Both the position numbers and the translations under genes were made by a program. Below, one piece after another: positions 1 through 64,000 of a DNA stretch of 64,000 bases. The notes beneath the pieces were generated by a model. The model was not told the origin of the DNA, did not search any database, and saw nothing but the letters and a program-made list of their open reading frames with translations. Position 1 is the first letter of the stretch, and every line of letters begins with the position of its first letter. Origin of the DNA: an uncultured bacterium (GTDB lineage: Bacteria; Oederibacteriota; JAAXVQ01; JAUVAV01); contig CAZVUO010000001.1 of the NCBI GenBank assembly GCA_964630235.1, positions 917,446 to 981,445 on the forward strand. Direction: 5' to 3'.

Positions 1-977
1 TGGCCAAACCCCAGATCATGCAGGTGGAAGCGAGCTCCCCGGCCCAGGCAGCCGGCCTGGGGGCTGGCGATATCCTGCTGGCGTTGAATGGTGAAGCGGT
101 GGACAACTGGGAAACCTTCTCTGACCGCCTCAACGCCCTGAGCCAGGAGGGTCGGCCCGTGCGGCTGACCGTCCTGCGGCAGGGGCAGGAGAGCGTGCAG
201 GAGGTTGCGCCCATGCGGGACGAGAAGACCGGCCGTTTTCGGCTGGGCGTGACCATTGGCGCGGCCGGTTCCAACGTGATCGAACGGGTGTACGTGGGCA
301 CGCCCGCGGAGATGGCGGGCCTGAAGGAAAAAGACCGCGTGCTGGCCGTGGAAGGGCAGACGGTGTGGAGCAAGTACGATTTCCAGCAGGCGGTGTGGCC
401 GCGCGCCGGCCAGCCCACGCGGTTCACCGTGCAGCGGGGCGAGGAGCGGCTGGACATCACCTGCACGCCCATCGCGCAGCAGCTGCCCGGCGAGGGCAAG
501 GTCGGGGTCATTGGCGTGAATTTCGTGCTCTCGGACCGGACCCAGATCCTGCGCTATCCCTTCTTCCAGGCGTTCGGGCTGGGCGCGGCGCAGACCGTGG
601 GCATCACCCGCCTGATCCTTACGTCCATCTGGCAGATGCTGACCGGCCAGATCTCGGCGCGCGATTCCCTGGGCGGGCCGATCAGCATTATGCGCATGGC
701 GGGCCAGGAAGCCCGCACCGGGGTGAAGGATTTCTTTTTCTTTCTGGCCAGCATCTCCATCATGCTGGGGATCATCAACCTGCTGCCCATCCCCGTGATG
801 GACGGCGGCAATTCCTTGTTCTTCCTGATCGAGGGCATCCGGCGCAAGCCGCTCTCCCTGCGCGCGCAGGAAGTGTCTCAGCAGGTCGGCCTGGCTTTGC
901 TGGTGGCGCTGATGGTGTACGCCACCTACAATGACATCTACAAACTGGTGGCCCCGGCCCTGGGCGGCACGCCTTGA
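1..977 (+). CDS. rseP: Site-2 protease RseP (zinc metalloprotease, M50 family), C-terminal part; 5' end lies outside the window
   Basis: Reading frame is open from nt 3. PDZ-like segment, then GGPISIMRMAG...LLPIPVMDGG, which is the typical M50/RseP C-terminus. Lies directly upstream of ispG as in many bacteria. Confidence 0.8.
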   Translation, partial: AKPQIMQVEASSPAQAAGLGAGDILLALNGEAVDNWETFSDRLNALSQEGRPVRLTVLRQGQESVQEVAPMRDEKTGRFRLGVTIGAAGSNVIERVYVGTPAEMAGLKEKDRVLAVEGQTVWSKYDFQQAVWPRAGQPTRFTVQRGEERLDITCTPIAQQLPGEGKVGVIGVNFVLSDRTQILRYPFFQAFGLGAAQTVGITRLILTSIWQMLTGQISARDSLGGPISIMRMAGQEARTGVKDFFFFLASISIMLGIINLLPIPVMDGGNSLFFLIEGIRRKPLSLRAQEVSQQVGLALLVALMVYATYNDIYKLVAPALGGTP

Positions 978-2047
978 AACGCGCCCACCGGCTCACAACC
1001 CGGCTGGTACGGGTGGGGAACCGCGCCCTGGGGCACGGACAGCCCGTGCTCGTGCAGTCCATGACCAACACCCCCACCGAGGACACGGGCCGCACCCTGG
1101 CGCAGATCCGGCGCCTGGCTGGCGCGGGCTGCGAGCTGGTGCGCGTGGCCGTGCCTTCGCAGGCCGCGGTCAAAGCCCTGCCGCGGATCGTCGCCCGCTC
1201 GCCCCTGCCCGTGATCGCGGACGTGCATTTCGATCACGCGCTCGCGCTCGGGGCCATCGCGGCGGGCGTAGCCAAGGTGCGGATCAATCCCGGCAATCTG
1301 GGCCTGGCGAAGTCCCTGCTGGTGGCCCGCGCCGCGGCACGGGCCAAAACAGCGGTGCGCATCGGCGTGAACGCCGGCTCCCTGCCCGAACGCTGGCGGC
1401 AGGCGGCCCGGACGCCCGCGGCCCTGGGCCGGCTCATGGCCCGCACCGCCACGCGCTACGCGGATGCCTTGGCAAAAACCGGCTTGCGCCACATCGTCCT
1501 ATCCGTGAAATCCTCGGACATCCAGGCTTCTCTCGCCGCTTACCGTCAGTTGGCCGCGACCGCCCGGTGGCCCCTGCACCTGGGTCTGACCGAAGCCGGG
1601 GGAGAGCTGGCCGGCGGGATCAAGACCGCGGCCGGCCTTTCGCCCTTGCTGCTGGAAGGCATCGGCGACACCCTGCGCGTGTCCCTGACCGCGGACCCGG
1701 TGGCTGAGATCCGCGTGGCCAACCTGATCCTGGCGGCCACGGGCGTGCGCCGGCGCGGGCCGGACATCATCGCCTGCCCGACCTGCGGCCGCACCTCGGG
1801 CGACCTGTTCGGGATCTTGCACAAGGTCGAGCAAGCCCTGCGGACCGAAACCCGGCCCCTGACCGTGGCGGTCATGGGCTGCGTGGTCAACGGTCCGGGC
1901 GAGGCCCGGCACGCGGACGCGGGGCTGGCCGGCGCGCCGGACGGCACCTTCATGCTCTTCGCCCAGGGCAAGCCCCTGCGCCGCGTGAGCGCGGCCCAGG
2001 CCGTGCCCGCGCTGCTCGCGGAGCTGAAAAAGATCAAAATCCCCTAA
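974..2047 (+). CDS. ispG: 4-hydroxy-3-methylbut-2-enyl diphosphate synthase IspG (GcpE)
   Basis: VQSMTNTPT motif near the N-terminus, ACPTCGRT Fe-S cysteine motif and GCVVNGPGE. TTG start overlaps the rseP stop (TTGA). Confidence 0.9.
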   Translation: MKRAHRLTTRLVRVGNRALGHGQPVLVQSMTNTPTEDTGRTLAQIRRLAGAGCELVRVAVPSQAAVKALPRIVARSPLPVIADVHFDHALALGAIAAGVAKVRINPGNLGLAKSLLVARAAARAKTAVRIGVNAGSLPERWRQAARTPAALGRLMARTATRYADALAKTGLRHIVLSVKSSDIQASLAAYRQLAATARWPLHLGLTEAGGELAGGIKTAAGLSPLLLEGIGDTLRVSLTADPVAEIRVANLILAATGVRRRGPDIIACPTCGRTSGDLFGILHKVEQALRTETRPLTVAVMGCVVNGPGEARHADAGLAGAPDGTFMLFAQGKPLRRVSAAQAVPALLAELKKIKIP

Positions 2048-2079
2048 ATCCCACCACTTCGGAAGCTGGGATTACGTTT

Positions 2080-2268
2080 TTCATTCCTCTCCCCTGGGAG
2101 GCTGTGTCATAACGTTCGTTTTTGTGTTTGTTCGTCACCCCGGTGAAAACCGGGGTCCAGAAAAAGCTGTGAAATGAACACTTCCTGGATACCGGTTTCC
2201 GCCGGTATGACGGCAAAACCGCAAGCTTTTGAATTATGACACAGCCTCTGGCGAGAGAGGAATAAGGA
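2080..2268 (+). other. Long inverted repeat enclosing R copy A
   Basis: A perfect 15-bp inverted repeat GAGGCTGTGTCATAA (2098-2112) / TTATGACACAGCCTC (2234-2248) continues imperfectly outward for about 30 bp on each side, enclosing R copy A. Confidence 0.6.
2133..2213 (+). repeat. R-family structured repeat, copy A
   Basis: CGTCACCCCGG-loop-CCGGGGTCCAG ... CCTGGATACCGG-loop-CCGGTATGACG. The two arms are mutually complementary. Confidence 0.7.
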
Positions 2269-2351
2269 GAAGGGGGACATCCTGAACCTGCCCTCTCCCC
2301 TCGCCCCTCCCACCACAATACCCGGGGAGGGGGAACCATCAGGAGCGATCT

Positions 2352-3317
2352 GTGAAATTTACCTTCGTCATTGGTCATGCATTGTTGCTCGGCCTTTCCC
2401 TTGTTACCGGCTGCGGCCGCCCGGGCCGCCTGGAGACCAACGCCGATCCCACCAGCCTGGTCCTGGACGCGGGTTCGCGCACGCTCTTCGTGGCTTGCGA
2501 GGGCAGCCGGACCGTCGAGGCCTGGGACGTGTCACGGCGCACCAAGACCGCCGAGGCCGAGGCCGGCCGGGGACCCCTGCGTCTGGTCCTGGACCAGACC
2601 GGCAGCCAGCTTTACGTCCTGTGCGGCGGCGACCGCCTGGTGCTGGCCCTGCGCGTGCCGGATCTGAAGCCCCTCAAGCGGCTGCGCCTGTCCGACGCGC
2701 CCTCCGCGCTGTGGGAAGATGTTGCCGCAGGCGCGATGTGGGTGGCCTGCGCGGATTCGAACTTCCTGCGCCCCTATGCCGGGAGCAACCCCCTGCCGGC
2801 CATCGAGACCGGTCAGGAACCCGTGGACCTGGCGCGCGCCGGGGACAAGGACCTGCTGTGGGTGGCCAACCGCCAGGGTGGGGATGTGGCCGTGGTCAAG
2901 CTCAGCGAAGGCCAAGTGGTCAAGCACGTCGGGGTGTGGCCCAACCCGGTGCGCTTGCTGCTGCCGTCCGAGAGCAACCGTCTGCTCGTGCTGTGCCAGG
3001 GCCAGGACGCCCAGCCGCCGCAAAGCCGGGTGCAGATCGTGGACACGCTGTACCAGTCCGTCGGCCTGTCCTGGCCCGCGGGCGTGGATGCCCGCGATTT
3101 CGCTCTCAGCCCGGACGAACAGCGGCTGTACGTGCTCACGGCCGAGCGCTTGCTGGTGCTGTCGAGCGATATCGGCGTCCAGCTGGCCAGCCTTAAAGTG
3201 GGCAAGGAACCCCGGGCCCTGGCCCTCTCCTCGGACGAATCCACAGCTTTCATTTCCTGTCAAGACCAGCATGAGATATTGCTGGTCAAGCTCACCCCGG
3301 GCAAGTGGCTTCGGTAA
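2352..3317 (+). CDS. Lipoprotein with YVTN/YncE-like beta-propeller repeats
   Basis: Signal peptide plus lipobox (LSLVTGC). Repeated LYVL / LWVAN / LLVLCQG / LYVLTAE blades. Confidence 0.6.
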   Translation: MKFTFVIGHALLLGLSLVTGCGRPGRLETNADPTSLVLDAGSRTLFVACEGSRTVEAWDVSRRTKTAEAEAGRGPLRLVLDQTGSQLYVLCGGDRLVLALRVPDLKPLKRLRLSDAPSALWEDVAAGAMWVACADSNFLRPYAGSNPLPAIETGQEPVDLARAGDKDLLWVANRQGGDVAVVKLSEGQVVKHVGVWPNPVRLLLPSESNRLLVLCQGQDAQPPQSRVQIVDTLYQSVGLSWPAGVDARDFALSPDEQRLYVLTAERLLVLSSDIGVQLASLKVGKEPRALALSSDESTAFISCQDQHEILLVKLTPGKWLR

Positions 3318-3346
3318 ACGACGAGCAACCGTTCGTTTTCTATTAC

Positions 3347-3464
3347 CGTCACCCCGGCGTGGTTCTAGCCGGGGTCCAGGATCGAACGCCCCCTTGCGCC
3401 CCCTCTTTACCAAAGAGGGGGCGGGGGGAGTTGGATTCCGGCTCAATACATGCCGGAATGACGA
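3347..3464 (+). repeat. R-family structured repeat, copy B (with an internal CCCCCTCTTTaccAAAGAGGGGG hairpin module)
   Basis: Same arms as copy A. The internal module is shared with copy D. Confidence 0.7.
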
Positions 3465-3486
3465 ACCACGAAAGAGCCCTATTAAC

Positions 3487-4692
3487 TTGAAGAAGCTCAA
3501 GATCAAATGCCGTCCCGAGGATTTCGTGGTCGAGGAACTGGCGGACCTGCCGCTGTCCCAGCGCGGACGGTTCGCGGTCTACTGGCTGAGCAAACGCGGC
3601 TGGAACACGGTGGACGCCCTGCGGCGCATCGCCAAGACCTGCGGCGTGCCGTTCGAGCGTTTCGCGTACGGCGGCAAGAAGGACCGGCACGGCCTGACCG
3701 GCCAGTGGGTGACCGTGGAAGACGCCCGGCCGTGCCGCGTGGAGGGGCAGCCCTACCAGTTCGCGTTCCGCGGCTATTCGGACCAGCCCATGGGACCCCA
3801 GCGGATCCAGGCTAACCGCTTCGCGATCACGGTGCGGCACCTGACCAGCGGCGATATCCGGCGCGGCCTGGCCGAACTGGAGGCGGTCCGCGCCCACGGC
3901 TTCGTCAATTATTTCGACGATCAGCGCTTTGGCGGCTGGGACCGCGACCTGGGATTCCCGGCCGAGCGCCTGCTGCGGAACGAGTTTTCCGAGGCCCTGC
4001 AGATCTTCACGGCCGGCTGGTACCCCGAGGATACGAAGACCGCCAAGGAGCGCAAGCGAGGCCTGCGGGCCGCGTGGGGCGACTGGGCCGCGTGCCTGAA
4101 GCTGGCGCAGACCCGCTGGGAGCAGGAAACCTTCGGTTATTTGGCGCGCCGTCCGGACGACCTGCTGGCTGTGCTCCGGCGTCTGTCCCGGGAAACCGCC
4201 TCGCTCGCGGTGAGCGCCTTCCAGTCCTTTTTATGGAACGAGCTGGCCCGCCGTTTGCTGCTGGAAGCGGGCTGGGCCGAGCGCCGCTATACGGGCAAGG
4301 TGGGGGACTATGTTTTCTACGGCGCGCTGCCAGCCGAGACCAGCGCCAGCCTGCTGACCTTGGACGTGCCGCTCGCTGACAGTCAGGCGCGCATGCCAGG
4401 CGGGCAGCTCAGCCGCCTGTACGCGGACCTGCTGCGTGAGCGCGGGCTCGAACCCGGGGCCTTCGGCCGCTTTCCCCTCTCCCAGGCGTTCTTCGGCTCC
4501 GCGCCGAGGCCTCTGGCCGTCAGGCCGGAGGAGGTCTCCGCGGAAACGATCCCGGACGAGCTCTATCCCCGGCACAAAGCCCTGCGACTTGGATTCACCC
4601 TGGGACGCGGCAGTTACGCCACCATGCTCATCAAAAGGTTGTTCGCCGCGCCGATCCGCCAGCCTGGAACTCCCATTCAATCCCTCCGCTAA
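3487..4692 (+). CDS. truD: tRNA pseudouridine(13) synthase TruD
   Basis: PEDFVVEE near the N-terminus and FVNYFDDQRFG catalytic motif. The ORF-track frame 2719-4692 has a spurious N-terminal extension overlapping the lipoprotein gene. TTG at 3487 sits just before the conserved N-terminus, with an AAAGAG Shine-Dalgarno-like sequence 10 nt upstream. Confidence 0.8.
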   Translation: MKKLKIKCRPEDFVVEELADLPLSQRGRFAVYWLSKRGWNTVDALRRIAKTCGVPFERFAYGGKKDRHGLTGQWVTVEDARPCRVEGQPYQFAFRGYSDQPMGPQRIQANRFAITVRHLTSGDIRRGLAELEAVRAHGFVNYFDDQRFGGWDRDLGFPAERLLRNEFSEALQIFTAGWYPEDTKTAKERKRGLRAAWGDWAACLKLAQTRWEQETFGYLARRPDDLLAVLRRLSRETASLAVSAFQSFLWNELARRLLLEAGWAERRYTGKVGDYVFYGALPAETSASLLTLDVPLADSQARMPGGQLSRLYADLLRERGLEPGAFGRFPLSQAFFGSAPRPLAVRPEEVSAETIPDELYPRHKALRLGFTLGRGSYATMLIKRLFAAPIRQPGTPIQSLR

Positions 4693-4826
4693 GGGTGGGT
4701 ATCTGCCGGGAGACGGCCTCACCAGCCGCTCCGCTTTAAAAGTTATCGTTCGGATCCGGAGTGCCTCTCCGGATCCGAACGTAAGATATCGGAGGCCTTG
4801 AGGCGGCGACCGGCAGATACCCAACC
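4693..4826 (+). other. Nested palindromic element of about 134 nt downstream of truD
   Basis: Outer 13-bp stem GGGTATCTGCCGG / CCGGCAGATACCC. Inner perfect 14-bp stem GTTCGGATCCGGAG / CTCCGGATCCGAAC. Confidence 0.6.
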
Positions 4827-4934
4827 TCTTCTTCTCCCTACCCCTTGCCCAAGCCGGAGGTTTATGAGAAAATTGCCGGGTTTAAGATAACCTCGCGGCA
4901 CGATACGAGTGGTTGGTGGCGGAATAATAATTGT

Positions 4935-5041
4935 TCGTCACCCCGGCATGAATCCAGCCGGGGTCCACAAGCTGGTCTTGGGTAAAAGTGAAACACAGAA
5001 TTCAATTCCTGGATACCGGCGAAGACCATGCCGGTGTGACG
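4935..5041 (+). repeat. R-family structured repeat, copy C
   Basis: CGTCACCCCGGC...GCCGGGGTCCA...CCTGGATACCGGC...GCCGGTGTGACG. Confidence 0.7.
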
Positions 5042-5088
5042 GAAAAAGAAATACCGTGGATAAACCTGAAACGAGGAATCACAACCTT

Positions 5089-6819
5089 ATGCGTTGGAGC
5101 CAGACCCTGATTGACACCCTGAAGGAAGTGCCGGCCGAGGCCGAGGTGAAGAGCCACCAGCTCATGCTGCGGGCCGGATTCATCAAGAAGCTGGCCGCCG
5201 GGCTCTACTCCTACCTGCCGCTCGGCTGGCGGACCATCCGCAAGATCGAGCAGATCGTGCGCGAGGAGATGGACGCGGCCGGCGCGGTCGAAGTGATGCT
5301 GCCCATCCTCTCGCCCGCGGAGCTGTGGCAGGAGACCGGCCGCTGGTCCCAGTACGGCGCGGAACTGTTCCGCGTGCAGGACCGGCATGAGCGCCAGTTC
5401 GCGCTCGGCCCCACGCACGAGGAAGTGATCACGGACCTGGTCCGCCGGACCGTGAAGTCCTACCGCCAGCTGCCCCTCAACTGCTACCAGATCCATACCA
5501 AGTTCCGGGACGAGATCCGCCCGCGCTTCGGCGTGATGCGGGCGCGGGAGTTCCTCATGAAGGACGCCTATTCCTTCGATCGCGACGAGGCCGGGGCCGA
5601 GGCGGCGTACGCGAAGATGTACGAGACCTACCACCGCATCTTCCGGCGCTGCGGTCTGCGCTTCAAGGCCGTGGAGGCCGATCCCGGAGCGATCGGCGGC
5701 TCCTTTTCCTCCGAGTTCATGGTGCTGGCCGAGACCGGCGAAGAGGCCATCGCGACCTGCGGACAGTGCGCCTACGCGGCCAATGTGGAGAAGGCCCAGG
5801 GCGAGCTCCCCGACCCCTCGGCCCCCGAAGCGCCGCAGGAGCGCAAGCTGGTGTCCACGCCCGGCCAGCACACCGTGGAGGAGGTCGCGGCCTTCCTGCG
5901 GGTGCCGGTGACGCGCCTGGCCAAGACCCTGCTCTACGCGGCGGACGGGAAGCTGGTCGCGGTGGTCATTCGCGGCGACCGGGATGTGAACGAGATCAAG
6001 CTGCGCAACGCGCTGGCCGCCCAAACGCTGGCGCTGGCCTCGCCGGAGCAGATCCGGCAGGCCACGGGCGCGCCCGTGGGATTCGCCGGGCCCTTCGGGC
6101 TCAACGGCGTGGCCGAGATCATCCAGGACGACTCGCTGGAGGGCGCCGCCAATCTCGTGACCGGCGGCAACCAGGCGGACACGCACGCCACGGGCGTCAC
6201 GCCCGGCCGCGACTACCAGCCCAGCCGGGTGCTCGACCTGCGCGTGGCGCGCGCGGGCGACCACTGCCCCCGGTGCGGCGGGGAACTCGGCATCGAGCGC
6301 GGCATCGAGGTCGGCCACGTGTTCAAGCTGGGGCTGAAGTACTCGCAGGCCATGCAGGCCTCGTTCCTGGACGAGGCGGGGCAGGAACGCCTGTGCGTCA
6401 TGGGCTGCTACGGCATCGGCGTGTCCCGCATCGCGGCCGCGGCCATCGAGCAGAACCACGATGAGCAGGGCATGATCTGGCCCATGCCGCTGGCCCCGGT
6501 CCAGGTGGTGCTGCTGCCCATCGCGCCCAAGGACCCGAAGGCCGGCGCCATGGCCGAGGAGGTTTACGCGGAGCTGACGGCCGCGGGCGTGGAAGCGCTG
6601 CTCGACGACCGCGACGAGCGGGCCGGGGTCAAGTTCAAGGACGCGGACCTGCTCGGCATCCCGCTTAGGCTCACCTTCGGCAAGCACGCGGCCGAGGGCC
6701 TGGTCGAGCTGAAGCGCCGGGACACCGGCGAAACGGCGCTGGTGCCCCGCGCTGAAGTTGCGGCCCGGGTCAAGACCCTGATCGCGGAACTTCTGCAGGC
6801 CGTCCGTCCCGCCGCATGA
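5089..6819 (+). CDS. proS: Proline--tRNA ligase ProS (bacterial type with editing domain)
   Basis: N-terminus MRWSQTLIDTLKE...HQLMLRAGFI, class II motifs, about 576 aa. GAGGA RBS 11 nt upstream of the ATG. Confidence 0.92.
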   Translation: MRWSQTLIDTLKEVPAEAEVKSHQLMLRAGFIKKLAAGLYSYLPLGWRTIRKIEQIVREEMDAAGAVEVMLPILSPAELWQETGRWSQYGAELFRVQDRHERQFALGPTHEEVITDLVRRTVKSYRQLPLNCYQIHTKFRDEIRPRFGVMRAREFLMKDAYSFDRDEAGAEAAYAKMYETYHRIFRRCGLRFKAVEADPGAIGGSFSSEFMVLAETGEEAIATCGQCAYAANVEKAQGELPDPSAPEAPQERKLVSTPGQHTVEEVAAFLRVPVTRLAKTLLYAADGKLVAVVIRGDRDVNEIKLRNALAAQTLALASPEQIRQATGAPVGFAGPFGLNGVAEIIQDDSLEGAANLVTGGNQADTHATGVTPGRDYQPSRVLDLRVARAGDHCPRCGGELGIERGIEVGHVFKLGLKYSQAMQASFLDEAGQERLCVMGCYGIGVSRIAAAAIEQNHDEQGMIWPMPLAPVQVVLLPIAPKDPKAGAMAEEVYAELTAAGVEALLDDRDERAGVKFKDADLLGIPLRLTFGKHAAEGLVELKRRDTGETALVPRAEVAARVKTLIAELLQAVRPAA

Positions 6820-7982
6820 ACATCGGGCTGGCGACGGACACGTACCTGCCCCGCATCAACGGCGTGGTCCAGTCCGTCGCGACCTTCGCCCGGGAGTTCC
6901 GGCGCCTGGGGCACCGCGTGGTGATCTTCGCGCCCGCGTTCCCCGGGAACGAGCAGGAGGAAACGGACGTCTGGCGCTTTCCCAGCCGGCGCCCCCGCAA
7001 CAATCCCGAAGACCGGTTGACCAATCCCCTGCATCCGAGCTCGCTGCGCCTGATGCGCCGGCTGTCCGGCCTGGAACTGGACGTGGTCCATACCCATACG
7101 CCGTTTTCCCTGGGAGGCATGCTGTTGCGCTGGGCGCGCCGGCACCGCGTGCCCACGGTGCATACCTACCATACCTATTTTGCGCGCTATGTCGAACATT
7201 ACCTGCGCCCCGTGCCGCACCGGACCGGCCAGTGGCTGGTGCGGCGCGTCTCCAGATCCTTCTGCAACCGGCACGATCTGGTGGTGACCCCCTCCCGGGC
7301 CATGGCCAGGATCCTGCGCCGCTACCAGGTTACCGTTCCGATCCGGGTCATTCCCACGGGCGTGGACCTGGAGGAGTTCAAGCGCGGCCGGCGTGCCCAG
7401 GGGCGCGCGGCCTTCAACCTGGGGCCGGACGACCAGGTCCTGCTCAGCCTGGGGCGCATCTCCGGCGAGAAGAACCTGGAACTGCTGCTGGACGCGCTCG
7501 TGCGCCTGGCGCCGGCCCATCCACGCCTGCGCCTGGTGCTGGCCGGGTCCGGGCCGGACCTGGACAGCATGCGGCAGGAGACCAGGCGGCGCGGACTGGC
7601 GGACCGCGTGGTCTTCGCGGGTTACGTGCGGGGCCAGGGCCGGCTCGACCTCTACGCCGCGGCGGACGTGTTCGTGCTGTCGTCCAAGACCGAAACCCAG
7701 GGGCTGGTGCTGAACGAAGCCATGGCCGCGGGCAAGCCCTGCGTGGCCGTGGGCGCCATGGGTGCCCGCGAAGCGCTGAAGCACGGCGGCGGCGCGCTGG
7801 TTCCGAACCAGCCCGCGGCGTTCGCCGCGGCCGTGGAGCGTCTGTTGGCCGATCCCGCCTGGTACGCGGCCAAACAGGCCGAGGCCCACGCTCAGGTCGC
7901 GCGCTATTCCGCCGCGGCCAAAGCGGAAGAACTGCTGGCCAGCTACCAGGAGCTGGCGGCGAAGAAGAGATCAAAGGCCTGA
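6816..7982 (+). CDS. GT4 glycosyltransferase, alMGS-like (putative monoglycosyl-diacylglycerol synthase)
   Basis: N-terminus MNIGLATDTYLPRINGV, typical of GT4 glycolipid synthases. ATGA overlap with the proS stop. Confidence 0.75.
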   Translation: MNIGLATDTYLPRINGVVQSVATFAREFRRLGHRVVIFAPAFPGNEQEETDVWRFPSRRPRNNPEDRLTNPLHPSSLRLMRRLSGLELDVVHTHTPFSLGGMLLRWARRHRVPTVHTYHTYFARYVEHYLRPVPHRTGQWLVRRVSRSFCNRHDLVVTPSRAMARILRRYQVTVPIRVIPTGVDLEEFKRGRRAQGRAAFNLGPDDQVLLSLGRISGEKNLELLLDALVRLAPAHPRLRLVLAGSGPDLDSMRQETRRRGLADRVVFAGYVRGQGRLDLYAAADVFVLSSKTETQGLVLNEAMAAGKPCVAVGAMGAREALKHGGGALVPNQPAAFAAAVERLLADPAWYAAKQAEAHAQVARYSAAAKAEELLASYQELAAKKRSKA

Positions 7983-8007
7983 AAAGCCAAAAGGAGCCTT
8001 GCACATC

Positions 8008-9174
8008 ATGCACATCGGAATGGTCACGGACACGTTTCTGCCGCGCATCAACGGCGTTACCAAATCCACCCTGACCTTCGCCGAGCATTTCCGGCGGCTG
8101 GGCCACCGCGTGACTATTTTCGCCCCTCAGTATCCCAAGGCCCAGGACGAGAGCGCGGACGTCTGGCGCTTTCCCTCGTACTTTCTTTTCTTCAGTCCCG
8201 AGGACCGGCTGAGCAATCCGCTGGGTCTGGCCGCGCGCCGCTTATTTAAAAAACTTCCGGCGCTCAAGCTCGATATCCTGCACACGCAAACGCCCTTTGC
8301 CCTGGGCATGGCCATGGCCCGGTGGGCGAAGCGCCGGGGGGTGCCGTCCTTGCACACCTACCATACCCTGTTTGAAGCCTACATGCCCCACTACTTCGGC
8401 CTGCTCCCCCGGTCCCTGGACAAACCCATCGTGGCCTCCTTTTCGCGCTGGTTTTGCAATCTGCACGACCAGGTGGTGGTGCCTTCGAGCGCCATCGCCG
8501 ACGTGCTCGCCGGTTACCGCCTCGCCGTGCCCGTCAAGGTCCTGCCCACGGGCACGGACCTGTCGCCCTTCCAGAACCTGGACGGCAACCGCATGCGCGA
8601 AAAGCTGGGCTTTGGCCCGGAGGACAAGCTGCTGCTTTCCATGGGCCGGGTGGCGCACGAGAAGAACATCCCGTTTTTGTTCGACGTGCTGGAGCGCCTG
8701 AAATCCGAACAGCCGCGGGCCAGGCTGGTGGTGGCCGGGCAGGGTCCGGCGCTGGAATCCGTGAAGGCCGAAAGCGAACGGCGGAAGCTGGGCGAGCGCG
8801 TGATCTTTCTCGGCCTGCTGAACCGCCGGGACTGGGCGGACCTGTACGCCGCGGCGGACCTGCACCTGCTGGCTTCGGTCACCGAAACCCAGGGCCTGGT
8901 GCTGACCGAGTCCATGGCCGCGGGCACGCCCTGCGTGGCCGTGGCCGCCATGGGCGTGCGGGACGTTATGCAGGGCGGCGGCGGATTGGCCGTATCGCTG
9001 AACGTCGAGGAGTTCAGCCAGGCGGTCAACCGTTTGCTGGGAGATAAAACGCTCTACGCGGACAAGGTCGCGGAGTGCGGCCGCCAGGCCGTCGCGTGGT
9101 CCGCGGAAACCAAGGCCAAGGAAATGCTGGACAACTACGCCCAGCTGATCGCCGCGAAAGGAAATGTCCGCTGA
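8008..9174 (+). CDS. GT4 glycosyltransferase, paralog of the upstream gene (putative second glycolipid glycosyltransferase)
   Basis: MHIGMVTDTFLPRINGV aligns with the upstream paralog. The ATG at 8008 was chosen by paralog alignment. The ORF track instead starts at TTG 7999. Confidence 0.75.
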   Translation: MHIGMVTDTFLPRINGVTKSTLTFAEHFRRLGHRVTIFAPQYPKAQDESADVWRFPSYFLFFSPEDRLSNPLGLAARRLFKKLPALKLDILHTQTPFALGMAMARWAKRRGVPSLHTYHTLFEAYMPHYFGLLPRSLDKPIVASFSRWFCNLHDQVVVPSSAIADVLAGYRLAVPVKVLPTGTDLSPFQNLDGNRMREKLGFGPEDKLLLSMGRVAHEKNIPFLFDVLERLKSEQPRARLVVAGQGPALESVKAESERRKLGERVIFLGLLNRRDWADLYAAADLHLLASVTETQGLVLTESMAAGTPCVAVAAMGVRDVMQGGGGLAVSLNVEEFSQAVNRLLGDKTLYADKVAECGRQAVAWSAETKAKEMLDNYAQLIAAKGNVR

Positions 9175-9605
9175 TGCCGCCGCTCGCGTCCACCGCTCTC
9201 CTGGCCCTGGGTCTGGTCGCCCTGCTCACCCTGCTGGCCCTCTGGCTGAAGCGTCTGGCGGAACGCACCCTGCCGGCCTGGACCCGCGCCAGCGCGCTGC
9301 AGCAGCTCTCCCGTTCCCATCCCGGCAAATCCCTGGAAGACATCGCCGTCATCCTGGCTGACCGCGAGCGGCGCTTCAGCCGCCTGCTCCCCTGGCTGCC
9401 GTGGCAGGCCCTGGCAGGTCTCGTCGCGGTCTGGCTCGCCTGGCGGTTCCTGGCGCCGCCGCAGAGCGTGTTCTGGCGGACCCTGGCCCAGAACTTCGGC
9501 GTGTTCTTTTTCATGCTCCTGGCCATGCTCCCGCTCTTCTACATCCTCCGGGACCTTCAGCGCGCCACCCTGAAGCGCGTGCAGGAGCTGGCCGGGAAGC
9601 GGTAA
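9174..9605 (+). CDS. Small hypothetical membrane protein (3-4 TM helices)
   Basis: Hydrophobic helices. ATG overlaps the stop of the GT4 gene (TGATG), so it is probably cotranscribed with the glycosyltransferases. Confidence 0.5.
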   Translation: MPPLASTALLALGLVALLTLLALWLKRLAERTLPAWTRASALQQLSRSHPGKSLEDIAVILADRERRFSRLLPWLPWQALAGLVAVWLAWRFLAPPQSVFWRTLAQNFGVFFFMLLAMLPLFYILRDLQRATLKRVQELAGKR

Positions 9606-9697
9606 AGCCGTCCGATAAAAAGGCGTAATAAACCCCGCCCCTGCCTGGTCTAATTTGATGCGGCCCCATTGCGCTCCTGTGTAGGAGGGATCAAAAC

Positions 9698-11092
9698 ATG
9701 CTGCGAACAGGCTGGGTTCTCGCGCTGGTCTTGGCTTATCCTGCGGTAGGGATGGCGGCCTTGACCTACCAGGACCATCCCCGCGCTGACAGCGACCTGG
9801 TCGAACGCGCGGTGTTTTCCGGCGCGCAGGAGGTCGCCAGGCTCGCGCTGGACGGGAACGGGAACGTGATCCGCTCCACGGGAACGGTACCGGATGGCGT
9901 AGCCGAATACTACGATAAAGACCAACGCCTGCGCGGCCGCCTCACGTTCCAGGGCGGGGTGCTGTCAGGACCTGCCGCGACCTACTATCCGGATGGAACC
10001 CTATACCTGGAAGCGAATTACACCGGGAACCGGCTGCACGGCGCCTACCGGCTATACGACGCGCAGGGCAGGTTGAAGACCGATTACCGCTTCCAGGACG
10101 GACGGCTGGACGGGGAACAGAAAGTCTACTACGACAGCGGCCAGCTCATGAGCCGGTCCCGCTACAGTTACGGCGTCAAGGACGGTCCGCTCCTCATGTA
10201 CCACGAGAACGGACGCGTCGCGTATAAAAGCGACTATCACCAGGGACACCAGCTGCGACGTGCGGAGTTCGACGAGGACGGCCGTGAGATCGGGACCCGG
10301 CCCGGTCCCTCCGCCGGCCCTCCGGACGCGGAAGAACCGGCTGTCGAAACCGGCGCCGGCGCGGCCGTGGAACCCGAGGCGCAGCTGACTGAGACCAGGG
10401 CAGAAACCCCCGATGGGGGAGGCGGGCACCGAGCCTCAGACCGCTGGCAGGGCAGGATCGTGATCTTCGGCAGCGTGCCTTCGGCGGCTTTTTCCATGGC
10501 CCGAGTCAATGCCTACTTGAACGACTGGGATGAATTCCTGAACTATTACGGCGTGCGTTCCAGCCTGGGTCTGGCGGCGCAGTCTACCTTTACCGGCGGG
10601 GCGGGGTACTGGGTCAGCGATGCGGTCTTCGCGGGGTTTGAAGGGGAAGTACTGAGCTGTGAAACCTCATCTGGCGGCGATCAGCTGGGGGTGGATTTCC
10701 GCGCGCGGGCTCTGGAACTGGGGGCGTTTGTCCAGGTCGGCACCCATGTGCCGCCGCATGTGTTTATGGCCGGCTTGGGAGGCTACAGTGTCACTCTGAT
10801 CGATGCCTGGGAGTACCTGCATCTCAACGCGGTCGGTTATAGCGACGCCTTCCGGGTTTTTCACGGTTCGACCCTGGGTTTAAAATTCATGGCTGGGTAT
10901 CAGGTCGAGTTGGCGCCATTTTTTGGACTGGGAGTGGATCTGGGCTACCGCCTGGCCGCGATCAACGACGTGACCTTTACGGCGGATAATTACCAGGAGG
11001 AGCCGTTTATCTACGCCGGCGATCCCATCAACCTCGATTTCAGCGGCTTCTACGTCCGCGCGGGTCTCCGCCTGTATTTTCAGACCCGGTGA
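9698..11092 (+). CDS. Secreted protein: N-terminal MORN/YwqK-type repeats fused to a C-terminal outer-membrane beta-barrel-like domain
   Basis: Signal peptide. Repeats of YYxxGxLxxExxYxxGxxxG, a Pro/Glu/Ala-rich linker, then about 220 aa with an alternating hydrophobic pattern ending LRLYFQTR. AGGAGGG RBS. Confidence 0.6.
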   Translation: MLRTGWVLALVLAYPAVGMAALTYQDHPRADSDLVERAVFSGAQEVARLALDGNGNVIRSTGTVPDGVAEYYDKDQRLRGRLTFQGGVLSGPAATYYPDGTLYLEANYTGNRLHGAYRLYDAQGRLKTDYRFQDGRLDGEQKVYYDSGQLMSRSRYSYGVKDGPLLMYHENGRVAYKSDYHQGHQLRRAEFDEDGREIGTRPGPSAGPPDAEEPAVETGAGAAVEPEAQLTETRAETPDGGGGHRASDRWQGRIVIFGSVPSAAFSMARVNAYLNDWDEFLNYYGVRSSLGLAAQSTFTGGAGYWVSDAVFAGFEGEVLSCETSSGGDQLGVDFRARALELGAFVQVGTHVPPHVFMAGLGGYSVTLIDAWEYLHLNAVGYSDAFRVFHGSTLGLKFMAGYQVELAPFFGLGVDLGYRLAAINDVTFTADNYQEEPFIYAGDPINLDFSGFYVRAGLRLYFQTR

Positions 11093-11094
11093 CC

Positions 11095-11240
11095 TCCATC
11101 CCCTCCGCGGGGGGTGAATGCGGAATGGTTGCTCCGTGGATGTCGCCAAGAGGGGGTAGCGAGGGGTGCGGTTGGTATCCCGGTGGGAGCCCTTCGGTCC
11201 CCAAAGGGACTTCTTTCAGTCGCCGGGGGGCTCCATCGCT
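11095..11240 (+). repeat. F-family repeat, copy 1 (in the dnaE/polC leader)
   Basis: CCCCTCCGCGGGGGGTGAATGCGGAAT..GGATGTCGCCAAGAGGGGGTAGCGAGGGGTG...cUUCGg hairpin...GGGGGGCTCCAT. Confidence 0.7.
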
Positions 11241-11320
11241 TCCGCAGGACATTCCGGGTCCTCCAGGTAAAATATTCAAAAAAAGATTTTCTGTTCATTT
11301 GTGGATTTTTTGCTACAATG

Positions 11321-11329
11321 TTTTTGAAT
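11321..11329 (+). promoter_or_regulatory. Putative extended -10 promoter element (TGcTACAAT) in an AT-rich block upstream of polC
   Basis: The only AT-rich stretch in the intergenic region (11270-11340), about 120 nt upstream of the polC start. Confidence 0.3.
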
Positions 11330-11456
11330 TGGTGCGTGCTACCGCGGTCATTCACGACTCTCTCTCCCCAGCCAGTGACAGACCTCCTCCCCTGCGCCGA
11401 ATGCCGCGTGCCGGATATATGTCAGCGCCGCCTCAACCACTCGGCTGGAGTCGCGG

Positions 11457-14400
11457 ATGAGCCCGGAAATCATTGTCGAACCCGCTGGCCTGACACCCCG
11501 GTTGCAGACCCTGATCGAGAACCTTGACCTTTCCCCCGAACATAAAAAGACCCTCCTGGACGCCCAAATCCGTTCCATCCGCATCAGCGCCCAGCCGGCC
11601 TTGCTCATCGTCCGCCTGGACGCCGCGCAGCTCCTGCCCGCCGACGGCCTGGAACAGCTGCGCGCCCGTCTCGGCGAGATGCTGGAAACCAGCGGCGGGA
11701 CGCAGATGGTGTGGGATGTGTACTATCCCGAGGGCGCCGTGACGCCCGCCCAATACTTGGAGGCCCACTGGCACGACCTGCTTGGCATCCTGTCCCGGCA
11801 CGTGCAAATGGCCCGCGCGTATCTGTCCCTGATCCAGGTGTCCAACGGCGAGCCCAATCGCCTGCGCCTGGCTCTGCCCAATGCCATGACCCTTTCCGCC
11901 CTGCAGCGCCAGTCCGGCGACAAAATCTTGAGCCAGCTCCTTACCGAACGCCTGAGCCGGGCCGTGAGCGTGCGCTTCGAGATCGGCCACTTCGAGGAAG
12001 AGCTCAAGCGCCGCGAGGCCCTGTACCAGAAGCGCCTGCGCGAGGAACTGGAGCGCATTCAGAACGAGAGCGCTGACGCACCCGCGGCCGGAACCGCCGC
12101 CTGCGAGGGCGGTCCGGCCTCGGCCCCCGCCCCCCTGCGCGTGCTCTTGGGACGCAAAATCGCCAGCCCGCCCCGCCCCATCGCGAGCCTCACGGAAGAA
12201 GAGGACCAGGTGGTGCTGGAGGGCGAGCTCATCACTTTCGAATGCAAGACCTTGCGCACCGGCCGCCAGCTCGCCCTCATGGACGTGTACGACAAGACCG
12301 GCACCTTGAACGCGCGCCTGTTCGTGGACGCCGGCAAAACGCTCTCCCCGGAGATCAAGGTCGGCGCCTACGTGCGGATGCGGGGCACCCTGCAGTTCGA
12401 TAAATTTTCCCGCGACCTGTGCCTGCTGGTGCGGGACGTCTCCCTCGGCGCCAAACCCGAGCGGCGGGACTGCGCCGCGGAAAAGCGGATCGAGCTCCAC
12501 GCCCACTCCCATATGAGCGCCATGGACGCCCTGGTCGGCGTGACCCAGCTGGTGGCCCGGGCCGCGGCCTTTGGCCATCCGGCCGTGGCCTTGACCGACC
12601 ACGGCGTGGTGCAGGGCTTTCCCGAAGCCATGGCCGCGGGAGAGAAACACAAGATCAAGGTCATCTACGGCATGGAAGGCTACCTGGTGGAGGACGAATG
12701 GCTCGGCATCAAACCGCCGCAGAAACCGCCCCGGCCTTACCATATCTGCCTGCTGGTGGCCGAACCCCGCGGCATTCGCAACCTCTACCATCTGGTGTCG
12801 GAAGCTCACCTCGGTCACTTTTATTACCATCCGCGCATTCCCCGGTCCTTGCTGGAGAAATACCGCGAAGGACTGCTGCTGGGCTCGGCCTGCGAGCAGG
12901 GCGAGCTCTTCCGCCGCCTGCGCGAGGGCGCCGCGGGGGAAGAACTCGAAACCATCGCCCGGCGCTACGACTATTTGGAGATCATGCCGCGCGAGAACAA
13001 CCGGTTCCTCATCCGTGAGGGCCTCGTGGCCGGCGAGGACAAGCTCCTGGCCATGAACCAGCGGATCTATGAACTGGGGAAGCGGCTGGGGCTGCCCGTG
13101 GCGGCCACGGGCGATGTGCATTTTCTCGAACCCGGGGACGAAGTGTTCCGCTCGATCCTCCACGCGGGCATGGGTTATGCGGACGCGGACCTGCAGGCGC
13201 CGCTGTATTTCAAGACCACCGAAGAGATGCTCGGGGAGTTCGCCTATCTGGGCCCTGACGGCGCGTACGACGCGGTCGTGGCCGCTCCGCGCAAAATCGC
13301 GGAGCGGATCGGCGACATCCAGCCCGTGAAGAAAAAGTTCCATCCCCCCAAACTGCCCCGGGCCGAGGAGGAGCTCAAATCCACGGCCCTGGCCAGGGCC
13401 CGCGAGGTGTACGGCGGTTCCCTGCCCGAAGAGGTGGAGAAGCGCCTCCGGCGGGAGATCACGGCCATCACCAAGAACCACTTTGCCTCGCTCTTCATGA
13501 TCGCGCGGCGCCTGGTGCAGAAATCCCTGGCGGACGGCTACCTGGTCGGCTCGCGCGGCTCCGTGGGCTCCTCTCTCACGGCCACCATGCTGGGTATCAC
13601 GGAGGTCAACCCCTTGCCCGGGCATTATCTGTGCACCGCCTGCCGGCACCATGCGTTTCCGGGAGACGGCCGCATCGGGCCCGACCTGCCGGACAAGTCC
13701 TGCCCGGCTTGCGGCCAGGTCATGGAAAAGGAGGGGTTTGACATCCCCTTCGAGGTCTTTATGGGTTTCGAGGGTGATAAACTGCCGGATATTGACCTGA
13801 ATTTTTCGGGAGAGTATCAGGCCAAGGCGCACAAGGCCCTGGAGGAAATATTCGACCGCGCGCATATTTTCCGCGCGGGCACCATTTCCACGGTGGCCGA
13901 CCGCATTGCCTACGGATTTGTCAAAAAATACCTCGAGGACAACAAACTGGTGGTGCGGGAGGCCGAGGTCAACCGGCTCACCCGCGGCTGCGCCGGCGTC
14001 AAGAAAACCACGGGCCAGCACCCGGGCGGCATCATGATCGTGCCGCAGGACATGGAAATTTATGATTTCACGCCCGTGCAGCGGCCGGCCGACGACCGCA
14101 GTTCGGAGATCGTGACCACCCACCTGGACTACCACGCCATTCACGACGCGCTGCTCAAGCTGGACCTGCTCGGCCATGACGATCCCACGTCCCTCAAGCG
14201 CCTGGGCGATCTGACCGGCGTGGACGTGCGCTCCATCCCGCTCGACGATCCGGAGACTCTGGCCATTTTTTCGGGCGTCTCCAGCCTGGGGCTCGCGGCC
14301 GAGGCCATCGGCACGCCCATCGGCACCTTGGGCATTCCGGAGTTCGGCACCGAATTTGTGCGCCAGATGCTGGAAGCCACCCGGCCCAAGCTGTTTTCCG

Positions 14401-15209
14401 AGCTGGTCCGGATCTCCGGACTCTCGCACGGAACGGATGTGTGGCTGAACAACGCCGCGGACCTGATTCGCGAGAAGACCGCCACGCTGTCCACGGTCAT
14501 CTCGGCGCGCGACGACATCATGAATTACCTGATTACCCGCGGCATGGATCCGGCCCAGGCATTCAAGATCATGGAATCCGTGCGCAAGGGCAAAGGCCTG
14601 TCGCCTGAACAGGAGCAGAGCATGCGCGATGCGGCGGTGCCGTCCTGGTACATTGACTCCTGCAAGAAGATCAAGTACATCTTTCCCAAAGCCCACGCCG
14701 TGGCCTACTGCCTGATGGCCTTCCGCATCGCGTATTTCAAGGTACACCATCCCACGGCTTTCTACGCCAACTACTTCACCCTGAACGCGGAGTTCTTCGA
14801 CGCCCAGCTGGTGGCGCGCAGCGGCGCGCAGAAAGTGGCCGAGCGGATCCAGGAACTGCGCGGCCTGCAGGACGCCACGGCCAAGGACAAGCACACCCTG
14901 ACCGTGCTGGAAGTGGCGCGTGAGGCGTTCGCCCGCGGCCTGCGCTTCAAACCCGTGTCGCTGATGGAGTCGGACCCGGCGAAGTTCCTGATTGTGGCCG
15001 AAGGCGTACTGCTCCCGCCCCTGGTTTCACTCTCGGGCCTGGGCGCGACCTGCGCCCAGCGCATCGTGGAGGAACGGTCCAAAACCTCATTCCGCTCCAT
15101 CGAGGATCTCTCGCGCCGCACGGGCGCCAACAAGAACGTGGTCGAGATCCTCATCCAGCACGGCTGCCTCGGCATCCTCCCCAAGACCGACCAGACCACC
15201 CTGTTTTAA
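11457..15209 (+). CDS. polC: PolC-type DNA polymerase III alpha subunit, apparently lacking the 3'-5' exonuclease insertion
   Basis: N-terminal domain, then an OB fold, then a PHP domain (IELHAHSHMS). PolC-specific GSRGSVGSSLTATMLGITEVNPLP and the CxxC...CxxC zinc module. C-terminal tandem HhH. 1250 aa, with no FDxETTG exonuclease motif between the PHP halves. Confidence 0.85.
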   Translation: MSPEIIVEPAGLTPRLQTLIENLDLSPEHKKTLLDAQIRSIRISAQPALLIVRLDAAQLLPADGLEQLRARLGEMLETSGGTQMVWDVYYPEGAVTPAQYLEAHWHDLLGILSRHVQMARAYLSLIQVSNGEPNRLRLALPNAMTLSALQRQSGDKILSQLLTERLSRAVSVRFEIGHFEEELKRREALYQKRLREELERIQNESADAPAAGTAACEGGPASAPAPLRVLLGRKIASPPRPIASLTEEEDQVVLEGELITFECKTLRTGRQLALMDVYDKTGTLNARLFVDAGKTLSPEIKVGAYVRMRGTLQFDKFSRDLCLLVRDVSLGAKPERRDCAAEKRIELHAHSHMSAMDALVGVTQLVARAAAFGHPAVALTDHGVVQGFPEAMAAGEKHKIKVIYGMEGYLVEDEWLGIKPPQKPPRPYHICLLVAEPRGIRNLYHLVSEAHLGHFYYHPRIPRSLLEKYREGLLLGSACEQGELFRRLREGAAGEELETIARRYDYLEIMPRENNRFLIREGLVAGEDKLLAMNQRIYELGKRLGLPVAATGDVHFLEPGDEVFRSILHAGMGYADADLQAPLYFKTTEEMLGEFAYLGPDGAYDAVVAAPRKIAERIGDIQPVKKKFHPPKLPRAEEELKSTALARAREVYGGSLPEEVEKRLRREITAITKNHFASLFMIARRLVQKSLADGYLVGSRGSVGSSLTATMLGITEVNPLPGHYLCTACRHHAFPGDGRIGPDLPDKSCPACGQVMEKEGFDIPFEVFMGFEGDKLPDIDLNFSGEYQAKAHKALEEIFDRAHIFRAGTISTVADRIAYGFVKKYLEDNKLVVREAEVNRLTRGCAGVKKTTGQHPGGIMIVPQDMEIYDFTPVQRPADDRSSEIVTTHLDYHAIHDALLKLDLLGHDDPTSLKRLGDLTGVDVRSIPLDDPETLAIFSGVSSLGLAAEAIGTPIGTLGIPEFGTEFVRQMLEATRPKLFSELVRISGLSHGTDVWLNNAADLIREKTATLSTVISARDDIMNYLITRGMDPAQAFKIMESVRKGKGLSPEQEQSMRDAAVPSWYIDSCKKIKYIFPKAHAVAYCLMAFRIAYFKVHHPTAFYANYFTLNAEFFDAQLVARSGAQKVAERIQELRGLQDATAKDKHTLTVLEVAREAFARGLRFKPVSLMESDPAKFLIVAEGVLLPPLVSLSGLGATCAQRIVEERSKTSFRSIEDLSRRTGANKNVVEILIQHGCLGILPKTDQTTLF

Positions 15210-15251
15210 TTAATCCATATGCCTCCGCAGGGGCGGACCCCTGTGTCCGCC

Positions 15252-15285
15252 CAAAAAGAAAAAGGGCAGGCACATAGGCCTGCCC
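15252..15285 (-). terminator. Rho-independent terminator for the minus-strand murB-GNAT operon
   Basis: GGGCAGGC-ctatgt-GCCTGCCC hairpin on the minus strand followed by TTTTTCTTTTT. About 70 nt downstream of the GNAT stop. Confidence 0.55.
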
Positions 15286-15353
15286 CTACGAAAAATATCA
15301 GGATATTTGCAAATGGATGGTAGGGGCGGCTCTGCGTGGCCGCCCGAACATGG

Positions 15354-15863
15354 TTATATGTTTACGTTGAGTGCCAGCCAGCGCTTATCCGCCAGCACCA
15401 CCGAGGTTTCGCGGTGCGTGGGCGTGAGCTGCCAGTAGCGTTCCAGGAGCGCCCAGCCCTGTTCCCGCGGCAGGAGGGTGAAGCCGTGGCGCTGGTAAAA
15501 ACGGAGGGCCCAACCGGCCGCGGCCCAGGTGCCGACCAGCACGGGGGTCGTGCCGGCGCGGGACAGCAGGTGGCCGAGCAAGCGTCCGCCCACGCCGGAC
15601 CGCTGGCAGGCCGTGCGCACGTAGGCGTGGCGGATCAGCATCACGTCGCCTTTGTCCTGCAGGCCCATGACGCCGGTCAGCCGGCCGTTGTCCTCGTACA
15701 CCCAGAACTCCACCCCGGCCGCGATCTCGTGTTCCACCTCGGAAGGCGTGAAGTACGGCTCATGCCAGCATGCGGACGGGATCACGCCGCGGTAAGCCCG
15801 GGCCGCGTCCGCGACGATGTCCGCGATCATATAGGCTTCCTGGATATCAGCCGGCCGGATCAT
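15354..15863 (-). CDS. GNAT family N-acetyltransferase
   Basis: Acetyl-CoA binding pattern (RSGVGGRLLGHLL). Start MIRPADIQ. ATGA overlap with the murB stop. Confidence 0.7.
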   Translation of the reverse strand: MIRPADIQEAYMIADIVADAARAYRGVIPSACWHEPYFTPSEVEHEIAAGVEFWVYEDNGRLTGVMGLQDKGDVMLIRHAYVRTACQRSGVGGRLLGHLLSRAGTTPVLVGTWAAAGWALRFYQRHGFTLLPREQGWALLERYWQLTPTHRETSVVLADKRWLALNVNI

Positions 15864-16774
15864 GGCACCACCCGGACCTCGGGCTCCAGCCGGACCTGGT
15901 GCCGGTCCCACACGCTCCGGCTGATCACCTCCATCAGCGCCAGCACGTCGGCCGTGGTGCCCGTGCCCGTGTTGACGATGAAATTGGCGTGGCGCTCATA
16001 GACTTTCACGCCGCCGACCTGCCGGCCTTTCAAGCCGCAGGACTCGATCAACGAGCCGGCCGAACGGTTGGAAGCGTAGTCGTTCTTGAACACGCAGCCG
16101 GCCGAGGGCAGGAGGAACTGGCCCTTCTGTTCGCGGTCCTGCCGGTTCGCCGCGCCCTGGGCGCGGATGCGTTCCGGGTCCCCGGGCGAGAGCAGGAGCG
16201 AAGCGCGCACGATGATCCACGGCCGGGTCTGGAAGACCGAGGCCTTGTATCCGAATCCGCAGTCCGCGGGCTTGAGCGTGCGCAGTTCGCCTTGGTCGGT
16301 CAGCACTTCCACCTCGGCGATGATGTCCGCGAAGGACGCGCCGTAACAGCGGGCGTTCATGTAAACGCCACCGCCCACGCTGCCCGGCAGGCCGTTGGCC
16401 CATTCGAACCCGGTCCACCCGTGCGCTTCGGTCCAGGCGGTCACTTCCTCGTTGGCCACGCCTGCCGCAACGCTGACCCAGTTGCCTGGCACCGGGCCTA
16501 GGGACTTCAGGTTCTTGGTGGACAGCACCAGCCCCGGAAAGCCATCGTCCCGGAACAACACGTTCGAGCCGCCGCCGAGCAGGAACCAGGGCAGCCGGTG
16601 CTGCCGGCATACGGCCAGGGCCGCGGCCAGGGCCTGGACGGTAAAGGGCGCGGCGAAATACCGGGCCGGCCCGCCCAGCCGGAACGTGCACTCCTGGGAC
16701 AGGGAGTGGTCGGTCAAGACCGGGGACTGAGCGGCTTGGGAGAGCTCTTTAAATATGGATTCCTGATTCGCCAT
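15860..16774 (-). CDS. murB: UDP-N-acetylenolpyruvoylglucosamine reductase MurB
   Basis: FAD-binding N-terminal domain (LGGGSNVL) and a MurB C-terminal domain. ATG start (MANQESIF) with a GAGG RBS. Confidence 0.9.
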   Translation of the reverse strand: MANQESIFKELSQAAQSPVLTDHSLSQECTFRLGGPARYFAAPFTVQALAAALAVCRQHRLPWFLLGGGSNVLFRDDGFPGLVLSTKNLKSLGPVPGNWVSVAAGVANEEVTAWTEAHGWTGFEWANGLPGSVGGGVYMNARCYGASFADIIAEVEVLTDQGELRTLKPADCGFGYKASVFQTRPWIIVRASLLLSPGDPERIRAQGAANRQDREQKGQFLLPSAGCVFKNDYASNRSAGSLIESCGLKGRQVGGVKVYERHANFIVNTGTGTTADVLALMEVISRSVWDRHQVRLEPEVRVVP

Positions 16775-16874
16775 GCCTGACCTCGAGGACAAACCTTGCC
16801 ATCGAGGGTATCATCGCACACCTGTATGAGGATTCAAAGCGGAAAACGGTTTAAAAGCAAGCTTAAAAGTGCCA

Positions 16875-16903
16875 TTGACATTTGTGGACAAAAGGATCAA
16901 AAT
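16875..16903 (+). promoter_or_regulatory. Putative sigma-70 promoter for the regulator/Ehr-like operon (TTGACA-N17-CAAAAT)
   Basis: Perfect -35 about 50 nt upstream of the regulator ATG, in the divergent region with murB. Confidence 0.35.
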
Positions 16904-16953
16904 GACCATCTTTTAGACAGGCGGAGAAAAATGTCAGTAGCCAAGAGGATTCC

Positions 16954-17655
16954 ATGGAATTATCCGTCAGGGAAGTCGCCAAACTCCTGAAAGTATCCGA
17001 AAAGACGGTCTACCGGTGGATTGCGGAAAAAAAATTGCCGGCCTTCCGCATCCACGACCAGTACCGGTTCAACCGGGTGGAATTGCTGGAGTGGGCCACG
17101 ACCCGCCGCTTGAACGTTTCCCCGGAAATCTTCGCCGAACCTTCCTCTGAAGCGCCCTTGCCCAGCCTGGCCGAGGCCCTGCAGGCCGGCGGCGTTTATT
17201 ACCGCATCGCCGGCCAAACCCGCGATGAAGTCCTGGCCGCCGTGGTCGAGCACATGCGCCTGCCTGATGCGGTGGACCGGAAGTTCCTGCTGCAAGTGCT
17301 GCAGGCGCGCGAGGAACTGGGCTCCACGGCCATCGGCGAGGGCATCGCCATTCCGCACGTCCGCAATCCCGTGGTCCTGCACGTGGGGCAGCCGACCATC
17401 ACCCTCAGTTTCCTGGAAACGCCGGTGCCGTTCGGCGCGCTGGACGGCCAGCCCGTGCGGGCCCTGTTCACGCTGATCAGTCCCACGGTCCGCGCCCACC
17501 TGCACATGCTGTCGCGCTTGGGGTTCGCGCTGCGCGACCCGGAGCTCAAGCGGCTGGTGCGGGAGCAAAGCCTGCGCGAGAAAATCTTCTCCGCCGTGTC
17601 GGCCGTGGAACAGGCGTTGACCGAGGCCGAATCCAGGGAGGGAAGCGGTTCATGA
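16954..17655 (+). CDS. Transcriptional regulator: N-terminal excisionase/MerR-like HTH fused to a PTS EIIA(Ntr)/fructose-type domain
   Basis: AKLLKVSEKTVYRWI helix-turn-helix. C-terminal GSTAIGEGIAIPH signature with the phosphorylatable His. Stop overlaps the start of the next gene (ATGA). Confidence 0.75.
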   Translation: MELSVREVAKLLKVSEKTVYRWIAEKKLPAFRIHDQYRFNRVELLEWATTRRLNVSPEIFAEPSSEAPLPSLAEALQAGGVYYRIAGQTRDEVLAAVVEHMRLPDAVDRKFLLQVLQAREELGSTAIGEGIAIPHVRNPVVLHVGQPTITLSFLETPVPFGALDGQPVRALFTLISPTVRAHLHMLSRLGFALRDPELKRLVREQSLREKIFSAVSAVEQALTEAESREGSGS

Positions 17656-19634
17656 TCGCCGCCGGATTCGCCTTATCCCTGGGATTGCTGCTCGCGGGCG
17701 GGCTTCTGGCCTGGATGTGTTCCGGCCGTCCGGCCCTGGCCGCCATCCTGGGCAGCGCCAGCGCTTGCGCGGCCGGCGGGATCGGCTTGGCCGCGTCGCT
17801 GGCGGCCCTGCATCCGGGGAACGCCTTCAGCCTCAACTGGCCGTGGGTCATGCCCAACGCATCCTTGTCCCTGGGCGTGGATCCCCTGGCGGCGTTTTTC
17901 CTGGCAGCGCTATTCGCGGTTTCCGGCTGTGCGGCGCTCTTTGGCTGGGGGTATTTGCGGCAGGACCACGAACCAGCCCGGCAGGGCGGCCACTGGTTTT
18001 TCTTCAACCTGCTGGTGGCGAGCATGGCCGTGGTCCTGCTGGCGCGCAACGCCCTGCTGTTCCTCGTGGCCTGGGAAGTCATGACCGTGTCTTCGTATTT
18101 CTTGGTGGTGCACGATCACGAGGAAGAACGCGTCCGCAGGGCGGGATGGATTTACCTGACCGCGTCCCATATCGGCGTGCTGTTCCTTTTGGGCTTTTTC
18201 GCGCTGGCCGGCCAGCAGGCCGGCGGTTTCGAATTTTCCCGCCTCCAGAGCGCGCTCCCGGATTCCGCCGGTTGGCTGTTTTTACTCGCCTTGGCCGGCT
18301 TCGGGTTGAAGGCGGGATTCGTGCCCCTGCACGTGTGGCTGCCCGAGGCGCATCCGGCCGCGCCGAGCCACGTATCGGCGCTCCTGTCGGGCGTGATGAT
18401 CAAGCTCGGCATCTACGGCCTGTTCCGGGTCCTGACTTTTTTTGCCGAGCCGGCCGCATGGTGGGGAGGGCTCATGGTCGGCATCGGCCTGCTTTCCGGC
18501 GTTTGCGGGGTGGCTTTCGCCCTGGCGCAGCACGACCTCAAACGCCTGCTGGCCTACCACAGCGTGGAGAACATCGGCATTATCGCGCTGGGCCTGGGCC
18601 TGGCCCTGATCGGGCGCAGGCTGAACCTACCCGCGCTGGCCGCGCTCGGGGCCTTGGGCGCGCTGCTGCACGTTTGGAACCATGCATTGTTCAAAGCCCT
18701 GCTCTTTCTCGGCGCGGGCGCCGTGGTGCGTCAGACCGGACTGCGCAGCGTGGATGCCGCGGGCGGCCTGTTGAAACGCATGCCCGCCACCGGCGCGGCG
18801 TTTTTTGTGGGCGCGGCTGCCATCTGCGGCTTGCCGCCGTTCAACGGCCTGGTGAGCGAATGGCTGATCTATACGGCCGGATTCACGGGCCTGACGCAGG
18901 CGCCGGCAGCCTGGGCGCCTGCGGCCATCGCCACGGTGGCCGGCTTGGCCGCGATTGGCGGCCTGGCGCTCGCCTGCTTCGCCAAGGTTTTCGGCGCGGT
19001 CTTTCTCGGCGAACCGCGCACACCGGAGGCCGCGGCCGCCACTGAAGCCCATTGGACCCTGCTCGCGCCCATGCTCGCGCTGGCCGCCATCTGCCTGGCC
19101 ATCGGTCTGGCCGGGCCTTGGCTGTGCCTGGCTCTGAGGCCGGCCGTCTTGTCCATCCTGGGCGTCGAGGCCGCCCTCGGCGCCGGGGCCGTGGCTGTGG
19201 CCGCCGGCTGGATGCTGCGCCTGACCGGGGTCATGCTGATCCTGCTGGCCGCGACCGCGCTGATCATCTGGCTGCGGAACCGCAGACTGCGGAAGCCCGT
19301 TGCTTCCGGGCCGACGTGGGATTGCGGCTTCGCGGACCCTTCGCCCCGCATGCAGTATACGGCCGCGTCCTTCAGCCAGCCCCTGACCCGCTCCCTGGGA
19401 CTCTTGCTCAGGCCGCAAACGCAAGCCCAGCTTCCAGCCGGGCTGTTTCCCGGCCCGGCCCATTGGCGCTCCCATGTGTCCGACTTGTTCCAGCGGCTTC
19501 TGCTGGAGCCGTTGTTCCGCGGCGCGGCGGCCGGGTTGTCGTGGCTGCGCTGGCTGCAGCACGGCCGGATCCAGCTCTACGTCCTCTACATCGCCGCGGC
19601 GCTGATTCTGCTCGCCCTCTGGGGGTGGCTGTGA
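17652..19634 (+). CDS. Antiporter-like membrane subunit (NuoL/MrpA/HyfB family) of an energy-converting hydrogenase-related (Ehr-like) complex
   Basis: 660 aa, many TM helices, WLPEAHPAAPSHVSALLSGVMIKLG motif typical of the NuoL/HyfB family. Confidence 0.8.
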   Translation: MIAAGFALSLGLLLAGGLLAWMCSGRPALAAILGSASACAAGGIGLAASLAALHPGNAFSLNWPWVMPNASLSLGVDPLAAFFLAALFAVSGCAALFGWGYLRQDHEPARQGGHWFFFNLLVASMAVVLLARNALLFLVAWEVMTVSSYFLVVHDHEEERVRRAGWIYLTASHIGVLFLLGFFALAGQQAGGFEFSRLQSALPDSAGWLFLLALAGFGLKAGFVPLHVWLPEAHPAAPSHVSALLSGVMIKLGIYGLFRVLTFFAEPAAWWGGLMVGIGLLSGVCGVAFALAQHDLKRLLAYHSVENIGIIALGLGLALIGRRLNLPALAALGALGALLHVWNHALFKALLFLGAGAVVRQTGLRSVDAAGGLLKRMPATGAAFFVGAAAICGLPPFNGLVSEWLIYTAGFTGLTQAPAAWAPAAIATVAGLAAIGGLALACFAKVFGAVFLGEPRTPEAAAATEAHWTLLAPMLALAAICLAIGLAGPWLCLALRPAVLSILGVEAALGAGAVAVAAGWMLRLTGVMLILLAATALIIWLRNRRLRKPVASGPTWDCGFADPSPRMQYTAASFSQPLTRSLGLLLRPQTQAQLPAGLFPGPAHWRSHVSDLFQRLLLEPLFRGAAAGLSWLRWLQHGRIQLYVLYIAAALILLALWGWL

Positions 19635-20533
19635 TGGACCTCGCGAGCCTTCTGCTTTGGCTGGCCGCGCTGCTGCTCTCGCCACTGTGGCTGGGCCTGA
19701 TCGAGCGCGTCAAAGCGTTCTTCGCCGGCCGCCGGGGGGCGCCCCTGCTGCAGGTTTATTATGACCTGGCAAAACTCTGGGGCAAGCAGGCGGTGTACAG
19801 CCGCACGGCCACCTGGGTTTTGCGTTCCGCGCCGGCCTGGAGCCTGGCCGCGATCCTGGCAGCCACCCTGTTCGTTCCGTGGGGCGGCTGGCCGGCCCTG
19901 GCGGTTTTTCCCGGAGACATGATCGTCTTGTTCTACCTGCTGGCCCTGGCCCGCTTTGGGCTGGTGCTGGGCGCCCTGGACACGGGGTCCGCGTTCGCGG
20001 GCATGGGCGCCAGCCGCGAAGTCTGGCTCTCCGCCCTGGCCGAGCCCGTGCTGTTCCTGGGGCTGGCGGTGCTGGCGCTCCAGCACAGGCAGTGGAGCCT
20101 GACCGCGTTGCTGGGAGGCCCGGCCGGCTGGCCGGACCTCGCGGTGTGGCTGGTGGCCCTGGCGTGGGCCGTGGTGCTGGTCGTGGAAAACGCGCGCCTG
20201 CCGGTGGATGATCCGAACACGCATCTGGAACTGACCATGATCCATGAGGCCATGATTTTGGACCATAGCGGGCCGGACCTGGCGCTGGTCACGGCCGGGA
20301 GCGCCGTGAAATTTTCCATCTTCTCCGCGCTCTTGGCCGGGTTGTTCGTGCCCCAGGGGCTGGAGCCGGGCTGGCTCAAGCTCGCGGCCGCAGGGGCCGG
20401 CATGGCGGTGGCCGCCGTGGCCGTGGGGGTGACCGAGTCGGTTTTGGCCCGCTGGCGTCTGGTCAGCCTGCCGCGCCTGCTCGCGGGCGCAGCCGCTCTG
20501 GCCGTGATCGCCCTGTTGTGGGTGATGCGATGA
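19634..20533 (+). CDS. NuoH/HycD/HyfC-like membrane subunit of the Ehr-like complex
   Basis: About 299 aa polytopic protein, with HycD-like length and pattern. TGATG overlap with the upstream gene. Confidence 0.7.
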   Translation: MDLASLLLWLAALLLSPLWLGLIERVKAFFAGRRGAPLLQVYYDLAKLWGKQAVYSRTATWVLRSAPAWSLAAILAATLFVPWGGWPALAVFPGDMIVLFYLLALARFGLVLGALDTGSAFAGMGASREVWLSALAEPVLFLGLAVLALQHRQWSLTALLGGPAGWPDLAVWLVALAWAVVLVVENARLPVDDPNTHLELTMIHEAMILDHSGPDLALVTAGSAVKFSIFSALLAGLFVPQGLEPGWLKLAAAGAGMAVAAVAVGVTESVLARWRLVSLPRLLAGAAALAVIALLWVMR

Positions 20534-21219
20534 ACCTGCAACCGGATTTCATGAACGTCCTGTCGGTTTTGCTGATCCTGTGCACCCTCGCGCTGTTCGG
20601 CGCCAGCCGCCTGTCCTATTGCATCCGGGTGGCCGCGGTCCAGGGGTTTGTGCTGGGCCTGCTGCCGGTTTTCACCAGCGCGGCCGGTATGCACCCCTCG
20701 GCCTGGGTCATGTCCGGATTGGCGATAGCCCTCAAGGCGTTCGTCTTTCCCTGGCTGCTGCTGCGGGCCTTGCGCCAGGCGAATATCCGGCATGAGATCG
20801 AACCCAGCGTGGGATTCAGCTGGTCGATCTGGATCGGCATCCTGCTGCTCGCGGTCTGCGTGCTGGCCGGCCGGGGCATGGCTTCCTGGCCAGGCGCGCC
20901 CGAGGGCCTGCAGTTGCCGGCCTCCTTCTTTATGGTGCTGGCCGGATTTTTTCTGATCGCGGCCCGGCGCCAGGCCCTGACCCAGGCGGTCGGCTACCTG
21001 GTCCTCGAGAACGGCGTGTTTGTCTTCGGCAGCCTGCTGGTGCCCGAAGCGCCGCGCCTGCTGGAGTTGGCGGTGCTCCTCGACCTGTTGGCCGCGGTCT
21101 TCATCATGGGCATCGCCATCTTTCACATTCACCGGGAATTCGACCACATTGACACCAACCGGCTGAACTTTTTGCGCGATTGGCACCGGAAAGAACCCCT
21201 GCGGGAGCCGCGGCCATGA
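20530..21219 (+). CDS. HyfE-like small membrane subunit of the Ehr-like complex
   Basis: 229 aa, about 6 TM helices. ATGA overlaps on both sides. Confidence 0.6.
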   Translation: MNLQPDFMNVLSVLLILCTLALFGASRLSYCIRVAAVQGFVLGLLPVFTSAAGMHPSAWVMSGLAIALKAFVFPWLLLRALRQANIRHEIEPSVGFSWSIWIGILLLAVCVLAGRGMASWPGAPEGLQLPASFFMVLAGFFLIAARRQALTQAVGYLVLENGVFVFGSLLVPEAPRLLELAVLLDLLAAVFIMGIAIFHIHREFDHIDTNRLNFLRDWHRKEPLREPRP

Positions 21220-22655
21220 TCCTCGTCCTCGCGCTTTTGCCTCCCCTGGCCGGCGCGGCGGCCCTGCTGCTGCGCGGCCCCCGCCTGATCCGGGGCTGGC
21301 TGGTGACGGCCGCGCTCGGGCACTTTCTGCTGACCGTGGCCGCGCTGGCCGGCGCGCCAGCGCCTGCCTGGCACGGCTGGCTGGAACTGGACGCGGCCGG
21401 CAAGATTTTTTTAGGCACCACCAGCCTGTTGTTCCTGGTGGTCAGCGTGTATACGCTCGATTTCCTCCGGAGAGAAAAGCGGACGGACGCCGAGGACCGG
21501 CCCTACCCGGAGTCGGTGTTCGTGGCCTGCCTCCTGTTTTTCCTCGGCGCCATTACCTGGGTGATCCTGAGCCAGCACCTGGTCCTGCTGTGGGCGGCGG
21601 TCGAAGCCACCACGCTCTCTTCCGCGCCGCTCATTTATTTCCATCGCAACGACCGTTCCCTGGAAGCCACCTGGAAATACCTGCTCCTGTGTTCGGTCGG
21701 AATCGCCCTGGCCCTGCTCGGCACGTATTTTCTGGCCATGGCCGCGGGCGGCAGCGGCGCGGGGCTCACGCTGCGGGAACTGGCCCAGCCCGGCCAGGCC
21801 CTGCGCACGCCCTGGCTGAAAGGCGCGTGGATTTTGCTGCTGGTGGGATACGGCACCAAGATGGGCCTGGCGCCCATGCATTCCTGGCTGCCGGACGCGC
21901 ACAGCGAAGCTCCCTCGCCGGTTTCGGCCCTGCTCTCCGGCGCGCTGCTCAACGGTGCGTTCCTCGGCATCGCGCGCGTGCTCTCCGTGTGCGCGGCCTC
22001 CGGGCAGGGCGACTTTGCCCGGCAGACGCTGATCGCCCTGGGCTTGTTTTCCATGCTGGTGGCCGCGGTGTTTATCCTGGGCCAGACGGACTTCAAACGC
22101 ATGCTGGCGTTCTCTTCGGTGGAGCACATGGGCGTCCTGGCGCTCGGCTTGGGCATCGGCGGGGCGGGCGTTTACGCCTCGCTGCTGCACGCGGTCAATC
22201 ACTCCCTGGCCAAGGCCATGCTGTTTCTGCTGGCCGGCAACCTGCTGGCCGCCTTCGCGACCAAAACCATCACCGCGGTGCGGGGAGCGGGCCGCCTGCT
22301 GCCTGTCACCGGGGCCCTGTGGCTGGCAGGCTTCTTCGCCATCTCCGGCATCCCACCCTTCGGATTGTTCTGGAGCGAATGGCTGATGCTCAGGGCGGCG
22401 CTGTGGAGCGGGGCGTGGCTGGCGGGCGTGCTCTATCTGCTGTTCTTGCTGGTGGTGGTGATCGGCATGGCCTCCATCGTGGTGCGCATGGTGCAAGGCG
22501 AACTGCCGCCCGAACGGAAGCCGCTGATCGAGCGCAGCCTGGCTGTCCTTCCGCCTGCCGTACTTGCGCTCTGCGCGCTGCTGCTCGGCCTGTACCTGCC
22601 CGCGTTCCTGCGTTCGGCGCTGGAACAGGCCGCGGCCTTGTTGGGAGGCGGTTAG
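21216..22655 (+). CDS. NuoN/NuoM/HyfF-like antiporter subunit of the Ehr-like complex
   Basis: 479 aa. GTKMGLAPMHSWLPDAHSEAPSPVSALLSGALL motif. Confidence 0.75.
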   Translation: MILVLALLPPLAGAAALLLRGPRLIRGWLVTAALGHFLLTVAALAGAPAPAWHGWLELDAAGKIFLGTTSLLFLVVSVYTLDFLRREKRTDAEDRPYPESVFVACLLFFLGAITWVILSQHLVLLWAAVEATTLSSAPLIYFHRNDRSLEATWKYLLLCSVGIALALLGTYFLAMAAGGSGAGLTLRELAQPGQALRTPWLKGAWILLLVGYGTKMGLAPMHSWLPDAHSEAPSPVSALLSGALLNGAFLGIARVLSVCAASGQGDFARQTLIALGLFSMLVAAVFILGQTDFKRMLAFSSVEHMGVLALGLGIGGAGVYASLLHAVNHSLAKAMLFLLAGNLLAAFATKTITAVRGAGRLLPVTGALWLAGFFAISGIPPFGLFWSEWLMLRAALWSGAWLAGVLYLLFLLVVVIGMASIVVRMVQGELPPERKPLIERSLAVLPPAVLALCALLLGLYLPAFLRSALEQAAALLGGG

Positions 22656-24116
22656 ATGACTCCCGGGGTCCGCACCCGCAATCAGGAGGCCGTGAGCCTG
22701 AACGAGATTCCCAACCTGGACGCCGGGGCGTTTCGCGCCGCGGTGCTGGCAGCCGTGTCCAGGGGGAGCCGCTTGTCCGCCTGGTTCGCGGGGCCTGCCA
22801 TTGGGGCCGCGCGCAGGCTGTACGCGATCTTGGCCGATGACCACAGCGGCACGCTAACCTGGCTGAGCACCGGGATGGAAGATGAATGGCCAAGCCTCAC
22901 GCCGGACTGTCCCCAGGCGCACGCGTTTGAGCGGGAACTGGCGGAAGACGCGGGGCTGCATCCACAGGGGCATCCCTGGCGCAAGCCCCTCAGGCGCCTC
23001 CGCGACCACGGGGAATTCTTCCGCGTCCTCGGCGAGGAAATTCACGAGGTCGCCGTGGGGCCGGTGCACGCGGGCGTGATCGAACCCGGCCATTTCCGCT
23101 TCCAGTGCGCTGGCGAAAAAGTATTGCACCTGGAAATCGCCCTTGGATACCAGCACCGCGGCGTGGAGCAGGCGCTGCCCCAGGCCGCGCCCAGGTCGGC
23201 CATGGCCATCATCGAAACCGCGGCCGGCGATACCAGCATCGGGCATGCCCTGGCCCATGTCGGCGCGCTCGAAGCACTGTCCGCGGCCCACGTGCCGCCG
23301 CGCGGCCTGGCCGTGCGCGCCCTGGCCCTGGAACTGGAGCGCCTGGCCAACCATGCGGGCGACCTGGGCGCCCTGGCCCAGGACGTGGGCTATCTGCCCA
23401 CCGCGTCCCACTGCGGCCGCCTGCGCGGAGACCTGCTGAACCTCACGGCCGAGCTCTGCGGCAGCCGCTTCGGCCGCGGCCTGGTCCAACCCGGCGGCGC
23501 GGCTTTTGACCTGGAGCCGGAACGGGCGGCCCGCCTGGAAAACAAGCTGGTTGCCATTCTCGCGGAACTGCATTTGGCCCTGGACCTGACGTGGAACTCG
23601 CCCTCCGTGCTGGCGCGCTGGGAGCAAACCGGCCGGCTCCCGCGCAAAACCGCGCTGGACCTGGGCGTGGTGGGACCGGCGGCCCGGGCCTGCGGATTGG
23701 CTCGCGACGTCAGGCAGGATTTCGCCTCGGGCATGTACGCGCTGGCGCATATCCCCATCGCCCTGGCGCACGGCGGGGACGTTTTTTCCCGGGCCCTGGT
23801 ACGCTGGATCGAAATTCAGCGCTCGGCTGCGTTCGTGCTGGAACAGCTGGGGTCCCTGCCCGCGGGCCCGGTCCGGGACGGAATGCCGGACCTCAAGCCC
23901 CGGCTGGCCGCGGCCGCGCTGGTCGAAGGCTGGCGAGGCGAGATCTGCCACGTGGCCATGACCGGCGACGACGGCCGGCTGGCCGCGTATAAGATCGTGG
24001 ACCCGTCGTTCCACAATTGGCAGGCGTTGGCCCAGGTCATGCGCAACGGGGAGATCAGCGATTTTCCGCTGTGCAATAAAAGCTTCAACCTGTCCTACTG
24101 TGGACATGATCTATAG
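22656..24116 (+). CDS. NuoC-NuoD/HycE-like large subunit lacking all NiFe-ligating cysteines (Ehr large subunit)
   Basis: NuoC-like N-terminal part (AFERELAEDAGLHPQGHPWRKPLRR). The core GPVHAGVIEPGHFRF...LGYQHRGVEQ is hydrogenase-like. Position L1 reads ETAAGDTSIGH where a hydrogenase has ERICGICSxxH. Position L2 reads IVDPSFHNW where a hydrogenase has DPCxxCxxR. The C-terminal tail is NuoD-like (SYCGHDL). Confidence 0.8.
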   Translation: MTPGVRTRNQEAVSLNEIPNLDAGAFRAAVLAAVSRGSRLSAWFAGPAIGAARRLYAILADDHSGTLTWLSTGMEDEWPSLTPDCPQAHAFERELAEDAGLHPQGHPWRKPLRRLRDHGEFFRVLGEEIHEVAVGPVHAGVIEPGHFRFQCAGEKVLHLEIALGYQHRGVEQALPQAAPRSAMAIIETAAGDTSIGHALAHVGALEALSAAHVPPRGLAVRALALELERLANHAGDLGALAQDVGYLPTASHCGRLRGDLLNLTAELCGSRFGRGLVQPGGAAFDLEPERAARLENKLVAILAELHLALDLTWNSPSVLARWEQTGRLPRKTALDLGVVGPAARACGLARDVRQDFASGMYALAHIPIALAHGGDVFSRALVRWIEIQRSAAFVLEQLGSLPAGPVRDGMPDLKPRLAAAALVEGWRGEICHVAMTGDDGRLAAYKIVDPSFHNWQALAQVMRNGEISDFPLCNKSFNLSYCGHDL

Positions 24117-24231
24117 GCCTGCGTTTCCAGCTTCCTGATCCTTGCCGTAAACCCGGCAGACAGGGTCCGGAAGCTTCCCCCTGCGGCCCAAGAGGGGCAA
24201 GGGGAGTGGGGCACCAAACAGGAGTCACCGT

Positions 24232-24981
24232 ATGCTGAAAGCCTTGCTGGCCCGGCTGAAGACCGGATGCCGAACCCAACCTTTTCCACCCGGGTCCGCG
24301 GCGGTTTCCGACCGCTTCCGAGGCAGGCCCGAGCTATGCGCGGGCACCGGACCCGCGGACCCCGGCGCCTGCCCGACTGCCGCGTTCAGCCGGCAGGACG
24401 GGGGCTTGAACCTGGACCTGGGCCGCTGTTTGTTCTGCGGGTCCTGCCCATTTAGCCAGCCTGCGGGTCCGCTGGCGTTCAGCCGGGATTACCGGCTGGC
24501 TGCTTCCACGCGCGGAGACTTGAACCTGCGGCTCGGCGCCGAGTTCCATCCCGCCCGGCCGCTGGGCGAGAACCTGCGCCGTTTGCTGGGCCGCGCCTTG
24601 CGCCTGCGCCAGGTCAGCGCCGGCGGCTGCAACGCCTGCGAAGCCGACGCCAATGTGCTGACCACGGTCGGGTTCGACTTGGGGCGTTTCGGCATCCAAT
24701 TCGTGGCTTCGCCCAGGCACGCGGACGGGCTGCTGGTCACCGGGCCGGTCACGCTCAACATGCGGCTGGCCCTGGAAAAGACCTATGCCGCGGTGCCGGA
24801 GCCCAAGCTGGTCATCGCCTCCGGCGCGTGCGCCATTTCCGGCGGGCCGTATGCGGGGCAGAAGCAGGTCCTGAACGGCGTGGACCGGCTCCTGCCCGTG
24901 GACCTGTACGTGCCCGGCTGTCCGCCGCATCCCTTGACCCTGTTGGACGGCCTGTTGCGCCTGCTGGGCAGGATCCGCTGA
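24232..24981 (+). CDS. NuoB/HycG-like small subunit with an N-terminal ferredoxin-like (HycF-remnant) extension
   Basis: GGCNACE...ASGACAISGG...VPGCPP cluster-N2-type motifs. The N-terminal 60 aa carry CP(TAAF) and CLFCGSCP, enough for one additional [4Fe-4S] cluster. AGGAG RBS. Confidence 0.8.
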   Translation: MLKALLARLKTGCRTQPFPPGSAAVSDRFRGRPELCAGTGPADPGACPTAAFSRQDGGLNLDLGRCLFCGSCPFSQPAGPLAFSRDYRLAASTRGDLNLRLGAEFHPARPLGENLRRLLGRALRLRQVSAGGCNACEADANVLTTVGFDLGRFGIQFVASPRHADGLLVTGPVTLNMRLALEKTYAAVPEPKLVIASGACAISGGPYAGQKQVLNGVDRLLPVDLYVPGCPPHPLTLLDGLLRLLGRIR

Positions 24982-25074
24982 TCCGGCCAGCCGGAGCAGG
25001 CGCAGGGCGATTTTTAGCTTGACTTTGGCGGCCTGGGAGCCTATGCTGGCTGCCAGTCAACCACTTTTTCAGTA

Positions 25075-25110
25075 AGAGTGGGAGCAGGTCTGCCCACTCT
25101 TTTTATTTTT
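25075..25110 (+). terminator. Rho-independent terminator after the Ehr-like operon
   Basis: AGAGTGGG-agcaggtctg-CCCACTCT hairpin (8-bp stem) followed by TTTTTATTTTT. Confidence 0.65.
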
Positions 25111-25191
25111 CGGGACAGGCCGGAACGCACCCGAAAAGCCTTTTAAAATAAGCGGAAAAGTGGCGAGGCGAACCTCAAAGAGGGGCGAAAC

Positions 25192-26709
25192 ATGAGTTTG
25201 CAATTGATCGAGATCATGCGGCAGATCGAGCGGTCGCGCAAGGTGGACCGGCAGGTGGTGATCCAGGCCATTGAAGCGGCCTTGATCTCCGCTTCCCGTA
25301 AAAACCACGGTACAGCCCAGGACATCCGGGTGGCCTTCAATTCCGACACCGGTGAGCTCCTGGCGTTTTTAAAGAAGCTGGTCGTGGAGGAGGTTCACGA
25401 ACCCTGGAACGAAATCGCCCTGGAAGAGGCGCGGCGGATCAAACCGGACGCCCAACTGGGCGAAATGGTGGAAATGGGCATGATGCCCTCCGAGTTCGGC
25501 CGGATCGCGGCCCAGACCGCCAAGCAGGTCATGCTGCAGCGGGTGAGGGAGTCGGAACGCAACGCCATTTTCGAGGAATTCAAGCAGCGTCAAGGCGAAC
25601 TGCTCAACGGCGTGGTTCTGCGCGAGGAAAACCGCAACCTGATCGTGGACCTGGGCGATACGGAAGCGCTTCTGCCGGGCCGGGAACAGGTGCCGCGGGA
25701 ATTCTACAAGGCCGGCGACCGGATCAAGGTTTTTATCCTGGATGTCCGCCGCACCAGCCGGTCGCCCCAGGTCGTGGTGTCGCGCTCCCACCCGGGCCTG
25801 ATCCGCAAACTATTCGAGATGGAAGTGCCGGAAGTGGCGGACGGCGTGGTGGAGATTCGCGCCGTGTCCCGCGAAGCCGGCGCCCGCTCCAAGGTGGCCG
25901 TGGTCTCCAAGGACAAGAATGTGGACCCGGTCGGCGCCTGCGTGGGCATCAAGGGGTCCCGCATCCAGTCCATTGTCCGCGAACTGCATGGCGAAAAAAT
26001 AGACGTGATCCCCTTTGCCGAGAACGTGGAGACCCTGCTGACCTCGGCGCTGCAGCCGGCCAAGATCGCGCAGGTGGTCCTGGCGGCGGAGAACAAGCAG
26101 GCCACGGTGATCGTACAGGACGACCAGCTCGCGCTGGCCATCGGCAAGAACGGCCAGAACGTGCGCCTGGCGTCCAAACTCCTCGGCTGGAAGGTGGACA
26201 TTGTCCCGCTCTCCAAAAACCAGGAGGAGATGCGCCGCCGCGCCGAGGAAGCGTTCCTCAAAACCGCGCCGGCCCTGGACAAAATACCCGGCATTACCGC
26301 CAATCTGGCTAAAAAGCTGCAAGAGGCCGGGTACGACAGTGTGGCCAAGTTCCTGGGCAAGACCGCGGACCAGCTGACCGAGATCCAGGGTATCGGGCCC
26401 AAAACCGCCGAGAAGATCATGGAGAGCCTTAATCCCTATCTGCCCCATCCGGCCGAAAGCCGTCCGGCCGAACGCACGGCCGCCGAGCTGTTCGCCAACC
26501 TGGGCGGGCACGAGGCCGCTGCTCCCAAACCCAAAGAAATGGCGGCCGGCGACCTGTTTGCTAATTTCGACCAGGCCGCGGCCGCGACCGAGCCGCCAAC
26601 CGAAACCCCGGCCGAGGTGCAAACCGAAGCGCCGGCCGAGACGCGGGAGCGCGCGCCCCGTAAAAGCCGATCTGACGCCCCTGCAGGGGAAGGGGGTGAG
26701 GCCGTATGA
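25192..26709 (+). CDS. nusA: Transcription termination/antitermination factor NusA
   Basis: N-terminus [15 protein letters not shown]...; S1 and KH domains ([14 protein letters not shown]). AAAGAGGGG RBS. Confidence 0.92.
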
Positions 26710-28883
26710 CCCACCAAAAAGTCCGTGTTTTTGAACTGGCCAAGGAACTCAAATTGACCTCCAAGGAGCTGATGGGCGAACTGGAGAAGATGCGCATTCA
26801 GGTTAAAAGCCACATGAGCGTGCTGGAAGACGAGACCGTGGCCTATATCAAACGCCACTGGGGCGAGGATGAGATCTTCGAGGATACCGTGGTTCCCGGC
26901 ATGACCATGGCCGCGCCCCGGCCGGCCGCGGCCGATGTGGTCCAGACCACGACGGTCCAAGCACCTGTGGTGGAAGAAGAACCGGCTCCGTCCCGGCCCG
27001 AGCCCGTGTACGTGCCTGAGCCCCTGTTTGAGCCTGAGCCCGAGCCAGAGCCTGAACCCGAGCCAGAACCCAAGTCCGCCGCCATGGCGGCTCCGGTGCC
27101 GTCCGCGCCGCCGAAATCCAGGGAAACGCTCCCGCCCCTGCGCCTGCCCAGCGCGGTGTCGGTGGGCGACGTGGCCGAACGCCTGAGCGTGAAGCCGGCC
27201 GAGGTCATCAAGAAACTCATGGGCCTGGGCGTGTTCGCCACCATCAACCAGCGGCTGGATGAAGACACAATCGAGATCCTGCTTTCCGAGTACAATTTCC
27301 GGCCGGAATACGAGGAGCTGTACGGCGAGGATCTGCTGGCCCAGGAAGAGGTTGTGGACCGGCCCGAGGACCTGCAGCCGCGGCCGCCCGTGGTGACCAT
27401 CATGGGTCACGTCAACCACGGCAAGACCTCTCTCCTGGACGCGGTCCGGGAGACCAACGTCATGGACGGCGAGGCCGGCGGCATCACCCAGCATATCGGC
27501 GCGTACCAGGTCAAACTGCCCAAGGGCTACGTGACCTTCCTGGACACACCCGGCCACGAGGCCTTCACCACCCTGCGCGCCCGCGGCGCCCAGGTGACGG
27601 ACGTGGTCGTGCTGGTGGTGGCGGCCGACGACGGCGTGCAGCCGCAGACCATCGAGGCCATTGACCACGCCAAAGCGGCCAACGTGCCCATCATCGTGGC
27701 CATCAACAAAATGGACAAACCCGGCGCCGATCCCAGCCGCGTGCGCCAGGAACTCACCAAGTACAACCTGCTCTCCGAGGAGTGGGGCGGCAAAACCATT
27801 TTCGTGGAAATTTCGGCGAAGAAACGCCAGGGGCTGGAAAAACTTCTGGAAATGATCCTGCTCGAAGCCGAAATGCTGGAGCTCAAAGCCAACCGCAAAG
27901 CCCATGCCCGGGGCACGGTCATCGAGGCCAAGCTGGACCGGGGGCGCGGGCCGGTGGCCACGGTGCTCGTGCAGCGCGGCACGCTCAAGGTCGGCGATCC
28001 GGTGGTGACCGGCGTGCAGTTTGGACGCGTCCGGGCGCTCATGAACGAACGCGGGGCCATCCTCAAGACCGTGGGGCCGGGCATGCCGGCCGAGGTGCTG
28101 GGACTTTCGGGCGTGCCCCAGGCCGGCGACCTGTTCCAGGTTCTGGCCAGCGACAAGCTCGCCCGGCAGATCGCCCTGAAGCGCCAGATGATCAAGCGCG
28201 AGCAGGATTTGAGCGCCAGCCAGAAGATCAACCTCGACAACCTCAAGGACCAGATCAAAGAGGGGACCATCAAGGAACTGAAAATCATCATCAAGGCCGA
28301 CGTGCAGGGATCGGCCGAGGTGCTGGCCAATTCGCTCGAGGGTCTGTCCACCGAAAAAGTGCGCCTGACCAGCATCCACAGCGCGGTCGGCAACATCACG
28401 GAGAGCGACATTCTCCTGGCCACGGCCAGCAACGCCATCGTGCTCGGCTTCAACGTCAAGGCCGAGGCCGGCGTGGAACAGGTCGCTCAGCGGGAACAGG
28501 TGGACGTGCGCATCTACTCGGTGATCTACGACGTGGTGAACGACGTCAAGGCGGCCATGGAAGGCCTGCTGGAACCCCACTACCACGAGGTGCCGATCGG
28601 CCAGGCCGAGGTGCGCAGCGTCTTCAAACTCTCTTCGGGCGTGACGGCGGCCGGGTCCCAGGTCTCAAGCGGCAAGATCACGCGCGGCGCGCAGGCCAAA
28701 GTGGTGCGACGCGGCCAGATCCTGCACACGGGCAAGATCGAGTCCCTCAAGCGCTTCAAGGACGATGTCAAGGAAGTCCCGGCGGGGATGGAGTGCGGCC
28801 TCTCCGTGAGCGGCTTTAAAACGTACGAGCCGGGGGACGTGATCGAAGCCTTCGTGCTCGAAGCCGTGGCGCAGAAGCTCTGA
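26706..28883 (+). CDS. infB: Translation initiation factor IF-2
   Basis: GTPase motifs ([18 protein letters not shown]) and an (EP)9 linker. ATGA overlap with nusA. Confidence 0.95.
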
Positions 28884-28920
28884 GGCGCGCGCTCCTTCTC
28901 CCGCACCGTGGACACCGGAC

Positions 28921-29001
28921 GCTTGCTTGCGAGCGGGATCGCCCGGCGCAGGGGATGTCGCCTTGCCCCGAAGAAATACGTGCCGAGAAAAGGGGGGCTC
29001 C
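28921..29001 (+). repeat. F-family repeat, short copy 5 (its 3' module contains the DUF503 RBS and ATG)
   Basis: CAGGGGATGTCGCC...AAAAGGGGGGCTCCATGG. Confidence 0.55.
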
Positions 29002-29283
29002 ATGGTCGTCGGCCTGTTGAGCGGGGACCTGTTCTTCCCCGAGAACCACAGCCTGAAGAACAAGCGGATGCTGTTGAGAAAATTGATGGAGCGGCTCAAG
29101 CGCGACCTCAACGTCTCCGTGGCCGAGGTCGAGCACCAGGACCTCTGGCAGCGCTCGCGGATCGCGGTGGCGTGCGTGAACACCAGCAGCCGCGAGGCGA
29201 ACGCCACCCTGAACGAAGCGCTGAAACTGATTGACCAATTCCCCGAAGCCGAGCTCGTGGACCACGTCTTTGAGCAGCGCTGA
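29002..29283 (+). CDS. DUF503 (YlxP-like) protein
   Basis: MVVGLLSGDLFFPENHSLKNKR...; conserved position between infB and rbfA. Its ATG lies inside the GGGGGCTCCATG 3' module of an F-family repeat. Confidence 0.7.
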   Translation: MVVGLLSGDLFFPENHSLKNKRMLLRKLMERLKRDLNVSVAEVEHQDLWQRSRIAVACVNTSSREANATLNEALKLIDQFPEAELVDHVFEQR

Positions 29284-29440
29284 CACCGAACCCCATCCCC
29301 TTCGCAGGATCGACAGTCCAGCCGCTTCGCACCCAGGGATGGACTGCGGCGGGGAGGTCGCCTGGCTCTGAGAGTGTCCTGGAAACGGAAGGGGGAGGCT
29401 CCATTCCCTATGCCGTGGACAACAGCCTCTGCTCGATAAA

Positions 29441-29530
29441 AAAAATCGCCCGGTCTGGGGGATGTCGCCCCGACAGGAATAACCTATATGGGCGCCGTGG
29501 GCGCAGAGGGACTTCCCCTAAAGGGGTCGC
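29441..29530 (+). repeat. F-family repeat, short copy 6 (in the rbfA leader)
   Basis: ATCGCCCGGTCTGGGGGATGTCGCCCCGACAGG, which parallels copy 5. The rbfA start reuses GGGAGGCTCCATG. Confidence 0.5.
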
Positions 29531-29594
29531 CCTGCCACTAGCGATTATTTGCATTGAAAGGGGGGTATCCCGGCCAAGACCGCCGGGAGGCTCC

Positions 29595-29954
29595 ATGAAA
29601 CCCAAACGCGTTGACCGCCTGGCCTCGCAGCTGGTGCGGGAAATATCGGACATCCTCCTGCGCAAACTCTCGGACCCCCGGCTCTCCTGGGTCACGATCA
29701 CGCGCGCCGCGATCACGCCGGACCTGCGGGAGGCCAAAGTCTATATCCTGACCCTGGCGGGCGGCGACCAGCGGGCGCAAACCCTGGAGGGCCTGGCGCA
29801 TGCCGCCGGCTTCATCCGGCACGAGCTCGGCCGCCGGGTGGAGTGGCGCGTGCTGCCGGAATTGCATTTTCTGGTTGACGAGGAAGCCGAGCGCACGGAG
29901 CAGCTGCTTCGGAAACTCTCTCCGCCTCCACCGGCAGAAAAAACCGAGGAGTGA
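29595..29954 (+). CDS. rbfA: Ribosome-binding factor A
   Basis: MKPKRVDRLASQLVREISDIL...; GGGAGGCTCCATG initiation region. Confidence 0.85.
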   Translation: MKPKRVDRLASQLVREISDILLRKLSDPRLSWVTITRAAITPDLREAKVYILTLAGGDQRAQTLEGLAHAAGFIRHELGRRVEWRVLPELHFLVDEEAERTEQLLRKLSPPPPAEKTEE

Positions 29955-29959
29955 CTGGC

Positions 29960-30967
29960 ATGGTTGAGCAGAAGCTGGAGCGCGACCCGAATTACGAGGT
30001 GGAACTCGAGCGGGCGCTGGAAATCATCGCGAAAGGCCGGGATTTCGTGCTGACCACGCACGTCAACCCGGACGGCGACGGGCTGGGCTGCGAATCCGCC
30101 CTCTATCTGGCCTTGGCCAGCATGGGCAAGCAGGTGACCGTGGTGAACGCGGATCCGGTGCCGGACCTGTACCATTTCCTCCCGGCCGGAGAAGACTTCC
30201 TCACGGCGGCCAAGTACGACCGCCGGCACGAAGTGGCGATTCTGCTGGAATGCCCGGACGTGCAGCGGTCCGGCGGCGTTTTGCGGCTGCCCGGGGGCGC
30301 GGAGCACGTCATTAACATTGACCACCACGTGTTCAACACGCGCTACGGCACCATCAACCTGGTGGATCCCACCGCGGCCGCGGCCGGGGAGCAGATCTGG
30401 GATTTGGTGTCCGCCCTCGATTGCCCGCGCGACCAGCGCATGGCCATCGGCATCTACACCGCCATCGCCACGGACACCGGGCACTTCAAATACGCCGGCG
30501 TCACCCCCCGGACCCACCGCGTGATCGCGGAACTGCTGGAGCTGGGCGTGCAGCCCGGTTACATGAACGAACAGCTGTACGAACGCGTGCCGGCCGAAGG
30601 CCTGCACCTGCTGGCCCTGGGCCTGTGCGGGGTCCGCTACAACGCGCGCCGCGACGTCGGCTGGTTCAGCATCACGCAAACCATGCTGGCCCAGACCCAT
30701 GGCCGGGCGAACCAGACCGAAAATTTCGTCAACTACGTGCGCGCCGTGGACGGCGTGGAAGTCGCCGTCTTCTTCCTGGAGACCGAAACCGGCAAGATCA
30801 AGGTCTCGTTCCGGTCCCGGGGCAACGTGGATGTCTCCACCATCGCGGTCCAATTCGGCGGCGGGGGCCACCAGCGCGCCGCGGGCGCGCTCCTGGCCGG
30901 GCCGCTGGCCGCGGCCCAGGAACAGGTCCTGGCCGCGGTGGAAGCGCGGATCCATCCCCAGGGCTGA
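29960..30967 (+). CDS. nrnA: DHH/DHHA1 phosphoesterase NrnA (oligoribonuclease / pAp phosphatase)
   Basis: DHH motifs (HVNPDGDGLG, IDHH). GAGGA RBS 10 nt upstream of the ATG at 29960. Confidence 0.8.
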   Translation: MVEQKLERDPNYEVELERALEIIAKGRDFVLTTHVNPDGDGLGCESALYLALASMGKQVTVVNADPVPDLYHFLPAGEDFLTAAKYDRRHEVAILLECPDVQRSGGVLRLPGGAEHVINIDHHVFNTRYGTINLVDPTAAAAGEQIWDLVSALDCPRDQRMAIGIYTAIATDTGHFKYAGVTPRTHRVIAELLELGVQPGYMNEQLYERVPAEGLHLLALGLCGVRYNARRDVGWFSITQTMLAQTHGRANQTENFVNYVRAVDGVEVAVFFLETETGKIKVSFRSRGNVDVSTIAVQFGGGGHQRAAGALLAGPLAAAQEQVLAAVEARIHPQG

Positions 30968-30971
30968 TCCC

Positions 30972-31859
30972 GTGTCCGCGGGCCTGCTCGCGCTGCGCAA
31001 GCCGGGAGGGCCGACCTCGGCCGCCTTGGTGGGGCGCGTGCGGCGGCTGACCGGCGCGGCGCGCGCCGGTCACAGCGGCACCCTAGACCCGGCCGCGGAC
31101 GGCGTGCTGATCGTCGCGTTGGGCCAGTCCACCAGCCTTTTCCCCTACCTTCCCTCGGATAAAACCTACCGCGCCGTGATCCGGCTGGGCGCGACTACCG
31201 CGACGGACGATGCGCAGGGCGAGATCCTGACCAGGGCCAGCGTGCCGCCTTTCAGCCGGGAGCAGGTGGCGGCCACCCTGGAGCGCTGGGTCGGCCCTCA
31301 ACTGCAAATCCCCCCCATGGTCTCCGCCCGCCGCCACCGCGGCGAACGGCTGTATCAGATCGCCCGGCGCGGGGAAACCGTACTGCGGGCGCCTCGCCGG
31401 GTGCTGGTGCACGCTCTGCGCCTTTTGGACTGGCAGCCGCCGGACGTGAGCCTTGAAGCCCACTGTTCCAGCGGAACGTACATCCGTTCACTGGCTGCGG
31501 ACCTCGGCCGGGTCTGGGGCTGCGGGGCTCATTTGCTCCGCTTGACCCGCACGCGGTGCAACGGGTTCGGCTGGGAAGAGGCCGTGGCTTGGGAAACCTT
31601 CGAAGCCTCGACTGCGAACGGTTCCAGCGCGTGGCGGCGCTTCCTGGTGGACCCGAGCCGGGCTCTGGCCCACTTGCCGGGCGTGGCGGTGGATGAAGCA
31701 GGGCGCCAGGATGTGTCGCACGGGCGGCCGCTGGCTGGCCTGCAGGCCCCTCCCGGATTGGTGCGGGTGCTGGACGCGGAAGGGCGGCTGCTGGCCGTGG
31801 CGCGGGCTGAGCAGAACAAGTTGGTGATGGAGCGGGTGCTGGTATCACCTCGGCAGTAA
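30972..31859 (+). CDS. truB: tRNA pseudouridine(55) synthase TruB
   Basis: GHSGTLDPAADGVL catalytic Asp motif. GTG start inferred in-frame just after the nrnA stop. Confidence 0.82.
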   Translation: MSAGLLALRKPGGPTSAALVGRVRRLTGAARAGHSGTLDPAADGVLIVALGQSTSLFPYLPSDKTYRAVIRLGATTATDDAQGEILTRASVPPFSREQVAATLERWVGPQLQIPPMVSARRHRGERLYQIARRGETVLRAPRRVLVHALRLLDWQPPDVSLEAHCSSGTYIRSLAADLGRVWGCGAHLLRLTRTRCNGFGWEEAVAWETFEASTANGSSAWRRFLVDPSRALAHLPGVAVDEAGRQDVSHGRPLAGLQAPPGLVRVLDAEGRLLAVARAEQNKLVMERVLVSPRQ

Positions 31860-31936
31860 TCTTAGCCGGGATTCGAAAAGAGATTGCCACGCGCTCCCTA
31901 CGGGATCGCTCGTCATGACTGCATTGGAAAGTTGTC

Positions 31937-31962
31937 TGTCATTGCGAGGACCGGAGGGACTT
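31937..31962 (+). repeat. Partial MITE-like end (GTCATTGCGAGGACCGGAGGGAC)
   Basis: Matches the left end of the 49096 element. No right terminal repeat was found. Confidence 0.4.
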
Positions 31963-32000
31963 TCTAAGTAATAGATGCCATACAGCCTCCGGGAGGCGGC

Positions 32001-32942
32001 ATGAAAGTCTTTTACGGCTGGCCCAAACGACCCGGCCGGGGGCGCGCGGTCACGCTGGGCGTTTTCGACGGCGTGCACCGCGGCCATGTCCGCCTGCTGC
32101 AGGCGCTCCTGCGGCGCAGCCGCGGGCTGGGAGTGCCGGCCGCGGTGGTTACCTTCGACGAACATCCGCACGGTACGCTTTCGCCCAGCCGGCGGCCGCC
32201 CCGCCTGGCCACTCCCCGGCAGTGTCTCGAACGTTTCCGGCGCTTGGGCGTGGACGAAGTGTGTTTGATCCCTTTCACCACCCGCTTGGCGGCAACCCCG
32301 GCTGCATCCTTCGTCCGCCGCGTGCTGGCCGGCCGCATGGGCGTCCGGCAGGTGGTGGTCGGGCAGGATTTCGTGTTCGGACGCGGCGGGCGCGGGAACA
32401 CGGCCCTGCTCCGGCGCCTGGGTCCGGCGCTTGGCTTCGGGGTCACGGTTGTGCCGCCGCTCAAGCACAGAGGCCGCGTGATCAGCTCCAGCGGCCTGCG
32501 CGAACTCGTGTCGCGGGGGCGGATGCGCCTGGCCTGGCAGTGGCTGGGCTGGCCTTATACCCTGCACGGCCGCGTGGTGCGCGGCGAGGGCCGCGGCCGG
32601 ACCATCGGCCTGCCCACGGCCAATCTGCGTTCTCTGCACGAGCTGGTGCCGCCTCCTGGCATTTATTTGACAGGCGTGCAGGTGGGCGGCCGCCTGCGTC
32701 TGAGTCTGTGCTACATCGGGCGCCGGCCGACCTTCCATCCCTGGGGCCCGCAGACCATCGAGGTCCACATCCCCGGTTGGAACCGGTCTCTGTATGGACG
32801 CCAGCTCGCACTGCGCTTCTACCACCGCCTCCGGCAGGACCGGCGCTTTTCGAGCGCCGAAGCGCTGGTGCGCCAGGTGGAGCGGGACGGGCGGCAGGCG
32901 CGGCATTTGTGGACAAAATGGGCAAAACTCATTAAAATGTAA
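32001..32942 (+). CDS. ribF: Bifunctional riboflavin kinase / FMN adenylyltransferase RibF
   Basis: GVFDGVHRGH N-terminal adenylyltransferase motif. C-terminal riboflavin kinase (GRTIGLPTANL). GGGAGG RBS. Confidence 0.9.
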   Translation: MKVFYGWPKRPGRGRAVTLGVFDGVHRGHVRLLQALLRRSRGLGVPAAVVTFDEHPHGTLSPSRRPPRLATPRQCLERFRRLGVDEVCLIPFTTRLAATPAASFVRRVLAGRMGVRQVVVGQDFVFGRGGRGNTALLRRLGPALGFGVTVVPPLKHRGRVISSSGLRELVSRGRMRLAWQWLGWPYTLHGRVVRGEGRGRTIGLPTANLRSLHELVPPPGIYLTGVQVGGRLRLSLCYIGRRPTFHPWGPQTIEVHIPGWNRSLYGRQLALRFYHRLRQDRRFSSAEALVRQVERDGRQARHLWTKWAKLIKM

Positions 32943-32995
32943 CCGTTATAGATTTATCCCCTCCCATCGCGGGGGAGATGATTTTTTAGTCAGAG

Positions 32996-33136
32996 GTTGC
33001 CCATCCCCTCCGCGGGGGGGGGGCGAATGCGGAATCGCTGTTCTGGGGATGTCGCCCAGAGGGGTAGCGAGGGGTGAAGTTGGTACTCCGGGTTTTGTCC
33101 CTAAAGGGACTTCTTGCAGTCGCCCGGGGGCTCCAT
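32996..33136 (+). repeat. F-family repeat, copy 2 (upstream of hup)
   Basis: About 85% identical to copy 1. Confidence 0.7.
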
Positions 33137-33176
33137 GCAAGTAACGGTGACAAAGTCCACCTCGAGGTAAGCACGC

Positions 33177-33467
33177 GTGAACAAGAACACCTTGGCCAAA
33201 CAGCTGTCCCGACAGTTCGGGTTTACCCAGCGGGAATCCCAGATCCTGGTGGACCACATCCTGAACGCTTTAGCCGCTGAATTGGTGAAAGGCCGGCGCG
33301 CGGAGATCCGGGGCCTGGGCACGTTCGGCACCCGCAAGCGCAAAGCCAGCGTGGGGCGCGTGGTCAGGACGGGAAAATCCGTGACCGTGCCGGCCCTGCG
33401 GCGCGTTTTTTTCCGGCCGGGCCGCGAGTTGAAGGAAATCTCCCGCGAGGCGGAAAAAAACGCGTGA
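33177..33467 (+). CDS. hup: HU/IHF family DNA-binding protein
   Basis: 96 aa. RGLGTFGTRKRKA...GKSVTVPALRRVFF beta-arm. GTG start with a GAGGT RBS. Confidence 0.85.
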   Translation: MNKNTLAKQLSRQFGFTQRESQILVDHILNALAAELVKGRRAEIRGLGTFGTRKRKASVGRVVRTGKSVTVPALRRVFFRPGRELKEISREAEKNA

Positions 33468-35704
33468 AGCCCGGAACGGTATTTACCGCGGAACTGAACC
33501 CGCCGCAGCTGGAAGCGGTCACGCACGGCGACGGGCCGCTCCTGGTGCTGGCCGGCGCCGGTTCGGGCAAGACCCGCGTGATCACCTGCCGGATCGCCCA
33601 CCTCATCGGGCAGACCCGCGTTCCTCCCGGCGCCATCCTGGCTGTCACCTTCACCAACAAAGCCGCGGGTGAGATGCGCGAACGCATCGAACGCCTGCTG
33701 GGGAAAGAGACCGCGTCCAAGCTGTGGATCGGCACTTTTCACGCCCTGTGCCTGCGGATCCTCAAACGCGAACTGCCCGAGACGTTCTCGATCTACGACG
33801 ACGAGGAGAGCAAGCGCCTGCTCAAGGAATGCCTGCGCGAGCTCAACCTGGACCAGCAGACCGTTAAGCTGGAGCAGGCGGCTTTCCGGATCGAAAGCGC
33901 CAAACACGAGCTGATCGCCCCGGCGGAATTCGCGAGCCTGGCCCTTGATTTCATCAGCCGCCAGGTCGCCAAGGTGTACGAACTCTACCAGCGCAAGCTG
34001 GCCCGCAACCGCGCCCTGGATTTCGGCGACCTTATTTTGCGCGCCGTACAGCTTTTTCAGGAACAGCCGGACCTGCTGGCCAAGTACCGCGAACGGATCC
34101 AGCACCTCTTGGTGGACGAATACCAGGACATCAATCACGCCCAGTACCGCTGGATCCGCCTGCTGGCCGGAGAGCAGGGCAACCTGACCGTGGTGGGCGA
34201 CGACGACCAGAGCATCTACCAGTTCCGCGGGGCGGACCTGCGCAACATCCTGGAATTCGAACGGGATTTTCCCTCGGCCAAGGTGATCAAACTGGAGCAG
34301 AATTACCGCTCCACCCAGAACATCCTGGCCGCGGCCGGCGCCGTGGTGGCGAATAACCGCGGGCGCAAGGAAAAAACCCTGTGGACCGAGAACCCCGAAG
34401 GCGAAACGCTGACCTATTTCCGGGGGCAGGACGAGGCGGACGAGGCGGCCTTCGTGGTGCGATCGTTCGTCGCGGAAACCGTCCGGGGCCGCCGGCTTTC
34501 GGAACTGGCCGTGCTCTACCGCACCAACGCCCAGTCGCGCCCCCTGGAAGACGCGCTGCGGCGCGAGCGCATGCCGTACCGGCTCATCGGCGGCATGCGG
34601 TTCTACGACCGCATGGAGATCAAGGACGCGCTGGCTTATCTCAAGATACTGGTCAACCCGGCGGACGAAATTTCCCTGGAGCGGGTCATCAACCTGCCTT
34701 CACGCGGCCTGGGCGAGGGCACGCTCGCCAAGCTGCGCGCGGCCGCTTCGCAGCGGGGGCTGACCCTGCTCGAAACCATGGCCTTGGAGGATATCCCGGC
34801 GCTGGGGCTGAACGACCGCGCCACGGCCGCGGTCCGGGCCTTTGTCCGCCTGCAGCAGGATATGCAGGCGCGGCGCGATCAGCAGCCCCTGCCGCTCTTG
34901 CTCGCCGACCTCTTGCGCGAAAGCGGCTACCTGGCCATGTGGGAAAAAGACGAAGAGAACGGCACCGCGCGCATCGAGAACCTCAACGAACTGGTCGTGG
35001 CCGCGGAGGAGTTCAGCCGCACCGGCGAGGGCACGCTGGAGGGCTTTTTGGACCAGGTTGCCCTGGTCTCGAGCCTGGACGAGCAGGATGACAGCAGCGA
35101 ACAGGTGACCCTGATGACCCTGCACGCGGCCAAAGGCCTGGAATTCCCGGTGGTCTGCCTGGTGGGGATGGAAGAAGGCTTGTTCCCGCATGCCAACGCC
35201 CTGCAGGAAGCTTCCGGGCTGGAGGAAGAGCGCCGGTTGTGCTACGTGGGGTTGACCCGCGCGCGCGAACGGCTGATCTTGACCGGCGCGGCCACCCGCA
35301 GTTCATTCGGCAACCGGATCTACAATTCCGAGTCCCGGTTTTTGCACGAAATCCCGGGGCGGTTGTTCACGGGGCACAAACCCCTGGCCCACCTCAAGGC
35401 GGAGCAGACCGAAACGGCCCGCGGCCTGTGGCGCGGCCGGCCCGCGGCCGGCGACGGGGAGATCACCCGCGAACCCCTGGCCGAAGGCACGGAACCGGAC
35501 GAGGACGCGTTCCCCGGCCTGAGGATCGGCCAGCGCGTGCGGCACGCCCGCTACGGCACGGGCACGATCGTGGGCAGGCACGGCGAAGGCCAGGACGCCA
35601 AGCTGGAAGTGGCTTTTACCCACTATGGCCGTAAAAAACTCATGGCGCGGTACGCCGCCCTGCAGCCCGCGGGCGCGGCGGAGCCGGCCAGGCGGAGGCC
35701 GTGA
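33464..35704 (+). CDS. pcrA: ATP-dependent DNA helicase PcrA/UvrD
   Basis: Walker A AGAGSGKT, UvrD motifs and a C-terminal Tudor-like tail. GTGA overlap with the hup stop. Confidence 0.9.
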   Translation: MKPGTVFTAELNPPQLEAVTHGDGPLLVLAGAGSGKTRVITCRIAHLIGQTRVPPGAILAVTFTNKAAGEMRERIERLLGKETASKLWIGTFHALCLRILKRELPETFSIYDDEESKRLLKECLRELNLDQQTVKLEQAAFRIESAKHELIAPAEFASLALDFISRQVAKVYELYQRKLARNRALDFGDLILRAVQLFQEQPDLLAKYRERIQHLLVDEYQDINHAQYRWIRLLAGEQGNLTVVGDDDQSIYQFRGADLRNILEFERDFPSAKVIKLEQNYRSTQNILAAAGAVVANNRGRKEKTLWTENPEGETLTYFRGQDEADEAAFVVRSFVAETVRGRRLSELAVLYRTNAQSRPLEDALRRERMPYRLIGGMRFYDRMEIKDALAYLKILVNPADEISLERVINLPSRGLGEGTLAKLRAAASQRGLTLLETMALEDIPALGLNDRATAAVRAFVRLQQDMQARRDQQPLPLLLADLLRESGYLAMWEKDEENGTARIENLNELVVAAEEFSRTGEGTLEGFLDQVALVSSLDEQDDSSEQVTLMTLHAAKGLEFPVVCLVGMEEGLFPHANALQEASGLEEERRLCYVGLTRARERLILTGAATRSSFGNRIYNSESRFLHEIPGRLFTGHKPLAHLKAEQTETARGLWRGRPAAGDGEITREPLAEGTEPDEDAFPGLRIGQRVRHARYGTGTIVGRHGEGQDAKLEVAFTHYGRKKLMARYAALQPAGAAEPARRRP

Positions 35705-36198
35705 TGATCTCCCCCGCGGTGGATTACACCGCCCTGCGAAAACAGTCGGTCCGGGCGATGAAGCTCAAGCTGGAGCCCGGCAAGGAGCTGCGCATCGATC
35801 TGCCCAGCACCTTGCCCAAACTGGCGCAGGTCCGGCAGGCCATCCGCCGGTTCACCAAGACCTGCAAGCTCCCGGCGCTGATCGTGGACAAGATCGAGCT
35901 GGCCGTGGACGAGGCGGTGGCGAACGCGGTCGAGCACGCCTACCCCGAGCGCGAGGACGGCCTGGTGCAGGTCCGGGCTTGGCGGGAACGGCGCCGCTTC
36001 TCCGTGGCCATCCGCGATTACGGGAAAGGGTACGACCCCAAGCCCGTCTCCTTCTCCGCCATCCGCAAGGTCATGCGCAACCATCTGCGGCGCGGCATGG
36101 GCCGCTACCTCATGCGCCAGTGCATGGACATCGTGAAATACGTTTCGGTCCCCCAGCAGTACAACGAGACCTTCATGGTCAAACGGTTGCTGCGGTAA
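35704..36198 (+). CDS. Anti-sigma regulatory factor-like HATPase (RsbW/SpoIIAB family Ser kinase)
   Basis: ELAVDEAVANAVEHAY N-box and a DYGKGYD G-box-like segment. TGATG overlap with pcrA. Confidence 0.6.
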   Translation: MISPAVDYTALRKQSVRAMKLKLEPGKELRIDLPSTLPKLAQVRQAIRRFTKTCKLPALIVDKIELAVDEAVANAVEHAYPEREDGLVQVRAWRERRRFSVAIRDYGKGYDPKPVSFSAIRKVMRNHLRRGMGRYLMRQCMDIVKYVSVPQQYNETFMVKRLLR

Positions 36199-36277
36199 GC
36201 AGCATCCTTCTCCTTACCACCCTCTCCCGCACCCTCAATGTCTGTGTCATAATTTTCTTTAGAGACTTTTTATCTAT

Positions 36278-36395
36278 TGTCACCCCGGCATGCCTATAGC
36301 CGGGGTCCAGATGCGAACTCCCCCTTTTCCCCCTCTTTACCAAAGAGGGGGCAGGGGGGAGTTGGATTCCGGCTAAAACCATGCCGGAATGACGA
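36278..36395 (+). repeat. R-family structured repeat, copy D (with the hairpin module)
   Basis: Near-identical to copy B over the internal module. Confidence 0.7.
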
Positions 36396-36456
36396 TCAAC
36401 TTAAAACAGCGCAGCGACACAATCTCAAGGGGAAGAGACGAAGGGGAGGGTGAAGA

Positions 36457-38178
36457 TTATTTCCGCTTGAACAGCTTGCGCAGTTCGGTAACGGACCGTG
36501 TGTTGAGCACGTCCGCCGGCTCCAGCCACCCGCGCCGCGCCTGATTGATCCCGTAGCGCAGGGTGCGCAGGCCGACCGGGCTGTGCGCGTCCGAGGAAAC
36601 AGCCACCCGCACGCCTGCTTCCTTGGCCTGGCGGCAGGCCGTGTCCGTGGCGTCCAGACGCTCGGGATGGGAGTTGAGCTCGAGAAAACAGCCGCGTTCC
36701 TTCGCGCCGGCGATCACGCGTTCCAGCTCCAGCGGGTAGGGGGGGCGGGAGTTCAGCAGGCGGCCGGTGGGGTGGCCGAGAATGCTGAAATAGGGATTGT
36801 CCATGGCGCGCAGAATGCGCTCGGTTTGCTTGCCCGCGGGCAGGTTAAATTTGTAGTGGATGGACCCCACGGCGTAATCCAGGCGCGCCAGCACCTCATC
36901 CGGCATATCCAGCCGGCCGTCCTCCAAAATGTCGGCTTCCAGTCCTTTTAGCAGCGTGAAATTCTTAAGCCGCGCGTTGGCCGCGTCAATGGCGTCGAGC
37001 TGTTTGAGCAGGCGTTTGGCGTCCAGGCCGTGGGCCACGGTCACATGCTGGGAATGGTCGGTAATGCCCAGGTACGCATAACCGAGGGCGCGGGCGGCCT
37101 CGGCCATTTCCAGCAGGCCGGCTGTGCCGTCCGATTCCTCGGTATGGCAGTGGAGGTCTCCGCGCAGGTCCGGCAGGCTTACCAGGCGCGGCAGGAGCCC
37201 CTGGGCCGCCCGCTCCAGTTCGTCCCCCGCTTCCCGCAGTTCGGGCTCGATGTAAGCCAGGCCGAGGCGGCGGTAGATTTCCTCCTCGGTTTTGCCTGCC
37301 ACGGACCGTGTTCCCTTGAACAGCCCATACTCATTGAGTTTGTAGCGCTTTTTTTGCGCCAGCTTGCGCACCGCGATGTTATGCGCCTGAGAGCCGGTGA
37401 AATAGTGCAGGGCCGCGCCGAAACTCTCCTGCGGCACGGCGCGCACGTCCACCTGCAGGTCCGAGCGCAAAACGACCGTGGCGCGGGTCGGACCCAAGGC
37501 CTGCACGCGCGCGATGTCCGGGTAGCGGCTGAAAAATTCCAGGGTCTTGTCAGGCAGGCGGCTGGCGACCAGGATATCCACATCGCCGATGGTTTCCTTG
37601 CGGCGGCGGAAGCTGCCGGCCGCGGCCGTGGACTCCACGCCCGGGGCGGCCCGCAAATAGACCAGGAGCGCTTCCACGGCCGGCTCGGCGCTGGCCCACA
37701 GCGTGCGCTCGGGATTGGCCATGCGGTGCGCGGCGCCGGACAGGATCTGCTCCTCCAGCTTGGGGCCGAAGCCGGGGAGCGCCCGCACCTTGCCGGCTTG
37801 GGCCGCGCGTTTAAGGTCGTCCAGCGTTCGCGGACGCAGGCTCGCGGCCAGCTGTCTGACCCGCTTGGGTCCCAGCCCCGGCAGTTTCAGCATCGCGAGC
37901 TGCACAGGCGGGATCTTGGCCTCCAGCTCCGAAAGCATTGTCAGCGCACCGGTGGCCAGGAGTTCCTGGATCTTTTCGGCCAGGTCCGGGCCGATGCCCG
38001 GCAGACCGGTCAGGCCGTTCTTGCGGGCGGCGAGTTCGGACAGGCTGCGGGGCAGGTTGGCAATGGTTTGGGCCGCAGTATGATACGCGCGGATGCGGAA
38101 GGGATTGGCGCCTTCCAGCTCCAGCAATACGGCCACCCGCTCGAAGCGTTCCGCGATTTCCTGGTTTGTGAGGGGCAT
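36457..38178 (-). CDS. polX: DNA polymerase X family protein with a C-terminal PHP (3'-5' exonuclease/phosphoesterase) domain
   Basis: HhH motifs (GLPGIGPDLAEKI) and a Pol beta-like nucleotidyltransferase (GSFRRRKETIGDVDIL). PHP with HCHTEESDG. Confidence 0.88.
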   Translation of the reverse strand: MPLTNQEIAERFERVAVLLELEGANPFRIRAYHTAAQTIANLPRSLSELAARKNGLTGLPGIGPDLAEKIQELLATGALTMLSELEAKIPPVQLAMLKLPGLGPKRVRQLAASLRPRTLDDLKRAAQAGKVRALPGFGPKLEEQILSGAAHRMANPERTLWASAEPAVEALLVYLRAAPGVESTAAAGSFRRRKETIGDVDILVASRLPDKTLEFFSRYPDIARVQALGPTRATVVLRSDLQVDVRAVPQESFGAALHYFTGSQAHNIAVRKLAQKKRYKLNEYGLFKGTRSVAGKTEEEIYRRLGLAYIEPELREAGDELERAAQGLLPRLVSLPDLRGDLHCHTEESDGTAGLLEMAEAARALGYAYLGITDHSQHVTVAHGLDAKRLLKQLDAIDAANARLKNFTLLKGLEADILEDGRLDMPDEVLARLDYAVGSIHYKFNLPAGKQTERILRAMDNPYFSILGHPTGRLLNSRPPYPLELERVIAGAKERGCFLELNSHPERLDATDTACRQAKEAGVRVAVSSDAHSPVGLRTLRYGINQARRGWLEPADVLNTRSVTELRKLFKRK

Positions 38179-38304
38179 GGGTACTTATAATAAACCACCT
38201 CAAACCACGTTGCACGGAAAAATCAAAAGGGTCGCGGCGCTTTCTGCCTGATCACCCGTTCGTTGAGCGATTGCCGAGCCTGTCGAGGCAGTCGAAACGA
38301 ACGT

Positions 38305-38435
38305 CCCCTCCCCTCCGCAGGGCACCCCGAGCTTGCTCGGGGGTGAATGCGGAATCGTTGCTCCGGGGATGTCGCCAAGCAGGGGTAGCGAGGATTGAAG
38401 TGGGTACCCCGGGCCCTTCGGCCGGGGGGCTCCCT
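38305..38435 (+). repeat. F-family repeat, copy 3 (upstream of rtcB)
   Basis: Same core GGGTGAATGCGGAATCGTTGCTCCGGGGATGTCGCCAAG, ending GGGGGGCTCCC. Confidence 0.7.
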
Positions 38436-38506
38436 CGACAGGCTCGGGGACCTAGAAAGATGTTTCCCGCATTGAACCTCTGCGGTCTTGGCGTTATACT
38501 CCTGCC

Positions 38507-39964
38507 ATGAAGACTTCCGCCGAACCCCCGAAACTCGAACCCCTTGCCCCAAACCTGTGGCGCATTCCCCGGGACCAGCATCCCGGCATGCGCGTGGACG
38601 GCCTGGTCTTCGCTTCTTCCGAACTGCTTCAAGACGTGTTCCGTGACCAGGCGCTCAGCCAGGTCATCAACGTGGCCCATTTGCCCGGCATCGTCAACGC
38701 TTCCTTGGCCATGCCGGACATCCACTGGGGATACGGTTTTCCCATCGGCGGCGTGGCGGCCTTTGACGCGGAGACCGGCGTGGTCTCGCCCGGCGGGGTG
38801 GGATATGACATCAACTGCGGCGTGCGCCTGCTCGCCTCCTCGCTGGAGCAGGATGAAGTGGCGCCCAAGGTAAAGGACCTGCTCGCCGTCCTTTACCGGA
38901 ACGTGCCGGCTGGCGTGGGCAGCGAAGGCCGGATCACGCTCAAGCCCGCGGAGCTCAAGCGCGTGCTGGAGCTGGGGTCGCGCTGGGCGGTCCAGCAGGG
39001 CTACGGCTGGCAGGAGGACCTCGCGCGCACGGAAAACGAGGGGCGCCTGGCGGCGGACAGCGAGCTGCTCAGCGCCAGGGCCAGGGAACGCGGCCTGGGA
39101 CAGCTGGGCACGCTCGGGTCAGGCAACCATTTTTTGGAAGTCCAGGCTGTGGACGAGATCTTCGACCAGGCAGGGGCCGAAGCCTACGGCTTGCGCACGG
39201 GGCAGGTGACGGTCATGATCCACTGCGGTTCGCGCGGCCTTGGGTATCAGGTGTGCGAGGATTTCCTGGCGGTCCTGCGGCGCGCCACGCGCACGTATGG
39301 TTTCGATTTACCTGACCCCCAGCTGGCCTGCGCGCCGGTCAGCTCGCCAGAGGGGCGGGAATATTTGGCGGCCATGGCCGCGGCCGCGAATTACGCCTGG
39401 GCCAACCGCCAGTGCATCACCCACTGGGTGCGGGAGGCTTTTCAGGAAGTGCTGGGGAAGCCGGCCGAACGGTTGGGCCTGCACCTGGTGTACGACGTGG
39501 CGCACAACATCGCCAAACTGGAAACGCACCGCGTGAAGGGAAAAGAACGGCTCGTGTGCGTGCACCGCAAGGGCGCGACCCGCGCGTTTCCGGCCGGGCA
39601 TCCCGAGGTGACCGCGCGCTACCGCCGGGTCGGCCAGCCGGTGCTCATTCCCGGCAGCATGGGCACGGCTTCTTACGTCTGCGCGGGCGCGGCCGGAGCC
39701 ATGGAACAGAGCTTCGGCTCCACGGCGCACGGCGCGGGCCGCGTGCTCTCGCGCCACGCGGCCATCCGGCAGGCCCAGGGCCGCTCCATCGGACAGGAGC
39801 TGGCTGCCCAGGGCATCCAGGTCATGGCCCGGGGCCGGGAGACTTTGGCCGAAGAGGCGCCGGCCGCGTACAAGGACATTGACGAGGTGGTGGCGACCGT
39901 GGATGAGGTTGGGCTGTCTAAAAAAGTCGCCCGGTTGAGGCCGTTGGGGGTCGTAAAAGGCTGA
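38507..39964 (+). CDS. rtcB: RNA-splicing ligase RtcB
   Basis: IHWGYGFPIGGV, YDINCGVR and GSGNHF motifs. Confidence 0.92.
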   Translation: MKTSAEPPKLEPLAPNLWRIPRDQHPGMRVDGLVFASSELLQDVFRDQALSQVINVAHLPGIVNASLAMPDIHWGYGFPIGGVAAFDAETGVVSPGGVGYDINCGVRLLASSLEQDEVAPKVKDLLAVLYRNVPAGVGSEGRITLKPAELKRVLELGSRWAVQQGYGWQEDLARTENEGRLAADSELLSARARERGLGQLGTLGSGNHFLEVQAVDEIFDQAGAEAYGLRTGQVTVMIHCGSRGLGYQVCEDFLAVLRRATRTYGFDLPDPQLACAPVSSPEGREYLAAMAAAANYAWANRQCITHWVREAFQEVLGKPAERLGLHLVYDVAHNIAKLETHRVKGKERLVCVHRKGATRAFPAGHPEVTARYRRVGQPVLIPGSMGTASYVCAGAAGAMEQSFGSTAHGAGRVLSRHAAIRQAQGRSIGQELAAQGIQVMARGRETLAEEAPAAYKDIDEVVATVDEVGLSKKVARLRPLGVVKG

Positions 39965-39983
39965 ATGTACCCCTGTCCCCACA

Positions 39984-40019
39984 CCCCTCTTTGCTAAAGA
40001 GGGGCAGGGGGAGATTACT
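39984..40019 (+). repeat. Hairpin repeat module (CCCCTCTTTgctaAAGAGGGGCAGGGGGAGATTACT)
   Basis: Perfect 9-bp stem. The same module is found at 59878-59913 (reverse) and, diverged, at 40053-40088, 59806-59840 and inside R copies B and D. Confidence 0.6.
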
Positions 40020-40121
40020 TATCATCCGTCCAGTCGGCAGTTGAGGTTTATGAGTAATCCCCCTTCGCCCCCTTTAGAAAAGGGGGCAGTCAACAGCAAG
40101 TGGGGAATAAAAGGTATACAC

Positions 40122-40535
40122 ATGATTCCTTTTGAGATCCTAGAGCATACGGCGGACGTGGGGCTTAGGGTCCAGGGCCGGACGCTGGAGGAACTGTTCG
40201 AGAACGCGGCCCAGGGCCTGTACGCGCTGGCCTTGGCGGCGCCTCCGGCCGGGGCGGTGACCGAGAAGGTCACTCTGCACCTGGCCGCTGACGGCCCGGA
40301 ATCCCTGCTGGTCGCGTTCCTGGAGGAACTGGTATTCCGCCTCTACAGCCGGTGCCAGATGGCGATCAGCGCGCGCCTGTCCTTTCCCACGCCCAATCGC
40401 TTGAGTGCCGAGGCGGCGTTCGTTCCCGTCGCGGCCGAATCCTATGCGGTGGAAGTGAAAAGCCCCACGTACCACCGGCTGAAGATCGAGCAGGGGCCTG
40501 AAGCCTGGCTCGCGGAGGTCTATTTTGACCTGTGA
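40122..40535 (+). CDS. Archease (RtcB activator)
   Basis: MIPFEILEHTADVGLRV N-terminus. Confidence 0.85.
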   Translation: MIPFEILEHTADVGLRVQGRTLEELFENAAQGLYALALAAPPAGAVTEKVTLHLAADGPESLLVAFLEELVFRLYSRCQMAISARLSFPTPNRLSAEAAFVPVAAESYAVEVKSPTYHRLKIEQGPEAWLAEVYFDL

Positions 40536-40556
40536 GGGCGGGGAGAACTGAACGTC

Positions 40557-40991
40557 GTGGCCATACGCAAGCTCAAGCGGAAAAAGGGAAGTCTTTATCC
40601 CCACCGATATTTTCTGGGCACGGGGTTCGGGACCGAGGACCTGGACAATAAACCCGTGGAGGATAAATACCGAGCCCAGGTGCCGAGATCAGAGGCCCTG
40701 ATCAAGATCGGGACCGTGGAAAAACTTCCACACGGCACCCTGAAGTGCTTTCTGCGACGGGGGATCGCGGTCGTCGGCTTATACCAGGCCGGGAAACCCG
40801 TGGGGTACGAGCTGTTGTATAAACCGACACCCGAGGAACGCCAGCGCGGCATCCCGGAGTGGAAGTTCGACCTCCAGAACACCTCGGTCTTGGGCACGGA
40901 TTGGGATTACCAGGACATCACCACATTCTTTTGGACCGTGCGCGGTTTGCGCAAGAACGGCAAGGCAGAAAAGACCATCAATCAAAGCTAG
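40557..40991 (+). CDS. Hypothetical protein
   Basis: 144-aa ORF at the edge of the low-GC island with no recognisable motif. Putative GTG start. Confidence 0.4.
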   Translation: MAIRKLKRKKGSLYPHRYFLGTGFGTEDLDNKPVEDKYRAQVPRSEALIKIGTVEKLPHGTLKCFLRRGIAVVGLYQAGKPVGYELLYKPTPEERQRGIPEWKFDLQNTSVLGTDWDYQDITTFFWTVRGLRKNGKAEKTINQS

Positions 40992-41116
40992 CGGACCGGA
41001 CAGGGCCGAGGTTCTGCGCGGCATGGCGAAGGGTCCGTGGCAGGTGTGGTGATTGACCAGCGGGATTTCGGTTTCGTGTAGACAAACGCTTTTAATGCTG
41101 TTGCGGAGGAAAAATC

Positions 41117-41908
41117 GTGAAAATATTGAAATATCTCATAAAGCATATTTTACGCATGGCAGGAGTCGGAACGTATAGCATAAAAAATGTTCATCGCCAT
41201 TATATGTTTGAAGTCCTCGAGCATCTCAAAAAGATGTCTTTTTACCCCAGCACGGTTATTGATGTGGGCGTAGCGTACGGGACAAATGATCTCTATGAGA
41301 AATTTCCGCGAGCCCATCATTTATTAGTTGAACCACTCGAAGAGTACAAAAGCGTTTTGGATAAAATAGCCAAGAAATATAACGCGGAATATGAATTGGC
41401 GGCCGCGGGGGCCAAGGAAGGAGTTCTCGAGATCAACGTTCATCCGGATCTGTCCGGATCATCATTATTAAAAGAGGTCGAAGACAGTGACGTCAATGGC
41501 GTTCCCCGCAAAGTCAAAATAATAACGCTTGATCATTTGTGCCTTCGAAAAAAAACGACCGGCCCTTATTTAATCAAGATTGATGCGCAAGGAGCTGAGC
41601 TTGAGGTGCTGGAAGGCGCGCAAAACATATTAAAAGAAACCGAAGCGATTGTTTTGGAGGTGTCTTTTTTTCAGTTTTACCAGAATGGCCCGCTGATGTA
41701 TGACGTGGTCAAGTGGATGAAGGATCATGGGTTTGCTGCCTACGATTTGTATGGAGGTCAAAACCGTCCCCTCGACGGCGCCTTGGCTCAAATTGACATG
41801 GTTTTTGTTAAAGAACATGGAATTTTCAGGAAAAATCATTATTACGCCACCCGCGAACAACGAAAGAAGCATACGAAGTTGGTGAGTACAGAAAATCCGA
41901 AAAACTAA
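41117..41908 (+). CDS. FkbM family SAM-dependent methyltransferase
   Basis: VIDVGVAYGTND SAM motif and IDAQGAELEVLEGA. About 41% GC against 65% in the surrounding sequence. GTG start with a GGAGGA RBS. Confidence 0.75.
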   Translation: MKILKYLIKHILRMAGVGTYSIKNVHRHYMFEVLEHLKKMSFYPSTVIDVGVAYGTNDLYEKFPRAHHLLVEPLEEYKSVLDKIAKKYNAEYELAAAGAKEGVLEINVHPDLSGSSLLKEVEDSDVNGVPRKVKIITLDHLCLRKKTTGPYLIKIDAQGAELEVLEGAQNILKETEAIVLEVSFFQFYQNGPLMYDVVKWMKDHGFAAYDLYGGQNRPLDGALAQIDMVFVKEHGIFRKNHYYATREQRKKHTKLVSTENPKN

Positions 41909-42064
41909 TATAGGTCTTGAATTAATCGGTGCGATTTATTTTAGCGGAACAGAAAAGTGGTTTCGATTTGCTGCGCGGGTTTCATCCCCGGTTGTACAGT
42001 GATGGTATTCACTTGACAGTGTCCGCGAATGGCCTATCATTGTAAGGAGTAGGTTTTTACTTCT

Positions 42065-42181
42065 CGTCACCCCGGCCCAGTCCTGTCTGATCTGGGCCAG
42101 GGCGAAAGCCGGGGTCCAGTATCAGGCATTAATCAAATCAAATTCCCTGGATTCCGGCTAACTACATGCCGGAAAGACGAG
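42065..42181 (+). repeat. R-family structured repeat, copy E
   Basis: CGTCACCCCGGC...GCCGGGGTCCAG...CCTGGATTCCGGC...GCCGGAAAGACG. Confidence 0.7.
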
Positions 42182-42276
42182 CGGACGGGATTTCCGTGGC
42201 AGGATTATTTACCTGCGATATCAGGTGAATACTATCACTACACATGCCGGTAGCAGCGGTATTTCCGAGGGGTCGC

Positions 42277-42600
42277 ATGTCTAAAATCCTAGTGGGTATC
42301 ATGGCCGGAACTGTCGCCGGCGTCCTTGACCTCGTTCCCATGCTCGCACAGAAGTTAACCTGGGACGCCAACCTGAGCGCGTTCCTCTTGTGGGTCATTT
42401 CCGGGTTCCTGATCTCCACCACCAACCTGAAGCTGCCGCCTGTGTTGAAAGGCGTGGTCATATCCTTTTTAGTTCTAACGCCCTCGGCTGTTCTCATTGG
42501 CTGGAAGGAACCGTTCAGCCTGCTGCCCATTGGGTGCATGACCCTGGTCCTGGGCGGCCTGCTGGGGTATGGGATTGAAAAGTGGGGAACAGCGGGATGA
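42277..42600 (+). CDS. Small hypothetical membrane protein
   Basis: 108 aa, 3-4 TM helices. Confidence 0.45.
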   Translation: MSKILVGIMAGTVAGVLDLVPMLAQKLTWDANLSAFLLWVISGFLISTTNLKLPPVLKGVVISFLVLTPSAVLIGWKEPFSLLPIGCMTLVLGGLLGYGIEKWGTAG

Positions 42601-43232
42601 GGAAGCCGTTAGCTCTGATCCGGTGTATTGCACACGGATGTATCGGCCTGATATTGGTTCTGGCTAGCCTGCGTTTGACCTGGGCAAGCGACCTGCCAAT
42701 CGAATTCACTCTCGGGGCCGGCCTGCTGCTGCCGGGCGAAGTGAATCTGGACATCTCGCCGCCCAGCATTCCAGTCAACATCCAGCCCGCTTTTATCTGG
42801 AAGGCTGGCGTGGATGTGCCGGTGATCCCCCACTGGTATGTGAGCACACGCCTGCTGCAGGCTTCGGTGGCTGTCCAGGAACTGGAAGAGGTCAGGAGCC
42901 TGCTGCCTCTGGCCCTGACGAACCAGGTGCCTAGCCGCGTGTCCGGTTTCCAGGTCAGTGCAGGCCCCAAAGCCAGTGTGACTCTCAATGATTCCCTCAC
43001 TTTGACTTTCGCGCTATACGGCGGCTACCGGAGCATCAGCGGTGACACGGATTATGCCAATTCCAAAGGCTTTGCACTAGACGGTGCCACAGAGCTGCAG
43101 GTCCAGCTTGGCGGCGGGTGGAGGCAGTTCTGGGAGGTTGGGTTCTTGACCCAGCCGGTGGGCGGCCGGGAAGGGGATTACTACCTCACCTTCGGCCCGC
43201 TGGTGTATGTGCTGGCAGGGGTGGCGTACTGA
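42597..43232 (+). CDS. Putative secreted / outer-membrane beta-barrel protein
   Basis: Signal peptide, alternating hydrophobic strands and a C-terminal aromatic residue. ATGA coupling with the upstream ORF. Confidence 0.5.
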   Translation: MRKPLALIRCIAHGCIGLILVLASLRLTWASDLPIEFTLGAGLLLPGEVNLDISPPSIPVNIQPAFIWKAGVDVPVIPHWYVSTRLLQASVAVQELEEVRSLLPLALTNQVPSRVSGFQVSAGPKASVTLNDSLTLTFALYGGYRSISGDTDYANSKGFALDGATELQVQLGGGWRQFWEVGFLTQPVGGREGDYYLTFGPLVYVLAGVAY

Positions 43233-43318
43233 GCGCAAAGCGTCGGGTGACTTGCGGCGCGTGAACCAGGAGCAGGAAGGAATTATCGGCAGAACGGAGA
43301 TTTGTTGCGTCCTGCAGC

Positions 43319-43726
43319 TTATTTCACGCCTTTGGAAGCGAGGAAACCAGCGTATTTCAGGTCCGAACTTTTGAGATGGCTGGTCACCCAGCCGTAGAGA
43401 TACTGCATGAGCGTGATGGAGAGGCTGAGCTGGCGGGTTTCGAACGCGGTCCTAAATTCGGACATTTTGTCCATGAACGCCTTGTGCTCCAGTTTGTGGC
43501 CCGGGGCGTCCGGATAGCCGTAGCGGTCAAAGAGCCTTTCTTCGGTGATGAAATGCTTTCCCGCGTAGGTTAACAGGTCGGTGATGGTTTTTCCCATGGT
43601 TTCGCGGGCCGTGCCCTGAAGCATGGCTTGGTGCAGGGCGTTGATCATGGTGACCAGTTGCTGGCGCTGATGGTCCAGCTCGGTGATGTTGACGCGGTAA
43701 CTGTCCGTCCATTGAATCAGGGCCAT
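43319..43726 (-). CDS. Bacteriohemerythrin
   Basis: MALIQWTDSYRVNITELDHQ...HFITEERLF...GHKLEHKAF, matching the hemerythrin H-HxxxE-HxxxH-HxxxxD spacing. Confidence 0.8.
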   Translation of the reverse strand: MALIQWTDSYRVNITELDHQRQQLVTMINALHQAMLQGTARETMGKTITDLLTYAGKHFITEERLFDRYGYPDAPGHKLEHKAFMDKMSEFRTAFETRQLSLSITLMQYLYGWVTSHLKSSDLKYAGFLASKGVK

Positions 43727-43945
43727 GGCCAGGCTCCGGTGCGTGATCCAGTGCAATAATTATACACTTACATACCCCAAACTTCCAACTTTGTAAATGA
43801 TTCTTGCGGGGGAAAATCAGGGACTGTCCTTCGGCACGGTCTGGGAATGGGTTTGAAAGCACGGTATTTTCTTTCTGTATTCCTTGCCAGCCCGCGAGCC
43901 TCTATGCTATCATGAAGCGCATTTGAAGTTTTGGAGGAATGCGTT

Positions 43946-44236
43946 GTGCCGGAAATCACCGCGGAAACAGTCGAAAAGATCGCCCGCTTGGCCAATCTGA
44001 AGCTTACCGCGGATGAGGTCGGTCTGTTTGCCCGCCAGCTGGAGCAGATTCTGGAATACATCCATAAATTAAACCAGCTCAACACGGCGGAAGTGGCGCC
44101 GACCACGCACGCCCTGCCCATGCAAAACGTGTGGCGGCCGGATGCGGTGCGGCCGGGATTGGCGCGGGAAGAAGCCCTGGCCGCGGCGCCGGATGCGCAG
44201 GAAAATTGCTTCCGGGTGCCCCGGATCATCGCGTGA
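43946..44236 (+). CDS. gatC: Glu/Asp-tRNA amidotransferase subunit C
   Basis: ITAETVEKIARLANLKLTADE. GTG start with a GGAGGA RBS 7 nt upstream. Confidence 0.85.
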   Translation: MPEITAETVEKIARLANLKLTADEVGLFARQLEQILEYIHKLNQLNTAEVAPTTHALPMQNVWRPDAVRPGLAREEALAAAPDAQENCFRVPRIIA

Positions 44237-45705
44237 ACCCGGCCGTGGACTGGACAGCGCTGACCGCCAGGGAACTGCGCGACCGGATCAGCCGGGGCGA
44301 GATCAAGGCCAGTGAAGCGTGCGAAGCCAGCCTGGCGCGCGTTCGCGAGCTGGACCCGAAGCTGAAGATCTTCCTGTCCGTGGACGAGGCCGGCGCCCGC
44401 GGCGCGGCCCAAGCCGTGGACCGGGCCGTGGCGGAAGGCCGTGCCGCGGGCCCCTTGGCCGGCGTACCCGTGGTCCTTAAGGATAATTTGTGCACCAGCG
44501 GCCTGCCCACGACCTGCGCCTCGCGCATCCTGGAAGGCTGGAAACCGCCCTACGACGCGGCCGTGGTGGAGCGGGTCAAAGCCGCGGGCGGCGTGGTGCT
44601 GGGCAAGGTCAACCTGGACGAGTTCGCCATGGGGTCGTCCTGCGAGAACTCCGGTTTTTTTCCCACGCGCAACCCGTGGGACCCGGAGCGCGTGCCCGGC
44701 GGATCCTCGGGCGGCTCGGCCGCGGCCGTGGCCGCGGGATTCGCGCCGCTGGCGCTCGGTTCGGATACCGGCGGGTCGATCCGGCAGCCGGCGGCGCTCT
44801 GCGGCGTGGTGGGGCTCAAACCGACCTACGGCCGGGTCTCGCGTTTTGGATTGATCGCGTTCGCCAGCTCGCTGGACCAGATCGGGCCGCTGACGCGCAC
44901 GGTCGAGGACGCGGCGCTCCTGCTCAACGTGATCGCGGGGCAGGACCCGCGTGACGCGACCAGCGCCCAGGTGTCGGTGCCGGATTTCACGGCCGGCCTG
45001 GACCCGCTGCCGCGAGGGTTGCGTCTGGGACTGCCGCGTGAATATTTCGCCGCGGGGCTCAATCCCGAGATCCAGGCCAGTCTCGAGCAGGCGCAAACAA
45101 TTTTCGGGGATCTCGGTCTGAAGATCACCGAGGTCTCGCTGCCGCACACGGAGTACTGCCTGGCGGTGTATTACCTCGTGGCCACGGCCGAGGCATCGAG
45201 CAACCTGGCCCGCTACGACGGCGTGCAGTACGGCCTGCGGGCCGAGGCTGATTCCCTCCTGGCCATGTACCGGGAGACCCGCGCGCGGGGATTCGGCCCG
45301 GAGGTCAAGCGGCGCATCATGCTCGGCACCTACGCGCTGTCCGCCGGGTATTACGACGCCTACTACCTGAAGGCGCTGAAGGTCCGGACCCTGATCCAGC
45401 AGGATTTTGCCCGGGCCTGGGAAAAGTGCGATGCGATCCTCACGCCCACCTCGCCGACCGCGGCGTTTCGGATGGGCGACAAAACGGAAGATCCGCTGAG
45501 CATGTACCTCTCCGATGTCTACACCATCTCGGCGAATCTGGCGGGCCTGCCCGCCGTGTCCGTACCCAGCGGGTTTACCTCTCGGGGCCTGCCGATCGGC
45601 CTGCAGCTGATCGGCCGCGCTTTTGACGAGCAGACCATACTCAGCGTGGCGCATGCCTACCAGTCGAGGACTGACTGGCACCGGCGCCGCCCCGCTGAAC
45701 TTTGA
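44233..45705 (+). CDS. gatA: Glu/Asp-tRNA amidotransferase subunit A
   Basis: Amidase signature GGSSGGSAAAVAAG. GTGA overlap with gatC. Confidence 0.92.
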   Translation: MNPAVDWTALTARELRDRISRGEIKASEACEASLARVRELDPKLKIFLSVDEAGARGAAQAVDRAVAEGRAAGPLAGVPVVLKDNLCTSGLPTTCASRILEGWKPPYDAAVVERVKAAGGVVLGKVNLDEFAMGSSCENSGFFPTRNPWDPERVPGGSSGGSAAAVAAGFAPLALGSDTGGSIRQPAALCGVVGLKPTYGRVSRFGLIAFASSLDQIGPLTRTVEDAALLLNVIAGQDPRDATSAQVSVPDFTAGLDPLPRGLRLGLPREYFAAGLNPEIQASLEQAQTIFGDLGLKITEVSLPHTEYCLAVYYLVATAEASSNLARYDGVQYGLRAEADSLLAMYRETRARGFGPEVKRRIMLGTYALSAGYYDAYYLKALKVRTLIQQDFARAWEKCDAILTPTSPTAAFRMGDKTEDPLSMYLSDVYTISANLAGLPAVSVPSGFTSRGLPIGLQLIGRAFDEQTILSVAHAYQSRTDWHRRRPAEL

Positions 45706-45719
45706 CAGGGAGGCTGAAC

Positions 45720-46004
45720 ATGATCTGTAAAAATTGCGGCAACCGGAAGAGTTTTCAAGCGCTCGTGACCTACTACGAACCCGTGGAGCTGTGGGAGTTC
45801 GACGACAAGGGCCAGCTCGAGCGGTACAACCAGCCCGAGACCGGGGACCTGGACATCAAGCTGTCCTGCCCCGTGTGCAACCACGAGGACATTGACCCCG
45901 AGGGGTACGAGGTGCAGACCTTTGTGGAACGCCCGCTGCACCGCCTCTCCGGCGACAAGTGGGAAGAGAAGGTTAAAACCTCGGTGGAGAACAGTAAGGT
46001 CTAA
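45720..46004 (+). CDS. Small zinc-ribbon protein inserted between gatA and gatB
   Basis: CKNCG...CPVCN, four Cys. GGAGG RBS. 94 aa. Confidence 0.55.
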   Translation: MICKNCGNRKSFQALVTYYEPVELWEFDDKGQLERYNQPETGDLDIKLSCPVCNHEDIDPEGYEVQTFVERPLHRLSGDKWEEKVKTSVENSKV

Positions 46005-46019
46005 AGGCAGGTCGCCGGC

Positions 46020-47510
46020 ATGGGGCATGACTACGAAGTGGTGATCGGGCTGGAGGTGCACGCCGAACTGGCCACTGCCTCCAAAATTTTCTGCGGCTGT
46101 CCCACGGCCTTCGGGGCGCCGCCCAACACCCAGACCTGCCCGGTCTGCCTGGGCCTGCCGGGGTCCCTGCCGGTGTTCAACCGGCGGGTGCTGGAGCTGG
46201 CCGTCCGCGCCGCCCTGGCGCTCGCGTGCGAGATCGCGCCTCAGACCAAGTTCGACCGCAAGAATTATTTCTATCCTGACCTGCCCAAAGCCTACCAGAT
46301 CTCCCAGTACGACCTGCCCCTGGCCCTGCACGGCCGTCTGACCATTGACACACCCGAAGGGGCCCGGACGATCGGCATCACCCGCGTGCACATGGAAGAG
46401 GACGCGGGCAAACTCCTGCACCAGACCGCTGGCGGCCAGATCGGCCGGGCCGCGAGCTCCCTGGTGGATTACAACCGCGCGGGCGTGCCGCTCATCGAGA
46501 TCGTCAGCGAACCGGACCTGCGCTCGCCCGAAGAAGCCTACGCCTATCTCGCCGAACTCAAGGCCATCCTGCGCTATACGGACGTGTCGGACTGCAACAT
46601 GGAGGAGGGCAGCCTGCGCTGCGACGCCAACATTTCAGTCCGTCCCCGGGGCCAGCAGGCCTTGGGCGCCAAGATCGAAGTCAAGAACATGAACTCCTTC
46701 AAGAACGTGCGGGATGCCCTGGCCTATGAAGCTGAGCGTCAGATCCGGGCGGTGTCCGAGGGCGCGGTGCTGACCCAGGAAACCCGGCTGTGGGACGCGG
46801 AGCAGGGCAAGACCCTGCCCATGCGCGGCAAGGAAGAGGCGCATGACTACCGCTATTTCCCCGAGCCGGATCTGCCGCGCCTGGCGCCGGAAGCGGGATG
46901 GATCGAGGACATCAGGAAGAATCTGCCTGAGCTGCCGCGCGCGAAGCGGGGACGGTTTCAGGCCCAGCACCGCCTGAGCGCCTACGACGCAGGCGTCCTG
47001 ACCACGACGCGCCTTCTGGCCGATTTTTTCGAGGCGGCGGTCGGGTCCGCGCCAGTCCCGGTTCCCGAAACCTTGCCCAAAGCGGTCAGCAATTGGCTGA
47101 CCGGCGACTATCTTGGACGCCTCAACGCCGAAGGCAAGGACCTGGAGCGCGAGACCCCGGCCACCCTGCCGATCAAGCCGGAACAACTGGGACGGTTGGC
47201 CGCGCTCACCAGCTCCGGCGAGATCTCCTCGAAGATCGGGAAACAGGTTTTCGACGAGATGTTCACCACCGGCAAGGACCCCGACGACATCATCAAAGCC
47301 GAGGGCTTATCCCAGATCTCCGACCCCGAGGCCTTGGGCCGCCTGGTGGAGCAGGCGATTGCGGCGAATCCCGGGCCAGCGGCGGAATATCGCAAGGGCA
47401 AGCAGCAGGCCCTGGGTTTTCTGGTCGGGCAGATCATGAAAGCGTCGCGGGGCAAGGCCAATCCGCAGATGATCAACCAGTTGCTGCGGGAGAAGTTATT
47501 GGGCTCATAA
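46020..47510 (+). CDS. gatB: Glu/Asp-tRNA amidotransferase subunit B
   Basis: N-terminus [17 protein letters not shown]...CGCPT...CPVCLGLPG. Confidence 0.92.
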
Positions 47511-47530
47511 CAAAGTGACCGTCAGTGCGA

Positions 47531-47624
47531 GCAACAAAGAGAGCGCGGCAATCTGATTTTGCTCGAATAATACGAGATTGCTTCGTCGCCCCGAAGGGAA
47601 CTCCTCGCAATGACGAGGCGAAGG
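47531..47624 (+). mobile_element. MITE-like element with 11-bp terminal inverted repeats GTCAGTGCGAG / CTCGCAATGAC
   Basis: Terminal inverted repeats plus internal GCGGCAATC / GATTGCTTCG complementary segments. Non-coding and intergenic. Confidence 0.55.
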
Positions 47625-47669
47625 TTTTGATAACACTCTGCTAATTCAGCACCGGGAGGAGACAACCTT

Positions 47670-49070
47670 TTGTCCACCGCCTCAACCACGCCGGCCGCGG
47701 TCCGGGTGGGCGAAGAACTTGAACTGGCGGTCACGAGCCTGGCCTACGGCGGCGAGGGCATCGGCCGCCACGGCGGGCTGGTGGTGTTCGTGGCCGGCGC
47801 CCTGCCCGGCGACCGCGTCACCTGCCGCGTGCAGCAGGTCAAATCCCATTTCGCGCGCGCGGACCTGATCGCGGTTCTCGAGGCCTCGCCGGACCGGGTC
47901 GAACCTTTCTGCCCCCTGGCCCGCGAATGCGGCGGCTGCACCTGGCAGCATCTCGCCTACCCGGCCCAGGTCCAGGCCAAGCAGCTGTTCGTGCAGAACG
48001 CCCTCCAGCACGTGGGCCGGATTCGAAACGCCGCGGTGCCGGGCGTCATCAAGGCGGTTCCGCAAACCGGGTACCGGCACAAGATCCAGATCCCCCTGCA
48101 GTCCCAGAACGGAGCCCTGGCCGCCGGTTTTTACGCGGCCAAGACCCATCGCGTCATCCCGATGGACGAATGTCCGGTCCAACCGCCTTTGGGCAACCGC
48201 CTCCTCCGGGCGGTGCGCGATTTGGCCGCGGATTTCAATTACCACGGATACGATGAGACCGAACGGCAAGGCGACTTACGGCACCTCGTGATCCGGCTGG
48301 GACTGCATACCAAGGAAGCCCTGGCCATCCTGGTGACGCCTCAGTCCGCGGTTCCGCGCCTTGAAGAATTCGCCGGCCACCTGATGCAGCGGGTTCCCGA
48401 GCTGGTGGGTGTGGTCCAGAACGTGAACCCCGAGGCCACGAATGTCATTTTGGGCCGCACCTTCAAGCCGCTGGCAGGCCATCCGTATATATATGAAGAG
48501 ATCGAAGGCCTCCGGTTCAGGATCTCCGCCGGCTCGTTCTTCCAGGTCAATCCGTTTCAGGTGCCGCTCCTGCTGGCCGCGGTCAGCCAGGCCGCGGACC
48601 TGACCGGCCGGGAAAGCGTGGTGGACCTTTACTGCGGCGTGGGGCTCCTGACCCTGGCCCTGGCGCGGCAGGCGCGCCTGGTGGTGGGGGTGGAGGACGT
48701 GCCCGGCGCCGTGGAGGACGCCCAGGCCAACAAACATCTGAACGGCTTCTCCCACGTCGAATTCCTGGCTGCGGACGCGGCCGCCGGGTTCAAGCAGCTG
48801 GCGGCCAAGGGCTTGCAGCCGGACGTGGTGCTGCTCGATCCGCCGCGCAAAGGCGCGGACCCGAAAGTCCTGGCTCAGTTGGACCAGCACAAACCCAAGC
48901 GCGTGGTCATGGTCTCCTGCAATCCGGTCACCCTGGCCCGCGACCTGGCGCGCCTGGCCGCTTCCGGGTACCGGGTCCTGCAAGCCCAGCCGCTGGATTT
49001 TTTTCCGCACACCTATCATGTGGAGACCGTGGCCACGCTGGTCAGGAAAAACAACCAAGGGAAGCGTTGA
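47670..49070 (+). CDS. rlmD: 23S rRNA (uracil-C5)-methyltransferase RlmD/RumA
   Basis: TRAM domain, 4Cys Fe-S motif (CPLARECGGCTWQ), SAM MTase (DLYCGVG) and NPPR. TTG start with a GGGAGGA RBS. Confidence 0.88.
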   Translation: MSTASTTPAAVRVGEELELAVTSLAYGGEGIGRHGGLVVFVAGALPGDRVTCRVQQVKSHFARADLIAVLEASPDRVEPFCPLARECGGCTWQHLAYPAQVQAKQLFVQNALQHVGRIRNAAVPGVIKAVPQTGYRHKIQIPLQSQNGALAAGFYAAKTHRVIPMDECPVQPPLGNRLLRAVRDLAADFNYHGYDETERQGDLRHLVIRLGLHTKEALAILVTPQSAVPRLEEFAGHLMQRVPELVGVVQNVNPEATNVILGRTFKPLAGHPYIYEEIEGLRFRISAGSFFQVNPFQVPLLLAAVSQAADLTGRESVVDLYCGVGLLTLALARQARLVVGVEDVPGAVEDAQANKHLNGFSHVEFLAADAAAGFKQLAAKGLQPDVVLLDPPRKGADPKVLAQLDQHKPKRVVMVSCNPVTLARDLARLAASGYRVLQAQPLDFFPHTYHVETVATLVRKNNQGKR

Positions 49071-49095
49071 CCGGCGGCGGAAGCCAATCCTCTTT

Positions 49096-49334
49096 GTCAT
49101 TGCGAGCGACCGGAGGAAGTCCCATAGCTATCCGGTCGGGGCGACCGGAGGAAGTCCCATAGCTATCCGGTCGGGGCGACCGGAGGAAGTCCCATAGCTA
49201 TCCGGTCGGGGCGACCGGAGGAAGTCCCATAGCTATCCGGTCGGGGCGACCGGAGGAAGCGAAGCAATCGCGCTTTTCTCAAAGTCGAGATTGCCGCGTC
49301 GCCCTTCGGCAAGCCCGGGGCTTCTCGCCATGAC
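49096..49334 (+). mobile_element. MITE-like element (terminal repeats GTCATTGCGAG / CTCGCCATGAC) carrying an internal tandem expansion
   Basis: Flanks match the reverse complement of the 58561-58659 copy. The interior has 4.4 perfect 35-bp repeats. Confidence 0.6.
49107..49259 (+). repeat. Perfect tandem repeat, 35-bp unit x 4.4 (CGACCGGAGGAAGTCCCATAGCTATCCGGTCGGGG)
   Basis: Four identical units plus a 13-bp partial unit. No spacers, so this is not a CRISPR array. Confidence 0.9.
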
Positions 49335-49368
49335 CCCTATGGCAGCGAAAAGTTGAGGACCAAGAAGC

Positions 49369-51951
49369 ATGAAGAAAAAACTCCTGCTCATTGACGGCAC
49401 GGCCCAGCTGTACCGCGCGTTCTACGCCATTAAGGAGCTGACCGATCCCAAGGGCCGGCCCGTGAACGCGGTGTACGGTTTTGCCCAAACCCTGCTCAAC
49501 CTGCTTGCGACGTTTTCTCCCACGCATGCGGCGTCGGTTTTCGACCGGCCGGAACCCACCCACCGGCACGCGCAATTTCCGGCTTACAAAGCCCAGCGCG
49601 AAACCGTGCCCGAAGGGCTGGTGGCGCAGATTCCGCTGGTGCGCAGCCTGACCGAGGCGTTCAGCGTCCGCCCCATCGAACAGCCGGGCTGGGAGGCGGA
49701 CGACCTCATTGCCACTCTGGCCCGGCGGGCGCGGCGGGAAGGCTTCGAAGTCCTGATCTTCAGCAACGACAAAGACCTCCTGCAGCTGGTGGGCGACGGC
49801 GTCCGCCTGGTCCGGCCCCAGCGTCCGGGACATAAAGACTACGAGGTGCTGGACCCTGCCGGCGTGGAACAGGCCTTTGGCGTCCCCCCGGACCAGGTGG
49901 CGGAGGTGCTGGCGCTCATGGGCGACAGTTCGGACAATATTCCCGGCGTGCCGGGCGTAGGTCCGAAAACCGCGGTGGAACTGATCCGCGTTCACGGGTC
50001 GCTGCAAAATCTCTATGCCGATCTCTCCCGCGTGCCGCAGCCAAAGCTGCGCGAAAAACTGGCCGCGCACCGCGCCGAGGCCGAACAGGCCCGCGGGCTG
50101 GTGCTCCTGCGCGGCGATGCCTCACTGGCTGTTTCCTGGGAGGAGCTTGCCCTTCCGGGTAAAACACCGGACGCGGCCTATGCGCTGCTGGCCGAGCTGG
50201 GTTTCAAACGCCTCCTCCTGCGGCAGGGAGCGGCCGGCCCGGCCCAGGCCGGGACCTGGGCTCAGGACCTTCGCGCCGACGCGGATCCGGCGGCCGTGCT
50301 GGCCGAGGCCCGGGCCTCCAAACTGCTGGCCGTGGAACGCCTGCCCGGGGGTGTGGCCTTGGCCGCATCGGCCCGTTCCGCGGCCTGGCTGCCTTTCGCG
50401 GACCCGGATGCGGGTTCGGCGCTGGAGGACTGGTTTGGCCTCCACCCCGAGGTGGTCGAGATTCTCGCTGATCCCGCGGTCGGCAAGATCGGCTATGACC
50501 TCAAAGCCCTGGCCACGGCCCTGTGCCGCCTGGGGCGCGCGCTGCAGGGTCCTCTCGAGGACCTCCACCTGATCGCGCACCTCCTGGACCTGCCGAGCAA
50601 CCGGCCGGCGGATTTCGCGGCCCGGCTTCTGGGCGGGCCGCCGCCCGAGGACAAACTCGCCGTGCTGGCCTGCGCCTGGCTGCTGGTCGGGCGCACGCTC
50701 CGGGCCCAGCTCGCCGAAAAGGAATCGGAGCGGTTGTACCGCGACGTCGAACTGCCGCTCCTGCCGGTTTTGGCGGACATGGAAGCGCGGGGCGTGGCCG
50801 TGGACAGCCAGGCCCTGTCCGACATGGCCGAGGACCTGGGGCGGGAGATGTCCGGCCTGGAGGCGGAGATCCGCCACCTGGCCGGCGGGGAATTCAACCT
50901 GCGCTCGACCCAGCAGCTCGCGGAGGTGCTGTTCGACCGGCTGGGGCTGGCCTCCGGAAAAAAAACCAAGACCGGCCGATCGACCAGCGTGGACGTGCTT
51001 GAGCAACTGGCCGCTCAGCACCCCCTGCCGCAGAAAATTCTGGACTACCGGCAGGCGCAGAAACTGAAATCCACCTACCTCGACGTGCTGCCCCAGCTGG
51101 TGGACCCCCGCGACGGCCGCGTGCATACCACTTTCCACCAAGTGGGCGCGGCCACGGGCCGGCTCTCGTCCTCGGACCCGAACCTCCAGAACATCCCGGT
51201 GCGGACCGAGCGCGGCCGCGAGCTGCGCAGAATGTTCGTGCCCGGCTCGCCGGGGGTTCGCCTGCTCTCGGCGGATTATTCCCAGATCGAGCTGCGCCTG
51301 CTGGCGCATTTTTCGGAGGACCCGCGCATGATCGCGGATTTCCAGGAGGGCCTGGACATCCACCAGGCGACAGCCGCCGAGATCTTCAACGTGCCCAGGG
51401 AGCAGGTTACGCCGGACATGCGGCGCCAGGCGAAAACCTGTAATTTCGGCATCGCCTACGGCGTCAGTCCTTTCGGACTGGCGCGCCAGCTCAGGATTTC
51501 GAACCAGCGGGCCAAGGCGTTCATAGACGGTTTTTACGCCCGCTATCCCCGCGTGCGTCGCTACCTGGACCACCTGCTGACCACGGCGCGGCGCCAGGGC
51601 TATGTCAGCACGTTTCTCGGCCGGCGCCGGCCCACGCCCGACGTGTCGTCGGCCAACCGCGCGGTCCGCGAGGCGGGAGAACGCATGGCCATCAATATGC
51701 CGATCCAGGGTTCGGCCGCGGATCTGATCAAGCTGGCCATGGTCGCGGTCGCCAAGGACCTGGCCGAACGGAAGCTGCGGTCACGCATGATTCTGCAGGT
51801 GCACGACGAGCTGCTGTTCGAGGGTCCGGAATCGGAAATGCCCGAACTGGGCGAACGGGTCCGCGACCGCATGAGCGGGATCCATCCTTTGAAAGTTCCC
51901 CTGGTCGTGGACGTAGCCTGGGGGAACAACTGGATGGAAGCGCACGGATAG
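49369..51951 (+). CDS. polA: DNA polymerase I (5' nuclease plus a vestigial 3'-5' exo domain plus polymerase)
   Basis: 5'-3' exonuclease N-terminus and polymerase motifs A/B/C (DYSQIELR, RRQAKTCNFGIAYG, QVHDEL). Confidence 0.92.
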   Translation: MKKKLLLIDGTAQLYRAFYAIKELTDPKGRPVNAVYGFAQTLLNLLATFSPTHAASVFDRPEPTHRHAQFPAYKAQRETVPEGLVAQIPLVRSLTEAFSVRPIEQPGWEADDLIATLARRARREGFEVLIFSNDKDLLQLVGDGVRLVRPQRPGHKDYEVLDPAGVEQAFGVPPDQVAEVLALMGDSSDNIPGVPGVGPKTAVELIRVHGSLQNLYADLSRVPQPKLREKLAAHRAEAEQARGLVLLRGDASLAVSWEELALPGKTPDAAYALLAELGFKRLLLRQGAAGPAQAGTWAQDLRADADPAAVLAEARASKLLAVERLPGGVALAASARSAAWLPFADPDAGSALEDWFGLHPEVVEILADPAVGKIGYDLKALATALCRLGRALQGPLEDLHLIAHLLDLPSNRPADFAARLLGGPPPEDKLAVLACAWLLVGRTLRAQLAEKESERLYRDVELPLLPVLADMEARGVAVDSQALSDMAEDLGREMSGLEAEIRHLAGGEFNLRSTQQLAEVLFDRLGLASGKKTKTGRSTSVDVLEQLAAQHPLPQKILDYRQAQKLKSTYLDVLPQLVDPRDGRVHTTFHQVGAATGRLSSSDPNLQNIPVRTERGRELRRMFVPGSPGVRLLSADYSQIELRLLAHFSEDPRMIADFQEGLDIHQATAAEIFNVPREQVTPDMRRQAKTCNFGIAYGVSPFGLARQLRISNQRAKAFIDGFYARYPRVRRYLDHLLTTARRQGYVSTFLGRRRPTPDVSSANRAVREAGERMAINMPIQGSAADLIKLAMVAVAKDLAERKLRSRMILQVHDELLFEGPESEMPELGERVRDRMSGIHPLKVPLVVDVAWGNNWMEAHG

Positions 51952-51957
51952 AAAGAC

Positions 51958-52058
51958 GCGAGCCTGAGGCGGAAACTTTTTTTGCTGCGGAACTCGCCCT
52001 TCGACAGGCTCAGGGCTCAGACAGTCCTCGCTTCAAAAAGTCTCCGCCTCAGGCTCGC
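51958..52058 (+). other. 24-bp inverted repeat with a 50-nt loop between polA and coaE
   Basis: GCGAGCCTGAGGCGGAAACTTTTT ... AAAAAGTCTCCGCCTCAGGCTCGC. Confidence 0.55.
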
Positions 52059-52149
52059 TAATGGGGTGAAGAAAAAGGAAAAGCGATTTCCCAATACGGC
52101 TCAGGGCGCGTCTGGGTATAATAAGCGATAAGAAAGCCAAGGGGGGGCA

Positions 52150-52881
52150 GTGGGCAAAACCCGATCCACCAGCAAGGTCCCGGTTCTGGTCGTTACCGGC
52201 GGCAGCGGTTCGGGCAAGAGCACGGTTGCCGCGGTGTTCGGCCGGCTCGGCGCGCGCGTCCTGGACGTGGACCGCCTTGCCCACAAGTTGTTGTTGCCCG
52301 GAACCCCGGCCTGGCACGCGGTCGTGAAGGAATTTTGCGGAGCCCGCTGGCGCGGCTCAGGGCCGCTCCGGCCGCCCTTGGCGCCGGGCAAATTCAGCGA
52401 CCGGCAGGGCCGGCCCCTGCCGGAGCTGCCCTGGGTGCTGGCGCCGAGCGGCGCCATCCGGCGCGACCGGCTGGGCGCGACGGTTTTCGCCAACCCTGCC
52501 GCGTTGCGCGCGCTGAACCGGATCACCCATCCGCGCCTGCGCCGGTTGCTGGAGCAGGAGATCCGCCGCCACCGCCGCCGCGCCCGTCCCTTGGTGCTGG
52601 ATATGGCTGTATATCCCGAAAAGGTTTTTCGCGGTCTCGGCGACCGGGTGTTGTGGGTGCGCTCGTCCGCCGGCCAGCGGGCCCGGCGCCTGATCCGGCG
52701 TTTGGGGCTCTCCCCGGCCGCGGCCAGCGCCCGCATCCGGCGACAGCGTCCGGACCAGGACTACCGCCGGCTGGCGGACCTGGTGCTGTCCAACCAGGGC
52801 TCGCTGGTCCGCCTCCGGCAGGCCGCCCGCAAAGCCTGGCCGCGCCTCTTGACCCGGCCTAAACGAAAAAGGAGCGCCTGA
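52150..52881 (+). CDS. coaE: Dephospho-CoA kinase
   Basis: GGSGSGKST P-loop, conserved position after polA. GTG start. Confidence 0.82.
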   Translation: MGKTRSTSKVPVLVVTGGSGSGKSTVAAVFGRLGARVLDVDRLAHKLLLPGTPAWHAVVKEFCGARWRGSGPLRPPLAPGKFSDRQGRPLPELPWVLAPSGAIRRDRLGATVFANPAALRALNRITHPRLRRLLEQEIRRHRRRARPLVLDMAVYPEKVFRGLGDRVLWVRSSAGQRARRLIRRLGLSPAAASARIRRQRPDQDYRRLADLVLSNQGSLVRLRQAARKAWPRLLTRPKRKRSA

Positions 52882-54302
52882 TGCTGTTTTGGTTCCAACA
52901 CCATCCGGCCTATCGCTGGCTGTGGCTGCTGGGGTTGCTGCTGGCGTATCCCGTGATTGTGGTCATGGTCCAGACCAGCGGCGAGCCGGGATGGTTGTCC
53001 GCGGCCGTGCTGATCCCAGCCGCGGGGCTGTGGTGCGTGGGGCTGGCGGCCGGCAACGGTCTCGCGGTTTTCACCATGCTGCTGTACTGGTTTTTGGCCT
53101 TGCGGGAAACGGACCCGGCCGCCCGTTCGGCTCTCCTGGTTCATCTGCCGGTCACCCTGCTGACCTGGGGCGCGGCCCTGTTTTTCCACGTCCGGTCCGC
53201 GGCCGAACAGCGGGAGCACGCGCGCCACCTGGAACGGCTGCGCGAGCGGCTGGCCCTGGCGCGCGAACAATACAAGACCGACATCGTGGTCAACGTTTCC
53301 AACCAGAGAAAATTCAAAAAATACTCCGACTTGAACCGCGCCTCGCGCATCTTCGGGCTGCAACTGGCCTTGGACAAACTGGCGGACCGCGTGCTGAACG
53401 AAGTGCGCCAGATCATCGGGGCGGAACGCGGGCGCTACCTGGTTTCCTTCGAATTTCCCGAACGCACGGAGATCGTCTTCCAGTGCCTGCCGACGGACGC
53501 GGAACAGCACCAGCAGCCCGATGACGCCTACACCCGCTGGACCCTGCAGCACCGCACGCCGCTTCTGGTCAGCGATACCCTGCATGATTTCCGTTTCCAG
53601 GCGCCCGAACCCGGCGCCTTGGTCCGGAGCCTCATGCTGGTGCCCATGCTTTCGGGCGCCCACGTGTTCGGGATGCTCCGGGCCGAGAGCCCGTGGCCGG
53701 ACATTTTTTCCAAGGATGATCTGCGCCTCTTCACCCTGCTGGGGGACCTGGCCGGCGTGGCCGCGGAGAACGCCCACCTCTACCAGTGCGCCCAGGAGCT
53801 GGCCATCACCGACGGGCTGACCGGCCTGTACCTGAGGCGGTTCTTCAACCAGCGTTTTGCCGAGGAACTGGAGCGCCACCAGGAGCACGGCGAGATCTTC
53901 TCCCTCATCATTCTCGACATTGACCATTTCAAGCGCATCAATGACCGCTTGGGGCATCTGGCCGGCGACCAGATCCTAGCCCAGTTCGGGGAAGCCCTGA
54001 AGGCCGAGGCCCGCGTCATGGACTTGGTCTGCCGGTTCGGCGGCGAGGAGTTCGCCCTGATCCTGCCCCACACGCCCGTGGAAGGGGCGCTGGTCATGGC
54101 CGAGCGCATCCGCGTCCATATCAGCCAGCGCGAATTCCAGGCCGGCGTCGAACGCCTGCGCCTCACGGTCAGCGGCGGCGTGGGGGAATGTCCGCGGCAC
54201 GGCCGGCAGATGGTCGAAATCATCCGGCAGACCGACTCGGCGCTGTACGAGGCCAAACGGCAGGGGCGCAACCGCGTGTTCGCCGCCGGAGGCGCGTCAT
54301 GA
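52881..54302 (+). CDS. Membrane-anchored GAF-GGDEF diguanylate cyclase
   Basis: N-terminal TM helices, a GAF-like middle, and a GGDEF domain with RFGGEEF. TGATG overlap with coaE. Confidence 0.8.
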   Translation: MLFWFQHHPAYRWLWLLGLLLAYPVIVVMVQTSGEPGWLSAAVLIPAAGLWCVGLAAGNGLAVFTMLLYWFLALRETDPAARSALLVHLPVTLLTWGAALFFHVRSAAEQREHARHLERLRERLALAREQYKTDIVVNVSNQRKFKKYSDLNRASRIFGLQLALDKLADRVLNEVRQIIGAERGRYLVSFEFPERTEIVFQCLPTDAEQHQQPDDAYTRWTLQHRTPLLVSDTLHDFRFQAPEPGALVRSLMLVPMLSGAHVFGMLRAESPWPDIFSKDDLRLFTLLGDLAGVAAENAHLYQCAQELAITDGLTGLYLRRFFNQRFAEELERHQEHGEIFSLIILDIDHFKRINDRLGHLAGDQILAQFGEALKAEARVMDLVCRFGGEEFALILPHTPVEGALVMAERIRVHISQREFQAGVERLRLTVSGGVGECPRHGRQMVEIIRQTDSALYEAKRQGRNRVFAAGGAS

Positions 54303-55750
54303 ACCGGACCGTCAAGCATTACAGCCTGCTGACGCTCGGCTGGCTCCTGGTCGCCAGCCTCATGCTGCTCGGTCAGGATCCTGAAGTCCCCAACGGCTTC
54401 GCGCTGCTGCTGCTCCCGCTCGTCATCCTGGGCGGCGCCCTGGAGATTACCGCCGGCATCGTGGTCACCAGCGCGATGGCGGCCGCTTCTCTGGTGGCCG
54501 GTTTCGGGCTGCACTGGCTGCCGCAGCCGGCCGCGGTGACCACGCTGGTGGCGGTCAGCCTGGCCGCGGGGCTGGCGGCCCTGGCGGCACAGGACCGGGA
54601 GGGGCGGCTCAAGGCCGAGACGCGCGAGCGCGAGCCTCTGGAGCACGAACTTCTCCGCGTGGAACGGAAAGGGTACCAGATCCGCCGCCAGATCGAGGGA
54701 TACAAGGAAAAGCTGGACCACCTGATCAGCTTGTACGCAGTGGCCAAAAAGCTTTCGGGCACCATCAAGTTGGACAGCATGCTGGACGAGGCGCGCCTGG
54801 AAGTGGCCCGGCTCTTTCCCCAGCACTTCTCCAGCCAGAGTGAGGAGGACGCCCGCCTGGTCTTCTATGTGCCGGACGAGGAGTCCGGTGATTTCCAGCG
54901 CATGGGATTGCGCGGCCACGAGGTGTCGGACGAAGGCTTCCCGGACCAGGTCCCGGCCGCGGAAATTCTCGACTGGCTGGGCGAATCCTACAGCGCCATC
55001 CGGATCAAGGACATGCGCCAGGACCCGCGTTTCCGCTACCTGACCCAGCAGAGCCAGTTCCGGTCCCTGTTGGCCATTCCGCTGATCATGCACGACATTG
55101 TCATTGGCCTGATGCTGCTCGCCACGTCCCAGCCCGGGAGTTTCACACCCACGGATTTCACCCAGGCCGAGACCCTGGGCAAACAGATCGTCTTCGCCCT
55201 GCGGAAATCCCTGCTCTACCGCAAGGTTCAGACGCTCTCTTTCACGGACAGCCAGACCGGCCTGTACGTGCACCGCTATTTCCACGAGCGGCTGCGCGAG
55301 GAGATCCACCGCGCGGAACGCTACCGCCAGCACCTGTCCCTGATCATGCTCGACCTGGACCATTTCAAGCGCGTCAACGACCAGCACGGGCACCAGGTCG
55401 GGGATGCCGTCCTGGCGGAGGCCGCGAGCCGGATCCAGGAAATGGCCGGTCCCACGTCCCTGGTGGCGCGCTATGGCGGCGAGGAATTCGCGGTGCTCCT
55501 GCCCAATACCCCGCTGGCCAGGGCCGCGGTCATCGCGCAGAGCATCAATACCTATCTCAAGGCCACGCCCATTGACGCCGGGGAGCTGAAACTGACCTTG
55601 ACCATCTCCGCCGGGGTTAGTTCGTATCCCGAACACGCGCTGTCCCGGGAGGCGTTGATCGGCGCCGCCGACATGGCCCTCTACCAGGCCAAGAATGACG
55701 GCCGGGACCTGGTCCGGTTCTTTCAGGAAGGATATCCAAAAAAAAGTTGA
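54299..55750 (+). CDS. Membrane-anchored GAF-GGDEF diguanylate cyclase (tandem paralog)
   Basis: Same architecture, RYGGEEF. ATGA overlap with the upstream paralog. Confidence 0.8.
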   Translation: MNRTVKHYSLLTLGWLLVASLMLLGQDPEVPNGFALLLLPLVILGGALEITAGIVVTSAMAAASLVAGFGLHWLPQPAAVTTLVAVSLAAGLAALAAQDREGRLKAETREREPLEHELLRVERKGYQIRRQIEGYKEKLDHLISLYAVAKKLSGTIKLDSMLDEARLEVARLFPQHFSSQSEEDARLVFYVPDEESGDFQRMGLRGHEVSDEGFPDQVPAAEILDWLGESYSAIRIKDMRQDPRFRYLTQQSQFRSLLAIPLIMHDIVIGLMLLATSQPGSFTPTDFTQAETLGKQIVFALRKSLLYRKVQTLSFTDSQTGLYVHRYFHERLREEIHRAERYRQHLSLIMLDLDHFKRVNDQHGHQVGDAVLAEAASRIQEMAGPTSLVARYGGEEFAVLLPNTPLARAAVIAQSINTYLKATPIDAGELKLTLTISAGVSSYPEHALSREALIGAADMALYQAKNDGRDLVRFFQEGYPKKS

Positions 55751-55774
55751 CAGGGTGCGGGTCCTTGGCTATAC
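55746..55774 (+). promoter_or_regulatory. Putative sigma-70 promoter of rho (TTGACA-N17-TATACT), followed by a leader of about 240 nt
   Basis: Perfect -35 with a 5/6 -10 at canonical spacing. The long leader is typical for autoregulated rho. Confidence 0.5.
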
Positions 55775-56011
55775 TTCAGGCACCTACCCAAATGGCGCGA
55801 TCGGATGCCTAATCATCACGGCACACTAATCCCATAGGATCCATTCCCCAGGGGTTTCATGAGGGGTTCCGCATCTTGCACGCTCAATTCATTCCGAGGA
55901 TGAACCGATACGGGTGGTCAATCTCCAATCCAGCAGGTGTTTCCGCTTGAATTGTGTCCAATGGACAAATGCGCCGACGGCCGATAACCGTCCACGCAGG
56001 AGGGAAAGGGC

Positions 56012-57259
<1,248 letters not shown>

Positions 57260-57397
57260 TACGCTCTCCATGCATGCAGAACTCCCCCCGTCCCCCTGGG
57301 GGGAGTTGGCGCAAAAACCCTTGTAAAACCCCGGAGGCTATGTTAGGATTTGCCCCTTCCAGCCTGCCAGGCTGGGATAATGTAGGAGGATGGTCCC

Positions 57398-57607
57398 ATG
57401 AAAGAAAAGTTGCACCCCAAATACGAGCCCACGAAATTCGTGTGCGCCTGCGGCAATGTGATCGAAACCCGGTCCACGGTTCCGCCCACCGTGCGCGTGG
57501 AAATCTGCTCCCAGTGCCATCCGTTCTTCACCGGCACGCAGAAGCTGGTGGATACGGCCGGCCGCGTGGAGAAATTCCGGCGCCGTTACAACGCCAAGAC
57601 CACTTAG
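57398..57607 (+). CDS. rpmE: 50S ribosomal protein L31
   Basis: MKEKLHPKY...CxCG...[10 protein letters not shown]. Confidence 0.92.
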
Positions 57608-57650
57608 CCCTCGCCTGAGCCCAGTCTGAGCCAAATATTTCGGTGGCCCC

Positions 57651-58337
57651 ATGCAGGTCGTATTGCTCAAATCCCCTCAGGACCCGGAGCATATGGTGGC
57701 GCAAGCCGCGCGCCTGTGCTATTCCGCCGCGGATCTCGAGGCCATCGCCGAGAAACTGACCCCGGAGAAAACCTCCTCGTTCATCCGTCACCTGGTGAAG
57801 CTCGGTCATCATTCGGCACTGGAGCACGCCGTGTTCACCTTCGGTGTGGAGGGCGTGTCCCGGGCTTTGACGCACCAATTGGTGCGCCACCGCCTGGCCT
57901 CCTATTCCCAGCAAAGCCAGCGTTATGTCACCCTGCGGGATTTCCCCTATGTGGTGCCGCCCACCGTGGCGGCGCGGCCGGACCTGGCCAAGCGGTTCGA
58001 CGGGGCCCTGGCCGCGGTGGGCGAGGCCTACGCGGCCCTGCTGGCCGCCGGGGTGCCGGCCGAGGACGCCCGCTATCTTCTGCCCAACGCCTGCGAGACC
58101 AAGATCGTGGTCACGATGAACAGCCGGGAGCTTCTCCATTTTTTCCGCCTGCGCTGCTGCAACCGGGCGCAGTGGGAGATCCACGGCCTGGCGGACCGCA
58201 TGCTGGGCCTGGTCAAGCCGCTTGCCCCGAATATCTTTCACCAGGCCGGGCCCGGTTGCCTGCAGGGTCCCTGTCCGGAAGGGGAAATGACCTGCGGAAA
58301 AACGGCCGAAGTCCGGGCCACCTATCAGGCGCTGTAG
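57651..58337 (+). CDS. thyX: FAD-dependent thymidylate synthase ThyX
   Basis: RHRxxSxxxxSxRY motif (LVRHRLASYSQQSQRY). Confidence 0.92.
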   Translation: MQVVLLKSPQDPEHMVAQAARLCYSAADLEAIAEKLTPEKTSSFIRHLVKLGHHSALEHAVFTFGVEGVSRALTHQLVRHRLASYSQQSQRYVTLRDFPYVVPPTVAARPDLAKRFDGALAAVGEAYAALLAAGVPAEDARYLLPNACETKIVVTMNSRELLHFFRLRCCNRAQWEIHGLADRMLGLVKPLAPNIFHQAGPGCLQGPCPEGEMTCGKTAEVRATYQAL

Positions 58338-58439
58338 CTCAAACCACAGGTTCCAGGCGCGGAGGGGCCAACCGCCCGCGCCGAGGACTTGTGGTTTTTT
58401 TATAGGATGATTGAGTCTTCCTTTAGCCCTGCAACGCCG

Positions 58440-58558
58440 AAAGCCCCGGGCTTGCTCGGGGATGAAGGCCACGACGGCGTTGCAGGATGTCGCCTGCCGA
58501 ACTGGCCGGAGACGCAGGGTTGTTTCGGGGTGCCCCGGCCTTCGGCCGGGGGGCTCCA
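58440..58558 (+). repeat. F-family repeat, copy 4 (diverged; upstream of prfA, abutting a MITE-like element)
   Basis: GCAGGATGTCGCC...CCCCGGCCTTCGGCCGGGGGGCTCCA. Confidence 0.55.
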
Positions 58559-58560
58559 CA

Positions 58561-58659
58561 GTCATTGCGAGGCTCCCCGAGCATGTCGAGGGGAGACGCG
58601 GCAATCTTGACTTTGAGAAAAGCGCGATTGCTTCGCTTCCTCCGGTCGCTCGCAACGAC
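58561..58659 (-). mobile_element. MITE-like element, unexpanded copy in inverse orientation
   Basis: GTCATTGCGAG...CTCGCAACGAC terminal repeats. The internal GACTTTGAGAAAAGCGCGATTGCTTCGCTTCCTCCGGTCGCTCGCAA is the exact reverse complement of the 49096-49334 element flanks. Confidence 0.6.
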
Positions 58660-58697
58660 CCGCCAGAGGGATTTTTATTCAGATCAGGAGCGTACGC

Positions 58698-59756
58698 ATG
58701 TGGGATAAACTCGCCCAGGTAGAGGACAAGTTCAATAAGCTGGAACAGGAGCTCTCCAACCCGGACTTGGTCGCCGACCAGAAACGCTTCCGCGAAGTGG
58801 TCAAAGCCCACGCCGAATTGCGGGACGTGGTGGAGGAATTGCGCCGCCACCGGAAGCTCAAACAACACCGTCAAGAGGCGGAGGAGATGGCCGGGAGCGG
58901 CGAATTGGCCGAGCTGGCCCAGGAGGAGCTCGTGCGCCTTGACAGAGCAATGGCCGCCTCCGAAGCCAAACTCAAGCAGCTGCTGATTCCGCCGGACCCG
59001 CACGATGGCAAGAACGTGTTCCTGGAAATCCGCGCGGGCACGGGCGGCGAGGAAGCGGCCCTGTTCGCGGCCGACCTGTTCCGCATGTACGGCCGCTACG
59101 CGGAAAAGCAGGGGTGGAAGGTCTCGCTGTACGACAGCAACGCCACCCAGCTGGGCGGGTACAAGGAGATCATCTTCCAGATCACCGGCCGGGAGGTGTA
59201 CCGGGCCCTGAAATTCGAGGCTGGCGTGCACCGCGTGCAGCGGGTGCCCGCCACCGAGGCTTCGGGCCGGATCCACACCTCGGCCGTGACCGTGGCCGTG
59301 CTGCCCGAAGCGGACGAAGTGGAAGTCACGATCAACCCGGCTGACCTGCGCATAGACATTTTCTGCTCCTCCGGGCCAGGCGGCCAGAGCGTGAACACCA
59401 CCTATTCCGCCGTGCGCATCACCCACCTGCCCACGGGCCTGGTGGTGTCGTGCCAGGACGAGCGCTCGCAGACCAAGAACAAGCAGAAGGCCATGAAGGT
59501 GCTGCAGGCCCGCCTGCAGCAGCTTAAGGAGGAGGAACAGCAGCAGGAGCAGGCTGCGGACCGCAAATCCCAGGTGGGGTCGGGCGACCGCAGCGAGAAG
59601 ATCCGTACCTATAACTATCCGCAGAACCGGGTCACGGATCACCGCATCGGGGTGTCGCTGTATAACCTGGAAACGTTCATGAACGGGGACATTGGGGAAA
59701 TGATCGGCAAACTGCAGGAGGCGGACCACGCGGAGAAGCTGGCCGCTGAGCAATAA
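58698..59756 (+). CDS. prfA: Peptide chain release factor 1
   Basis: PAT tripeptide motif context (VPATEASGRIHTS) and SSGPGGQSVNTT. Confidence 0.95.
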   Translation: MWDKLAQVEDKFNKLEQELSNPDLVADQKRFREVVKAHAELRDVVEELRRHRKLKQHRQEAEEMAGSGELAELAQEELVRLDRAMAASEAKLKQLLIPPDPHDGKNVFLEIRAGTGGEEAALFAADLFRMYGRYAEKQGWKVSLYDSNATQLGGYKEIIFQITGREVYRALKFEAGVHRVQRVPATEASGRIHTSAVTVAVLPEADEVEVTINPADLRIDIFCSSGPGGQSVNTTYSAVRITHLPTGLVVSCQDERSQTKNKQKAMKVLQARLQQLKEEEQQQEQAADRKSQVGSGDRSEKIRTYNYPQNRVTDHRIGVSLYNLETFMNGDIGEMIGKLQEADHAEKLAAEQ

Positions 59757-59805
59757 GAATCCCCTCTCTTGAGGGGATTCATCCAAGATTCATTGGATGT
59801 TGATT

Positions 59806-59840
59806 GCCCCCTTTTCTAAAGGGGGCGAAGGGGGATTACT
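59806..59840 (+). repeat. Hairpin repeat module (GCCCCCTTTTctaAAGGGGGCGAAGGGGGATTACT)
   Basis: Related to 39984-40019. The reverse-complement version is at 40053-40088. Confidence 0.5.
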
Positions 59841-59877
59841 CACAATCCTCAAGTGCCGATTTGATGGTTTATTAATA

Positions 59878-59913
59878 ATCTCCCCCTGCCCCTCTTTAGG
59901 AAAGAGGGGTGGA
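59878..59913 (-). repeat. Hairpin repeat module, reverse orientation
   Basis: AATCTCCCCCTGCCCCTCTTTaggAAAGAGGGGTGG is the reverse complement of the 39984 module. Confidence 0.55.
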
Positions 59914-59966
59914 AATGCTCTGAGATCCATCCGGATGCTTGCCCTTTCAGGGGAGGGGAGCATTTT

Positions 59967-60395
59967 TTAAGGTTCGAGGTGCAGGCGCTGGCGGAGAGCG
60001 GCGTGCGCCTGGCCGCAGATCCCAAGAGACTGCCACTCGCAGCCCTGGCAGACCGCGCGGAACTCCTCGGCGGTGAGTCGCGCAATCCTTTCGTCTATTT
60101 CCGGCAGGGGGTAGGGGTGACCGGGTTTCAACTTTAAAGTACGCAGGGTCCGGTGGTCCAATTCGGCCATGGCCCGGCCCCGGATACCGAGTTTTTCCGG
60201 CGCGCATTCATACTCGTGGTGCGGGCAGCTGCGGCAGATATGGTCCAAGCCGGGTTTGGCAATGACGGTCTTGACCCGGCCGGAACGGAACAACCGGACG
60301 ATCCGGCTGGTCTCCGCCAGGTATTCAGGAGAGTACCCATAACCGATGAACCCCAAGCGGCAGAGCAGATGGTGAGGTCTCAAAATCAGAGTCAT
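59967..60395 (-). CDS. DUF1284 family protein
   Basis: ILRPHHLLCRLGFIGYGYS N-terminal signature and conserved Cys. Confidence 0.6.
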   Translation of the reverse strand: MTLILRPHHLLCRLGFIGYGYSPEYLAETSRIVRLFRSGRVKTVIAKPGLDHICRSCPHHEYECAPEKLGIRGRAMAELDHRTLRTLKLKPGHPYPLPEIDERIARLTAEEFRAVCQGCEWQSLGICGQAHAALRQRLHLEP

Positions 60396-60506
60396 GCCAG
60401 CACCGCTTTCAAGCCGGAGAAAAAGACTTGAATTTACTGAGTTTGCGCAAGCTATGTTAAATTATGCAGCACTCCAAGTCAATCTCAAATCCCCGTCCGC
60501 TTCAAA

Positions 60507-61361
60507 ATGAAAAACTACCAAGAGTGGATCAACTGGAGTATTACTAAATTCAAGGCCGCGGGCGTCGAGGCGCCAAGCCAGACAGCGGTTGAATTACTGG
60601 CGCATGCCGGCCGCTATTCCAAGGCCAGGGTGCTGGCCAACCTGCGTGAGTTTCTGCGTCCGGAGGCTGGCAAGAGGTTTCGAAAGCTGGTACAGGCCCG
60701 CTGCCGCCGGGTTCCTCTGCAATATTTGCTGGGGACTGAAAATTTCGGCGGCCTGACCCTCAAAGTCGGGAAAGGGGTCCTGATTCCGAGGCCTGAGACC
60801 GAATTGATTTTGGAGGAAGCAAAAGCACGGGCCAAGGCCGAACCGCGTCTGATCGCTGATCTGGGAACTGGATCAGGGAATCTGGCTTTGGCCTTAGCCA
60901 CCCACTATCCCGGGGCACGCGTCTGGGGCCTTGACCGTTCGAGCCGGGCTTTGATGTGGGCGCGCAAAAACCTCCGTGCCCAGCGATTAGGCCGGCGGGT
61001 GCGTTTTGTTCAAGGCGCGGGCTCCGCCTTTCTGCCGCGGCCGGTGCAGGGCCGCTTTGATCTGGTGGTTTCCAATCCCCCCTATATTCCCAGCGCGGTC
61101 CTGGACTCCCTTCAGCCGGAAGTCCGTTTTGAGCCTAAGCTGGCCTTGGACGGCGGCCCGGATGGTCTGCTGGCCATCCGCCGCATGCTCGCCGCCGCGC
61201 ATCGGCTGTTGCGGTCCGGGGGAACTTTCATTTGTGAAATAGGTGTTTTCCAGAAGACGGCGGTTTGGAAACTGTTTACGGCCGCGGGCTTCTCGGATTT
61301 AAACTGCCGCCTGGACTGGCAGGGGATTCCGCGGGTTATTTCCGGATCGAAGCGTCCGTGA
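60507..61361 (+). CDS. prmC: Release factor glutamine N5-methyltransferase PrmC (HemK)
   Basis: DLGTGSGN SAM motif and NPPY. Confidence 0.88.
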   Translation: MKNYQEWINWSITKFKAAGVEAPSQTAVELLAHAGRYSKARVLANLREFLRPEAGKRFRKLVQARCRRVPLQYLLGTENFGGLTLKVGKGVLIPRPETELILEEAKARAKAEPRLIADLGTGSGNLALALATHYPGARVWGLDRSSRALMWARKNLRAQRLGRRVRFVQGAGSAFLPRPVQGRFDLVVSNPPYIPSAVLDSLQPEVRFEPKLALDGGPDGLLAIRRMLAAAHRLLRSGGTFICEIGVFQKTAVWKLFTAAGFSDLNCRLDWQGIPRVISGSKRP

Positions 61362-61465
61362 TCTTTATTGCGGGTTTCTGCGTTCCCTTCAACGGCAAAA
61401 TATATTATACTTAATCTTACGTGCGCCAGACTTGCTTCCGACACTATCAACACGAGGAAACCGCG

Positions 61466-61969
61466 ATGCATTCGACGCAAAGGTCGTTCGTGATTCTGGT
61501 ATTGCTGGCCGGCTGCCTTCTGGTTGGCGGACCGACCGCGGGAGCCCCACCCGATACGTTCGAAGTGCCTGAAGCCGAAGAAGGTCCGGAAGCGAACGCG
61601 GCCGAAACGGATACGAACCAGGGCGGTCAGGCGGCGGAAAATCCGGCTGCGTTCAAGCTGTTGCGCACCGCCGGCCATGCCTGGATCTCCATCGTGCGCC
61701 AAGTTGAGGATCATCAGCTCATCACCCTCGGCGATCTCGTTTACCTTGCCGCTTCCCGTCAGTCCGTTTTGCGGGACGGGGAAATTTATCCGATTTATCA
61801 ATCCCTGGACCGCGCGATCGGCCAGCCCGCGGCCGGGAGCACGGGCTGGCTGAAGCAGGTGGGGAAACTGGAAATCCTCGGAGGCCAAGAGGGATTAACC
61901 ATTGGACGGGTCGTCGCGGCGCGTGATATTATTCAGGCTGGCGACCAGATTTTACTGCCGGCCGAATGA
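61466..61969 (+). CDS. Hypothetical lipoprotein
   Basis: Signal peptide with LAGC lipobox and an acidic low-complexity linker. GAGGA RBS. Confidence 0.5.
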   Translation: MHSTQRSFVILVLLAGCLLVGGPTAGAPPDTFEVPEAEEGPEANAAETDTNQGGQAAENPAAFKLLRTAGHAWISIVRQVEDHQLITLGDLVYLAASRQSVLRDGEIYPIYQSLDRAIGQPAAGSTGWLKQVGKLEILGGQEGLTIGRVVAARDIIQAGDQILLPAE

Positions 61970-62772
61970 TCGCCGAACCCGAGGACCGGCAGTTTCATTA
62001 CCTGCTCCAGGCCATTTTGCGCCGGGCGGGGCTCGACGCCAGCCAATATAAGATCAGTTATTTAAAACGCCGGCTGGCCGTGCGCATGCGCGCGACCCAG
62101 AAAACCAACTATGCCGACTACCGCCGGCTGCTCGAAACCGATCCGCAGGAATACGCCTACCTGCTCGACCGGTTGACGATCAATGTTTCCAATTTTTTCC
62201 GGGACCCGGGGGTATACGGCCAGATCAAGCGCAAAGTGCTGTCCCAGTGGCAGCACCAGCCCAAGATCAGGATCTGGAGCGCGGGGTGCGCCCACGGCCA
62301 GGAACCGTATTCGCTGGCGATCCTTCTCGGCGAGGGGCTGCCGGCTATCTGCCACTGGTCGATCCTGGCCACGGATATTGATCCCACGGTGTTGGAGCAC
62401 GCCCGGACGGGCCGCTACAGCGCGGACAGCATCCAGCCCGTCCTGCCGGACCTGCGGCAAAAATATTTCGAGGCCGACGGCGAGGAGCGGGTGGTCAAGA
62501 TGCTCCTCAAGCGGCGGATCGAGTTCCGGCAGCACGATCTGACCGGCGCACTGCCGGACGAGAAGTTCGACCTGATCGTGTGCCGGAACGTGCTGATCTA
62601 TTTTGTCGGCGGTTTGCAGGAACGGCTGTTTGGCGGGTTTCACGCCCGGTTGAATCCCGGCGGGTTTCTGGTGCTCGGGAAGACCGAGACCCTCCTGGGT
62701 GAAATGCGGCGCTGGTTCGAAGTGGTCGATATCCGGGAGCGGATCTACAGGCGGCGGGAAGAGCCGACCTAG
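61966..62772 (+). CDS. cheR: CheR-type protein-glutamate O-methyltransferase
   Basis: CheR N-terminal helix domain plus SAM MTase (IWSAGCAHGQEPYSLAILL). ATGA overlap with the upstream gene. Confidence 0.85.
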   Translation: MIAEPEDRQFHYLLQAILRRAGLDASQYKISYLKRRLAVRMRATQKTNYADYRRLLETDPQEYAYLLDRLTINVSNFFRDPGVYGQIKRKVLSQWQHQPKIRIWSAGCAHGQEPYSLAILLGEGLPAICHWSILATDIDPTVLEHARTGRYSADSIQPVLPDLRQKYFEADGEERVVKMLLKRRIEFRQHDLTGALPDEKFDLIVCRNVLIYFVGGLQERLFGGFHARLNPGGFLVLGKTETLLGEMRRWFEVVDIRERIYRRREEPT

Positions 62773-62837
62773 GAGACGGAAGAGAGCAAGAGAGCAACAG
62801 GCGGAATCCATTGCGGTCTATTTCCCATTGCTCGGTT

Positions 62838-62865
62838 GTTCGGAATCCGAACATCGGATTTTTGC
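62838..62865 (+). terminator. Possible intrinsic terminator after cheR
   Basis: GTTCGGAATCCGAAC / TCCGAacaTCGGA hairpins followed by TTTTT. Confidence 0.4.
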
Positions 62866-62897
62866 TCGGATACCTTTGGACTTGACTAGGAGCGAGC

Positions 62898-64000
62898 GTG
62901 GAAAAAATCCAGGATCACATTAATCTGGGCGTGGCATTTTCCCTAAGCCGCCGCTATCAGGACGCCATCCGGGAATTTCAGAAAGCGCTGGCGCTGAACC
63001 CCAAGGATGCGGAGGTTCATTTCCAGCTGGGGATCCTCTACTCCAACGTCGGGGAATACGACCGCGCGGTCACGGCGTACAAGCAGGTGCTGTCCACCAA
63101 CCCCATGCACCTGAACGCCCACTGCAAGCTGGGGCTGATCTACGCCAATACGGGCAAGACCGACGAGGCGATCAGCGAGTTCCGCAAGGCACTGGAGATC
63201 AACACCGAGGACTCGGGTCTGCACAACAACCTGGGGGACGCCTACTATAAAAAAGGCAGTTGGGAAGAGGCGCGGCGCGAATACGAGGCCGCCTTGAAAA
63301 TCAATCCCAACCTGTCCGAAGTTCATTTCAAGCTGGGGTTCATTCACGAGAGCCAGGGGCGCTATGCCGAAGGCGTGGCGGAATACGAAGCCGCCCTGAA
63401 AATCAACCCCAAGCACGCCGGCATTTACAACATCATCGGCGGTCTGAAGACCAAAATGGGAAAACTGGCCGACGCCGAAGTCGCCTTCCGGCAGGCGCTG
63501 GAGCTCAATCCGGACGACGTGGTGAGCCTCCAGAACATCGGACAGCTCCTGGTGCGCGCGAACAAGCCGCGGGACGCCCTGTCCTTCATCCAGCACGCGC
63601 TAAAAATCAATCCCAAGAATCTGGACGCCTTCACCCTGCTGGGCCAGATTTACGCGCTGATGGGGAAGAAGGACGAGGCCATCGCCGCCTACAAGAAAGT
63701 GCTGGAGATGAATCCCGCGGACGCCAACCTGCATAAAATCCTGGCCTTCATCTACGACCAGCAGGACCAGGCGGCCAACGCGCTCAAGGAATATGAGGCC
63801 GCGCTCAAGCTCAATGCCGCCGACGTTACGGTGCAGCTGGGGCTGGCCAACCTGTTCTACCGTCTGGGCGAATACACCAAGGCCATGTCGGCGTTCAAGG
63901 GCGTGATCAAGCTGGAGCCGAACCTGGCCGAGGCCTATCTCAAGCTGGGCAACATCTATTACCGCCAGAACGAACACGACAAAGCCCTGAAAGTGTGGGA
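62898..64000 (+). CDS. TPR-repeat protein, 3' end outside the window
   Basis: Open frame from GTG 62898 to the end of the window. Repeated AxxxYxxALxxNP TPR units. Not listed in the ORF track because no stop codon falls within the window. Confidence 0.7.
   Translation, partial: MEKIQDHINLGVAFSLSRRYQDAIREFQKALALNPKDAEVHFQLGILYSNVGEYDRAVTAYKQVLSTNPMHLNAHCKLGLIYANTGKTDEAISEFRKALEINTEDSGLHNNLGDAYYKKGSWEEARREYEAALKINPNLSEVHFKLGFIHESQGRYAEGVAEYEAALKINPKHAGIYNIIGGLKTKMGKLADAEVAFRQALELNPDDVVSLQNIGQLLVRANKPRDALSFIQHALKINPKNLDAFTLLGQIYALMGKKDEAIAAYKKVLEMNPADANLHKILAFIYDQQDQAANALKEYEAALKLNAADVTVQLGLANLFYRLGEYTKAMSAFKGVIKLEPNLAEAYLKLGNIYYRQNEHDKALKVW

Follow-up and report, generated by a model that had tools for sequence, protein, structure and literature searches.

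Between rlmD (47670-49070, forward strand; NCBIfam TIGR00479, 453 bits) and polA (49369-51951, forward strand; NCBIfam NF004397, 957 bits) lies a palindromic element of 239 bp, here called element B (49096-49334), which starts 25 nt after the rlmD stop codon and ends 34 nt before the polA ATG. The window, by which we mean the whole 64-kb stretch of DNA that was analysed, contains no rRNA or tRNA genes, and no promoter-like or terminator-like sites were found in 47400-49500. Element B is built as a tags-outside (HH) dimer of two arms that resemble CGTC-type repetitive extragenic palindromes (REPs). Its left arm opens with the terminal 11-mer GTCATTGCGAG (49096-49106, forward strand), preceded by a T at 49095 that completes the tag TGTC, and ends on the inner side with CGAAGCAATC (49260-49269, forward strand), which comprises the stem partner GCAAT and the first base of the tail. 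The right arm (49289-49334, reverse strand) consists of GATTGCCGCG, a side hairpin and the terminal 11-mer CTCGCCATGAC, located at 49324-49334 with one mismatch. The spacer between the arms (49270-49288) differs at one position from the reverse complement of the spacer of another copy in the window, element C.

The variable loop segment of the left arm is occupied by a tandem array (49106-49259, forward strand) of the unit GCGACCGGAGGAAGTCCCATAGCTATCCGGTCGGG. As a sequence-only reading of this DNA had described it, the array is perfect: Tandem Repeats Finder (TRF) reports a period of 35 bp, 4.4 copies, 100% matches, no indels and a score of 308, by far the highest of any tandem repeat in the window. 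The first unit forms a hairpin with an 8-bp stem (CGACCGGA/TCCGGTCG) and a 16-nt loop (49107-49138, forward strand) that recurs in each unit, and the fold of the 35-nt unit has a DNA dG of -8.6 kcal/mol (z -2.7). When the four inserted units are removed, element B measures 99 bp and folds into a single long hairpin (DNA dG -25.8 kcal/mol, z -3.0). An arm HMM, trained only on copies from other genomes, detects every arm in the window and cuts the left arm of element B in two, with one piece on each side of the array.

Related elements and other repeats in the window

The 11-mer GTCATTGCGAG, with up to one mismatch, occurs at 7 sites in the window against 1.16 expected, a number reached in none of 100 shuffles, and these sites delimit three elements, A, B and C, together with a lone end at 31938. 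The proposed family with 11-bp terminal repeats is borne out in its membership, but not in the exactness of its ends, as A, B and C each carry a single mismatch in one of their two terminal 11-mers. Element A is a 94-bp dimer (47521-47614) with CGTC tags at both ends, whose right arm is detected by the arm HMM at E = 7.6e-9; it starts 10 nt after the gatB stop codon, and the genes gatB, rlmD and polA that flank elements A and B are co-directional (NCBIfam annotation). Element C is a 99-bp dimer in the thyX-prfA spacer (58561-58659). Element B had been taken for the exact reverse complement of this copy, but only 88 of the 99 bases match after removal of the four units, the left 64 bases agreeing at 62 positions and the right arm at about 25 of 35. 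The lone end belongs to a pair of half elements with inward tags in the truB-ribF spacer (31880-31960), in which a degenerate arm ending with CTCGTCATGAC at 31919 is followed by an 18-nt linker and by an arm that begins with GTCATTGCGAG at 31938. The 3' end of truB (31845-31859, …CTCGGCAGTAATC) is similar to the inner GCAATC part of an arm, and the degenerate arm may supply the last codons and the stop of this gene.

Elements A, B and C all have their tags outside and an inter-arm distance of about 19-22 nt. Their tags read CGTC/CGTC in A, TGTC/GGTC in B and AGTC/GGTC in C, and the 31938 arm carries TGTC, so that a C/T-GTC tag is present on four of the eight arm ends in the window. The tails are CTG, CTC, CGC or CTT, and CCA is found in none of them. 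The ATTGC...GCAAT stem is present in B and C, while the left arm of A has AGTGC instead. The 22-bp insert that distinguishes the array unit is present, within the window, only at element B.

Several other repeats were observed in the same DNA. Two segments at 39982-40102 and 59791-59911 form a 121-nt inverted pair with 88% complementarity, a separate repeat family with two hairpins of the CCCCTCTTT...AAAGAGGGG type per arm. A G-rich repeat of 110-130 nt (GGGGGTGAATGCGGAATCGTTGCTCCGGGGATGTCGCC...GGGGTAGCGAGGGGTGAAGTTGGTACCCCGG) occurs in three direct copies (about 11097-11230, 33005-33140 and 38320-38440) and has no match in Rfam. Within 6815-8984, two stretches, 74-79% identical, are repeated 1192 bp apart and probably represent tandem paralogous genes.

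Copy number of the array and alleles of the rlmD-polA spacer

To judge the array against independent assemblies, we used Logan contigs (k=31) in which precisely this rlmD is encoded. Nine such contigs (of 12 on record), derived from nine different read sets, are identical to the window up to a break, which falls at 49135 in eight of them and at 49134 in the ninth. We simulated how a unitig extends in a de Bruijn graph (k=31) built from the window, giving the array between 0 and 6 inserted units; the walk ended at 49129 with no inserted unit, at 49170 with one and at 49135 with two or more. Because the nine contigs break as simulated for at least two inserted units, the array is present at no fewer than 2.4 copies in many independent data sets, and is not a one-off product of a single assembly, the outcome named beforehand as its refutation. 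A 30-nt stretch that is also present in element C makes the Logan contigs with polA begin at 49257, and they are therefore uninformative on copy number.

It is unlikely that the array or its copy number is an artefact of assembly, arising from a repeat that forms a cycle in the graph. Shortest-path simulations show that k=127 or 141 graphs return four inserted units for any true number of at least four, and the 154 bp of the array is exactly this saturation length; moreover, the array was judged from assemblies rather than reads, and two scans of metagenome contigs, one with the unit junction and the other with the 3' end of rlmD, returned 0 matches each. Against an artefact stand the nine independently assembled contigs, the 1.19-Mb contig of the source genome, which suggests long reads, and an allele from sister strains, T2, in which k=31 contigs pass through the 1.4 copies and which therefore marks a real difference between strains. 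The tandem array is real, with at least 2.4 copies, and its exact number of 4.4 may be a floor, set by the assembler if the source assembly was made from short reads.

Sister strains were found through the cluster members of polA and rlmD. Their rlmD DNA is 96.9-98.4% identical to that of the window and among the strains, and their polA genes share 99.9-100% identity among themselves. The rlmD-polA spacer exists in three alleles, W (that of the window), T2 and T1. The T2 allele (L135, L136, L137 and L142) contains an ortholog of element B in unchanged orientation, identical at 122 of 134 positions to W collapsed to 1.4 copies; the 35-bp module is present there in exactly 1.4 copies, which contain two substitutions, and the k=31 contigs run through it, matching the expectation for one inserted unit. 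In the T1 allele (L134, L139-141, L145, L148-150 and L152-157, a set that includes ENA, JGI and NCBI contigs, and to which L146 and L147, stopping inside the element, are consistent) the element is inverted, with an alignment score of 110 in the reverse orientation against 40.5, and a related 47-nt insert lies between the same CGACCGGAGG direct repeats. The comparison of copy number across strains that had been proposed as a check thus gives 1.4 copies in the T2 strains, at least 2.4 in L125-L133 and 4.4 in the window at the orthologous locus, and the predicted hypervariable (VNTR) locus between rlmD and polA is matched by three differing alleles.

Outside the element, the spacer is unalignable between alleles (T1 in L134, 7103-7285, and T2 in L135, 1617-1809, compared with window positions 49071-49369), and homology restarts within the polA start codon, at its second base; the codon itself differs between the three alleles (ATG, GTG or TTG). 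This apparent wholesale replacement of the spacer between alleles goes beyond simple slippage. The spacer between the two arms of element B is one mismatch away from that of element C and many from that of its T2 ortholog, which suggests that gene conversion may have taken place between B and C. The neighbouring gatB-rlmD spacer (window 47511-47669) also varies, with a 350-bp allele at L134 5352-5701 where other G-rich hairpin repeats take the place of the left arm of element A; L145-147 keep element A, with changes mostly in the small side-hairpin segments.

Since sister strains carry 1.4 copies, this number was the ancestral state of the module, which was expanded in the lineage of the window. 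The expansion is taken to be recent because the copies show zero divergence, against two substitutions in the sister allele, and the very recent expansion claimed in the sequence-only reading agrees with the 1.4 copies of the same element in the sister strains. In the 1.4-copy state, a 22-nt piece lies between 13-nt direct repeats (CGACCGGAGGAAG) within the variable segment of the arm. Short direct repeats are a classical substrate for slipped-strand mispairing or unequal exchange, and either event between the 13-nt repeats would add identical modules, probably aided by the 8-bp hairpin of the module; slippage as the route of expansion is what we infer from the end states.

The direct repeats also bear on a further alternative, under which a second, tiny mobile element, the 35-bp module, entered the arm with a 13-bp target duplication and then multiplied. 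This would account for the bracketing of the insert by CGACCGGAGGAAG, for the uninterrupted arm in element C and in a relative from Patescibacteria (L021), and for the longer related insert between the same repeats in T1. We nevertheless regard it as highly improbable, given that the 22-bp insert is found nowhere else in the window, that no further copies are known, and that one duplication yields the 1.4-copy structure equally well.

Slippage or unequal exchange between the direct repeats remains our preferred account of the array, which probably has no specific function. Element B is probably co-transcribed with the co-directional gatB-rlmD-polA genes and would act at most as an mRNA hairpin. 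A cis-acting RNA element, such as a terminator, attenuator or stabiliser, that tunes polA and has the array as its functional part would fit the intercistronic site between co-directional genes and the stable hairpin formed by each unit, and REPs are generally held to act as RNA hairpins in the available text of the REP survey by Di Nocera, De Gregorio and Rocco (2013, BMC Genomics 14:522; PMC3733652). Such a role is very unlikely for this locus: it is at odds with the lack of terminator-like and promoter-like sites around the element noted above, and no particular structure is conserved, as the three alleles are very different and one of them is inverted. Because these dissimilar alleles occur in near-identical strains, a specific regulatory role of the array in particular is improbable. 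Searches against Rfam gave no match at the gathering threshold in the window and none in 18 related loci, and a permissive scan gave none at the element and only three unrelated matches at chance level; the element is outside the described RNA families.

Arm structure and distribution of the family

The family was searched for with the exact pattern GTCATTGCGAG-N55-85-CTCGCAATGAC in one genome per species, for which about 2 matches are expected by chance according to our own calculation. At least 120 loci were found in genomes of at least eight phyla, with a pattern that itself selects tags-outside dimers and a length limit that misses most expanded copies. Among the matches listed are Alpha- and Gammaproteobacteria, Bacteroidota, Ignavibacteriota, Patescibacteria, Planctomycetota, Chloroflexota, Desulfobacterota and a Moduliflexus MAG, and the same end pattern was present in at least 120 viral contigs of IMG/VR. 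Only five plasmid records with the element were found, and there is no close relative without the element among them. Searches of the literature with sequence strings of the element and its encoded peptides returned primers only or no match, and searches with the sample accessions returned no match.

The 128 copies recovered follow one plan: the end 11-mer leads into a short segment that varies, then come GAAGCAAT, a tail and a spacer, also variable, of about 20-30 nt, after which the parts return as a mirror image. An arm, given in single-stranded form by ATTGCGAGCGNAGCGAAGCAAT, is composed of the tag (C/T)GTC, which stays unpaired, a hairpin whose stem is interrupted (ATTGC-GAG-[small variable hairpin]-GAA-GCAAT) and a short tail. 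Immediately beyond the left 11-mer, 70% of the copies have C and 25% have T; beyond the right one, 72% have G and 25% have A. This flanking base pair covaries between the two ends (CG in 62, UA in 12), so that the ends extend to the tag. The ATTGC...GCAAT stem is present in all relatives with exact ends, and of the 196 arms parsed from relatives, 118 have CCA as their tail. Each arm stem has five continuous Watson-Crick pairs, with an interior made of GAG, then CGNAGC or GAGCGAAGCGAC, and GAA. The inner stem and the tails covary, with a score of 0.153; shuffles gave 0.081 (none of 500 reached the observed value) and slid controls no more than 0.068. Compensatory changes are exemplified by a pair in the tail that reads CG in 56 sequences and UA in 21. 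For this analysis the inner stem was specified by hand, as RNAalifold alone returned no more than the outer stem, a stem that is invariant by selection. Most often the variable segment reads CGNAGC, where the N of GCGNAGC is C in 32, A in 28, T in 11 and G in 7 cases. We take GCGNAGC to be the very stable DNA mini-hairpin with a GNA triloop; presumably the flanking GA and GAA could form sheared G.A pairs, and tandem G.A pairs together with the GNA triloop could lengthen the stack.

Besides the tags-outside dimers there are single arms, tandem ends and tags-inside pairs, both in other genomes, L103 among them, and at 31880-31960 of the window. Tandem arrays are found in further copies: a perfect array of 16 bp x 5.0 lies inside the spacer of a copy on an IMG/VR contig (L204, 8930-9091), an array of 35 bp x 3.1 with 98% matches covers a tag end and its flank in a Coxiellaceae MAG (L078, 616-722), and an array of 17 bp x 2.6 with 89% matches was detected in L067. 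In L085 (2681-2843), a CGTC-1-type REP (TGTCATTCCTGCGAAAGCAGGAATCTAG) is nested in the spacer of a ATTGCGAG-type dimer.

The sequence-only reading had called the family MITE-like, and a genuine MITE would be a deletion derivative of an insertion sequence (IS), moved in trans by a transposase acting on the 11-bp terminal inverted repeats. The size of about 95 bp, the 11-bp inverted ends and the several copies in 64 kb are what such an origin predicts, as are the many copies per genome, for example at least 40 matching places in one Novosphingobium replicon. We find this origin quite improbable. Target-site duplications, looked for at A, B and C as had been suggested, are absent from all three and from 117 of 128 relatives, a number much like the 121 seen in shuffled pairings. 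The 1.95 Mb of flanks hold neither a recurrent transposase nor a long parent bounded by the terminal inverted repeats, and no autonomous IS with the same ends was found there or in 11 long stretches bounded by these repeats. The existence of single arms and of tags-inside pairs, together with ends that continue into the covarying C/T-GTC tag, is at variance with a MITE, and near-identical ends in at least eight phyla are unlike IS-specific MITEs. All-against-all clustering of neighbouring open reading frames found only generic and phage structural proteins to be recurrent. Another possible associate, the GIY-YIG (YhbQ-like) nucleases, whose genes can lie beside such repeats, gave no match in 0.9 Mb of flanks in a phmmer search with an E. 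coli YhbQ query and was set aside.

Comparison with REPs, MITEs and minisatellites

We consider it likely that the feature between rlmD and polA is a REP-type palindromic doublet, not a transposon derivative, in which the module of one arm has been amplified, and the element itself is probably an uncatalogued, bulged member of the CGTC-tagged REPs. In the available text of the 2013 survey (PMC3733652), REPs are sorted into GTAG- and CGTC-tagged superfamilies, the latter with the families CGTC-1 to CGTC-4 and including dRS3 of Neisseria and RPE-4 and RPE-6 of Rickettsia. As described there, CGTC repeats have an unpaired CGTC tag, often TGTC and with CCTC allowed, a stem of 8-9 bp that opens with A-T pairs, a loop of 4-5 nt and a CCA tail; they mostly form HH dimers with spacers of 20-100 nt, lie close to where the upstream ORF ends, between genes that are either co-directional or convergent, have no associated transposase and occur in five phyla, mainly in alpha-proteobacteria (PMC3733652). 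By the authors' own statement in this text, members with bulged stems would have evaded their search (PMC3733652).

Compared with this description, as far as the available text goes, the present family likewise has a C/T-GTC tag, a stem that opens with A-T pairs, a tail that fits CCA in most relatives and a prevalence of HH dimers, and it lies just after the upstream ORF, without a dedicated transposase, in several phyla with alpha-proteobacteria prominent. The CGTC tag is a feature of the family and only in part of the window copies, half of which lack it and none of which has the CCA tail. The A-T-first stem is shared apart from the left arm of A, the tags-outside dimer apart from the pair at 31880-31960, and the intergenic position without a recurrent transposase in the flanks is shared as well. 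The stem of 8-9 bp with a loop of 4-5 nt is not a property of this family, whose five pairs are followed by GAG/GAA and a small inner hairpin in place of the 8-9 continuous pairs of the described repeats. The range is also wider than that given in the available text, extending to Patescibacteria, Chloroflexota, Desulfobacterota, Ignavibacteriota, Planctomycetota and viral contigs. In the intragenic table of the survey, CGTC-1 repeats encode the peptides SFPRKRES, VIPAKAGI and PAFAGMT and are thus of the GTCATTCCCGC type, and the peptides expected from the present family are absent from this table (PMC3733652, available text). Support for the assignment comes from the window itself, since classical CGTC REPs, with tags-outside dimers, an 8-bp stem and a CCA tail (e.g., CGTCACCCCGGTGAAAACCGGGGTCCAG), are present at 2134-2211, 3348-3462, 4937-5042, 36279-36393 and 42066-42180. 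Two of these five dimers have a CCCCCTCTTTACCAAAGAGGGGG hairpin in the spacer.

How transposase-less CGTC repeats spread has been a question since 2013, which the present locus and a repeat type found in at least eight phyla illustrate without resolving it. The ends of the ATTGCGAG type are near base-perfect from Bradyrhizobium to Patescibacteria and phage-like contigs. One speculative reading, to which we assign a low probability, is that the ATTGCGAG-type doublet is an uncatalogued transposase-less branch of the CGTC repeats, and that its copying is done by a universal host process that acts on hairpins in single-stranded DNA, which would be template switching during replication or repair and would need no enzyme encoded by the element. 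If this were true, the strain series at the rlmD-polA locus, with inversion of the doublet, growth of the insert from 22 to 47 nt, an increase from 1.4 to 4.4 modules and replacement of the spacer, would be a snapshot of the process in action. In practical terms, such sequences should be annotated as REP-type repeats, and neither as MITEs nor as the small spurious ORFs that they often generate. For this species, the rlmD-polA spacer is a length-variable strain marker; it breaks short-k assemblies, and copy numbers read from short-read assemblies of this spacer may be floors.

REPINs, which are pairs of GTAG-type REPs, are reportedly mobilised by RAYT transposases according to Bertels and Rainey in 2011. 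Like REPINs, the present elements consist of two inverted REP units that form a long hairpin, and they occur in many intergenic copies without target-site duplications. They differ in the tag, which is CGTC and not GTAG, and in being near-identical across phyla, in contrast to the lineage-specific pairing of REPINs and RAYTs. No RAYT gene was found in the flanks of the present elements, and the available text of the survey reports that none was found flanked by CGTC units (PMC3733652).

Among the bacterial MITEs are Correia/NEMIS, Nezha and Chunjie, with which element B and its relatives share their size, terminal inverted repeats, intergenic position and probable co-transcription; unlike MITEs, the present elements have no target-site duplication and no parent IS in the 1.95 Mb of flanks, and their arms act as independent units. 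Bacterial VNTR or minisatellite loci are similar to the array of element B in their perfect head-to-tail units, here of 35 bp and in strain-dependent number (1.4 vs at least 2.4), but here the units form hairpins themselves, and the array sits within a dispersed palindromic repeat, in one of its arms. The rlmD-polA element is a small palindromic intergenic repeat of a known kind, in which an amplified hairpin module makes the locus variable between strains.
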